DNA of 64,000 nucleotides from Cenococcum geophilum. Its lineage: Eukaryota. The notes beneath the pieces were generated by a model, which did no database searches, was not told the DNA's origin, and worked only from the letters and a program-made list of their open reading frames with translations. The stretch lies in contig CP158635.1 of NCBI GenBank assembly GCA_050273025.1, positions 7,750,001-7,814,000 on the forward strand, in the 5' to 3' direction. Of the stretch, positions 1-64,000 are shown one piece after another; position 1 is the stretch's first letter, and each line of letters opens with the position of its first letter. Made by a program: the position numbers and the translations under genes.

Positions 1-1593
1 AAAAGGTATAAATACTTTAAAGCTACTATATAAGCCGCTTATTAATTATAGTGCTAAGGGATTGGAATATAAAGGAATTATTATAGTAGTAGATAGATTT
101 ATAGAATTCTTTTAATCTCGGCGTCCGCTATATATATATTTACGCCTTTTAATTCCACTAGTAGCTGCTAGAGATTATATAAGTAGTTTACCTACGCAGG
201 AACGTATATAGTACTATTAATATAGTAAAAGAAGCAGTAATTCTTTTTATAGATTTAATTTTTCTCTCCTCTAGCTACTATAGGGCCTTATAGTAATTAT
301 ACTTATATATAGCCCGCTCTATAATAAACTAATAATTAATACCCTATAATAGAGGATCCCTTATAATATTTAGACCTAGCTTATATACCTAACCTATATA
401 AAATAGGGTGTAATAAAAGCCTATATCTAGTATAGAATATAAACTAGGGTAGGTATTAGCGGTATTTAGAAATAGTAGCTATCTTTATATAGGAGAAATT
501 CTTCTTACTCTACCTATAGCCTACTAGTACATCTTTACTAGGAGTAGGGCGTAGCTAAAATCTACTAGGGTAGAGGAGGAGTAGGAGTAGAAGAAGGAAA
601 AGAAGAAGAAGAAGAAATAAGAGGATTATAAGAGCTAGTAGAAACAGGGCGTAGCTCTATTTATTAACCGGTATACGCTTATATTCACTATAAGTTAGTA
701 TATATATATTAAAAGAATAAAGGAGAGTAAGAGACTTCTATTAGGCGGTAAAGTAAAAAGACCTAATTGTAAATATATCTTCCTCCTACTAGGGTTACTC
801 TATTAGCTATTATATAGACTATTATAGAGGCTATAGCTACCTCTAAACGTGTACGTTTAGCTACTATAAGTATCTTTATCTTTTTAAATTATAAGGTATA
901 CTTATAATAGAATTTCTATAAAGATTTTATAGGGCTTTATACTTTATATAGAGCTCTATATATAAACTTTCTTAACCCCTAAACTTTATACTACTCCTTT
1001 ATAAAACTTAATAGCTCTATATAGCTATAGAGTATATAATTACTACTCCTCTATAATAATGTGTTGCTTAAGGCTATAAAGTAGATATATAGTAGGTAGG
1101 GAGAGTCTTCTATAATTCTATAAAGCGATTTTTATATTATTAATATAGGTAAAAATATTACTATATAAATAGTGCATAAAATATTAGAGTTAGTAGTTAT
1201 TAGTTAAAGTTTTAGTTTAACTTATATTATATATAAAAAATATAAAGAATATTAAAATATACCTAGGTAAACTATATAAGGACTTTAGTACCCTTTAAGA
1301 AAGTACTCCCTAAGAACTTTATAGTAGGAAGGATATATTAATAAAGAATATAGAAAAAGTAGAAGAAAATAGCGCTATATTAAGGCCTAGGCTAGTATAT
1401 AGAGGTAAAGAATATATATAAGAGGTTAATAAGGATAAGAATAAGAAAGAGAAAGAAAGTAAAGTATAAAGGAATACTAGAAAACTAACTACTATAATAT
1501 AGTAATAGATAGACTAATACCAAAGAAATATATATAAAGTATAGGTAAAAAGAAAGTAAGTTATAGAATAGTAATACTATAGAGTAAAATTAC

Positions 1594-4259
1594 TTATTAT
1601 TATTATGATAAGATATTTAATTACGCTATTATAGCTTCTATTAGGGTCTATATAGCGGGTCTATATAGGTATATATATATATAAAAGAGAAAATATACTA
1701 CTATTTAAAGCTAGGTAAAACCTTTCCTTTTACTATTATATAGCCTATATAGCCTCTCTTCTAATTAGTAACTATTAAGTATAAGTAGTTATCTCCTTAA
1801 GGCGCTATAGAAAAGCTATCTTAATATATACTCCTAAGTCCGTCTAGTAGGGTATATAGCTATAGCCTAGGTTCCGTTCCTAGCTACTTTAGTTATTTAA
1901 GTAGGGTATAGGCTAGCGGCCCGCAAGGCTAGTTATATAGAAGGTTAGTAGTAAAGAGGTAGGTATAGAATAGATAGAATTATAGGGATTTAATATATAC
2001 TACGTATACTACCGTTTATTTTATTATTTATAGCTTTATCTATATATAATGGCGCTAAGGCGCGTTACCTACTAAATTTTACTAAATTTTACTATATCCT
2101 ATAAATACTATAGGCCTAATAGAGCTACTACTTTTCCTTTTTACTCTTTTACTTTCTAGAATTAAGCTTCTCTATAGCCCCCCCCCTCTTAAAGTACTTT
2201 TTAAACTCCTCTTTTTACCCTAGCTAGCTCCCTAGCTAGTAAGAGGTTTATTTATATAAACTAGTCCGCTACTACCTTAGTAGCCTTTAGCTTAGCTAGG
2301 AGCTCTTTATATAAGAATATTCTAGTATAGTAATATATTTTTATCTAGCTAGCAATATACCTAAGGTAGAATACTGCTATATATATTATTAATTATTAGT
2401 TATAGCCGTATAGGTAGGCTAGAGTTAGGTATTCTAGTACTTTTCTATAGTAGAGGTATCTATTAAGCCCTATATACTTAATTCTAAGTAGTATATTAAT
2501 TATACTCTCTTTATAAGCCTTATATAGTAAGTAAGTATACTCTAGTACTTTTTCTATTTCCTTTTCTACTACTTCTTAAATGCCTTTTACACCCTAGCCC
2601 TTCTACTCTTTATATACTATACTTTAGATAGGTCTAATAACTATATATCTATTTCTAAGATAGTAGCCACTATCCTCTTAAGCTTATCTTATCTAATAGG
2701 CTATATTAGTAGCTTTATTCTAGGCTAGAGCGAGTAGGCTATTATAGCTTATATAGTATTATACTCTCTTACCAGCTCCTCTTATATTCTCTCTATATAG
2801 GCTATAGCTAGCTTTTTTAAGTATATTTAGAGTGGTAAAAACCCTATCTTATACTTAAGCACTACTATTAGTATTAATTTATACGCCTCTATAATAGTAT
2901 AGAGGTATAGGTTCTACGCTACGTCTAGCTAGTATAGCTTAGTTTTACTTATCTCCTTAGGCTTTATCTACTCTAGTAGTAAATACTAGGTACTATATCC
3001 GTATAAGATTACTAGCTAGACTATAGTAGAGTATACTATCTGCGCCTTTTAAAAGGAGGCGCTCTATATAAAGGCTATAAGCTAGGTTAATACGGCTATT
3101 TAGGTAACTATATTTACCTTAATAATATTAATATATAGTCCCTATTTAAGCTTTAAGTTAATATATACCCCTAGTACGCATAGGTTACTAACTAATCCTT
3201 CTATAAAGCCATATATATTAACTATAGCCTTTATATTAAACTTCTTATAGCTTCTTATAAAGTAGATAAGGTAGTACTTTTTAGGGGTAAATACTACCCT
3301 ATACTAGTGTGTCTATACTATATATACTTTATATACCATTTCTAGGGCTCTATAGTTCTCCTCTATAGTTTTACTATATATTAGTATATTAAAGTTATTA
3401 ATAAACCTAAACGCTATAGTAGTGCCCCCTTATAGCTCTAGTAGAAGCGTATAAGTAAAGAAGAGAAATAGGATTAGTAATAGCGCTAAGCCTTAGAGTA
3501 TCCTAGTATTTATCTATATTATTTATACTATATATCCTCTAATTAAGAGCGTTATTATTTAATCCTTAAGGAAGGACTTTATAAACTATACTATCTAGTA
3601 GGGTATAGCCTAGGCCTTTATATTATAGATTATTCTTTTATAGGAGACTTAGTTAAAGGCCCTAGAAATATTAAGGCTAAGTAGTAAGGCTATTAGGCTT
3701 AAATTACTCCTCTATACTATATATACCTATTAGGTTAGTAGCTCTAGCGCTATTCATATTAAGCGCCCTAGCCTTACTACTATTTAACTAGCTAGTAGTA
3801 TACCTATTTCTTTTATAATTCTAAATATCTAGCTAGCTTCTATTCTCTTAAGTAGTTTCCTAATAGTATTAAGTAGCGTAGTTAGCTAGTAGGCCTTTAC
3901 TATAGTATAGAGCGGCTTTTATAGTTTTTAGGGGACCATTATAATAGAGTTTTTAAACGGCTTTAGGTAATATCTAATTACTATATAGCTACTAAAGAGC
4001 TTAGCTAGTACTAGGGCTAGCTACTCTCTATATATCTTAAGGAATTAATTAGTAACCTTCTTTAGGCCTAGGGCCTTATTAGGGGTAAGCCCCCTTAGGG
4101 CTATAATAATATCCTTTTCCTTAACTACTTTCTTTACTATTTATAGCTTTAGGTATATAAAACCTAGTATATTACTAAGGTCCACCTCTATAGGTAGTAG
4201 GAAGAACTACTTTATAAAGATAGTAGCTATTTTTTATTATTATAGTATAGGGCCTTCTC
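1594..4259 (-). mobile_element. Tad1-like LINE (LINE-A), 3' part: reverse transcriptase, C-terminus and probable 3' UTR/tail; RIP-degenerate
   Basis: Minus-strand de-RIPed motifs: SLDISGAF (~3655-3680), TGIPQGSALSPILFLF (~3465-3510), GFVDD (~3395-3410), LRVLGVYIDSKLKW (~3140-3185). (TAA)n tail-like tract at 1594-1605; assigning 1594-2050 to this element is inference. Interrupted at 4260 by Gypsy-A. Confidence 0.8.
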
Positions 4260-4683
4260 TATAACGGAACCTTGTAGTAAGTACTATAATAGGCTTATTA
4301 ATAGGCTAGGTGTATAGGTGATACAAATTAAAGTTAATAACGTAATAATAACTAGTAGAGTAGTTGCCTAATAAATTAACTCTAATTATATTCTAAGAAT
4401 TATTATAAGGAAGGAACTATCTAGGTAGGGACTAAGGGTCCTTAAATACACAACCGTACTCCTATAAAATCCTTTTTATATATAATATACGTATACTTTA
4501 TCTACTCTATTACGGATTATATAGATCCTATAGATTATATAAATTACGTTACGTAACCTTAGTTACTATTCCTCATTATATAGCTCTATTAGCTCTATCC
4601 TAAACCGTGCTTAAATTAACTAACTAGCTTCTTTTCACTCCTCTCCTAGTAGTCGTAACATTATACTTAAAGCGTTTATAACA
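4260..4683 (-). repeat. Gypsy-A 3' LTR
   Basis: Direct repeat of 21126-21549; ends TA(TG)..CA. Confidence 0.93.
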
Positions 4684-7195
4684 CTATCTTCCTCCTTCTT
4701 ATCTTTATCCTTAAAGATTCCTAATATCTCTAAGTTATTTACTAGAGGTATAATATTCGTTTAATTAATTTGGTTAATATTATTGCTTATTATACCTAAA
4801 GCAATTTCTTCTTCTTTAACTGTTCGTCGTATTCGCACTATTACTGCGATATTGTCTCTTAGTAAGATTATACCATCTCTATATTCTTATTGTTTAAAAA
4901 AGGGGTTAGTTTATATTATATTAGCGAACCTATCTTCGCAATAACTATTCTCTTACTTAGAGTGCACTAAAGCGAATATTTATTTGTCCTGTGACGTTTG
5001 CTCTATCTTTAATGCTAAATATATATAACCTATTACTCTTAATAGTCGTCTGGTTCTCTAATTGATTTATCTTAAGGTTTTATATTTAATCTACTACTAC
5101 GCGGCTAGATAATAAACTGTCTATTACTTTAGCAGAGTTACGCTATTCGCGTAATATAAAACGGGAGGCTGCCAATACTTAGTAACAGGCTCTTAAGTCT
5201 TGTCTTATAGCGTCTACTTAGTTAATCCGTCTTAAAAAGGTTTATAAGAAGGTCTATTTTAAGGAGTAGAAACTTATAGAATAAGGTCTATAGGAACTTG
5301 GTAATGAAGGAACGGATTCTCCTCTAACCGAGAAGGAAATAGATCTAAGTAGCTCGGCAACTGCTCTTCTTAGGTCCCCCTTAGGTGACTTATTCTTTAG
5401 TAATCTTTCTTTATTAATACTACCTAACCTAATTTCTTTTAATACTTCTATACCTTTCCTATAGCGTTTTTTAGATTCTCTAGTAGTTTCTAGATAGTTT
5501 TAGTATAGCCTATCTACTTAACCTCGTACTATATTTCGTTATTAATATCCTTATAACTAATAATCCTTAAAACTTGCTATTTATCTTCCTTCTGTCCTTT
5601 ATACGTATCTGCTTTATAAACTAGTAGCTTAATATTCCTATATACTGGCTCTAGTATTACAATATACTATATAGGGTAGATCTTTATTTTAGCTAGTAGG
5701 TTTAACTTAAACGTAATTGGTAAAATTCTTTATATAATTTTAAAAGGTCCTAGTCTAACGTGGTCTAACTTCTTACTTAATCGTTAACTCTTAAAATTTT
5801 TATATAGTAGCTATACTTTATCTCCCTCCTTAAGATCTGGTCCCTTAAATCTCCTAGCATTATAGTACCTTTTTATTCTTTGCTGTACCGTCTTTACTAT
5901 TTCCATAAGGTCTTTATAAAGATTTATTAACATCTCCATCCTTTATTTAGCTGTACTACTTATCTTCCTTTTTTTTAATTTTTTTTTATATCCATTGTAT
6001 TATACTACGTACAATACTGCGCATGCAGCCTCTAGGCTATGGCGCTATAGTCCTATATACATAAATCCCTTAGGGCAGCTTAATATATACTAGTAACTAT
6101 ATCCTAGTAGTTTATAAGCCCCTAAACTAGGGGTTTATAGTTCCTTAGTAAGATACTAAGTTACAAGCAACTACTAGGGAATGAGAAAACGGTAGAAAAC
6201 TATAAGAAATACGAAATTCTAACGCCTTTCCCTATCCTTTTGTAATTTATTTCTATCCTTTACTTACTAATATCTCTTTTCTAGGAGCCTAGTAGGAGTT
6301 ACCTCCTATAGATCCTGCTGTTATTAGCCACTTTCTAGTAGCTATCCCTGTCCTACTTAGAAATAGAAAAAGCGCCTTTTTTCCTTTTTGTGTACAAAAT
6401 AGCTTCTTTAAAGAGAGAGAAGAGCCTAGTTTCTTTCGCATTTCTCTTTTTTCTTCCCTATATAGGTTGCAGTCTAGTAGTAGATGTCTAGGGGTTTGTA
6501 GTGCTCTACATTCTCTAAAGTATCTACCTTCTTTATCCTCTCCTATTACTTTAGTAAAGGATTTAAAATAGCCTTTTCCTAGCTTTAGCTGGAAGAAAGC
6601 CGATTATAGCCTTTTAGGATATTTATCCTTAGGGGCTTTAAGAGAAAAGGAATGGCTTCCTTTACAGATCCTAGTATAGTATTTTCCTTTATTCTTATTC
6701 TACTGCCAGTTATTTTTCTACTGTTCTAGTATCTCTTCTCTTGCCGCTCTCCCTATATAGGCTAAGGAGGTATAAGAAGATTATAGTTTTCTTCTAGAAA
6801 GGCCCTTTTTTACTAGCTTATCTGCTGTTTCGTTCCCATAGATTCCTAAATAGCTAGGAACCCAGTAGAAGTTAATAGAGATCCCCTTACTAGCTAAATA
6901 GGAACAGCTTTACGTAATTTTAAAGACTAGTTCTTGCCCCCCTATAAGAGAATTAAGCTATAATCTCTTAATAGCCGCTTGGCTATCTATAAAGATATAG
7001 ACTTATTTCTCTTCTAGTCTTTATTATTTTAGGTATTCTAGGGCCCTATAGACTGCATAAAGCTCTGCATTTATAATTTCTATATAGGGTCCTAGATTCT
7101 AGTTCGTTGTATATTTAATCCTATTTCTCTCCCCTATTTTATATATAGCAGCTATATTTAATTTATTGTCTTTAGAGCCATCTGTATAGTATATA

Positions 7196-8884
7196 TGTGA
7201 CGGCGCTGGGGCGCGTTACCTAGTTAGGGGTTCGCTTAGGACTTGGCATGTGTATATGGACGTGGCCTCACCACCTTCTCTTGCTCCTTAGCTTAATATC
7301 TTCGTAATACAGCATTTGTTCGCTTCTCCTTGCAAGCATTTATTTAAGTCTCTGTCGAGACATTTGTTTGGTAGTTCGAGCCGTCACATTATATTAAGCT
7401 CCCCAGTCATACGCAGGCTGCGGTATCTTAGGTCTTAGGTTCCGTATAGGCTGATTATGCATGCGTGCGAGCGACACCTATAGCTTCTCTTAGGTTTACC
7501 CCAGGCTCGCGTTTCTTCTTCTTTATTATTATTATCTTCTTCTTCTTCGATGGACCCAATGCAGGCTTTTGCAGACTTACAGGCCCAGGTCGCACAGCTG
7601 CAAGCCGAAGTCCAATTTTTACGTTCTATAACGACCACCCCCTCCCAACCGAAGCCCTCCCTTCTAGACCCCAAAAAGTTCAACGGACACCCTCATAAAT
7701 TTAATACTTGGTTGCCATTAATTAAGGCAAAGTTACGGGTTAATAGTGCGGCTATTGGCGATACAGTCGCGTAGTTCTACTACGTGTACTTAAATCTCGA
7801 TAGCAGCGTACAGGCAATGGTTCTCCCCCAGCATAGACAGGCAGAAAAGTTAAATGCGTGGGATTACAATACAATTCTTAATTAGTTAGTGCGCGTCTAT
7901 AATAACCTAAACAAGGTGCAACAGGCAGAGGATAGGCTGCTGTCCCTACGGCAAGACAACGATTTAGTACCGACCTATATATCAAAATTCGAACGCGTTC
8001 TGTACGAGGCAGACGGGCAGAATTGGCTAGATGTTAACAAGATATCAATATTTAGGAACGGGCTAAGCACTACCATCCGTAGTAGGCTTAATCAGCAGCT
8101 TAACCTACCGAAAAAATACCCTGATTTTGTTCGAACCGTCAACAGCTAGCTGGCCGATTGTCTTCTTATTCTACGGTACAGTCTTCTAGCAACGGCAACG
8201 GCAACGGCAACTACCATCGCGGAGCAGAGCCTATGGATATCGGTACTATTGGAATTAACGCAATTGATACCTCTATCTCCGCACGATCTACCTCCGCACG
8301 ATCTACCTCCGCACGATCTACACCCCCACAATCTACTAGTTCCCCCACGGGACCCTGCGCTCGGTCCATGTCACCAGCTTACAGAGAACGATGTAGATTG
8401 GAAGGACGTTGCGTACGCTGTGGTGCACATGACCACTGGGTTAAAGATTGTCTGCTAGAGCCGTTTAAGAAGCAGATTAGTATGACAGCTCTCCGCGACT
8501 ATAACCAGGCTCTCCAAAAACAGGCTCTCCGCGATCTGGCTACCTATAATCAGGAATTTGAATCGGATTTGGATATGGATGAGGAAATTGGTCGGTTACA
8601 AAGGGGTAAGATTTAATCTATTTACTGTATGCAAGATAGACAAGCACCTAGAGAAAAGCCTGAGGGCAGGCTTTTTCAAAGAGGGGGGTGATGTGACGGC
8701 GCTAGGGCGCGTCACCTAGTCAGGGGTTCGCTTAGGACTTGGCATATGTATATGGACGTGGCCTCACCACCTTCTCTTGCTCCTTAGCTTAATATCTTCG
8801 TAATACAGCATTCGTTCGCTTCTCCTTGTAAGCATTCATTTAAGTCTCTGTCGAGACATTTGTTTGGTAGTTCGAGCCGTCACA
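7196..8884 (+). mobile_element. Gag-only non-autonomous LTR retroelement (TR-GAG-like), 1689 bp
   Basis: 193-bp LTRs at 7196-7388 and 8692-8884 with TGTGACGGC...GCCGTCACA termini; TSD ATATA (7191-7195 / 8885-8889); PPT GAGGGGGG at 8681-8688; no pol sequence inside. Confidence 0.93.
7550..8616 (+). pseudogene. gag: Gag (capsid-like domain plus CCHC zinc knuckle), lightly disrupted
   Basis: ORFs 7550-7774, 7889-8149 and 8158-8616 join into one gag if the TAGs at 7772 and ~7883 are read as CAG and a 1-nt deletion near 8140 is restored. Motifs DPKKFNG, EPMDI and CVRCGAHDHWVKDC. Confidence 0.85.
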
Positions 8885-11800
8885 ATATATCTACTAGGTC
8901 CCACTCTAGGGATTCTTATAAACTTTCTACTAGTCTTAGATATTCTTATACAGCTTCTTCTTTACTACCCCTTAAGATAGAAAAAAATGCAGAGATAGGA
9001 GGAGACCACGGTTTTTGCCATTCTAGAGAGATTCTCTCTATTTTTTAGTTTTAAATTAGCTGCTGAACTCTAGAGGCTAAAGATAGTAGCTATATCTTTA
9101 GCTGTAAGAGGTACTTTATAGTAGAGTTTTTAGGGCTAGAACTAGAGCTAGAATTAGCTGCTAATTCGTTCCTATCTTTATTAATCTCTTCTATATAAAC
9201 CTTCTTAATTATATAGTTTTCCTTAAATTTTAGGATTCTTAATGCGTAGTTATTGCAAAGCTTTTTAAATTTAATTCTAGGAGGAGGAATAGAGGCTTTA
9301 ATCTCTACAGCTTGGCTAGGAGATCCTCTAAATGCTCCTAGAACTAGTTTTAGGGCCTTATTTTGTAGAGATTGGTACCTATTTAGTAGGTAGTCTCTAG
9401 ATTTGCTTTTCCACTAGTATTATACACTGTAGTCTGCTATAGTAGTAACGCAAGCTATATAGAGCTATCGTAGGGCTTATAGAGATAGACCTCTTTATAT
9501 ATTACCTAGTCTTCTAATTAAATAGAAGGCTGTTTTTGCTTTAGAGATTTATATTTCTATATATTATTTAAAAGTAAGCTTAGAGTCTAGAAATACCCCT
9601 AACTACCTAACTAGGGGTTTAGGAGATATTTCTACGTCTCCTAGCTTTAACTCTTCTTCTATAGTAGTGCGTTTACTATAAAAGTGTATAAGCTCTATTT
9701 TACTAACGTTGAAACTAATAGCAGCTTCCTTAGCTTTAGATATTAGTTTTAGCGCTATTCTCTCTAGCTTTTCACAATTAGACTTAGCTGAATTTAAGGT
9801 AACCATAATTGCAAAATCGTCCATATAGCTAAGAGAGTAGGCTCCTTCTGTCTATATACTGCAGATATTGCGTATATATAGTAGAAATCAAATAGGGGAT
9901 ATAGGCGATCCCTATGGTATCCCTATTTCTAATTCTACTTTTCCTTATATTTGCCCATTAAAGGAGAGCTATAGCTTTCTATTGCTAAGGAAAGTAGCTA
10001 CCTATTATATAAACGCTATAGGTAGTCCTAGTTCCTTATAGATAAATAAAAGCTGGTTTTTAGAGATATAGTTAAAAGCCCCTCTTATGTCTAGGAATAA
10101 CGTAGTGGCTATTCTTTATCTAGCTTTTTTCCTACTATTTTTAGATTGGATATTATTTAGAAGTAATAAAACTGCGTCTATTACAGACCGCTGTCTTCTT
10201 CCTCCTAGTTAAGAATCTTAAAGTAAGCTAGTAGTACTAGCTAGATATCCTAATCTAGTAGTAAAGATCTTTTCTAAAGTCTTTCCTAGGTAGTTTAGTA
10301 AGGAGATAGGTCTATAGGACTTTGGTAAGGAATAGTCCTCCTTATTTACTTTAGGGAGAATAACTCCTTAAGCTTCTCTCTAGACCTTTAACTAATAGCC
10401 TAAGATAAACAAAATCCTATAGATTCTATATAGAAGATCTTCTATATTAGGGTAGGCCTTTTATAGAATTATAAACGATATCCCATCTGGTTCTAGAGCC
10501 TTTTTATTAAAGCTAGAGAAAATTACTTATTTAACTTCTATTTTCTCTAGTTCTAGCCATTCCTATTTATTATCTATTATATAGTCCTTCCACTCTATAG
10601 GGCTAGTAGAAGGGGGGGGTTTAGGGAATAGAGTAGTTATAAAAGCTTTGCACTGGTCCTTGAAGCTTTTTACCAGTCTAGTAATCCCGTCTTTACTATA
10701 CTATAGACTAGGGATTATTTATAATGTTCTTTCCTTTGTATATTTTAGGGTAGTAAAGACTTCCTTTCCTTGTGCTTTTTTTAGGAAGCTATTCTAGCAG
10801 CTAGTCTTAGCTTCTCTTATTGCGTAAAAGTATTAATTTTTGGCTTCTTTATAGAGTTCTAGTCTAGAACTTCTAGTAGGTTGTTCTTCTTAAAGTCTTC
10901 CTAGTTTTGCTATTTTTTGTCTTTTCTTTAGAAGCTCTTTATTCCACCATAGTTTAGAGAATTCGTAGGTTCTAGATTTAGGGATAGCTTTCTCTACTGC
11001 TAGCTTTATAACTCTAGTAAGATCTATTACTAGATTATCTACTAGTGTACTTAAGCTTCTATCCCTAGGTCTATAGGAATCTTCTAAAGAGGCTAGGGGA
11101 CCTTTTTCTCCTATCTCTATATAGGGGTTTTCTCCTACTAGTTCTTCTAGTACTAAAAGTTTCGCTTCTAGTTCTAGCTCTAGAACTTGCTCTTTTAAAG
11201 AGGTAGGGAAAAGCTCCTAGTTTACCTTTTTTATAGAGAAAGGAGTTTCTTAAAGAGGGTTTAGGTATCTTTACATCTCTCTAGTAAATAGGGAGAATGC
11301 TATAGTCTTATGGTTAGATCCTGTTTCTTCTATTATAGTCCAATTATCCTAGGTATATTCTTGGAAGTTTCCTAAGTAGAAGGCTAGGTCTATAATAGAC
11401 TTTTCCCTTATATTAGATCTATAGAAGGTCCCTTCCTATTTATCTAAATTTAGTAGTTAGCAGTTATATTTGTCTAGCCAGTCTACTAGTTCTTTAGCCT
11501 CCCTAGTTAGGTTCCTAGCTAGCGCGTTCCACCGTTTATAGTGTAGGTTATAGTCTCTTATTAGTATAAAAGGGAGATCTATTTCCAGTTCTAGATTGGC
11601 CCTAGAGATAGTAGTCATACTACTTCTTTAGGTTCTAGAGTTTTCGTCCAGTTATCTCTTATTATAGATATTAAATAGTAGAAATCTTTTAAGTTGGCCA
11701 TAGATTTCTAATACTATAATATCTATATCTTTGCAGATATCCTCCCTATTTCTATATTATAGAATACTAGAAATAGTTTTCCTTATATAGATAGCTACTC

Positions 11801-14800
11801 TAGGTCGAATAGCTAGATTACTAGGGAGGATTAGGTTAAATGTAGGATGTGGAATAGAAAAGTAGGATTCTTTTTGTCTATCTTTCTAGGTACTAGGCTC
11901 TTGCACTAGAATAAATTTTTTTTTTCCTAAATCCTATTTCTAGTAGGGTTTGCTATACTTTTTGTCTTTTTCCTATATTGTGTTATATAAAGGAGATTTC
12001 TCCCCTAGTTTTAGAAACTAGAGAGATCTCTTCTTCTTCCTATATAGAACTTTTTAAGCTTATACTCATTAATATACTAGCTTAGCTGCTTTAAGAGACT
12101 TACAGTCTTTACTATTAATAAAGTGATTTTCTTTATAATTGCTGTAAAGAGGGGTAGTATGCTTATAAGGTCTTTCTATTATATTATAAGTAGAACAGGA
12201 GTGGTCCTTAGATAAATATACCGCTGCACAAAATTAATAGGCCTTAGTAGAGCATCTATCTCCTATATAGCCAAATTTTTGGCAACTTGTACACTGTGTA
12301 GTAGGAGAGACTTTTAGGTATTTAACTACCTTAGCAGCTACCCCTGCAATTAGGATTTCCTTCTGCTTAAGGATTTCCTATCTTTTCTCCCTATTTTCTA
12401 TAGTAAAGACTATAGAGCCGAACCTAGTTTATGGATTATATCTCTTTTCCCTAGATGAGATCCATCTAGGTAATCCCTGTATTCTAATAGAATTAAAAGT
12501 CTCTATTTCTTCTTTCAGAAGTTTAGAGCCTCTTTCTCCTAGGAAAGGGGAGATAGGGACGCCGTAAGCTACTACCTAAGCCCAGGGCTCTAGTTTTTGT
12601 TCCCTTTTAAAAGAGAAGCAGTTAGACCAGATTTCCTTATATTTAACTAAATACTCTGTATCGTATTCTTCTGTAGTTATAAGGAGAATATTCTACTTTT
12701 TTCTAGTTCTAGCTATGGTAGCTATTACTGGCTTCTTTATTTGCAGTTTAGATATAAATAGTTAATTAACTTAATTTTGTAAAGAGAAGACATCTAGAGG
12801 CTGGTTTTTTTAGTCTGTAACTAGGACTAGTCTCCTTTTTTATAACTGCTTCTTTTTTCCTCTAGTAGAGGTAGAGCTAGTAGAACTAGTAGGGGGAGAG
12901 GGAGAGGTAGTAGAGGAAGAGGTAGTAGAAGAAGGAGCAAAAGTAGAAGAAGAGAGGCCCTTCTTTAGCTTCTTTACGTAGGTTTGCGTTTTTAGGGCTA
13001 CCTCCTTACGGAGAGCTCTTACTTCTTCTACTAGTCCTTTTAGGACATCTCTTTCCTTTCTTTCCTTTTCTTTTATAAAGGGATTTTCTTCTCCTAGGAC
13101 ACTCTGTACGTAGTCCCCTAGTAATTTAACTTACTCTTTTTCTTTTTTTCTTCTTTTAGCCCTATATAGGCCTGGTTTAGGTTATATAGAGCCATTTATA
13201 GGTGCTGTTTTGGAGAAGAGGTAGAGGAAGGTATACTAGCCGAAATAGGCTTAGGTATTAGTAGCCTTCTTCTTTAATTTTAGTTCTCTTTTCTATTTTT
13301 AGAAGAAGATTGCCTTCTTTTCCTTCTATTCTTTTTCTCTACGTCCTCCCTAAATAGGCAGGGAGAAGGTAGGAGAGAAGAAGAAGAGAAGGTAGGTAAG
13401 GTAGGTAAGGTAGGTAAGGCAGCTAAGAATTCGTCCTCGCTTATCTCTATAGTGTCTTTACCTCTAAAAGGCTTAGTAGCCTAAGGTTCTCCTATCCTAA
13501 ATAGGCTAGAGTAAGAGGGGAAAAGGAAAGTGAATTCGTTATCACTTATCTCTGTATTATTGTCTTTAGGAGGCTTTTTAGGCTTAGTAGCCTAAGGATT
13601 CTTTAATATTTTATAGGGGGGGTTTCCTAGTTTTTTTAGTAGATAATAACCTCCTTAGGTCTCTTATCTCCTAGTTCTAAAGGTAAAAAACTAGGCAAAA
13701 AGCCTTGCTAGTTTTTACTATCCTTTTTTACCTTTTCTTCTTACTAATCCTACTAGAGAATTTCTAGGGAGACTAGGCTAGAAGGTAGTAGAAAAACTAG
13801 CTAAAAAAGACTAGCGTAGTTATTTTCTTTTCCCTTTAGAAGTAGAAAAAACTACTAAAAAAAAAGGACTTGTTAGGCTTTTGCTAGCAGAAAAGCCCTA
13901 AAGGCAATCCTCCTCTTACTAAGGAAAGTCTGACTAAAAGAGATATAGAAAAGTACCTACACCCCCTATTTTATTAGGCTTTTACTTTCTATAGAAGAAA
14001 AACCTAGGAAAAGTCTATATTTTGTAGTTTTGGTATTAGTAGTAGTAGTATTAGTAGTAGTTTTGGTGTTCTTGTCCGTGCTTCGCTTATACGCTAGGAC
14101 CCCTTTTACTAAGGCCTCTATCGCAAAATAAAGGGGGTAATAAGGGGAATAAGTCTACCTCTAGCTCGCTAGGTAGGCAGAATTAGGTCTTAGGAGTTAG
14201 GAAAACAACAGTTTTTAATGGTAAGATGGGTATGCGTAAGTTTGGAAGTGCGGCGCTACCTTTTGGTAAGGTTGCATGTACTTATCTTCTTTACTTATTA
14301 TAGTAATAGCGATATTCTTAGCTTATATCCATAATTCGCCTTAAATAGTAATATGCCCATTCCGTTTTATAGTGTTATATTATATATAAACCGTATAACT
14401 GGTAATAATAATACCTAATTATTCTATGCGTAATTAATATAATGCCTTAGATACTGTTCTAGTGTTTAATTTAATCTTTCTATCTAACTATCTGTCTGCG
14501 GATAATATATAGTGGAAGTTACTGCTCTAACTCCTTGTTCCGCTAAGAATACCTCCTAAAATACTGTTACGAATCTTAGATCTTTATCTAATATAATTTT
14601 ATTTAGTGCTCTATATCTTATAAACACTTCTTTAATATAGATTCTAGCGACGTCTTCTGCTAATATTTCCTCTGTGTATACTATAAAGTATCCCTACTTT
14701 ATAAGCTTATCTACTATTACTAAGATTACGTTATAATCTTATCCAGTAATAGGATCTTTTAATTTTAACAACTTAATAATAAAGTCCTATAATATAACCT

Positions 14801-16127
14801 CCTATAGTCTCTCTGGTATTTTAATAGATTATAGCCCTCTATATAGCTTATACCTTATTAGTTTATTTTCTAGTAATCTAAATATTCTTTTATAACTTTT
14901 CGCGCTAAACCCTAAATTCCGTTAATAATGTACTCCTTTTAGAGTCTTAATACTATGCCCGTGGATCTATTATGTCCTTAAGTTATTCCTTTATAGAAAT
15001 CTTCTATAAATTGTTCTGCTATACTTCTTAGGATATACTTTACTTTTTAATTTTTATATATATCTGTTTGTGGATTTTCTAGTTATACTTCTAGAATTCT
15101 TTATACCTAAAAGCTTTTTAGTGACTTATAAACTCTATCTAGTTCTTCTTAAGTTGCTATAATTTTTAGATAATTATACCTAATTAATCCGTCTATATCT
15201 TTTTATAGTAAAGCCCCTAATAGCTTTTCATTATTTTATAGTTTAGCCTTTTAACTTAGAGTATCTGCTCGCGTATTATCTGTACCCTTAGTATACTAAA
15301 TCTCGAAATAGTATTTTGTAAGTATCTCTGCCTATCTAACCTATCTTTAGTTAAGTTCCTTTATTATTAGAAATCCTATTAGGTTTTTATAATCCATTTT
15401 AACTATAAATAGTTTTTCTATACCTTATAAGAATGCTCTCTATTTCTTTAATGCTATAACTATACCTAATAACTCCTTATTGTAGATGTTATAGTTTAAC
15501 TCTAGTAGTGTTATTTTCCGACTATAGTATGCTACTAGATGCTATCCGTTTTAATATTTTTATATAAAGTATGCCCCTAGTATATAGTCTAATATATTTA
15601 TCTCCACAACTGTTTCTAGTCCTAGTTAATATATCTTAAGAACTGGCTCCTAGGTAAACAATCTTTTAACTTTTTTAAAGAGTTTCCTTTACTCCTCTTC
15701 CTATACCTATAGTTCTTCTTTCTTCGTTAATTATATAAATGGTTTAATGTCCTTTAACCATTACGCTATTAACCTTCTATAGTAATTACAAAACCCTAAA
15801 AACGATCTTAACTATATAACGTTCTCTAGTTCCTACTAATTTACTATAGCCTCAATCTTCTTTAGATCTATACTAAGTTAGCCTAGTTTAATAATAAATC
15901 TAACAAAATCGGTCTTTCTAGTAAAGAACTTATATTTCTTAATTGCTACTAGCATTTATTCTTCTTATAGTCTCCTTAAGACCTATTTAATATATTCTCC
16001 ATACTCTTCCTCTGTTATTAAGTAGATAATAATATTATTAAGGTATACTATAATAAATTTATCTAAGTGTTCTCCTAATACATTGTTAATACGCTTCTGG
16101 AATATTACTAGTACGTTTATAAGCCCG

Positions 16128-16213
16128 GGCCGTCGAAAACGGACTCTGCACCTGTATGTGGTGACGGCTACGAACCTAGGTCTTCGAAGTTCAGACTCAG
16201 AGCCAACGCAGAG
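16128..16213 (+). ncRNA. HDV-like self-cleaving ribozyme (predicted)
   Basis: P1 GGCCGTC/GACGGCT (G1.U wobble); P2 CTCTGC/GCAGAG; P3 ACC/GGT; L3 TGTATGT; P1.1 GT/AC; J4/2 C(16203)CAA. Confidence 0.8.
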
Positions 16214-17148
16214 ACGTTGTATAGCGTGCGATAGGACCTAGTGGTCGTGGTTATGAGCGTTATAGGCGGTAGTGAAAATTTTTCAGATAGTGAGATCTCG
16301 AAAACCACTACTGTGGCCCTCTACAATTCAGCTACGCTATTCTTCTATTAAGGCACCTATATAATCCAATGTAGATATACAGCATTTAATAGCATCCCCC
16401 GACCCCCAATAGAAAGCATTAACGACCTCTTATATTAATAAACGAGTAATCGCAAATGAATAAGCAGACGAATAAGCAAATATACGGCCCCTCCTAACCC
16501 CTAGGGCGATCGCCCGCGGAGCATGCGGTCACTTACCGTTTTTTCTACCAAATACTACCTAGCAGCCTGGATTGCAACCCACGGTTTTCCCTGTCTTCTT
16601 TTAACGGAGTGGTGATCCTTAGAAAGGGCCTAGCTAGGGCCTAGGCATAAAAAATACCCAAATATAACACAATATCCCGCTCGCTTATTAGTATTACGGT
16701 GGTTAGAACGGATAAATCCCCCTTACGCCTTTAATAGGCCCTAGGGGGGGGAAGGCATGGCGTATATAGTAATAGTTAGACAAGAAATAGCATATAGGGG
16801 ATGGCCAAGATATGGGAAACAGTAGTACGGCAATCAATTAGCAAGGCCTAGCTAGGACGTAGTAAACCCTAGCTAGGGTAAGCTAGAGAAGGAAGCAGTA
16901 GTTCCTAAGGAGTTCAAACATCTAAGGAGGACAGGACGTAGCCGTAGACCCGTAGGGCCGCCGCTACGGACGGACATGGCAAATTGGGGTTTTTCATCCT
17001 ACTAAGGTGGCTTATAGGGTTTTTCCTCCCCCCTAGCAGCAAGGGTTTTTTCCCGTTAATATTACTTTTCCCTTATATACGGAGTAGTCTGTATGGGGCT
17101 AAATAGCATCTATATCAGACGTTAATCAAAGAATTATTATTATTATTA
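16128..17148 (+). mobile_element. Non-coding ribozyme-headed retroposon copy 1 (subfamily A)
   Basis: 11-bp TSD TTATAAGCCCG (16117-16127 / 17149-17159); (TTA)n tail ~17133-17150; interrupts the Gypsy-A RT; homologous to 50333-51346; no ORF in the track. Confidence 0.9.
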
Positions 17149-20100
17149 TTATAAGCCCGAATTATATAACTAATAGTTTATATAGTCCTTCCTTTAACCT
17201 AAAGGCTGCCTTTTATTTATTGCCTTCCTTAATCCTAATCTAATAGTACGCCCATCTTAGATCTATTTTTATAAAAATTTGCGCATTGCCTATCCTATCT
17301 TAGATTTCGCTAATTAAGGGTAAAGGATACCTATCCTTCCTAGTAATGCTGTTTAACTATCTATAGTTAATACATAGCCTTAGTTTACTATTCTTCTTTA
17401 GTATAAATAGTACTAGATAACCCGCTAATAACTACAATGGTCTAATATATCCCTTTTGTAGGTTTTCCTAGACAAACTCTTTTAGTGCTCTCCCTTCTTC
17501 TTTAGTAAGCTTATAGATTGGAAAGAACTTTAAACTTATTCCCAGTTCCAATTCTATCTTATAGTCCTATACTGTATACTTTAATAGCTTTTTACTTTCT
17601 GGTGACTATAGTTTCTTGCTATACTTATGGTATCTCTTTAGTATATAGCTTAATCCTTTTTCCGTTTCTTTATAGGTTGCTTCTACTTAATACTATACTA
17701 ACTTAGCTTATTGTTGTATTTTACGGCGTTAAGTATTTTTAATATTGACCTAACCTATAACTTAATCGATCTTTAGATTGTATTCCTATAACTAAGGCAT
17801 CCCTAGTACTACCTTATTATTCCCTAATAGTAATATATTAAAAGACGTCTTAATTTATCTCCCTTTAATAGTTAGCTAAATAGGTCCTATTTTAAGGTTA
17901 ATAATGCCTCCTCCGTAGGCTATCGGATCTCCTAAAATTGTTATTAATAGGTAAGGTTGCTCCCTTTATCTATGCGGTAATCCTATTTTCTTAACTACTG
18001 TTAGTAAGATGTGGTTCCTTATTGCTCTACTATCTATTAATACCTTAAACTGTTAATCTTACTACTTAACTTATAAATTTAGGTGTCGTCCTTAAATTCC
18101 TTTAAGGGTTTAAGGCTCTACTACTGGTTCCCTCTGGTCCTATAGGCCTCTACTTTTCCTAACTATTGGCTGCTTAATCCTATTTATACTTAGTCCCTCT
18201 TTAGCTAATACTTAGTTCGCTTTTTATCTTTAATGTATTATAAACACGTATTTTCTAGGTATTCCTACCACTATTATCCGTCTAGGTATTCTTCCGTAAG
18301 GAATCTTCCTAGTTAAAGTATTAAGTCCCCTTAGCTTTATACTTCTACTAGGTGCTAACTATATATATACTTAGCGTTTCTATATTTCGCCTTATCTAAT
18401 AACTAATACATCCTCTTTAGGTACTTTCGGTTCTTATCTTTTAGTGCTCTATATATGTTATATATATCGTCTATATATGCGATCTATGCTAATATATAGT
18501 ATGCTAGGTGTTTTAGGTTAACTCTTAGCTCGTCTTTATCCCTAAGTTTAAATCTTTCTCGTATTAATTTAAGCGTTGCAACTTTATTTATAGGTATTAT
18601 AATTTGCCTCTCACTTCTCTAGTCCTCTAATTGCTCCTTTAGATCTTTTAATATTATAATTAAGGCTCCTTTAATATAACTTATAGCTTTTTCTATAATT
18701 AGGTGGTCTTGGACAACTTTTTTATCTAACTATATATAGAAATTTTTCCACTCGTCGTTATGTCTTTATCTATACCACTTTTAGTATAACCCTTTAAGTA
18801 TATACGGCTTATCCGTAAAGAAGTATCTTCTTATTACTATATTATAACAGCCTTTAGTATATTATTCCTTAAACTTAATTAGGATTCCTAGATCCTCTTC
18901 TTGCTCTAGTTTAGTAAGCTACTTAGCTTTTAGTGTGCCCGTCCTAGGCCTATTAGTAATTCTTTATACTAGTGCTCTATCTCTTATACGTCCTAATATA
19001 CTAGATCTCTTATCTAGTTTCTAATCTTACTATAAGGTAATTCTTGCCCTAAATTCCTTTATGGTTTCTTTTCTTTCGCGTCTTATAAGTGGATCCTTAA
19101 AGTCTTCCTACTTCTTAATCTTGGTATTAGTTTTTTAATCCTTAGGCTAAATACTGTATTCCCCTAGTAAGTCCTCTAGGTCTATATATCTGTCTCCTAG
19201 TCTAACTACTGTTTATACTACAGATTCTCTAACCTATAAAGAAGCTCCTTACCTCTTACTTATGGGTGTCCTTATTTATTCTCTAAATTCTTAGTCCCTT
19301 AGATTCTTTAATTCTAAGCTTGCTTCTGTCTTAAGCTTTACTCCTACCTTAGTCTAACTAGGCTTAGGTATTCTTATCTCGTCTTAAGAGTCTTAAATCT
19401 TACTTATCTTATCTTAAAAGTCTTATGCTTATAGGAAACTCTATCCCGAGCTTATTTATATATCTTTAAACTAAGCTACTGCTCTACTCTATTAGTTTCT
19501 ATTTATTATAGGTCCTTAAGCTTACCTTATCTCATCTTAAGAGTCTTAGTCGTCTTTTATTTTATCTTAAGAATCTTAAGCCTTTGGCCTTTTGCCTTTA
19601 TTAAGTGCCGAAGTAGTTTGCTATTCTACTTCTCTTACGTCTTACAAAGCGATAGACATTATGTCTAGCGGGGTCTTAATCCCTACTAATGTTCCCTATT
19701 CTATAGTGGAATTATCCTTTACCTCTTATATAACATCTCTAAGGTCTACATACTCCTAGTAAGCCGCCTTTATTAAATTTATCGTCCTTAATATCCAATC
19801 TACAAACTGGTTCGTTAGTTCCTCTATACTTTATAAGTATTAACTCCTATAGCCAATAGCTCGCGCTATACTTAGCGTTTTTATAAATCTAATATACGTT
19901 ATTATAATAAAACGCGAAACTCCTAATTAAATATTCTTTTATTCCTTGCAGTACACTATTATCCCTCTATACGTATATGTCTTCCACTATTAGTCTGGTT
20001 TCCTTTATTACATAGTATCTCTAACTATCTTTATAATCCCTCGCGAAGTGACCTTATTTCTCGCAATTTATATAAACTCCCTTTTTAAACTACTGATTTT

Positions 20101-21125
20101 GCTATAGAGTCCGCCTAAACGTCTTCTGCTACTAAGATCCCTAATTTAGCCTCTACTTCTTAGTCCTATAATTACTAAATTCTTAACCTCTAGGTTTCTA
20201 TAGTTTCTTACTCCATTTCTTATAGGCTTCTTTAGTACCGCTTAGGTTTATTAGCTTTACGCTATACCATAGTTTCTAACTTAGCTTTAGTCGTTGCGTA
20301 CTTTGCGTTTTTATATAACTATAGAACTCTATTCTAACCTCTCTTAGCCTATTCCCTTTGGTAGATCCAATTATTAATCTTAATCGCTTAATCTATTAGC
20401 TCTCTTAGGGTATCCGCATCTTCTATTAAGATAATTACATCCTAGACTTTAGCCTTAAGTTCTTACTTATACTATACTATAAGCGCCTTATTATTCCACT
20501 CTACTTATATTACTAACGTCTAGAACTACGTTATATACTTAATTATTAAAGTTCGTTATATAATGTCTTAGAGTTTTCTTTCCGCTATAGTTACTACCTT
20601 TAGGTCTCTAAACATTTGTATAAGTTACTCCGTAAACCCTTTCTAGCTTACGAATATAAACCGTACTTCTTAATTAGTAGTCGTTATTCTATTCACCTAT
20701 ATTTCTATAAGGTAAGGCTTAAACTACTTAAGTGCCCTTCCTAATAGGAATAATCCCGCATATGCTATTTAATCTATAGGTGTTAGTAGCTTGGCTCCTT
20801 CTTGCATAACCTTAAAGTATATTTGCGTAAGGAATCCTTTAAGTTTTAATCTTTCTCCTAAGTATCTTTTAATTAATAGTAACTTAATCTTTACTACTCC
20901 TATTCTATTAATCCTATTTTCTAATATCGCATTATTTTCCGTTAGCTAGTTAACTATCTCTTATAGTTGTCTAACCGTTACAGGTTACTATAAGTTAGTG
21001 TCTGCTATACTGGTGTCGTTACCTAACCTTAAAGTAGTTGCCGCCGTCAATAGCGTCGTGGCTGGTGCTTTTGGTGGCATATTGTTTAACTTTCTATATT
21101 TAATACCGTAATTAGGTAGTAATTG

Positions 21126-21549
21126 TATAACGGAACCTTATAGTAAGTACTACAATAGGCTCGTTAATAGGCTAGGTATATAGGTAATGCAAATTAAAGT
21201 TAACAACGTAATAATAACTAGTGGAGTAGTTGCCCAATAGATTAACTCTAATTGTATTTTAAGAATTACTATAAGGAAGGAACTATCTAGGTAGGGACTA
21301 AGGGTCCTTAAATACACAACTGTACTTCTATAAAATCCTTCTTATACGTAATATACGTGTGCTCTATTTACTCTATTACGGATTATATAAATCCTATAGA
21401 TTATATAGATTACGTTATATAACTTTGGTTACTATTCCTCATTATATAGCTCTATTAGCTCCATCCTAGACCGTGCTTAAATTAACTAACTAGCTTCTTC
21501 CGACTCCTCTCCTAGTAGTTGTAATATTGTACTTAAAGCGTTCGTAACA
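21126..21549 (-). repeat. Gypsy-A 5' LTR
   Basis: Direct repeat of 4260-4683. Confidence 0.93.
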
Positions 21550-21554
21550 TTCTC

Positions 21555-24000
21555 TCCTAGTCTACTAATAAAAGGGAACTATAGTAGGGCCTTTAGCTTC
21601 CTATCCGCTATATACGCCTATTTTACTATTCTTTATACTCCTTTAGGGTCTTTTATTAACTTCTTAATAGTATACCTCTATAGTTTATTAGCCTCTTACT
21701 ATATTACCATTTTCTTCTTATTATATATAACTCTATAGTTAATCTAGTTAAGTATTAACTAAGAGGCCTTCTACGCCTAGAAGACCTATTTAGTTTTCTT
21801 TATCTTCTCTATATATTCCTTTAACTACACTTTAAAGGCTTATAGTAAGGGCTATACGCTAGGTACTATCTTTACTATAGTATTCTTAATTACCTAGTAT
21901 ATAGCCTCTATTAACGCGTCTAGTTTGTCTTTTATATTATATAGAAAACTATATAAAGACTAGAGCTAGCCTTTTAGCTTACTCTATACTACCTTCTAAT
22001 TAGCCTTCCTCTATGGCAGTTTCCTAGGTAGTAAAGGCCCCTTTAGCGCCTCTATATCTACTTCTATAGTAATAAAAAAGTAGTTATACTCTATATACTA
22101 ATAGTTCTACCTTTAACTTCATAGGAGCCTATTAGTAATCCAAGGGGAGATATATACTAGATTTAGCGTACTCCTTAATATACCATTTACCTATATCTTT
22201 ATATTTACCTTAGTAGCTAGGCTTAGGCTAGCTGCCGCTATAGTATAGATAAGGTTATCCGCCATATTATTGGCGCTTATTACTACTATACCCTATTAAA
22301 AGGGGTAGTATAGATTAAAATATCCTAATAGTATATATTCTTCTTTAGCTCTTAGTAGTTTTAGTAGTATATAAAGGCTACTATTTATCTATTAGGGGTT
22401 ATAAATATTATAAATTTAAATAGTCCGCTTATGGCCCTCTAGCTTAATTATATATATATCTATTAAGTAGTATATAGGCGCCTACTTATTTATATAGAAA
22501 TAGACCCTTATATTACTAACTCCCGTATATACTAAGTAGTAAGACTTTATAATATATATTATATTTCCTTAATCCTTCTACTATAGCTCCTAGATAGCTA
22601 GTATATCTAGCTAGGGGTCTACCTACTCTACCTCCTATAGGAGGTAGGGTAGTACGCTATTACTAGTATTACTAGTATTATACTATATAATTATAAGTAG
22701 TTTTTGGTATCCTAATATAAGAGATTTATACTACCCTCTAAGTTCGCTAAGTTAGTACCCTTTAGCGTTTGTTTACTCCCTTATAATATAGTTTTAAAGC
22801 CTTTAAATACCTCTCTTTAAATCTAGGCTTCTACTTCTACTTTTATATTAAGCTTTATATTTAATAGAGGCTCCTAAGTTACTAGGACTTAAATTAAAGG
22901 GTTTTTATTTAGCCTTTTTCCTTCTTAATAATCTATAGCCGGCTAACCTATTAGGGGACCTTCTCTACCTATATAGTACTCTCCTATATAGCTATCTCCT
23001 TTAGCTTTCTTTTCTTAGTTTATTATAGGGCCTCTTTAGTAGTAATCTTATACTATAGTTATAACTTCTATCCGCTTATAGGCGCTTTATAGATACTAGC
23101 GTAGTATATTAGCGTAAAGGCTCTAATTACTATAGCCTTCTCTTACTATATTTGCTTAACGCTATATGCCCTACTTTATACTTTATAGTCTATCTTATAG
23201 TTAATATACTTCTTAGTTAGGTCTTCTATACACTTGCTAGTATTATATTACCCAGCGTAGTATCTATATCTAGCCTCTCTTCTATAGCTCTTAGCTATAT
23301 AGTTAAAGCCCTAATATTTAAAGTACTATATTACTAGAAATGTCGTCTTATACCTTATAACTAGGTAGTAGTCTCCTTCTAGGAAGGGGCCCTAATTAAA
23401 TAGTATATTTACTATCTCCTCTAACTATACGCCTATAATAAGCGACAATTTAGCCTTTTTTCCTATTTAGACTCTTTTTAGCCCTTTCTACGCTAGCCTT
23501 TCTACTATAAGCCCCGCTATAGTATATTCTACTTTATAATATCCTCTATTATCTACTTTACCCCTAGGCCCTAAATAGTAAGGCTTATAGGTACCACGTA
23601 GACCTCTATTAGTACTAGCGGTATAGCTAGTATAGTAGAGCGCCCTAAGACCTTTATTTACCCTATTTCTTATAGTAACCTATCTTTTATATCTTTATCT
23701 ATAACGTACACCCTAATATTACTACTCTATAACTTCTTTATAGCCTTATATTTTATAGGTATCTAGGGGTTCTATAGCTTAAAGCTTATATACTAAGGCT
23801 TAGCTATTCTACTTTAAGGTTTCCTTATAGTTAGTAACGTCGCCTATATAAATTATAATCTTATATACTTTTATAGGTTTATAGGTAACTTATTTTATAG
23901 CTTAGGGCATTATAAGAATAGTAGTAGTAATATATATATATAAAGCGAACCTATAGATGCCGGTCCACTCTTTATAGCTATTATTACGGCCCTTTAGAGG
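21555..24000 (-). mobile_element. LINE-A 5' part: endonuclease and ORF1 with Cys/His knuckles; 5' end not located
   Basis: Continues after the Gypsy-A TSD (TTCTC). De-RIPed QCFKCQGFNH and RCGYCAG.H...C motifs at ~23230-23330; endonuclease-like QEP/GxFN region at ~22300-22640. Confidence 0.7.
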
Positions 24001-26300
24001 CGCTAATAGTATATTATTTCTGAGTTCCTTAAGTTTAGATAAGCTCTGCTAATATAATAAAGGCTACTTAAAGGGTTATAATTATGGTAGTAAGGAAGGA
24101 GAATATAGTAGTATACTCTTTATCTATATTAAGAGATTATTTCTATAGTACTTACTAGGTTTATTTTATAGCTTATATAGTTTATAGGACGCGTTCTTAA
24201 AGGGCGCGCTATTTAATTAAGGTTATTAAGGTTAGGGGCTTATTTATTTATTATAATCTAGCTTTAGGGGCTATATACTAGAAAATACTATATATATCTC
24301 TACTAATACTAAATTAGGGTATATATTATTAACAGAAAGGGTTTCTATAATTCTTTAAACTTATATAAACTCTATTAGGGTTATTTTAAAGATTTCTTTA
24401 TTAGGCAATTATATCGTAAGTTTATTACAATTAAGGTAATAGTAAAAAAGACTAAGTAGTATGCTAGAGTTAGTAGTTATAAATAATTATATTATTAAGA
24501 AAATAAATTAAAAGTTTATATAGTAGCTTTAAAAGTAGTAAAAGAACTCTTTTACTATAGCTATATAGGCTTATACTATTACTTTATAAGATACTATAAG
24601 GGCCTTAGAAATAATTCTTAATAGGTTATTATATAGTCTATATAAGTAGAGGATAAAAAAGAGCTAAATAGATTAAGTTGTAATATAATACTAAATAAAG
24701 ATATTTTAAGGTTAATTAATAAGTAATTAGCTTCCAAAATGCTATACAACATTAATATAAAGCCTTTTTTTTTACCTAAAAATAAAGTTTAATACTATTC
24801 TAATAATATTCTAATACTATATAATACTATATAATAATAATTTACCTATAATTAGGTATTTAGTAGAATTTTAATATTCTAAAATATTATAACCCTATTA
24901 CTTGTATTTAATTACTATAGCTTTATATAAATAAAAGTTATTTAAAGAAATTTAAGACTTTTTATTAAGTAATTCTCTAAATTTTAAAAGACTATTTAGG
25001 TACTATAATCCTATATAAGTGCTATAAATTAGAGAGGTTTATTAGAATATCTAAGGAAATAAAAAAGGTTATTAAAATTCTTAATAACCTCCAACGCTAG
25101 AGAAAGAAACTCTATTTTGCAGATTATATAGAAAAATCCTCTAGAAATCTTAGAAAATCTAAAATATTCTCCTTAAAATAAACTAAGGCAATATATAATT
25201 AACCAAAAAGACAAAAAAACCCTATATTCTTAGTATAACTAAGAATATTAAGCTACTAATCGGAATTAGAATCTTTTAGAAATTTATAAGGAGCTAATAA
25301 GATTTATTAGTAAATTCTAAAAAAAATAAGCTATTTTACGTACCTAGTTAAAGACCACCCTTAGACTTAATTTTTAAAACCTTCTTTAAGGTAGTAACGC
25401 GCGCACCGTTAATATTAAGCATCTTATTAAAAAATCCGAGAAGTTAGTTAATTTTACTTAAAAAATAAAATATATCGGAAAAAACGAGAATTAAATACCT
25501 TATTAACTAAGAAAACACTAAAAAAAATCTTAAAAAAGGAAAGAAGGTAAGATCTATATCTGCCAAAGGCCTTAGGCATTCTCTTATTTTTATTAAGGTT
25601 AGAATTTCCCTAAAAAAAAGTTGGTTTTATTAAAATATATAAGAAATAAACTAGATTTCTTACCTTCTAAAGCCCTTTTTTTATATACTAGAGCTCTAGA
25701 ATAGATTCCTAGGTAAAGTAAGAAATTATATTACTATTATTAGAATTTTTAATAATATACTTTATAGTTATAGCCGTAAGGAAGTATATTACGTTCCTTA
25801 GTACTATTAATCGCCTTTTTAGGCATACGCTAAAAAATGTTAAATTAGTTATTTTTTATCTAAAAAATAGCGAAAAACTTACTATATTTTAAACGTAATA
25901 AGTATAGCATCTAGGATCTACGTCCTTATATCCTTAGAAGCCAGCTTTAAAATATTAAAAAAACTAAGAAAAAATGTAATCTTTCTTACCTTAACTTCTC
26001 CTTAAGGTCTTTATCTTATTGCTCCTAGATAGAATTAGTATATTCTTAAAGCCACTAAGAAAAAAATATACCTTTAAGGGCTTTCTTAATAACTATCTTT
26101 TTTTATATACTGCCTTATTAGCAGCAGTAATTATAGCAGTACTAGCAGATCTAATACTCAAAATTTAAAATAATTTTTGGAAAAAATAAGAAAAAATATT
26201 AGTAAATAAAGTAATAGGCTGTATATTAAATAATTCTTCCTAGTAAGAAAGGAAGCCTAGGATGTCGGAAAATCCAATAATTAAGTAATTAATAGGGTAG

Positions 26301-26514
26301 AAAACCGAGAAACAAATTTCCTAAAAAGTTTTAAAAATTGGAAACGTTAATTTAAAGCTAATATATTAGAATAACTAAGGAATTGGTAAGCGGTATAATA
26401 TAAAACCGAGAAACAAATTTCCTAAAAAAATTTGAAAATTTAAATTGTTAATTTAAAGCCAATATATTAAAATAACTAAGAAACTAGTAAGCAATATAAT
26501 ATAAAACTAAGAAA
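26301..26514. repeat. ~101-bp tandem repeat, 2 units plus the start of a third
   Basis: AAAACCGAGAAACAAATTTCC recurs at 26301 and 26402, and partially at 26503. Confidence 0.8.
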
Positions 26515-27648
26515 AGAAAAAATAGATCTCTATTAATTCAAAAATATAGTTTTAAAGGCCTTTTTTTTCTAAAAATATATAAAAATTATATGACTTAAAA
26601 TTACTTACTTAGGAGGCATGTTAAATACTCTATAAGAGCTATTAAATTGAAAATCTAGTATATAAGTTAGTTTATAACGTATATAGCTAATATAAAGCTC
26701 TAGCTTACTAGATATTCACTTATTAATTAAGCAATAGGGTATTAAAGGTCGACGTAGTCAATTAAGAGTGAAGTTATCTTAGGCGCCAAGACCTCGCGTA
26801 TACTAAGCCATTTTGGGATTGGCGCTCCGACCGTCCGCGCCTAAACGGTTACTATACAATAGGAAGAAGGCAGCTGAAAATTTATTTGGGGTATGCCAAG
26901 ACTTATCGCGATAAGGATTAACCTAAACGAGATAGCTACCCACTTAAGACAGTGTATAGGCCTCCACGAAAATCAAATCAAAACATCAAAATACTCCTTA
27001 ACTACACCACTACTATATCCTCTACTACCCCCTAATTGCTGTTGCTTAACCAAGAAGATCGAATACAAATTATTCTTTAATTATTAAAAGCCAATCCTAA
27101 TTAATCTGGCCGTTTGCTTGCCCAAATATACGGTTTATCGCCTTCTTTTATTTACTATTGTTATAACGGCCGCCAGTTAAGCAAGGAGTATTACTAAAAG
27201 CTTTAAAAGCTCTTAGTTATTAAGGAGGACTCCCTAGTTAAATATATTAATATAATAGGAGCCTAGGGTTGGCCACCTTAAATTTAACACCTTAAATCTA
27301 TAGCTAAAAGTATCCTTACTATAAAGAAGCGTCCTCTAGAGCTTAGCCAATACTAATATAAAAACTTTCTTACCTAATACCCAGAGCTTAAAGCTTAATT
27401 CGCCTAAGGCCTTAATTAAAAGTAAAAGGATACTAAGGATCTAGAGATTATTAAAGAGTGGTTTAATCTTTATAAGGCTACTATTACTAAGTACGCAATT
27501 CCCCCTAAGCGATTAATATAATATAGATAAGAAAGGAATTATAATAGGGTTAGGCGATAAGGTTAAGGTGCTTATTCCTTAATTAAAGGCTTAAGCCTTT
27601 ATTATAGAGCCGGGCAATCGCAATTAGGTGTCTATTATTAAGTGTATA

Positions 27649-27864
27649 TTAGGAAGTCAATTAGGAGGTCAATTAGGAGGTCAATTAGGAGGTCAATTAG
27701 AAGGTTAACTAGGAGGTTAACTAAGAGATTAACTAGGAGGTCAACTAGGAGGTTAACTAGGAGGTCAACTAGGAGGTCAATTAGGAGGTCAATTAGGAGA
27801 TCAATTAGGAGGCTAACTAGGAGGTCAACTAGGAGGTCAATTGGGAAGTTAATTAGGAGGTTAA
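27649..27864 (+). repeat. 12-bp minisatellite (~18 units, TTAGGAGGTCAA) inside the Pogo-A transposase
   Basis: Directly visible; accounts for the spurious ORF 27642-27935. Confidence 0.95.
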
Positions 27865-29025
27865 TATTGATTATCTCCCTACCTTATCTTTTAGGGGAAG
27901 TAAATGTAACGATTTTAGATATTACCTGGACTTAATCGCAAGACAGTAATTTAAGTAAGCGATTCGGGCTGGACAAATTCGGATATTGTAGTTAATTAGT
28001 TAAAACACTTTAACTAATATACAGAGCTACGCCTTTAAGGAATCTATTACTTATTAATTTTTAACGGATACGAGAGCCACGTATTAATGTAGTTTATTAA
28101 GTATTGCGAAGCTTATAAGATTATCCCTTTCTATCTACTACCTTATTTAACACACCTACTTTAACCCCTTAATGTTGGTATATTCAGCCCCTTATTAAAA
28201 GCCTATTAAAAGCACCTCTATAACTTCGCCTTCTATAGAGCTATTAATATTACTAAGCCTAAGTTCCTTAAGTATTACTAAGCCGTATAAAATAAAGCTA
28301 TATTACTAACTAATATAGTAAGCGTATGGCGGGTAACTAGCCTTCTACCATTCGATCCTTTAATTATTTTAGAAAAGATTTGGCTAATAACTCCTTCCTA
28401 TATAAGCTTTATAGACAAGAATAGCCACAAATTTAATATACCCGTGTCTCCTTCCGCAGAGGAGAGACTTACAAAGATATTTAGGTAGCTCTTATAAGGT
28501 GCATTACCCCTACATTCTTAAGCTGTGTATAATATTCAGCAGTTTATATTAAGTACGGTAGCTAATAATACAATTCTCAAGCGAATAAATTAGGAGCTTC
28601 TTAAAAGATAAAAGCCGCCTATAGGAAGGCATAAAAGAAGAATAATAAAAAGCTTTAAAAGGAGCAGGAAGAGAAGAGGGTAAAGGAAAGAAAGGCTGCA
28701 TTATAGGGGGTTATTACCTTTATAAAGAAGGTTTGAAAGGAACTACTAATGGATTATAGTGTATTTATATAATAGGGTTAATTTGGGTTGATTTTGGGGT
28801 TAATTTTAATGTCAATTTGATTTTAATTTTCGCAGGAGGCCCGTGCACTGTCTTGGGTGGGTGGCCAGGCTTGCGGAGGATAAATTATCCTATCCGGTCG
28901 GGCGGATAATAATCCTATTTAAGGATAGCCTGGATATCGGATAATATCCGGATAATATCTGGATATCCGTAAAATTTTTAACTATAAAACTAAACCTTTA
29001 CCCCCTATTATACGACGCTATAAAT

Positions 29026-31328
29026 ATGGCTAGTACTAGTGAAATTTACCCTAAAAACCTTAACGATAATAATTCCTTTAAAGTTAATACACTTTCTGCC
29101 CTTTTAAGCGGCGTTAAGACTAAAGCTGATACTGGTTTAATTCTAACTACTTATATAACACAGATCTTAAAATAAGTCTCCTTAATTTATAAACATACTC
29201 GTACGGTAATAAAGGAAGAAAAGGCTTATATAAAGAAACGCTACTTTTATAAATACTGTCCTCCTTAAGACCTAAAAGGATACTATTTCTCAACCGTTGG
29301 ATTATAAGGCTATCTTAAAAAATATAATATTGAATGGAATCTAGCAGAGAATTAAGAGCGTACGATAGTAAAAGATTGGGGGGAGAGATCTCTTTTAGAA
29401 CTATATTAAAAGCTTTTAGTAAGAGGAGAAGTTTAAGGTCTTAAGGGTGAGGTTTTAAAGCGTATAGTATATCGAAATACTATAAAGCAAGCACTTCTAG
29501 ATCTAATTATCGTACGACGGCTTCCCTTCTTATATGTGGAATGGCTAGAGTTTTATACTTTTATAAAAGCATTAAATTAAAAAGCAGTCTTAATTATCCC
29601 TATATACTACTTAATGATTATAGCCTAGATTCTTAAATACTTTATTAAGAGTTAAGATATTGTACAAAAAGTACTTTAATCTGCAAAAATAAATATTTAC
29701 CTTACTATGGATATCTGGACCTCTCTAAGTTATTCCCTTCTTTTTAGAATCTGTGCTAGCTTTATTAATATCTAAGATAAATACCGGAACCCCTTAATTG
29801 CCCTTTATATGGTATTTAGTTAGAGTGGTATAGATTAATAGGAGGCGCTTTATCTGGTTTTTATTAAGTACGGCATTAAAACAAAGATTAGAGCTCTTAT
29901 TGGCGATAATGCTAGATTAAACGATGTTCTCTGTCGTACGATTGGCTAATGGCTTAACCTTAAGTATAAAATTAACTAGATCGCAATATATTAAAGAATT
30001 CGCTGTTAGGGGCACGTTATTAATTTTATTATTTAGGCCTTTCTATTTTGTTTAAAAAAGGATAAGAAGCTTATAAACTTATATAATAAAGAGGATAAGG
30101 AACAGGACGAAGAAGAAAAGGAAGAAGAAGAAGAAGTCGTATAATAAGCACTACCGCTAGTTAAAAGAAAGAAAAAAAAGGATAAAGAATTAGAGCTAGT
30201 ATTGGACGAAAAGCGTAAAAGAGGTAAAAATATTTAAAATATTATGGGGTTGATGGGAAAGCTTTATAACTATATTGTTTATATCCGCAGCTTAGCTAAC
30301 TATATAATATGGTTTATTAAATATGCTAGTAAAATAGTTCCTTTAAATAATTATATAAGATAGAATAGCTGGTTTCTTATACTATATATAGCTCTAGAGG
30401 ATAAGGCAAAGGCTGGGCTTTAACTCTACATAGAGCACTATAAGGATAACTTAAAAGATAATATCCTCTTAATAAGCAAATAGATATATCTTTGTACAAT
30501 TTATAATTTCCTTTAGTCTTTCTATAAAGCAACTCTATTTCTTTAAGGAGATTGTATAACACTAGAGAGGGTTTTAAAATTAGTTAATATTCTTAAGGAT
30601 ATAATATAGACCGCATTAGTAAATTATATAATACTCTTAACGTTTCTTTAGCTAATTATTTCCTATAGGTAATAGCTACTAAGGCTAAGGATAAGTTTAT
30701 AACTCCTTAACTCTAATATGCCGAGGAAAAGCTTATAAAGTACGTTAAGAAGCTAGATAATTCTCCCTACTATCTAGCGGCATAAGTTCTTAACCTAGAG
30801 TATTGTACGGCTTTCTTAAAAGATTAGAATAATTGTATTACCGTTAAAGGAGAAAAGAAGCTCTTTAGCGTACGAAAGCTCTGGGAGAGATTCCGCGAGA
30901 AAGCAATACTTTTAGGTTTAACTATATTGTACGTAACTAAGAAAGCTTAAAAGTCGCCTTTAGAGTCTAAAGAAAATCTCTCTGCCTTCTATAAGGCTTG
31001 TCTTTAGTATTATTTAAAACATACTCGTCTATAGAGTTTAGATAAGTTTGATAACTATATTAACGAGAATCTAATTCCACTTAATAGCCGTATAACAGCT
31101 ATTTAATAGTAGAATTAGCCTCTTTAGTATATAAGATTTCCACGACTTTTATAGCTTGCAATTAAAGTTCTCTTAATACCTAGAATAAGCGATAAGCCAG
31201 AGAGAGTATTTTTAGGTTCTTAATGCCGTATTCTATGGGATTGTATAAGAACTACTCTATAAATACTTAAGGTATCGGAGTGTATAAAAGACTGGGCAGC
31301 TTATAAGATTCTAAGTATTCCCTTATAG
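29026..31328 (+). pseudogene. hAT transposase, RIP-inactivated
   Basis: BED-like YF(C)KYC ~29240; DIWTS ~29710; GDNA ~29902; RIRC.GHVIN ~29995; RWNSWF ~30358; probable intron ~30619-30668; dimerization domain FPRL..LAI.VL.IP.MSD.PERVF ~31137-31215. Confidence 0.85.
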
Positions 31329-32207
31329 TCGTACGAGGGAAAGTATATAAGGGGTGTGTTATATAATACTAAAGGGGGGAAGGGGGGCATATAAATAAAA
31401 TAATTTTAGGTAAAAGGTAACCACTAAAGGCGCGTAGGTGGCGTAGGTAAATATATACTAACTTTAAACTTAATAGATTATGAGTTTAAATCCCACCAAC
31501 GTCGTCCTTTATTAAGAATCGGGAAATATAATTATCTAGTATACTTCCCGTCCTACCGTATAACAGATTCTCTGGTAACATTATTATACTGTAAGTAAAC
31601 TCTCCTCTCTATACAATATACCTATATAACTAACTACTCTTAGGATAAGTAGGAGAGAGTAGAAGCTTTACTAGCGATTAATATAGAGGCTTGGGTAGGG
31701 GGTGTATTAAAGAGGTAGGTGCGGATAGGGAGGCCCTTATATATAAATGCAATTCTAATTTAGAGCCGTAGGTCTCTAAATACAACTATAAGTAACCTAT
31801 ATTACTTATATGAGGCAGAAAGCTAATTAATATTAGCCTTACAAGGCTTATACGGCAACTCTACGTCGTCTAGTAGGCCCTTACCCCTTCACTAAATATT
31901 AAAGTCTCCTAGGGTTCTGTAGTAGGTGCTATGGAAATTACAAGTAGCGGGATTATAGAGCTTAATGTTCGTTATATAATATAAATTCTTAGCCTATAGT
32001 AGCGGTAGCGGGGGCACTGGAGGGTGAGGATCGGATTGTGGAACTAGAGGATAATAAGGAGTAGAAAAAAGTTACTAAATTTAAACTGCTGGGTCTCCTC
32101 TCTTTTTTCCTATTTTTATTTTATTTTATAGTATTTTATATAAAGAGAAGTATAAATAAAAAGGCAGAAAGAAGATATCTAATTAGTAGGAAAGCTAAAG
32201 GTATTTG

Positions 32208-32400
32208 CTAAGGCTCTATACGAAGCTCTACACAAAGCTCTGCACGAAGCTCTGTACGAAGCTCTGCGGAGGCTCTACACGAAGCTCTGCACGAAGCTCT
32301 GTATACGAAGGCTCTGCATAACGGCTCTGCGTACGACGGTTCTGCGTACGACGGCTCTACTACGGAGGCTCTATATAAAAGCTTCGTGCAGAGCTCCGTA
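32208..32400. repeat. 12-15-bp tandem repeats (GAAGCTCTGCAC) in the 3' region of hAT-A
   Basis: Directly visible. Confidence 0.85.
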
Positions 32401-35400
32401 CGCGGCTCCCCATAAGCCTTATCCCGCAGAGCTCTTATAAGCTATATATCTATATAATATTACTTATCCTTAGGATATTTAGATAAAAGTGGTACCATTT
32501 TAAAGCGCTTTTGCAAGCTCTATAAATCTATATTAATAGAAAAATTATTTATTTAATATTGGGGGTTGCATCGCAAGTATAAGTATATTAAGGTGATTTT
32601 GCCAAGACTATCCGGAGACTATCCGGATAGTCTCCGGATACTATCAGCTGATAGGTCTATTATCCGAGAGGCCTATCCGGCCTATCCTCCGCAACTCTGT
32701 GGGTGGCTATCTCGTCTAAGTGGTTAAGACGTTATCCAAAACAACCCTATGGCGGCTTACAAGAATGTCCAAAACTATACCGTGTCCCGTCAATCTCTAA
32801 AGAGAACCCAAAAACTCTAGGGTCTGGCTTGTGCCAACCGCCCTTCTAATGCTATAATACGTGGCTAGAGGTTTGGATACGCGTCGTAGCTTTAGTTAGA
32901 AGGTTAAGGATCTTATATTAAAGCTAGGAGGGACGCGTTAAATTCTAATTTTAAAGTATTAGTGCCAAAGCCAAGCGGAGGAACGGCTATTTTTATCTAT
33001 AATAAAAACTTCTACTTAAGGCGTTTAATCTCACGCTCGCGCCTCTAATACGCAGAGTATAATCTACACTAGCACTACCGCCTTAAAGACACTAAGGAGC
33101 CAACGCGCGCATACTATAGCTTAGAGTTTTACGCGTTAAAAAGCGTACCGTATATATACTGTATCTCTACTTTAAGTTCTACTATAATACCTACCGCTCC
33201 AAGCCATTCCTCGTTATATTTAAATAGACAAAAAAGGGCAAAAATCTCAATAACGGGCTAGCCTAGTTAGGTAGTAATAAGTAGATGCCGCGATATTTTT
33301 ATTGTTTAGAAAATAGAAAGGTCGCAGAAAGTAGCTAGGGTATAGGCGTTAAGGCAGGTATAGTTTATAGACAGTAATTCTTAAGAGTCCTATAGGAGAG
33401 TAAAGTAAGCTAGCGGCAGCAATAAGGATATAGAGAGTACGGATAACCATAGTGGTTTTCTATACTATATCCGACTCCGCTAACGTTCTAAAATATAATA
33501 GTAGAGAGTAAAAGTCGAGCCACTATAAAAAAGCTATCGCTGCCATAGGGAGAAGCGCTATTTTTGTCCTCCGATAAAGGGAGTAGTTCGCTGCCTCTAA
33601 CCAATTCTACCACAAAGACATTTAATATTAGTTCGGGAGTGCTGCCTATAGAAGCTTAACTACTATTAGAGAGGAGATTATATACCATTTTAACCTACGT
33701 GCTCCTGTTTAGGAGTTAAACGAATAATTATAGTATTATTCCCTAGACATCAACTATATATATAACCGTGTCTTTAACTATATCCTTCCGCTTCTAACCG
33801 TTTATATTATATTTAACAAACATTAGTTCCGTTTTCAAGGTAACAATTATTTTAATTAGAGCTTCAATACTGCGTAAAGGTAAGCTTAGAGGACCTCCAT
33901 GTCCTAGCTAAGTATTAAATTGCCTATACTCGTTAGCTAAAGAGCGAGGCTACTTAAGGTGCTCCACTACCTAGAGAAAGAGCTTAAGGTACGTATCTAA
34001 TGTTACTTAGCCTAGTTATCTATTTTCAATATAGTTCAAATAAGGTGTTAACTGCTTAACATTAGTGCAACTAAGAGCGCGTTCTAGCTTACTGTGTATC
34101 TTTTTAATATCCATACATAATGCACCGGATTTAGTAATAGTTATTATATTGGTAATGCCTCTAAGAGCTATATAGAGTCAGTTTCCACGTTAAATAAAGT
34201 ATTCGCGCCCTTATTTACAAAGGGTAAAAGATATACGCTCGGACCCTTTAACGGGACTAGCCTAGTTACAGTAGGAATATCTCAGTGAAATACTCGACAG
34301 ATAAATTCCGATGCTTTAACTAAATTCTACTAGATCAATGGAATTTTACTAAAGTCCGTTAAAGACCGCGTGCGTATATATACACGCATCGACCACTAAG
34401 CCCCTAACTATTTAATTATATAATTCTCTTGTTATTCCTTTGTCTTCTTTACACAACGTCTTGTTCTTAGCGAGAGCTATATACCCTTAGATTTAGATAG
34501 AATTTATATTATTCCTTTAAATCTTCCCTAAAGCCTCTTCGCGCCCTTATATTACGTTACGTTAAAACAACTACTATTAAAATAGCAAACGAACTTAAAC
34601 CCTCCGCGTTAACTATAAGCATTATAGCCCTAGTTAGGGAATAGTTAACTATAATACAACAGTCCTTTACGGATGCTTTAGCCCAATAGTAAGTAATATT
34701 AAAAGCTTAGTACTAGCAATTAATGGGAGCAATCTATAAAGAACTCCGTAACCTTAAAGCACTTATATTAGAAACCCTAATAGCAACACCTATAAACAAA
34801 ATTAAAATAACTATATATAAACCTAACCCGTTAAATGCGAACCCTAAGCTAGTAATAGTAGCTTAACCTATACCTATAATAAACCCGGTACCTACTATAA
34901 AATCTATAAAGCTTCTTAATCCTTTAATGTTTAATAGAAATTAACATAACCTATATCTCTTTATAACTAAGCTCTATCTTAAACTTTTAATAAACTATAA
35001 CTAATACCCTACTAAAGCTAGCAAGATTAGCTATAGAATGTCTTATTTAAGTAAAGATACTATAAGAACTATAAACCTATTCTTCTATAACGGCACCTTT
35101 ATTAATTTTAAAAATTTTATCTCTCTATTAGAATAAATGTATAATAATACTAGCCGCGAATATATAGCTATTACTAAACTTAAAAACCTATAATAACGGA
35201 ACCGAGACTTTACTAGCTTCTTTTTAGAATTCTTAGGCCTTATTAATAAACTAGATTAGAATAAAGCCGCTAGAGTTACTGCTCTCCGTTAAGCTATTTT
35301 AGATAAAATTAGAGCACAGTTAGTAGGTAGAGAATTGCCAAAGGGCTTACCCAAATTTGCTATAATATATTAATAAATTAATAAGGGCCTTTAATATAAT

Positions 35401-37268
35401 AAATAGACTTATTCTCTAAAGCCAACTATACCTTATATATAAAACTCTACAAAACTAGTATATACCCTAAAGCGCGATCCGTCTCTAAGACCTAAAAGCC
35501 CTATATATAACCTTATAGACCTTAACGCCACCTAATCCTATATACTCTTAGGAACAAATAAATAAAGAATGTTTTAGATATAGAAAAAAGGGATATATTT
35601 AAAGGGATTGCTAAACTTACCCTTTTAAAAAGGTCCGCCGTAGCTCCTCTTAATCCTTAAGTCGCACTTATTCTACGAATTATACTCATTTTATAAATTA
35701 TACTTAGTCGCTATAAAGTATCTCACCTTTAGTTAACTTAGAAAATAAATTATCCTAGGGCTAAGTCGCGCCTTAGAATAAGAAGTGGAAGAGTATAAGT
35801 ATTTAGGCTTTTCTAGCACTAATATATAACATAACTCCCTTAATATACTTAGCGAAATTTAAATACTTAGAAAATAGAAGGAAGTATAAATCCTTATAGA
35901 TAGCGAAGCTACTAATATAGGCTTTATTAATATAAACTACGCAAAAACTTAATACTTAAATTTAAAGAAACTTAATAAGCCTTAAGGCCTACGAGGCTAT
36001 AATAGTAAGGCTTTAATATATAGCGAATTAACATACTACGCTTTTATAAAGATATAGATAGGCAAATACCTTAAATATGTTTCCCTATTTATAATACCCT
36101 TAAAGCATTATAAGGTAATACTTAGATATAGATAGCTAAAACAACACAACCCTTTAATTAGCTAGGTTAAAGAAATACTAAAATTCCGTATAACTTACTG
36201 CTAAAGTTATTACTTAAAATACCACTCGCCCTATAAACACGTATATGACTATTTAAATTTAATATAATATAAATTGCCCTTGCTATAAACCTTAAACTAA
36301 TATAATAAAGTTATAACTACTAATTGCAGTAAAGAATGCGAAGATAATATATTAAAACCCCTTAAAATTTATATAGTATAAGCCGCACCCTTTTATTTAT
36401 TAGTAAGAAAATAAAACTATAAGATCTTTACTATAATACTAGAAGATATTAAAAAGGCGTTAGAACTAAAGTAATATATTAACCCCTAACCTCTTATACT
36501 TAAAGAATATCACAATCTAATTAATACGTTTAAGAAATAATTTGTAAACTAACTACCCCCATATTAAGATAAGTATAATTTTAAGATAGAACCTAAACCT
36601 AGTATAACGCTAAAGTTTGGACTGTTATACGGTATATTATAAGAAGAGCTGCTTATAATATAATAATACCTTAAAGAGCACCTAGAGAAAGGTTTTATTC
36701 GCCCTAGTTAATTACTATTTGCCTTATTTATACTATTTATTAAGAAACCTAAAGGAGGCTTAAGGTTCTATATTGATTATTAAGCCTTAAATATAATTAT
36801 AATTTAAAACTAATATCTAATTCCTTTACTTTAAGAAACGCTTAACTACTTAGTAAAAGTATAATACTTTATAAAGCTTAACGTAGTCGCTGCCTTTAAT
36901 TAAATCTGTGTTTGTGAAGGAGATAAAAAGTATACGGCTTTCTGTATATAATAGGGACTTTTTAAATACCTAGTAATGCTATATAGTATAAAGAACAGTC
37001 CTAGTATATTTTAGTAATACGTTAATAATATACTTCGCGAATTCCTTAATATATTTATTACCGCGTATATTAATAATATTTTAATCTATTTACTTTCGCT
37101 TTTTAAGCATTAAAAGCACGTCTAAATAGTCCTTAAACGCCTGTAAGACGCGGGCTTATAATGCGATATTAAGAAATGCAAGTTCTATACGTCTAAAGTT
37201 ATATACTTAGGCCTAATTATATCCCGCGATAGAATTAAAATAGACCCTAAAAAAATCGCTTTAATTAT

Positions 37269-37870
37269 TATCGGGAATGAGGCAAGCGGTCGTCACGTGA
37301 CGCCGCGGCACTAGCGTGGCGAGGAGTCTTAGGCTCCTCACCCTTTCTCATTCCAATTAACAAGCTTTATCAACCAACATCACTGTAACCCTACTCGAGT
37401 AACGTGTTCTATCAGTCATCCGGTAATATCAGTCATCCGGTAGCCCCAAAAATCACCAAAAATTAGAAAAACTGCACCTTAATATCTCGATAATGGCTTA
37501 ATAATAAATTCCAAAATTTTATAATTAGCCTTTTATACCTATTTTAAACCTCTTATTAAATTTAAAAAATAATCTATTAAGTAGCTCTAAAAATATCGCA
37601 AATATCGTAATTTAGCTTAAAATTAGGGGCTAAAACCCAATATCTTAATATTAGCCAGACTTATTATACTAGAACTTTATTAAAAGTCTTAATATAGGCA
37701 CGAAAGGCTAATTATAAAATTTCAAAATTTATTATTAAGCCGTTGTTAAAATATTAAGGTGCAGTTTTTCCAATTTTTGGTGGTTTTTGGGGCTATTAGA
37801 TGACTAATATTACCGGATAACTAATAGAACACGTTAGTCGTTATTGGTGAGTCACCCTATATGACCAACA
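37269..37870 (+). mobile_element. Solo LTR (~167 bp once the nested MITE is removed)
   Basis: TSD ATTAT (37264-37268 / 37871-37875); T(A/G)TCGGGAATGAGGCAAGCGGTCGTCACGTG...CCAACA; homologous to 60383-60544. Strand is relative to that copy only. Confidence 0.85.
37402..37834. mobile_element. Foldback MITE, Tc1/mariner-pogo type
   Basis: TA TSD; ACGTGTTCTATCAGTCATCCGGTAAT...ATTACCGGATAACTAATAGAACACGT; almost entirely inverted repeat. Confidence 0.9.
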
Positions 37871-39686
37871 ATTATAAACTAGGAAAGTCCTAATAGTATA
37901 TAAAATATCTAAGGATTTCTAGGATTTGCAAATTTCTACTATTAATTTATTAATTACTTTTTAAAAATTATTTAGCTATTAGTAAACTTAATAAGGAAGA
38001 ATATAAGATTTAAATAGACCACTAAATATAAATAAGCTTTTAACGACCTAAAATATCGTTTTATAACTACTCTAATTCTTACCTACTTTAATCTAGACCT
38101 TAAATATATTATTAAAATAGACTCGTCTAATTATGCACTAGGAGGAGTGTTATCGCAATATAATAAAAACGGCAAGCTACGCCTAGTAGCCTTTCTCTCC
38201 TAGAAACTTACCTCTACTAAATTAAACTATAAGATATATAATAAGGAACTACTTATAATTATTAAATGCTTTAAATAATAGCGTCTAGAACTTAAAGGAT
38301 TATTATTTCTAATACGCGTATTAACGGACTATAAAAACCTATAGTACTTTATAACCATAAAGCAATTAATATAGCGCTAAATTTATTAGGCTAAATACCT
38401 TTTATAATTTAACTTTAAGATTACGTACTAACCTAGCAAACTTAATTAGAAGCCTAACTTATTAATATAATAATTATAAAACTTGTTTATAAATGCCTCT
38501 AATAAACGGATTACAAATTAATTATAAATTCTACTACCCCCTAAACGCTTTAAAATACTACGCCCTATATTTTTTTAACGCGGAGCTTAATAGGAATAAA
38601 TTAGAAATTAATAAGTAGGATATAGAAATTAATAAATTAATAGAGTATAAATATAAGAACAACCTCTAAATAGTAGATATAATAAAAGTAATTTAAATAG
38701 GGAAACGGCAATATAAGGATATTACACTTGCTAAATGCGAAATCCGTAATAATTGGTTATACTATTAATAAAAGATAGTAGTCCTAAATTCCAAACCCTT
38801 ACAATTTAAGATACTTAAATTTATATATAATTCCTTTATAGTAGGGCATCCTAGCTATATAAAGACCTATAAGATTATCTAATAAGTATATTACTAGCCT
38901 ATAATGTATAACTATATATAAAAATATGTTTAAGTATATAGAATATACGTGCGTAAGAAGACCTCTTATATAAAGAAGTAAGGAGTACTTTAACCGTTAC
39001 TAATTCTAATATAAAAATAGCAAGATATCTTAATTGACTTTATAGTTAACCTACCTAATAGTAATAGGTTTATAAATATTATAGTAGTTATTAACTATTT
39101 TATAAAAATGCGATATATAATTCCTATAAACTTAATTAATATAATATCGGTAGCCAAATATTTTATTAAGTACGTTTTTAAGCTATATAGACTTCTTAAT
39201 TTAATAATATCCAACCACGGAAGCTAGTTTATTTTAGACTTCTAGTAAGCCCTATATAAACAATTAGGTATATAAATATAACTCTTAATTATATTTTATT
39301 TAAAAATAAACGGTTACACTAAAATTGTAAATATAATTATAGAATAACACCTATAAATATACTACTCCTACCTGTAAAACGACTTGGAAAAGTGGCTACC
39401 CTTAGCTAAGTTTATTGCAAATAATACGAGAAACGAATTAATAGGTATAACGCCGTTTTACGCAACCTATGGATAAGACCCTTAACTTAGATTTAAACTA
39501 TAACCTAAAATTAATATAACAGGCCCTATGATTAAGAGGATTTAACTAATTAACGCGTATAACTTTACTAATTAAATAAAGTAGTTAACGGAACTATTAT
39601 AAAGTAAATTAGCGTACGCTTAAATAGTATAGGAATAGCATATAAATAAAGGACAAGCTCCTATATAGGACTTTAAGAAAGGTAAT

Positions 39687-42600
39687 TGTTCGTACTAACT
39701 TAATAGTACGAGTAAGTCGTATCCACGGGCACGAAATACATGTAGTATTGTATACTTGTTTGGATGGTAACTGTCGATTGTATAAAGCAGACTACGTGGT
39801 CTATATACTAATGCACCTCCCCCCTAATTAGTTAGTGCTTTATAAGTGCACCAAACGCGTAAGTAAGTGGTTGGTGCACTGAACGCGTAAACGCGTACCT
39901 AGTGTACCGAACGCGTAAGCACGCGTTTAGTATAACAGGTGCTGTAATTATACACTAGCAGTACTTAAAAAATAAAACCGCCTGTGTATAGCCTCCGTAA
40001 TTGCTTTAATAAAACTATAGAACATAAAGGAAAATACATAGGAAATCTCCCCTGAGGTGCCGTCTAGGCTGCCTTCTAAACGGTACCTTAAGCTAGCCGT
40101 AAGTCCTGCTTACGGTCCGTAAAATAAACCGTACGGCCTTTCGACGGGTAGTAAGTTAGATTTTAAGGGCCGCTAAGGCGCTAGTGCTAAGTGAGCCAAT
40201 GGCGATTTTCTATGCCTGGCATGGAAAATCGTAATTAGTTAATTCGACTACTGTGGCAGAATATAGTAGAATTTGGCATGTTACGTAAGTCTACTAAGTT
40301 CTATTATAGCTTTCTACCGTTTTTCTACCTAATAGCTTACAGTCCGTAGAATAGGCCGTATAATAAGCCGTACGGCCTTCTAACGGGCCGTAGGCGTACC
40401 ATAGGTACTCCGTTAGTCCCGTTCTACCTATTCTATAACTTTTAGGTTAAGCTTATTTATATTAATTAGGGTTTTAAGGGCTTAACACGGCTTTGCCTTA
40501 GTTATAGCGTCCACTAGGTTATCTCCGCTGCTAATCCATTTAACCTCCATAATCTTACGTCGTTTATAGGCCTAATATAAGCATATTAGGTTGACTATAA
40601 GCCTCTTCTCTTATATCGTACCTAGTTTAACTAGGCAGTTATAAAGGGACTTTAAATTGGTATATAAAACCAGGGGTAACTACTCCAGTTATAGAATCTT
40701 CTGGACCGTTAATTTAATTGCGGCTGCTATATTAAATCTATAAGCTAGTGTATATAGTTTAGAAGCTAGTATACTACGGTTTACTTATTTACACTTAATT
40801 AAAGACTAGTGCAGTATATTTGCGTCCTAATTATAGTCCGTAAGTACAATTATAAAGCCGATTTGTAATAATAGGTCTTTATTATTAGCAAAGGAGGCGT
40901 TTATAAATGCTAGTAAGCTAAGGGAACTTAGGTCTAGTGGTACGAAAGTAAGTCCCCTTACTACATTGTCAATTTGCCACTAAATGCGCTTATTAAGCTA
41001 CTTAATATTTTCTTCTTGCGGATCTACTGCCTGGGCCGCAAAGGATAAGTTATAGGCAGATTTGGGTTAGCAGACTATAGTAATATAGGCGCCTCTTGTA
41101 CGCTATGTAGCGTATTAGTCCTTTATATTTACGGTCTTATAGGTCTCTCCGCGGGAACTGGTAAGGTCCGTAGGCTTTACTATAATAAGCTTTAGGTTTT
41201 AAGCTTAGCGTTTTTAGGTTAGCTAAATTAAGTTACCCTTTTATATAATTAAGCCTCCGTTAAACTTAATTAGAGTCTACTTAGTTAACTGCTCTTATAG
41301 CTTTACTAGGAACTTAGCTTCTTATAGTTTAGTCTCTTTAGTATCCATAAATATCTAGTCTGCTAAGAAGAGGGCATCGTCTATTTAGAGTCCAATAATA
41401 CTAAGGCCGTTTAATAGGCTGTATAGGAGGCAGGGGTTGTAGGTCAACTATTCCATTTTAAGTTTACTAACGTAGTATTAGTAGTATATCTTAAACCAAT
41501 GGTTTCCGGCTTCTAGTACTCTATAAAGAGGTTTTATAACCTATAAAATTATTCCTAGTTATAGGTTAAGCTTATAGGGTAGTCGTATAAAGATATTCCT
41601 ACTTAGGTAGATATTAGACTATACGTAGGCTTATAAGATATCCCGTAAGTAAAGGGCTATAAATTTAGTTTACTGTAGTTTAGGTATAAGTACGAGTATA
41701 ATCCGTTGACTAACCCGTTAAATTATAGGCGATTGCGTAAGAACTAGGTCCTTTCCTTAGTCGTTATAAGCTTATATAACGAGCCTTAATTTCTTAAAGG
41801 CTTTATTAGTACTAGGGTGCTTAATCTTATTAACAAAGCGTGAGTTAAATATACAGACGCCTTGCAGAACGTCTCTCTCTATTATAATTATAAAGACACC
41901 CTTTTTAAGTAATCCGTTAATCTCTTTACGCCATAAGTCCGTAAAAGGGGTTTCCTATACTAGAACTAATATATCCGTAGGCGGAGATTGCTTTACAGAT
42001 GTGCCTGTAGAGGTTAGGTGGTTCTCCATTATAGGATTCTTATAGGGGCGTCCTCGGCCACGCTTTATAGCAGGTTTAGTAGGTTTAGTAGGTTTCTAGG
42101 GAACCTCTAGTTTGTCTAATTCGGCAGTCATTTCTGGTTCGTCTAGTTTAGCAGTTGCTTCTAGTTCGTCTAGCTTAATATCATAGGTGTTTTTAGGCCA
42201 AAAGTAGGGTTTTACGGACGTGCTTCTAAAGCTAGTTAGCCCACTAGGAAGCTATACGCAGCACGTCTCGTTTTCTATAGCCAGTAAATAGTAAGGTCCA
42301 TTTTAACTACCGCTTTCGCGCTATATAAGGACTTTAGAGTTAAGCAGAAAGTTATATACTAATATTATATTAGGTCCGTTACAGTAGTACAGGGCGTTAT
42401 TAATAGTTTGTTTAGCCCGTAATTTAACTATTTCGGCTATTGCCTTCCGTATTATAGCTGCTCATTCCATAATAGACGGGGTAGGAGGGCCTAAGTTACT
42501 TATCCTTAGGTAGGCTCCGTAAACTAAGAGGGTGGGTACTAGTCCGTTAGGGCTAGCGGTGTTATTAATGGCTTTTACGGCCATCTATAAAGCTAGTTCC

Positions 42601-45600
42601 TTTTAAATATCCTTATACTCGTCTATAATAATCTAATAAGCTCTCTATAGAGCTAAGTAAGCTCGCTTAATAAGCCTAACGGACTAATACGCCTTAACTA
42701 GAACAGCTTTTGTTAATATAGCTATAGCCGTAGTATACTACTAGAATTCCTTACTAATAAAGTTCCTACCGGCGTTATAGGTAATATACTTAGGAGGTCT
42801 AACGTACGTATTAATCTAGTAGGTCCGTAAAATATCCTCAGTATACTTTATAGATATATTTTACAACCAACAGGCGGCTTAGTAGTGGGTTGCCTCGTTA
42901 ATTATATATAATACTAGGCTGCCGTTAATATACATAATGTCTACGTACACTAAGTGGTTAAAGTTAAGGTCCTTATAAAGGGTGAACTTAAATCGGCCTA
43001 GGGAACGTCCGTATTTCTAGCAAAAGGAGCAGTATTTAGTTAAGTAATTAACTGCCTTCCTATTAACGTCGTCGTGTCCAAAGCATTCAAGGACTCTATA
43101 TAGCTTTTCGGCTAATAGGTGGCCGAAACGGCGGTATAGACGGTAGATCTCCATACTGGTAAGGTAGCATAGGTTATAGTCGAAAGATTCCTAAATATAG
43201 GTCCATAAAGTCTCTCCCTATATAAGAAACGGGTGTCCAAATCGTTATATAATTGGCAGGGTAATATACTTGCTTCCTAGGGCAGTTATAGGGCCGATTA
43301 AGGTGTCCGTAATATTGTTATAGTAAACCTATAACCTATCTATGTCCATAAGGCAAAGTAAGAAAGGGGTGTCTGCTTTTACTATATAGAAGTTAACTAG
43401 GCTAATTAGGGTCTTAACTGCAACTAATCTAATTAATGCAGTTAAGCCAATGCCGAATTAGACGTTTACGGCCCCAGTTTGCGTAATATCAATGTCCGTA
43501 TTATCATTTACAGTAATCCTATATACAAGGTATTATCCGTAGCCTGTAGTAGACTTCTTAGAGGCGCCTATATCGATCATAACACCATAGAATTCCTTAG
43601 GGGTATAGCGTTTTATGGTGATATATACAAATAGGTCCTGCTTATAATCTATAACGTCTATAACGGGGGTACTTACGGAATAGTTTTCGGGCGCAACTAA
43701 GTGTATAAAAGAACGGTCGGCTAATACAGTCGTAATATTAAAGGCTTAGCTGTCTATAAAAGGTCTAAAAGTAGTTAGGAACGTCTCTAGGGTCTCCTAT
43801 TCCTAGTTATCTAGGTTAAAATTAATTATAAGGGCTTCTATTAACTTATTAGGGGGCTCCTCTTCTTCCTCTCCTTTATATTCTAAGATAAACTAGCTAA
43901 TCCATTTATCAAATCTCTTCTTAGACCTATTACGTTCTTCCTAGGTATACCTTATAGACTAATATCCTTCCTTACCACACACGAAGCATTTCTGGCTTAT
44001 TTATTTACGGGGGTATGCTTTTATACAGGAGTTGCTGCGGGGGTTACGGGTGGGACTTAGTCGGTATAGGTGCTGCTAGCGGTAACGGCGGTCCGTAAAG
44101 TAGACGTCTAAGTCTATCTATAGATATTAAATATCCGTAGTAAAGGCTTAAGTGCTGCCTGGTGGGTTTAAGACTTCGTACATTATAATAGAGGAGCGTA
44201 GGTCATTAATAAGGCCAGCTAAGGTGTCTGCAGGCTTATAACAGGCGTACTTATAGGGCTCTACTTCCTAGCAAGCCGTAATAAGTTTATTGTGCAGGAA
44301 GTCGTCTATTTAAAGCTTGGCATTAAGGCCGTACTATAGGTGCCGGAGGTCTTTAATAAGGATTTACAGACACTCTATAGTCAATTTTTTAGTATTCTTA
44401 TCAATTACGGTCCGTAGCTTGGTCGCATTCCATTAGGTAAGGATATTACGCCTATATTCCGGTCCTTTAAAGTAGTTACGGGTAGCTTTGCATAGCTTAT
44501 TAAAGGGGACACTAAGGGGGTTACTCTTAAGGTTAGTGTAATAGTAGTTAAGTGCTAGGCCGCGCAGCATAGTAGAGTAGGCTTGGCTAAACTCTTATTT
44601 AGGAATGTCAGCCTTCTGGCAGAGGTCCGTAAAGATAGTTAGTTTAAAGTCAAAATTATCATTTTCACCGCTGTACTTAGATTCGTCGGTATAGAGCTTA
44701 GCTAGGTTAGCTAGCTCCTTGCCATAGGTCTTTACTTAAGTGGGTTGCGGATCTATAACTTGCGGATCTATAGCTTGCGGATATATAGCTTGCGGATCTA
44801 TGACTTAAATAGCGGGGGTAATTTGGTCCGTATTTTGGTTTACAGGGGTGTTATAATCCGTAACTTAAAAGTAGGGTATATTTTAGCCAATAAGGTCAAG
44901 TTTAAAGCCACTTGGGTTTATAGGACGAATTTAGTTAAGTAGGTTAGGTATAAGGCTAGCGATTACATTAAGTTTAGAAGAAGTAAAGAGTTCCTTAATT
45001 TCTTAGAACTGGTCTAGGATTTCCTCTTTAGTCCATTCCGTTTAGTCCTTTTCGTGTATTATATTATATAAGGACTATACAACAGTGACTCGTTTATTCC
45101 TTTTAACCCATACACCTTAGTTATATAAAAGGGTTCGTAGTTTACGGATAGTAATAGGGTTATAGGCCTTAAGAATAGCTTCCATAAAGTCCGTAAAGTC
45201 TTCCTAGTATTGCTCCCACAGGTCATTATTTATAACTTAAAGTGTTTATATTTAAGGATTTTAAAACTAATGTAGTCGTTAACGTCGTTTATAGACGTAA
45301 CGTCAACTCCTTATCTCCACTTCTTTTGGCCTTCGCTAACTTGCTTACTAATATCTGCCATACTATATAGTGTAGTACGTAGCGGGTAGAAGGGTCTTAT
45401 AGTGGTCCGTAAGGGCAATTAATATCCGTAGCGGTTTGCAGGAGGGTAGGGGTTTCTGTAAGGTCTTGTAACGGTCCGTAGAGGCAATTAATAGGTCTAT
45501 AGTGGTTTATAGAGGGGTAAGGGGTCTCCGTAAGGGGTCTAAGAGAGGTTAGAGGTATTGGGGGAGGTATAGTAGGAATAGGGGTTTGAGGTTTAAAGGA

Positions 45601-46109
45601 GGTTTAAGGTTTAAGGGGGTTAAGGATAGGGGTTCCGTATAGGTCTGTATTCGCGTCTATAACTTCCGGTAAACCGTACTAAGACTTGAATAAGTATACA
45701 GAGTTGGAGATAAGTCCGTAATCCCCAACTTCCGACCTTCTAGTAGGTCGTACTAGGAGTCTAAACGGGTGGTCGCTGTCGTGTATATCGCTTGGGGGGA
45801 GGTATCGAGTGATTGCTAATCTATGCGCGCTCACTAATCAGCGTTCGTACTAACTTAATAGCACGAGTGAGTCGTATCCACGGGCACGAAATATATATAG
45901 TATTGTATGCTTGTTTAGATGGTAACTGTTAATTATATAAAGCAGACTACGTGGTCTATATACTGATGCACCTCCCCCCTAATTAGTTAGTGCTTTATAA
46001 GTGCACCAGACGCGTAAGCGAGTGGTTAGTACACTAAACGCGTAAACGCGTACCTGGTGTACCGAACGCGTAAGCACGCGTTTGGTACAATAGGTGCTGT
46101 AATTATACA
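39687..46109 (-). mobile_element. Ty1/Copia LTR retrotransposon (Copia-A), full length, RIP-degenerate
   Basis: 268-bp LTRs at 39687-39954 and 45842-46109; TSD GTAAT (39682-39686 / 46110-46114). Minus-strand order: knuckle KCFVCGKEG (~43965-43990), protease MID(T)GAS (~43570), (H)RRFGH integrase (~43125), RT KPLYG/GLQ.DD (~41380-41535), RNase H (~40500-40900). Confidence 0.92.
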
Positions 46110-47251
46110 GTAATATAGTTTACCTAAATATATAAAACCTAAAGACTTAATAACCCTTAAAGAAACTAGACTAGAAGTTTACGAGCTTATACCAATTAAG
46201 AAGAAACTAAGCCTATATACTTATAAGCTTAAACTGCCAACTAAGATAAAAATACATCTAACGTTTTATATAAACTTGCTATAACCTTTAAAAGGTAAAC
46301 CTATAACTTATAAAGTGCCACCACTACCTCCTATAATTATTAAAAATAGTAACAGTTCTTACTTAATTAACTTAATTAATAATATATAATAGAAGATACA
46401 GTCTAAATAATTTAAACTTCTTATTAAATAAAAAAGATATAAAATATAAACCTAGGAACCTTATAAGCAAATTAAGACCAATACACCTTCCCTAGTAAAA
46501 GAATTCTACGAGGACTATCCTTTACGGCCTACTTTAGCTAGATAGACACGATATAAAAGTAAATAATTACTACCTAATACAAATACACGAAATATAATAG
46601 TAGGAAGCTTAAAATTAAAAAGAACTTAAAATATGTTATAATGTTTATAATATAATTACGTAATATATAAGATATTAAGGAACTTTAACCGCTAGTTAAA
46701 GTTATTTAATTAGTTAAATCCGCCTTGCTAAGACCTACTATAAAGATTTTAGTTCTGCTTACCGCCTTAACTAAGCTAATAGCAATTTTATATCCCGGGG
46801 ATAGAAAATCCTAATTAGCCTATTTAACGATAGAATTAGTAAAACCCTATACTGCTATCTAACGCGAAAATATAACACGCGATAAGTTATAAGTCTTAAC
46901 TAAAATTAAACTATTTGGACCTTTAGCTAAAAGGGGGGGTACTTAACGGGACTAGCCTAGTTATAGTAAGAATGTCTTAGTAAAACACTTAATAGATAAA
47001 TTCCAACGCTTTAACCAAATTCTACTAAATTAATTGAATTTTACTAAAGTTTGTTAAAGACCGCGTATATATATGCGCACGCATCGACCACTAAGCCCCT
47101 AACTATTTAATTATATAGTTCTCTTGTTATTCCTTTCTCTTCTTTACGCAATGTCTTGTTCTTAGCGAGAGCTATATACCCTTAGATTTAGATAGAATTT
47201 ATATCGTTCCTTCGAATCTTCCTTAAAGCCTCTTCGCGCCCTTATAAACCC

Positions 47252-48659
47252 CTAGAACTCGGCTGCCCCCTAAACTCGGCCACTAAATTAAAATTAAACC
47301 ACCAAATTGTCCCCCCATTTTTTATATAACTAACCATTTAATATGAACCAAAAGGAGCAGAACTTATAACCAGCTATCACTGGTTTTAAAGCTAAAAAAT
47401 TCAAGTTTAGCAGCGAAGCTACGCGCGCGTACGGTGTCCCTTTATTAACTTTTAACAATCGATTAAATAGCAAGCTGCCACGAGTATTTGCATACTAAGA
47501 TAAGCAGCGACTGACTCCTATACAGGAGACCTTCCTTACTAATTAGGTACTTGAACAGGACTTATAAGGATTTGCTCCCTTATATACGCGACTACAAAAA
47601 ATAGCGGCCTAAATCCTTGATCAAAACGGCGATATAGAGCCGCTTGGTAAAGTATAAGTAGCTAGCTACTTTAAACGGAATCCTCGCATTAAATCCTTGC
47701 TCGCCCAACTAACAGAAAGTGCACGAATCGATAGGGCATAGCTAGGGCAAATTTAAGAGTTCTATAACCTTTATAAGAGGGCGCAAAGGAAGGCCAATAT
47801 ATAGGTAGAAAACACCTAGAATATAGACAAATCTGGGGTCGTATTAGGTGTATACATGAATACAATTGCTATAGGAGATGCCTCTAAAAAGAGGACTCTT
47901 GTATAATCGCTAAATAATCGCGAATAGGTATCTATTATAGAGATGATATCTACCCTTAGCCGATCGATTCGACCTCTTATAATCTTTAAGGGAAAGTACC
48001 CCTAATTAACTTGGTTCCATTACAATAAGGTACCTAATTGGATATACACGGCCTCTAAGAACGGCTGGATAGCCAATTATATCGCATACGCATAGCTTAC
48101 TAACGTCTTCCTACCTAAGACGAAACCACCTAGCGACGAAGCTTAATTACTCCTTCTTGACGGCTATAGGAGCCACTATACAGTCAAATTCCTATTAGAA
48201 TATAAATAGAATAATATATAGCTCGTCTTCCTACTACCTTATTTAACGCATATGCTAAAACCCCTAGATCTATAATACTTCTCCCCTATTAAATTAAAGT
48301 ATTAGGAGCAAATTGTAGAGCTTATATCTCTTAACAATACAGCTCTAATTAAGAAGCACCGCTTTATTAAATATTACCACAAGGCCTAAAAGGAAGGCCT
48401 TATAGTAAGGACGATTAAATCTAGATAGCATACCTCTAGTATTTATCTATGAAATCCGTATAAGGGCCTTAAATCTTTATAGGTCAAAAATAAGGCTCTA
48501 ACGGAGGCTAAAAGCAATTAGCTTAACGTTATAGCTACACTAAAGAAGCCTCGCAATATATATCGGATAGTTTAAGGCCTTTATAATAAGTATACGCCGA
48601 ATTAAAAGACTTAGTTACTCTTATAAAAAGTAACTTAATAACTTAAGCAACTTAATATA
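47252..48659 (+). mobile_element. pogo/Fot1-like transposon (Pogo-B); transposase from ATG 47343, 3' end disrupted
   Basis: De-RIPed WNMDESG (~47817), NREWVSIIE (~47917), LLLDGHGSH (~48150), HSTHMLKPLD (~48240). The left terminus appears split by Gypsy-B. Confidence 0.82.
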
Positions 48660-48903
48660 CGGAGGACGGAGCAAAAGGATATTTCCCCTTCCTTTTTAGG
48701 ACTAGCGGTTTTCTCCCCATAAGGTGCCTATAAGGTTGCTAAGGTTTTAGACCTCTTTAAGGGACCTTTAGCGGGTCTAGGGGTATAGACCGCCTAAAAT
48801 CTCGTTACTTAGGCAACAGAGCCCCTATAACTTTAGCGACCTTATTAAGGGTAGCCACTAGTCCTAAAAAGGAAGTGGAAATCTCTTTTTGCTCTATTCT
48901 CCA
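48660..48903. mobile_element. MITE with ~50-bp TIRs
   Basis: TA-CGGAGGACGGAGCAAAAGGATATTTCCCCTTCCTTTTTAGGACTAG ... CTAGTCCTAAAAAGGAAGTGGAAATCTCTTTTTGCTCTATTCTCC(A)-TA. Confidence 0.8.
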
Positions 48904-48993
48904 TAGAGGCTATATAGGCTAGCCGCTCTACCCTATTAGCGCTTAGGCCGAGGGCTATATAGAGGTTAACTTAGCAATTAAGCCTTTTTAAAT

Positions 48994-49397
48994 TGTAATA
49001 TAATTGGTAAGTAACCTAGCTACCTCAAAAATTAGAAAATTCATACCTTAATATTTCAACAACCACTTAAAAATAAATTTTAAAAATTTAGATTTAGACT
49101 TTTATATACGCTTTGCAGCTCCTATTAAGGTTACATAGTAATTAATTAGGTAGTTTTTAAAAATTATAATTTAGGGGCCAAAATAAAGCCAAATTGCGTA
49201 TCTTAATAACTACTAAATTAATTACTATGTAACTTTAATAGAAGCTATAAAGCGTATATAAAAGCCCAAACCTAAATTATTAAAATTTATTATTAAGTGG
49301 CTGTTAAGATATTAATATATAATTTTTCTAATTTTTGGTGGGGTTTTAAAGTGGCTAAATTACTTGCGGGGCTAGGTTACTTACTAAATATATTATA
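48994..49397. mobile_element. Foldback MITE, internally similar to 37402-37834
   Basis: GTAAGTAACCTAGC...GCTAGGTTACTTAC near the ends and long internal inverted arms; exact ends approximate. Confidence 0.75.
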
Positions 49398-49412
49398 TAA
49401 ATTATATATATA

Positions 49413-49526
49413 GGGCTCCATAAAAATCGGCCTCTATACCTCTATACAGTAGAGCCTAGGAACCTAGTAGTTACTATTAGCGTTCTATTAAAATTGTACT
49501 AATTAACTATTAAAGCAAACGCAGAG
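49413..49526 (+). ncRNA. HDV-like ribozyme, RIP-degenerate
   Basis: P1 GGGCTCC/AGAGCCT; P2 CTCTAT(CTCTGC)/GCAGAG; P3 ACC/AGT(GGT); J4/2 GCAAAC. The deviations are C>T or G>A. Confidence 0.62.
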
Positions 49527-50322
49527 ACGTATATACGGCTACGTAGCGTCGGCGCGGCGACATAGTAATGGTGTGAATAATTTTTCGCTAGGAGGGTAAG
49601 CCCTAGCAGAGGCTTAAAAATACGACTATTATACCTTAACGTACGTCGGATTAGCTATTTAAATACGGCATCTACCTACGGCGTCCCCCTTCTTTTTCTG
49701 CGGTATAACAATATTCTATACGGCACCTATATATAACTAAACTATATATACTTCGTAGGCAGAAGGCCTATAATAAGCCTCTTAACTACCTACCCTATAT
49801 ACTACCCTACCTAACGGCCTAGATTTACTAAATACGCAGTATTCCATTATCTCCCCCTATATTCTTTAGCTAGAGAAAAATAAGGGACCTAGGTTAGGGC
49901 CCTAGGACAAAATACCTAGTTTATCCCGCTATTTCTTTAGGGTAGAAGGTTATATAGGACTGGATTTATACTATAAGCAAAAAGGCCGTAGGTAGGCGTA
50001 TATATATATATATAGGGCAGCAAGGAGCTAGGGGTAAGTATACAATATAATACCCTACGGCAACCTATAAAAGCATAGAAGTATTGCTTAAATAGTAGAT
50101 AGGGCAAGATAGGCAATTAGGACACTCCCTTATAGGAGTCTTAGAGTAGCGACCTAACGGTATTTTTCCTCCTATTAATATAGTACAGGTGCTATCTAAA
50201 GGGGTATATACTGTACTACCACTTATATCTCCTTTAGAGGTTTTTTATACTTAACTTATTAGTATTTATCTATATAGACCTTAATTAGGACCGCATTAGA
50301 CATTAATTAAGATTAAATAAAT
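49413..50322 (+). mobile_element. Ribozyme-headed retroposon copy 2 (subfamily B), heavily RIP-mutated
   Basis: Homologous to the reverse complement of 56027-56955; probable TSD AATTATATATATA (49400-49412 / 51352-51364, displaced by copy 3). Confidence 0.8.
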
Positions 50323-50332
50323 AAATTATATA

Positions 50333-51346
50333 GTAGTAGTTCTTTGATTAACGTCTGATACGGATCCTATCTAGGCCTACGCAGACTACTCCGTTATAGG
50401 GGGAAAACTTATGTATTTATAGGAAGAAAACCCTGCAGTTGGGTTGGGGGGGGAAAAACCCTATAAGCCACCTCAGTAGGATGAAAAACCCCGATTTGCC
50501 ATGTCCGTCCGTAGCAGCGGCCCTGCGGGTCTACGGCTACGTCCTGTCCTCCTTGGATGTTTTAAACTCCTTAGGAACCACTACTTCCTTCTCTAGCTTA
50601 TCCTAAGCTAGGGTTTACTACGTCCCAGCCAGGCCTTGCCAATTAATCGCCGTGTCTTATTGTCGTTTCCCATATTTTGACTATCCCCTATATGCTATAT
50701 CTTGCTGACCATTGCCATATACGCCATGCCTCCCCCCCCTAAGGTCTATTAAAGGCATAAGGGGGATTTATCTATAAACTACTACCACACCAAAAGGCGA
50801 GCGGGACGTGTGTGTGTGTGCCTAGGTATCTTTTATGCCTAGGCCCTAGTTACTAGGCCCTCGCCAAGGGTCACCACTCCTTAAGAGGAGACAGGAAAAC
50901 CGTACGGTATTGTCCAGGCTGCTAGGTAGTATTTAATAGTTAATGGCGAGTGACCGCATGCTCCGCGGGCGATCGCCCTAGGGGTTAGGAGGGGCCGTAT
51001 ACTTGCTCGTTGCTCGTTCGCAATCGCTCGTTCGTTAATATAAGGTCGTCAATGCTTTCAATTGAGGGTCGGGGGACGTTGGATTCTGTATATATCCGTA
51101 AGGATTACACAGGGTTAGAATAGGAGAACATAGCAGTAGTCTACTAAGAAGGGGGTACCGTTAGTAGTGGTTTTCGAGATCTTACCATCCCATGTGAAAA
51201 CTTTTCACTACCCCCCATAACGTTTCGACAACCACCAGGTCCTACCCGCAGCTGTGCGACGTCTTTGCGTTGGCTCTACTGAGTCCGAAGACTAGTAGGT
51301 TTGTAGGCCTCACCACGTACAGGTGCAGAGTCCGATTTCAAGGACC
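50333..51346 (-). mobile_element. Ribozyme-headed retroposon copy 3 (subfamily A)
   Basis: Reverse-complement homolog of 16128-17148; (CTA)n tail; 14-bp TSD with one mismatch (50319-50332 / 51347-51360). Confidence 0.88.
51263..51346 (-). ncRNA. HDV-like ribozyme (predicted)
   Basis: P1 GGTCCTT/GAGGCCT (1 mismatch); P2 CTCTGC/GCAAAG; P3 ACC/GGT; L3 TGTACGT; P1.1 GT/AC; P4 CTACTAGTC-TTCG-GACTCAGTAG with a cUUCGg loop; J4/2 CCAA. Confidence 0.75.
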
Positions 51347-54300
51347 AAATTAATTATATATATAACGCCTAAATATCGTATTTAGAAGCTAATTAAGTCT
51401 CAGCTTTATACCCTAAGTAGTAATTATATATAGAATACTGCTTACATACTTTGTAATTAACATAGTGGCAATACTTAAAGCCCTTGCACTAATAGGGTGG
51501 GCTAGCCAGCCCGTTTATATTACCCCCTTATATAAAAGTAGGTAGGGTAGAGGATAGTATAAGGTAGCTAAGCTTTAATAATTTAATATTACATGCCAAA
51601 TATATCGCAATAGGTAACGCGTTAAGGTTTATTCTTTAGCTATATATCGTAATTAAGCTTAATTATTAATAAAACATTAAGGCACTTAAAATCGCCACCG
51701 CTAGTAGGGAGGGTGGCCGACCCGCTCTAGCCATATCCTTATTAATAGAAATGAGCTAGCTGTAGTATAGAAACTGTAGGCACCATAAGTAACGCGTTGG
51801 ACAATTATTTACTAGTAAAGGGTCCACCCTAAGTTCTACGTGGTACTACTTAAATAGCGTTTACCAACGTGAGTAAAGAGCGGCCAACCCGCTCTAACTA
51901 CACCTTTATAAGGATCTACTTTTTAAGGTTAAAGGAAACGGGCAATGTCTTAGACGTGGCGTTATAGCGGATAAGCACCGCCGCCTACCGCATCTATAAC
52001 GCCACTAGCCACAAACCCCTCCTTATAGGCTGCTGCTTGGCTTCAACGCAGTTGCTAAACCCTAACTAGTTTTCATAACGACCACACCCCAAACTGTCTT
52101 TATAGTGAGTTTCTTATAGTAAATATACTTTTTTTTTATCTGGATTTATACTTCTAAAGTCAATACGCTCCCCTAGTGCATTAAATCTTCCTAAAGGAAG
52201 TGTTAGTGCCAGCCTAGTCTAGCTTCTTTAGACCATCCTAGTGCCCCGGTTTTAGTATGCCCGGGTATAACTAGAAAATAGATAGGCAGTAGGTCTTAAT
52301 AGAAATATATAGCAGCATAATTACAAACTTATATAACTGTAGGGCTGCTTTTATATAAGCTTTATAGTGCAAAGAATTAAATAAACAACTTAATTATATA
52401 TATAGCTCTAAAGCCTCTATATATATATAAAGAAGGTAGAGGTAATAAGACATAATAGGGTAATAGGTAACTAAAATAGGAATAGTAATCTGCAATTAAT
52501 ATATAGGGTAGCGTTAACGCTGTCCTAAAGCCTTCTAAGCGGCGATCTTATATCTTGGTACAGTGTCGGTAGTTAGTTATATACCCCCCCAGATTTAACG
52601 GTATAGTTAAAACTATAGAACATAAAATGAAGGCAGAAGCTATACCAAAATAGGAAATTTAGATACAATTTAAGAGTAGTAAAGGGTAGGATAAGAATGG
52701 CATATTGCGAATATTATAAATATTGCGGATATTGCGAATATTACGGATATTACGGATATTGCAAATATTGCAAAGGTGCTAGTTGCTAGATGGAATAGTA
52801 ATCTAATATTAAATATCCACTAAATTTAACTGCTTTATTTATACCTCGTGCTTTTAATAGGGTAAGATCTTAGTAAGGCCGTTAGTAGGCATCTTGTTTA
52901 TAGGGACCCATTATATATTAATCTTTTTAACTTAGACTTCCTATCTTAGCCAGTGCTAATAGACGTCAATATATTAAAGCTTAGTGTTAAGCTTTAGTGT
53001 ATTTTGTCTTAGGAGTTATATAGTTTATATATTGTCGTAGAGCACGATAAATTCGCGTTTTAAATTAAAGCCAATTGCCTTAAAGAATCGTTACCACCAG
53101 ATAATTTTAACGGTAGTAGTAGATAGGGAGAGAAGCTCTGCTTTAGTAGTTAAGCGAGTAATAAATTGCTGTAGGGTTTCTTTCCAATCAATTAGTCCTC
53201 TAAATAGCATAAAAAGATATCCTTAAGAGCTCCGTCTAGTTTCTATATAGTCCGCAAATACTGCGTCGGATGCTCCGTAAAAGGTAACGTCTTCTCCTTT
53301 AGGGTTTCTAAAGTAGACGTAGGCTCTAAATACTTCGCGAGAGTATTTAATAGCTATAGATTTTGTTTCAAGACAGTAAGTAATAGCTTAGTTTACTGCG
53401 TCAAGGTGTTCTTAATTTAGATTAGTAAGGAATTCGGCCAACTTAGAATGCGTATTAGTAATATTAAGTCTTCTAAATATAGCTAGGTATATAAGAGAAC
53501 TAACCCGTTGCTAATAGGCTAGTATTCTTTAAGGATTTGTCTACTAGTTAAACGGAATTAGCCTAGTAAGTAGTAGTATTTTAGGGAACCTTTCTAGCTA
53601 AATATTAAATTAACTGGCTATCTTTTTAATATAGGAGTCTTAGCAGAGCCAGAGCTTTCTACTTACTCAATCTTATTCAATTCAAATTCCTAGGAACTAC
53701 TGTAGGTCTCTTAGTACACAAATCTTATATTAGTGTAGTAGTTTAGCCTTAAATTCTTCCAGTCTCTAATGGTCCTTTTTAGCAAATAGAACAGCAATAT
53801 TGTCTACGTAAAAGAAGATAATAAGTCATCTATTAGTAAATAGGTAGTTAGTGCCTAGTACTAGTTCTAATCCAAATTTAGCTAGTATATTAGTAAGCTC
53901 TTTATACCAAAGTAGTAGTAAGATTTTTAATCTATATAGCGCTATAAGTAGCTTTAAGACATGTCCGTTTTAATTAAATCCTTCTAGGCAGTAGCAGTAG
54001 ATTGGTTTACTAAGCTTAGTGTTTATAAATACGTTTACAGCGTTATACTGTTAAATTTCTAGGTTAAATGCGGCTGCTATAGCCATAAGAGCACGGAATA
54101 TTCAAGCAGCTAGGGTTGCTGTATAGGTCTCTTCTTTAGTAATTTATAGGCCTCCGCGGATATATAGTTGAGCTTTTAGCTTTTAAAGGTAACCGTCGCT
54201 GTCGAGCTTATATTTAAAAACCTATTTTAGTAAAAGGATCTGCTTATTGCCTGCTTCTACTTTTAGTACAGCCTTAAATGTCCCTTAGCGTTTTAGGTTA

Positions 54301-56026
54301 TTATATTCTTTTTCTATAGCCTTTTAAAAGCCAGTAGTTAAAGGGTACTTTCTTAGTTCTTTAAGATTCTTTAGTTTAGGAGGTAGATTGTTATAATATA
54401 GAGATAAGAATAAGGATCTAGTTCGGCTAACGTCCTTTACTAGTCCTATAGTAAATCCAGCATAGTAACCAAATAGGGTAGATAGATTGGCTAGTGCTAT
54501 TATATGCGCTTAACGTTAAATTCATTTAGATCCTTCTAGTAGAATAAGGTCGGTAGAAGGTTTAGCTAAGACTTTATTAGCTCGTAGAGCTATATTAGAT
54601 AGTTCCGGCGAACTTGGCTAGGTAGGAGTTGCTTTAATTATATCTAGGATATCGTCTTAAAGTCCTTATAGTAAGGTGTGTAATTCTAGTAAATCTAAAA
54701 ATACCATTCTGCTAGAAGTTGGTAACTATTTAATATCCTTTATAGGAGGCTCTACCGAATTATTCGATTTAGGCATAGTCGTTTAATCTACATTTAAGGT
54801 AGGTCTATATAGGATATATTTATCCTTAAATTTATCTTTATAGAGAGGTTCTAGTAGACTAATTGTCCAGAGGGTATCTTCTAATACTTCCCTTAGTAGG
54901 TAGTTAATGTCTTAACCCCTAGGGTTATAGAACGAGGTCTTGTTAAATATAATATCTTTAGTTTAAATAACCTTGCGGAGACTTAAAATCTAGATTTAAT
55001 AGATATTAGTTAAATTGTAGCCGACTAAGTGTCCAATTAATGCACGAGGAGCTAGCTTATCTCCTCTTTTAACCCTTTTATCCAGCGTATAGGTCTTGCA
55101 GCTATATACGTGCATATAGGTAAGGGATAGCGTCTTGCCGTAGGCGATCTTGTACGGAGTTTTCCATCCTAGCTATTTATTTGGTGTTTAATTAAGCGTA
55201 TATTTAGTAGTAAGGAAAGCTTCTAGTTCTAAAGATGGGGGTAAGGAAGCTTCTAGCTGCATAGCCCTTAATCGTTCTATAAGGGTTCGTCTAGATCGTT
55301 TAGCTCTGCCATTTTGTTCTTCTATATACGGGGCTTGGTATTTAAAAGCAATGCCTTTATCTACGCACCACGTTTATAGGGTGTCTCCCGTCTATCTAAA
55401 AGCTCGTTTATTATTGCTCTAGAAGAAGACAACGTCTTAGTGAAATTGTATTTTAATTAGCTGGTAAGTCTTGCGAATAGTAGGTAGGATAGTAGCTTTG
55501 TCCTTGTTCTTGGCGGTATATATAAAGTTAAATTTGGAATATGTGCAATAGAAATGCATTATATATCTATCGCCGTTATATCCTAGTTCTCTAAGGCTAA
55601 TAATATTAAATGCTAGCCGTTCAAATGGTTGAGTGGCTAGATATTTATATTCTCGTCTTTAAGAGATCTGCTGCGTGTGCTTTGCTAATAAGCAGACTTC
55701 GCATTCAATTTTAAGCGGTGCTCGTTCGTTGATTAGCTCTTCGAGCTCTACGCCATTAACGTGCTTAAGAAGCTGCTTAATAGCGTCAGGTCCTGCATAG
55801 CCTAGAATTTTATATCATTTTATAGCTATGGCTCCGACTAGTTTACGGGCCATTCTACTTAGTTGAAATCTTCTTATTAAGAAGGTCGATTGAGTTGTTG
55901 AATTTAGGGTATTCGTAGGCTTAGGCTGTCTGTGCACAGAGCTGGCAATAATTAAATCGGCCTTTCTAAAGTAGCAAATCAATTAAATTATAGGCCCTCG
56001 ATTTGATTTGTTAATTTAATAATTTA

Positions 56027-57170
56027 TATAAGATTCAATTTACCGTCCGACCTAGTCCCCCTAATGGGTCCACACAGACTAATTCCTATGGGAAAAACCT
56101 CCTTACTGAGAAAAACCCCATTTTTAAGTGTACAAAAAACCCCCAGGGGAGACGTGAGAGGTAATATTCCAGATAACATCCATACTACATCAACGGGAGG
56201 AAAAACACTGTTAGGTTGCTGCTTTGAGACTCCCTTTATACAGGAGTGTCTAAATACCTATCTTGCCCTATCTGCCATTTAAACCATCTTTGCTATATTT
56301 ATATATTGCTTATCTAAGTCGTGTGCCTATCCCTAGCTTCTTTTCCAAGTCTCCTGTAAATATCTCCTAATAAATAACACTTGCGTTCCGCCTGGGCCTA
56401 TATACTAAGGTCTCTTATCCACTCCTCTATTAAAGGGTTTCTATAACGGGGTGTATAACTTGGTATCGCTTTTGCCCTAGGGCCCAAACCCAGGCCCTTA
56501 TACCTATTCGTGAGGTATAGAAGGACAATCTAGTATTTAATAGGGGGCCTAATCCCTATAACTAGATACCTAGGTTGCCGGATAATGTTAAAATAGGGGG
56601 CCTCTACTACGCTTAGGGCGCGGATTGCTTGTGTATGTATAAAGATGCTATACGGTGTATATAGTATTCATAGGAGGGAGGGGGTACGCCGAAGGGATGA
56701 TACTTGTCGATTTAATGTCCAAATATGTATATTAGAGACGTAGTAGCGGTGTTCAAACTTTTTGCTAAGGCTCACCCCTTAGTAAAAAGTCTTTGCACCA
56801 CCACCACGTCGCTGCACAGGCGCTGCGCAGCCGTATATACGTCTCTGCATTCGCTCTAGTAGTCTATTAACACGATCTAAATAGAACATCAATAGTAGCT
56901 GCTAGGTTCCCGGGCTCCACCGCATAGGGGTGCAGAAGTCGCTTTTCTGGAGTCGTCTTTTTAACTGGTCTGGCGCCAAGGCCTGTGAAAACTCTGCTGT
57001 TTTAACGGCGTCAAGGGTTGAGTATTCGAAGGCCCCCTCTAGCCACAACGTAGCGCTGCTGCATTAGTAACAGACGAGATCCTCTCTCTTAGCTTGACCA
57101 TGCGGACAAGATGAGACGGAAAGGAACCCCCATAGGACCGTATGGGTCGGATCTCGATTTTGGTGTTCCT
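56027..57170 (-). mobile_element. Ribozyme-containing retroposon copy 4 (subfamily B) with an extra ~215-nt 5' module
   Basis: 16-bp TSD TTAATTTAATAATTTA (56011-56026 / 57171-57186); body homologous to 49413-50322. Confidence 0.87.
56843..56955 (-). ncRNA. HDV-like ribozyme, internal, with damaged P1
   Basis: P1 CGACTCC/GGAGCCC (2 mismatches); P2 TTCTGC/GCAGAG; P3 ACC/GGT; L3 CCTATGC; GGGAA after P1; J4/2 GCGAAT, matching the HDV genomic J4/2. Confidence 0.7.
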
Positions 57171-57256
57171 TTAATTTAATAATTTAGTAGTAATTTAGTG
57201 GGTAGGAAAAGTAGTAATATTAGTACTGGTGTTAAGGTTCTGGCGAGCCTTATATA

Positions 57257-59720
57257 GTGCCTAAAGCGGAACAACAATCCCCCGCTATTGAAATTAACCT
57301 AAAACAGCACCCTCCTAAACGACTACTACCTTTTAACTTTATTATATTGAACCTCAACGCTACTAAATATAACCTTAGCCCTTTTACTAGTATAACAGGC
57401 GACCTCACTAAAGACAATCTGCGCGTAATTGCAACGCCTACTAGTACAGTTACTCTTAGTATTGCGCCCTTAGTATTCTTTACTCCAGTAGAGTCCAATA
57501 AAATCCTAGATAACGGTACCTACTATAGCAGTATCTGCTTTAAACGCCTTCCTAAGTATATAAAACCTTCCTTAGACCTCTAGAATAAGCCTAGTTAGAT
57601 TTTGAAGTACGGCTATCGTATCTAGCACCGCTAAATAAAGTAAGAATATTTCCTTTATCGGTACTGCCATACTTACTAAAAATTAAGCGGTCTCTATTAA
57701 ACTACTTATGCTATAAGTAGCGCTATTAACCACCTAAAAAAGGGGATTAATGGGCACGGCATTATAAAGGAAGGACCCGTTATTGCTATCCGTTTAATAG
57801 CTAAGAAACGGAAACTAATTAAGATGCTGTAGTTCTTACACGACGTTCCTTAGCAAATTGTAAATGAAATTATCGGTAACTTTAATATAAAGAAGTTTAG
57901 GAACGCGGTAGTATACTGGATTGCTAAGAGCAATTAAGCACTATAAGAGGTAGAGAATCCTGCCTTTTAAGTAATAATTAATGCTGCTAGTGAGGAGGCC
58001 CTTAGCGTGCTATAGAAGTCCTATAACTCAGTACACACCTATATAATTACCGACTTTAATGCCTTCCTTTCTACCGTTTAAATAAAACTCCGTAGTGCTA
58101 TAATAAAGTATATCTTATTTAATGGCTGGACGACTTAGAATAATTGCTACGCCCTTACTGGTATATATATTTATTATTTGGACGATACTGGGCGTATAGT
58201 AGATTATATACTAGTACTTCCTAAGCAGCTTAGAAAGCACTCTGGCGTTAACTACGTAGCGGTTTTAAATAATATACTAAAACAGTTCGGTATAATAAGT
58301 AAACGGCTAGGCTACTTTATTACTAATAACGCTATAAATAACGACGCCAGTATAAGAGAGCTCTCTACTATATATACGTTTAATAAAAAGGATAAGAGAA
58401 TTTGGTGCTCTGGACATATACTTAATCGCATAGCATAGTTAATTTTATTTAGTAAGGATAAGGAGGCGTTTAAAAACTTATAAGATAACTTACCGGTAAA
58501 TAAGGATAGTAATCTATTACCTAAATAGCCTTACTAACGCCTGCTATAGGATAAAGAACGATTCCTTAAGGAGTGGCGCCGGGAGGGTCCCCTAGGCACT
58601 CTATACGATTTTATATACGCTATTAATACTCCCTAGCTCTATTAGCTATTCAAACAGTATTAAGCTAAGAATAATGAGCAACTACTAATTACTGCTTTTA
58701 CTCCGAAATAACTTATTAAACCAGTTAAAATACGGTGGAATAGCTACCTTAATACTTTCGTTTAAGTACTAGAACTTCGCTAACCACTTAATTCAATCGC
58801 CCACTATATAATTAAGAAGTATAATACTGAAACCGTATTAGTATAAGCATGAAATAGACCTCTCCCTCCTATGCGGAACTTTATATTAAACGGTGGATTA
58901 AATGATTATAATTAGAGCGTTATCTGTAACTATATCGCCATTCTATAACCGCTTAAGGAGGCTTCAAAGCTGCTAGAAGGCCGTGGTAAATTAGGGCGCA
59001 ATGGAGCTATATAGGAAGTGCTGCCGATGCTTAAATAGCTACTTAAACTATTTGAGGAAATGAAGGATCGGGTGCAAGAAGCCCTCGTAGATGATCTTCC
59101 ATACCAGGAAGCCTTAGAAGATCACTACTCAATTAACGTTAATAGTGGCTGGATAAAGCTTTAAAAGTACTATAAACTACTAGATAATACGCCGGTATAC
59201 TACGCGGCTATTATACTCTATTCTTACCTTAAGAACTACTATAGAAACGCCTGAATTAATTACCCTAAGTGGCTAAAGCAAAACGAGAAGCGGTTTATAA
59301 AGCTCTGGCAGCACTATAAGTAGGCGCCCTTATTATAATCAACACTACTTATACCGCTAAACTGTGGAGACACGCGTTCTAATAGGGATAAGTATATTAA
59401 ATCTATCGCCGAAGGCCCTCAAATAACGCGCAATCTTCTTACCGATAAGTATAAGAAGTGAAAGCTTCTAGACTAACTAGATAGTACGCACCCGCTTTCT
59501 AAGAGCCCTATTAAGTACTAGCTACGTTATCGTACTAAGTTTCCTTACCTTAGCTAGCTAGCGCTTAATATCCCCACTATACTAGCTACCAGCTGCGATT
59601 GCGAGCGTATATTTAGTGAGCTTAGTAATATAATATTACCGCGCCATTCTAGCTTAAAGCTAAAGATGATAGCAGTATTGCAAGCAGTACGGAGCTTCTA
59701 CTAAATCGGCCTTTAGAAGC
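57257..59720 (+). pseudogene. hAT transposase, RIP-inactivated; start approximate
   Basis: BED-like FL(C)RYCH ~57650; F(D)GWTT ~58118; GYFIT(D)NA ~58310; RIWCSGHILN; probable intron ~58496-58549; K(T)RWNS ~58728; ATSCDCERIFS ~59585-59620. Confidence 0.85.
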
Positions 59721-60382
59721 GCCCTTTAGCGAGTAGTAAGTTCAACTAGCTATTGAATGAGTTATACTAATGATTTAACGTAAAGCAGCATCATCCAAAG
59801 CACCTCCCTCATTAATATCGATCGCTTTAACACCTGGCCCTTTACTACCATTATCGCCTTAGCCTTTCTAGCCACCTCCGAACGATTAGGCGACCTTATA
59901 TTAATACTAGTAATGATATTAGGCAGAGGGGCAGTAGGGGGGGTTATATTACGCACAATTTGGGACGCCTAAAAGGCACTATATAGACCTCTACTATGCT
60001 AAGACTTTGGTATACGCACTACTAAATTAAAAGCAAATTAAATTAAATAAATTAGGTCTCTAATTATGTAATAAATCAATTAAACCAAACCAGGCGCTCG
60101 AAAATAGCAATTAAATCAAATCTAGGACCTTGATTTGACTTTATTTAATTATTGCCAGCTCTGTCTGTGCATTAGCGCCCAATAGCCCCCTAGTCGTTTC
60201 GTATAGTATACTATTTCGCTAGTTACTAGACGGTAGAGTAAGTTTCGTCCTAAGTCGAAATGGATATTATTATCTATAGCCCTTAATAGTGCTATAATAT
60301 TTATAAATATAGTAGGTACTAGTACTATATAGGATAGCTTTATTTTTAACTTCCTAGTAGGTGTGTTAATAGTAATGGTTAC

Positions 60383-60544
60383 TGTTGGACTCACAAGGGG
60401 ATATCACGTAGCTACGGTTCGTAGATAGTATGATGATTGTTCTTATTGTATTGATAGGAATAAGGAAAGGGGTGAGGAACTTAAGGTTCCTCACCACGCT
60501 AGGGCCACGTCGACACGTGACGACCGCTTGCCTCATTCCCGACA
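60383..60544 (-). mobile_element. Solo LTR, 162 bp
   Basis: TG...CA termini; TSD GTTAC (60378-60382 / 60545-60549); same family as 37269-37870 in the opposite orientation. Confidence 0.9.
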
Positions 60545-62785
60545 GTTACTATTCCGTAGGCTTATATTTTTTTTAAATTTCTGCTAGCAATTAGATAGTT
60601 ATCTTTTACAGCTAGGTAGGAGAAGGTAAAGTCTTCTTAGTTATTATAGACGTAGGTATCTGCACTAGGGTTAAGTATCTAGGTATTCTGGAGTTTAAAT
60701 GGTTTTTAACTAGTACTAAACACAGCAGCATAGTTAGTTAGGGTCTTAGACGGTAGGGTTTTAGAATTAAAATCTATTGTAGATTTTATATTCTTTTTTA
60801 CTTCCTATTCTCTTTTTAAGATAAGGTTAACAGTGCGTTTAATCTAAGGTATAGATAAGATCTTTTTATCTACTTCCTTCTGGACGTCTAGGTTTGGCTT
60901 CTATTCTTAAGGGCGCTTCCGCTTAATAATATAGAAGTAGTTACTAAATCGATACTTAAGGCCGTATACGCATATCTTATTCTATTTAGAATTGGAATTA
61001 GAATTGCCGTTAGAATTTAAATCTAAATTAAAAATTAAGTTGCCTTATAGGGTTGCAAAAGCAGAGTTATTAGCAGTGGTAGCAGAGGGTACTGCTTACT
61101 ACATACAGTAGTGCTCCTTAAATTCTTTAATTAGGTCGATAATAGATAGGGCTTCTTTATTCTTACGTTCCTTATAAATAAGGTCTACTTCTAGAGCTCC
61201 TATAAAGCTAGAAGAGATAGGCTTAATTGCTTGAATAAAGTCGTAGTGTGGCCTAAAGCCTTACACGTTTAGTAGGTCTAATTGCTTAGTAAGCTTATAG
61301 ACGTTCCGCTAGCTGTTTAACCATTTTTCAATACTCTGTTTTTTGTTGTAGGCTTTTAAAGCCGTGTATTATATTAGGACGTCGTGCTTTTAACCTAATA
61401 TGGTAGGAGCTAGTGCTTTCTTAAGTGCCTATAGCCGTCCGTGTACTATATCTAGGCCGTTAATAAGTAGGAGGTAGGCTACCGACGTTATTCGCATAAT
61501 GTAGTTACTAATGTCGTTGATAGCCTGTTCTTGCTTTTGGTATATTCGGAGATCGTCCTTATATTTAGAATAGAGCTAGTTATAGGCAATGAGTTGGTTT
61601 GGTTCTAGCTTCGCTATTAATATAGCCGTCGGTAGTACGTCTCTTGGTGTGGGTCGACTTGGTAGTTCTAGCATTAGAAGATCTTTTTCCTTCTTTAATG
61701 GGTTGATATATTGCCATACCTTATTCGTTTTGGCTGTGTCTTGGATGATGAAGAACCACTGTGTCCAATTAGAAGGCTGGTTGAGGATGAGGTTGACTTT
61801 TGATTTGTTCGTAGTCGTCATTTTTAGGATTTTGACAGGTCAGGCAGGGTCCAATTGGCGTCTTGGCGAAAACCTTATTTTGACGTTTTTTTATTCGTCA
61901 ATTCGTTCGTCAGTCAGGTACGTACGGTCGTCGACTAGGGTTGATCGTCCGTTCGTTTGATAGGTGAAGAAGCTTGAGACATTGTAAAGGTAGTAGAAGT
62001 AGTGACTTCTTGAATATGGTAGTAGATTGATTGGTTAGTAGGTAGTGCGATCCGGGCTTATAACTGTAAGCTTTACAGTGCGAAGAATTGAATGAACGAC
62101 TTGATTGTGAATGTAGCTCTAAAGCCTCTATATATACACGAAGAAGGTGGAGGTAATAAGACATGATGGGGTAATAGGTAACTGAAATGGAAACAGTGAT
62201 CTGCAAGCAATATTGATCTGCAATCAATATATAGGGTGGCGTTGATGCTGTCCTGGAGCCTTCCAAGCGGCGATCTTGTGTCTCGGTACAGTGTCGGTAG
62301 TCGGTTACATTTTGTGTTGTAGAAAGTACAGTAGTCTATCTTCAGCTCGAAAAGGCTGAGAATGCGGGTGCGGCTGATGCCTGGCCTGCTTCACCTGCCA
62401 AATAAGAGTGGTCTTCCTCTTCGCCGCCCAGGCTGCGGGGTGAACTAGTACAATATGGGTTTAGGTGGGGCATCCCAAGGGATATTTCTTCCTTGGGATG
62501 GCCCTAAATCAACTATGGTGAAGACTCTTGCGGAGATCTCTAGTAATTACTATAACTTAGCTAAGAGTTGTATTATAATTAAAGTAAGAACTGGCCACTC
62601 TCGGGAAGATCTTCAAGGTCATCAGAGCTGCCGTTACTTTTTAATGGTATAATATTTCGATTATGCTCATCAATCCATCCATGGCGGAGGTTGTCATTCA
62701 AAACGACCGTAACGGCCTGTATCCCTTGCACCGATGACAGCCTAGCCTGGAGATGCGTTGACAAAGGTCAAGACGCATTAAGTCA

Positions 62786-64000
62786 TCAATCACTCGTCAA
62801 TGAAACCTTTTCGAGCTGATGTAGCTCTGCCGGCAGATCCTTCAGAACCCCCATCTTTGCAATCCTGAAAGCAAGGCCACAAATCGACCTCTTCTCCTGT
62901 TTTCCCGCATCGTTCTCGAACCAGGCCCAGGCACTATCAAGCTGGTCTAGGATGCCGTCCTTTTCAATAATCTCCCGATCGTTGGCATCACCACCCGCCA
63001 GGATCTTCGGCATCAACCATCCTGTCAGCACATATTGGAGCCCTAGTCGCTCTTCGGATGTAATTTCGCATCGATGAAATGCGTCTTCGACTTCCGTGCG
63101 ATCCCGAGAGAACTTCTGTAGCCACATGACGGCGCTGACCATGATCTTGCACCTGTACATGACCTCTGGTTCCTTGGCCAGAGATTTCTTCTCGTGTGCT
63201 TTTCCAGCTGCGATCTCGTCTGCATCGGACTCTGAGAGGATGTGATCAATCAGACATATCATGGTGTCCATGCTGGGGTTCGGTGTGAAGGGCGCATACT
63301 TCTTCATTATCTTCTTCAGCTCTAGATCTTGGTCCTTAGGAAATTTAAGACCCTTGAAAGCATTGCGCACAGCAAGCGGGTAGTCCTTTTTCTGGACTTC
63401 TAGGAACTTTTGAAATATGTCCAAGTCTTCCTTAAATTCTTTCGCCCGATTCGACTCTTTAAGTTCCTGCAATTCGTCAAGGTACGCGCCCAGTCTATGT
63501 TTATTGCCAAATCGGCTACGTGTTCGAGCCATGACGAGATGGTGCAGCTGCTCAAGGAGCAAATCTCCAGACTGGACGAGACCGTTCAAAGCGTCGAGAA
63601 TCCTTTCTTCCTCTACGGACGCCACTCCTTCCATGCTCTTGTACAGGATATCATGGCCTGCTTCTGCCCAGGCGTGTGTCATTGCCGACACGACCTGGAT
63701 CTCGACCATATCGGTCGCTTTCCAGTCGTACTTTTCAGTACCATGATCTGGCTTCATGCGTACTCGGTAATGTTCCGCAGTATAGCCCAAGTTTCGTGGC
63801 CGGTAACCACTCTTTCTCGGTTCTGGAAGTTCCTTCGGATCATGAGGCCTCTCAACGAAGTCAGGCGGTTTGTCTCCGAAGATGGATTTGATAATGGTCT
63901 TGACGGTGTCGCGTTGGATCTGGCTCGGCATATAGAGGATGATACGCACGCCCGCAAGGTCAACGATGTCCTCCATGATTTCCTTTGGATCGGCATAGTG
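62786..64000 (-). CDS. RelA/SpoT synthetase-domain protein (small alarmone synthetase-like), 5'-partial
   Basis: Intact ORF of at least 396 aa with normal GC and no RIP-type stops. Motifs DLAGVRII, GYTAEHYRV and EIQV..AMTHAWAEAGHDILYK. The frame stays open past 63976 to the window edge (HYADPKEI-MEDIV..). Confidence 0.9.
   Translation of the reverse strand, partial: HYADPKEIMEDIVDLAGVRIILYMPSQIQRDTVKTIIKSIFGDKPPDFVERPHDPKELPEPRKSGYRPRNLGYTAEHYRVRMKPDHGTEKYDWKATDMVEIQVVSAMTHAWAEAGHDILYKSMEGVASVEEERILDALNGLVQSGDLLLEQLHHLVMARTRSRFGNKHRLGAYLDELQELKESNRAKEFKEDLDIFQKFLEVQKKDYPLAVRNAFKGLKFPKDQDLELKKIMKKYAPFTPNPSMDTMICLIDHILSESDADEIAAGKAHEKKSLAKEPEVMYRCKIMVSAVMWLQKFSRDRTEVEDAFHRCEITSEERLGLQYVLTGWLMPKILAGGDANDREIIEKDGILDQLDSAWAWFENDAGKQEKRSICGLAFRIAKMGVLKDLPAELHQLEKVSLTSD

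Follow-up and report, generated by a model that had tools for sequence, protein, structure and literature searches.

The non-autonomous element NARTc of Trypanosoma cruzi, which is the partner of L1Tc and carries the Pr77/L1TcRz head, has been described as LINE-dependent, and its first ~77 nt act as an HDV-like ribozyme that sets the RNA's 5' end (PMC3383444, PMC3185411, PMC4035085). R2 SIDEs, which are short internally deleted R2 elements, are likewise described with a ribozyme at the 5' end (PMC3414825). As well, P1 was reported to covary among R2 ribozymes and the core of P3, L3 and P1.1 to be conserved, including a U and a G of L3 that form a reverse wobble (PMC3774820). In fungi, Li and Breaker reported in 2017 variants of the HDV ribozyme with 230 examples in 26 species, for which cleavage was shown in P. 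chrysogenum and A. niger, and the cut site of the HDV class was placed at the base of P1, at a purine-pyrimidine first pair (PMC5640933). The word 'retrotransposon' is absent from the main text of that report. Finally, Eg-R1 has been described as a SINE-like non-autonomous retroposon of Blumeria (bioRxiv 10.1101/242271).

Here we analysed a window of 64,000 nucleotides from Cenococcum geophilum (contig CP158635.1, positions 7,750,001 to 7,814,000), in which exactly four copies of one repeat family were found, each of them by BLAST and by a covariance model run with filters off. The covariance-model E-values of the four copies range from 2e-23 to 2e-9, and the next match has an E-value of 0.29.

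16128-17148, plus strand: copy 1, full length (1021 bp), subfamily A1, model score 112 bits
49413-50322, plus strand: copy 2, heavily mutated, subfamily B, head at 49413-49526, 53.8 bits
50333-51346, minus strand: copy 3, subfamily A2, head at 51346-51263, 91.2 bits
56026-57170, minus strand: copy 4, subfamily C, head 49.6 bits

The element measures ~0.9-1.05 kb. Its head (~90-115 nt) and its 3' end are conserved, its body varies, and a (TAC)n tail closes it. It most likely belongs to a fungal host in which repeats are mutated in the manner of RIP. A protein encoded in the window matched, in a protein atlas, only bacterial look-alikes of RelA/SpoT with scores under 0.9, which is uninformative as to taxon. 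A scan of metagenome contigs yielded 121 further head loci, 120 of which are family copies; P2', J4/2 and the motif AACCTA were fixed by the scan pattern, and their constancy among these loci is therefore uninformative. No conserved open reading frame was found among 53 copies: their longest ATG-started ORFs on the sense strand measure 35 aa in the median and at most 108 aa, and they lie at inconsistent positions.

All four copies in the window are flanked by target-site duplications (TSDs) of 11-15 bp, and the insertion site of copy 3 is the 3' TSD of copy 2.

16117-16127 and 17149-17159: TSD of copy 1, 11 bp
49399-49412 versus 50323-50332 plus 51361-51364: TSD of copy 2, 14 bp, with its 3' copy split by copy 3
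51360-51347 and 50332-50319, minus strand: TSD of copy 3, 14 bp with one mismatch
57185-57171 and 56025-56011, minus strand: TSD of copy 4, 15 bp
17134-17148, plus strand: tail of copy 1, (TTA)n, a decayed (TAC)n

Across the family, TSDs are 10-17 bp long, insertion sites begin with TA, and the tails are (TAC)n or its decayed forms (TAT)n and (TTA)n. An initial run had found exact TSDs of 10 bp or more at 39 of 58 loci, versus 3 of 58 with control flank. Among the 47 complete A and B loci, 39 carry such a TSD (median 14 bp); in 35 of these 39 the TSD touches G1, the first base of the predicted head, with no extra base, and the same number (35 of 39) have a TSD starting with TA. The family inserts by target-primed reverse transcription at sites starting with TA, and with TSDs, a simple-repeat tail, no ORF and many dispersed copies it classes as a non-autonomous non-LTR retroposon family that is non-coding and present in high copy number. 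The preliminary description, made from the letters of the window, had proposed four related TSD-flanked inserts at these positions, without credible ORF and mobilised by a non-LTR mechanism, and each of these points was reproduced by the searches, the TSDs, the tails and the ORF survey. It had also called the tails simple-repeat or A-rich; the former holds, while the latter does not, since the tails derive from (TAC)n.

In a search for the partner LINE, two tail patterns had no match in the window outside the four copies, and Pfam detected no reverse transcriptase domain when run on the 13 longest of the loci's 15 ORFs with 130 aa or more; no partner LINE emerged from the window or from the 121 loci. 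Four loci (L011, L018, L046 and L059) have a head followed by other DNA, and they were rejected as LINEs because they appear truncated or interrupted.

The first ~90 nt of the element fit the order P1-P2-P3-L3-P3'-P1'-P1.1'-P4-CNAA-P2', and A1, A2, B1 and the head of locus L065 each accommodate all five helices. The predicted parts in copy 1 are as follows.

16128-16213, plus strand: predicted HDV-like ribozyme head, from G1 to the end of P2'
16128-16134 with 16163-16169, plus strand: P1, with a G16128.T16169 wobble at the predicted cleavage site
16144-16149 with 16208-16213, plus strand: P2
16150-16152 with 16160-16162, plus strand: P3, enclosing the 7-nt L3 at 16153-16159
16154-16155 (in L3) with 16170-16171, plus strand: P1.1
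16176-16200, plus strand: P4 hairpin
16203-16207, plus strand: J4/2: candidate catalytic cytosine C16203, followed by C-A-A and an additional C ahead of P2'

Pair counts were taken from a sequence-anchor parse and a model-based alignment. Plain MAFFT alignments of the heads, in which the 5' strand of P1 fell into other columns for A than for B, were not used for the counts. In the model-based alignment of 105 heads, which was fitted to P1, P3 and P4, 90.7% of pair cells are paired, compared with 84.0 +/- 0.4% after shuffling (0 of 500 shuffles as high) and 28-43% with slid partners. Changes on both sides of a pair occur in 164 cells of the 105 heads versus 74 in shuffles, which amounts to about six independent compensatory events rather than hundreds, because the sequences are related. 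Such changes affect four of the seven P1 pairs and both P1.1 pairs: P1 pair 5 occurs as G-C, C-G and U-A, and P1.1 is G-C with U-A in A and C-G with C-G in B1 and C. The P4 hairpin is present in every subfamily with differing stem sequences, at 21-23 nt in A and ~48 nt in B, C and L065. P2 is paired in 97.9% of cells with zero covariation, its 3' strand being fixed by the scan in the loci, and no covariation was found in P3 among the aligned heads. Pairing is not intact everywhere, as in all eight A2 copies the third P1 pair is a U-opposite-C mismatch, left by changes on both strands that did not restore pairing, and subfamily B2 has A-A or A-G where P1.1 requires G-G.

Of 104 distinct heads, 69 have G1-U as the first pair and 21 have G1-C, both of them purine-pyrimidine pairs. 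The L3 sequences are UGUACGU for A and UCCACGC for B1, and they align with L3 in the HDV models; the conserved L3 U and G are present in A and B1, and the first L3 base is C in subfamily C. J4/2 reads CCAAC, CCAAC, CAAAC and CGAAT in copies 1 to 4, respectively, with C-N-A-A present and N variable, and is one pyrimidine longer than the published consensus, C-N-A-A.

When the head alone (100-126 nt) was compared with 4227 Rfam families, the best matches were drz-agam-1 (16.9 bits), HDV_ribozyme (14.9 bits) and HDV-F-prausnitzii (13.4 bits). The HDV-family scores of 13.0-16.9 bits lie far under the Rfam gathering thresholds of 37-50, in models that score no pseudoknot pairs. The three HDV-type alignments are full-length and share a common register, with P3, L3 and P1' matching nearly letter for letter; HDV-F-prausnitzii starts at G1, drz-agam-1 at G1 or 1 nt inside, and HDV_ribozyme 2 nt upstream. 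At the scale of the window, Rfam returned no HDV family match. A strict descriptor without P4 gave one match in the window, at 16128, and a mean of 1.6 matches (maximum 5) on 40 dinucleotide shuffles, and a relaxed one gave ~256 matches per shuffled window. A single-sequence descriptor match in the window is thus no rarer than chance, so the case for the head rests on position and comparison. The strict descriptor was passed by 40 of the 121 heads, with nine matches elsewhere in 432 kb; a first version requiring a perfect 4-bp P4 base had been dropped after it missed copy 1.

Position is sharply defined. In copies 1, 2 and 3, the element and the predicted P1 share their first base, and column conservation falls from ~0.9 to ~0.4 exactly upstream of G1 in 65 A1 and 8 A2 copies. 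In a DNA run, 13 contigs diverge to unlike flanks exactly before 16128. The element RNA has a similar boundary: in stranded RNA-seq, coverage rises from a depth of less than 1 across 16000-16087 to 1083 across 16132-16175, fragments with the first mate on the minus strand (in most stranded libraries, plus-strand sense RNA) make up about 95% of this depth, and position 16137, which lies 9 nt into the element, is the end point of 315 molecules. Sense RNA is abundant from a start that lies ~9 nt or less from G16128 and nearly absent upstream of it. In a metatranscriptome, the flank is covered to a depth of 24-37 and the element interior to 4.8e5, whereas DNA runs cover the flank more deeply than the element. 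The RNA reads have C at 16157, in L3, where copy 1 has T. These data bear out earlier proposals, namely the nested double-pseudoknot order, with compensatory changes in P1, P1.1 and P4 between subfamilies, and the start at G1, which extends by TSD and conservation tables from copies 1-3 to many further copies. Sense RNA also starts in the G1 region. The tabulation of 5' junctions that had been suggested showed that the ends of the A and B loci cluster at G1 instead of being scattered.

Taken together, we consider it probable that these are non-autonomous non-LTR retroposons with an HDV-like head predicted to cut 5' of G1 and with a LINE acting in trans. As judged from the modelled fold, the head would most likely cut the transcript just 5' of G1; the cut would separate a defined element RNA from the upstream transcript carrying it. 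The freed RNA would then be copied by the enzyme of a LINE, acting in trans and recognising the 3' end. By analogy with Pr77 in L1Tc and NARTc, the head may double as an internal promoter.

The main competing explanation, which we regard as unlikely, is that the head is a structured 5' module containing an internal RNA polymerase II promoter, with G1 as the start of transcription and the fold non-catalytic or a relic. A transcription start at G1 gives the same RNA picture as the predicted cleavage, and a fixed start would equally produce the sharp RNA boundary and the exact genomic 5' ends. The very high expression of the element relative to its flanks would be natural for a promoter, as would the exact 5' ends kept by A2 and B2 despite mismatches in P1 or P1.1; the insignificance of the lone-sequence descriptor match points the same way, and Pr77 of L1Tc and NARTc is such a head acting as a promoter (PMC3383444). 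However, a promoter leaves the compensatory changes in P1, P1.1 and P4 unexplained, as well as the coincidence of the first transcribed base with the first base of P1, the three HDV-type models as best Rfam matches, and the loss of exact ends together with P1 pairing in subfamily C. Moreover, promoter and ribozyme roles can coexist, so that this explanation excludes only the catalytic part of the favoured reading.

It is improbable that the head is a conserved 5' stem-loop of the ordinary kind, free of pseudoknots, which fits an HDV-like drawing by chance. Shuffled sequences do match the strict and relaxed descriptors at the rates given above, and P2 and P3 lack covariation; however, both positions of the P1.1 pseudoknot change on both sides, in three subfamilies the match begins precisely where the element does, and L3 and J4/2 align with HDV models. 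A classical Pol III SINE with a head from a tRNA, 5S, 7SL or snRNA gene, although it would likewise be non-coding, high-copy and LINE-dependent with exact 5' ends, can practically be dismissed, as the preliminary description had also argued, because ARAGORN found no tRNA in the window, Rfam matched no small-RNA family, whether judged by gathering threshold or by E-value, the body has sense-strand runs of at least five T past which the RNA nevertheless extends, and ~1 kb exceeds the usual length of a SINE.

Compared with the described systems, the family is similar to NARTc in being non-coding and high-copy with abundant transcripts, and the role that the ribozyme has there is predicted for the head here. 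Unlike NARTc, it belongs to another kingdom, has no detectable sequence relation to the trypanosome element, and combines a head of ~90-115 nt with a long P4 and a (TAC)n tail. It shares with R2 SIDEs a 5' ribozyme (here predicted), a 3' end for the reverse transcriptase and the lack of an ORF, whereas R2 is site-specific in 28S rDNA and co-transcribed by Pol I, and the present copies lie at dispersed AT-rich sites starting with TA. Covariation of P1 beside a conserved core of P3, L3 and P1.1 is likewise common to these heads and the R2 ribozymes. Like the fungal variants of Li and Breaker, the heads have an HDV-class fold, are fungal and occur in many copies per genome beside variable neighbouring genes. 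However, those variants typically show a C-G pair where cleavage occurs, loop E within P4 and one more base between P2 and P3 (PMC5640933), whereas the present heads have G-U or G-C as first pair, a plain P4 hairpin by eye, and a P2 that abuts P3, and they fall outside the variant class as its published description delimits it. The likeness to Eg-R1, as a fungal non-autonomous retroposon, is one of description only. To our knowledge, no ribozyme head has been described for Eg-R1.

The novelty of kind suggested in the preliminary description was overstated, since NARTc (PMC3383444), R2 SIDEs (PMC3414825) and fungal HDV ribozymes (PMC5640933) had already been published. Its term SINE-like is apt for the LINE-type mobility of a non-coding element but not for a SINE in the strict sense; because of the length of ~1 kb and the lack of a Pol III head, the family is closer to the NARTc or SIDE type. 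Our literature search found no fungal ribozyme-headed retroposon, and we put at about even chances that these are the first fungal retroposons whose RNA 5' end is made by their own HDV-like ribozyme, with the decayed subfamily C as a natural control. If so, many 'orphan' HDV ribozymes in fungal genomes may be heads of such elements, the link between ribozymes and retroposons would extend from insects, other animals and trypanosomes to fungi, and fungal HDV ribozymes that cut but had no role would gain a likely biological setting. With abundant RNA and several subfamilies, one of them decayed, the family would offer a tractable system for examining whether self-cutting at the head is what enables a non-coding element to spread although it lacks its own promoter. 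For annotation, it represents a high-copy repeat family missed by standard RNA and SINE screens.

Subfamily C, represented in the window by copy 4, differs from the other subfamilies in its 5' part.

56956-57170, minus strand: 5' leader of copy 4, ~215 nt
56840-56955, minus strand: internal decayed head of copy 4

The P1 pairing of copy 4 is broken, with C opposite C at position 1 and A opposite C at position 3, and in this subfamily the old head stands behind the new ~215-nt leader and the exact ends are lost: between TSD and leader, 1-4 variable bases occur in six of six copies, giving ragged 5' ends. The leader is not transduced flank, and it is conserved in seven of the eight C-type copies aligned. 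Considered as a possible second ribozyme, it had no HDV match in Rfam, and its fold is no better than that of shuffles (z = -1.58). By eye, its short motifs and the order of its helices resemble those of the head.

Comparison by BLAST within the window found four related inserts, as claimed in the preliminary description, and the target-site duplications (TSDs) attributed to them were borne out in all four (11-15 bp):

16128-17148, + strand: copy 1, subfamily A1; TSD of 11 bp
49413-50322, + strand: copy 2, subfamily B; TSD of 14 bp, visible once the later insertion of copy 3 into its 3' TSD is recognised
50333-51346, - strand: copy 3, subfamily A2; TSD of 14 bp with one mismatch
56026-57170, - strand: copy 4, subfamily C; TSD of 15 bp

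Copies 1 and 3 (51346-50333 on the - strand) are 79% identical over their full length, and copies 2 and 4 (57170-56026 on the - strand) are ~75% identical in parts only, while a conserved head, predicted to be an HDV-like ribozyme beginning with G1 (16128 in copy 1), is common to all four. The window is AT-rich overall (G+C ~30%), with islands reaching 40-50%. Copy 3 sits tail-to-tail inside the 3' TSD of copy 2 (50319-50332 and 51347-51364), and removing copy 3 plus one of its TSDs regains a perfect 14-bp TSD of copy 2.

A head-derived pattern scanned over metagenome contigs matched at least 121 loci, among which L021 is a chance match and L018, L024, L057, L064, L100, L106, and L113, among the loci listed, carry shortened heads. 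Grouping the heads by the length of P4 and the sequence of P1 gave the following sets:

A1: start GGCCGTC; copy 1 and at least 64 loci
A2: start GGTCCTC; copy 3 and at least 7 loci
B1 and B2: start GGGCTCC or GGGCTTC
B form with a short J1/2: at least 3 loci
C: copy 4 and at least 6 loci
Singletons among the matches listed: L011, L058, L065

In A1 and A2, column conservation falls from ~0.9 to ~0.4, the level of the AT-rich background, exactly upstream of the first G. Exact TSDs of 10-17 bp (median 14) were present in 39 of the 47 complete A/B loci among the matches listed; when the 5' junctions, expected at G1, were tabulated, the TSD adjoined G1 with zero extra bases in 35 of these 39 loci and with 1-2 extra bases in the other 4, and TA was the TSD start in 35/39. 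An earlier run gave such TSDs in 39/58 loci, compared with 3/58 for a control flank 40 nt farther upstream. The 3' ends are conserved in two types, followed by (TAC)n that in many cases has degenerated to (TAT)n or (TTA)n. Since (TAC)n tails meet TSDs that mostly start with TA, the tail/TSD junction can be placed only to within 2 nt, suggesting that the nicked target and the RNA 3' end share microhomology. Within subfamily B the conserved 3' end takes two different forms, a hint that two LINEs may serve as partners.

Across 53 copies, the longest sense ATG-ORF measures 35 aa in the median and 108 aa at most and varies in position, in agreement with the reported absence of a credible ORF; the 147-aa open frame of L040, the sole one of that length, had no Pfam match. 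As well, no tRNA (ARAGORN) and no small-RNA family (Rfam) was detected in the window, consistent with the claimed lack of a Pol III-type head. The elements therefore constitute a non-coding, TSD-flanked retroposon family, presumed to depend on a LINE and lacking such a head, as originally classified.

The covariance model also found extra heads, missed by the exact pattern, in the flanks of two loci (L028:511-599 and L058:358-473, both - strand), so that copies cluster within a few hundred bases, like copies 2 and 3. The head of L011 (1354-1505, ~151 nt) has a compensated P1 variant not shared with the others; the DNA after it is unrelated and unmutated, and ~430 bp upstream of it lies an ORF for an amino-acid permease (PF13520, E 1e-41). 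This head may belong to a truncated copy or stand alone in the 3' region of a gene.

The predicted head of copy 1 comprises the following parts:

16128-16134 with 16163-16169, + strand: P1, G16128 forming a wobble with U
16144-16149 with 16208-16213, + strand: P2
16150-16152 with 16160-16162, + strand: P3, enclosing the 7-nt loop L3
16154-16155 with 16170-16171, + strand: P1.1
16176-16200, + strand: P4
From C16203, + strand: J4/2, the joint from P4 to P2', with C16203, then C-A-A and one extra C ahead of P2'

P2/P3, P3'/P1', and P1'/P1.1' are directly adjoining, like the zero-length connectors of the published HDV consensus (PMC5640933). P4 is a hairpin closing beside J4/2 in every subfamily, with differing stem sequences, and the outer P4 stem of L065 is wholly different. 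J4/2 reads CCAAC, CCAAC, CAAAC, and CGAAT in the window copies; since the scan pattern fixed P2', J4/2, and AACCTA in the loci, the evidence on these comes from the four window copies only.

Searched alone against Rfam, a B1 head (L080) best matched drz-agam-1 (16.9 bits, E 0.23) and HDV_ribozyme (14.9 bits, E 3.5), and an A1 head (L044) best matched HDV-F-prausnitzii (13.4 bits, E 1.4) and drz-agam-1 (13.0 bits, E 1.9), all far under the gathering thresholds (37-50 bits). These four HDV-type alignments are full-length and in one common register, starting 2 nt upstream of G1 for HDV_ribozyme, at G1 for HDV-F-prausnitzii, and at G1 or 1 nt inside for drz-agam-1, and the P3, L3, P3', P1' core is near-identical by letter to the models. 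A strict descriptor (P1 at least 6/7, P2 6/6, P3 3/3, P1.1 2/2, C-N-R-A; without P4) had one match in the window, at 16128, compared with an average of 1.6 in 40 dinucleotide shuffles; in the loci it matched 40 of the 121 listed heads where expected, plus 9 sites elsewhere in 432 kb. A descriptor match is thus no rarer than chance and a lone one proves nothing; the weight lies on its position and on comparison between copies.

A covariance model was built from 24 heads, its structure input limited to P1, P3, and three pairs of P4; with filters off, this search, suggested in the preliminary description, recovered exactly the four window copies (E 2e-23 to 2e-9; next best E 0.29). Over the window and 99 loci, a set that excluded 14 loci of A1 and 8 that were truncated or chance matches, it gave 105 heads, to whose alignment P2 and P1.1 were added as pseudoknots for pair counts. 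Standard pairs occupy 90.7% of 2183 pair cells, compared with 84.0 +/- 0.4% when shuffled (0/500 as high), and shifting the partners by 1-3 columns lowers this to 28-43%; both-side changes number 164 cells, compared with 74 +/- 6 (0/500 as high). A second parse of 114 rows, with G1 set by sequence instead of pairing, gave 90.9% paired and 83.1% shuffled. Both-side changes occur at 4/7 pairs of P1 (including pair 3, C-G / G-C; pair 5, U-A / G-C / C-G; and pair 6, U-A / C-G) and at 2/2 pairs of P1.1 (G-C vs C-G; U-A vs C-G), and no covariation was found in P2 and P3; given the kinship among copies, these represent about six independent compensatory events. The claimed HDV-like architecture is upheld by the helix order and the pairing above shuffles.

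Some subfamilies depart from the fold. In A2, U stands opposite C at P1 pair 3 in 8/8 copies, both sides being changed and pairing unrestored, and B2 has A-A or A-G at the P1.1 position requiring G-G; the 5' ends of B copies are nevertheless exact (7/7 with a TSD). Many other unpaired cells are RIP-type changes (C-to-T or G-to-A), an assumption that would be unsafe for the subfamily-wide ones.

Copy 4 and its relatives carry the head internally. Here the P1 5' strand, CGACTCC, faces GGAGCCC, with C opposite C at position 1 and A opposite C at position 3; L3 begins with C, and two mismatches occur in the outer stem of P4. A ~215-nt upstream leader is conserved in 7/8 aligned C-type copies, the eighth (L092) being 5'-truncated, and is therefore part of the element rather than transduced flank. 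Between TSD (12-16 bp) and leader, 1-4 variable bases were present in 6/6 C copies with TSDs, whereas extra bases were absent in 35/39 A/B loci. Exact ends accompany an intact P1 and ragged ends a broken P1, as predicted if the ribozyme defines the end, although this association counts as one evolutionary event. The leader (56956-57170, - strand; L043, L047, L070, L071, L098, L058) opens with short motifs resembling the head and, by eye, shows long-range pairings in head-like order, among them one of 8 bp, as well as a stretch reading GCUAA. It had no HDV match in Rfam and nothing unusual in fold energy, and may represent either another head that has diverged or a module with promoter function.

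Reads of a stranded RNA run of 2026 (X21), which shares its species label with the best-matching DNA runs, of the DNA runs X1 and X5, and of the metatranscriptome X15 were mapped to 16000-17300. X21 depth rises from 0.2-0.9 over 16000-16087 to 1083 over 16132-16175 and remains at hundreds to thousands as far as ~17050, and for ~95% of it the first mate of the fragment lies on the - strand, which in most stranded libraries means + sense RNA. Many molecules end at one site only, 16137 (315 of them, next to a depth of 1014), 9 nt inside G1. Bases lost from the end during second-strand synthesis are a common reason for such an offset and may explain it here, and the RNA start is accordingly set at 16128-16137, no finer; this boundary is equally compatible with a transcription start or a cleavage site. 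X15 depth climbs from 24-37 in the upstream flank to 4.8e5 inside the element. The DNA runs show the reverse, with more depth in the flank than in the element, so carried-over DNA does not account for the RNA signal. Thirteen contigs of X1 match from 16128 on, with unlike preceding sequence (agreement 0.51). Only 87/10278 reads are at least 99% alike to copy 1, and most have G or C where copy 1 has A or T, indicating that copy 1 is mutated and that unmutated copies elsewhere are the source of the RNA. This RIP-like mutation pattern and the labels of the RNA runs are the indirect grounds for calling the host fungal.

The flanks of copy 1 (16000-16127 and 17149-17275) are themselves repeat DNA, with X1 DNA depth of ~2e5 compared with 2e4-9e4 in the element, and their RNA is nearly absent; copy 1 lies inside another high-copy repeat, a silent one. 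After 16314 and 16327, thousands of reads diverge from copy 1, and RNA depth is only 26-41 over 16352-16439. Expressed copies carry a different segment at 16314-16480, closer to copy 3, probably reflecting a local rearrangement in copy 1 rather than an intron. The minority strand makes up ~15% of X21 depth over 16836-17055, the 3' quarter, compared with ~2-5% nearer the head, which suggests some antisense transcription.

Insertion is target-primed, with TA-initial TSDs and (TAC)n tails, and the 5' ends are exact at the first P1 base, where abundant sense RNA is bounded. The predicted head would cut 5' of G1 and release the element RNA from an upstream transcript, and a LINE enzyme in trans would copy it from the 3' end, with target TA and tail UAC repeats suggesting priming by microhomology. 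Self-cleavage, transcription by read-through, and the partner LINE are inferred, so that the original interpretation is supported in part.

Ribozyme heads are established in the non-autonomous retroposon NARTc (PMC3383444) and in R2 SIDEs (PMC3414825). For fungi, a further study (PMC5640933) gives 230 examples of HDV variants in 26 species, with cleavage demonstrated for two, and 11 canonical ribozymes from an earlier search; it notes 'widely variable gene associations', and the word retrotransposon is absent from its main text. The heads found here match the canonical HDV consensus (purine-pyrimidine first pair, plain P4, P2 adjoining P3) and not the variant type of fungi described there. No description of a fungal retroposon with an HDV-like ribozyme head was found in the full-text literature searched.

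Finally, the G+C-richer end of the window carries a 396-aa ORF (62786-63976, - strand) with a RelA_SpoT domain (PF04607, 29.9 bits), whose closest protein-atlas clusters are bacterial, with scores <0.9.
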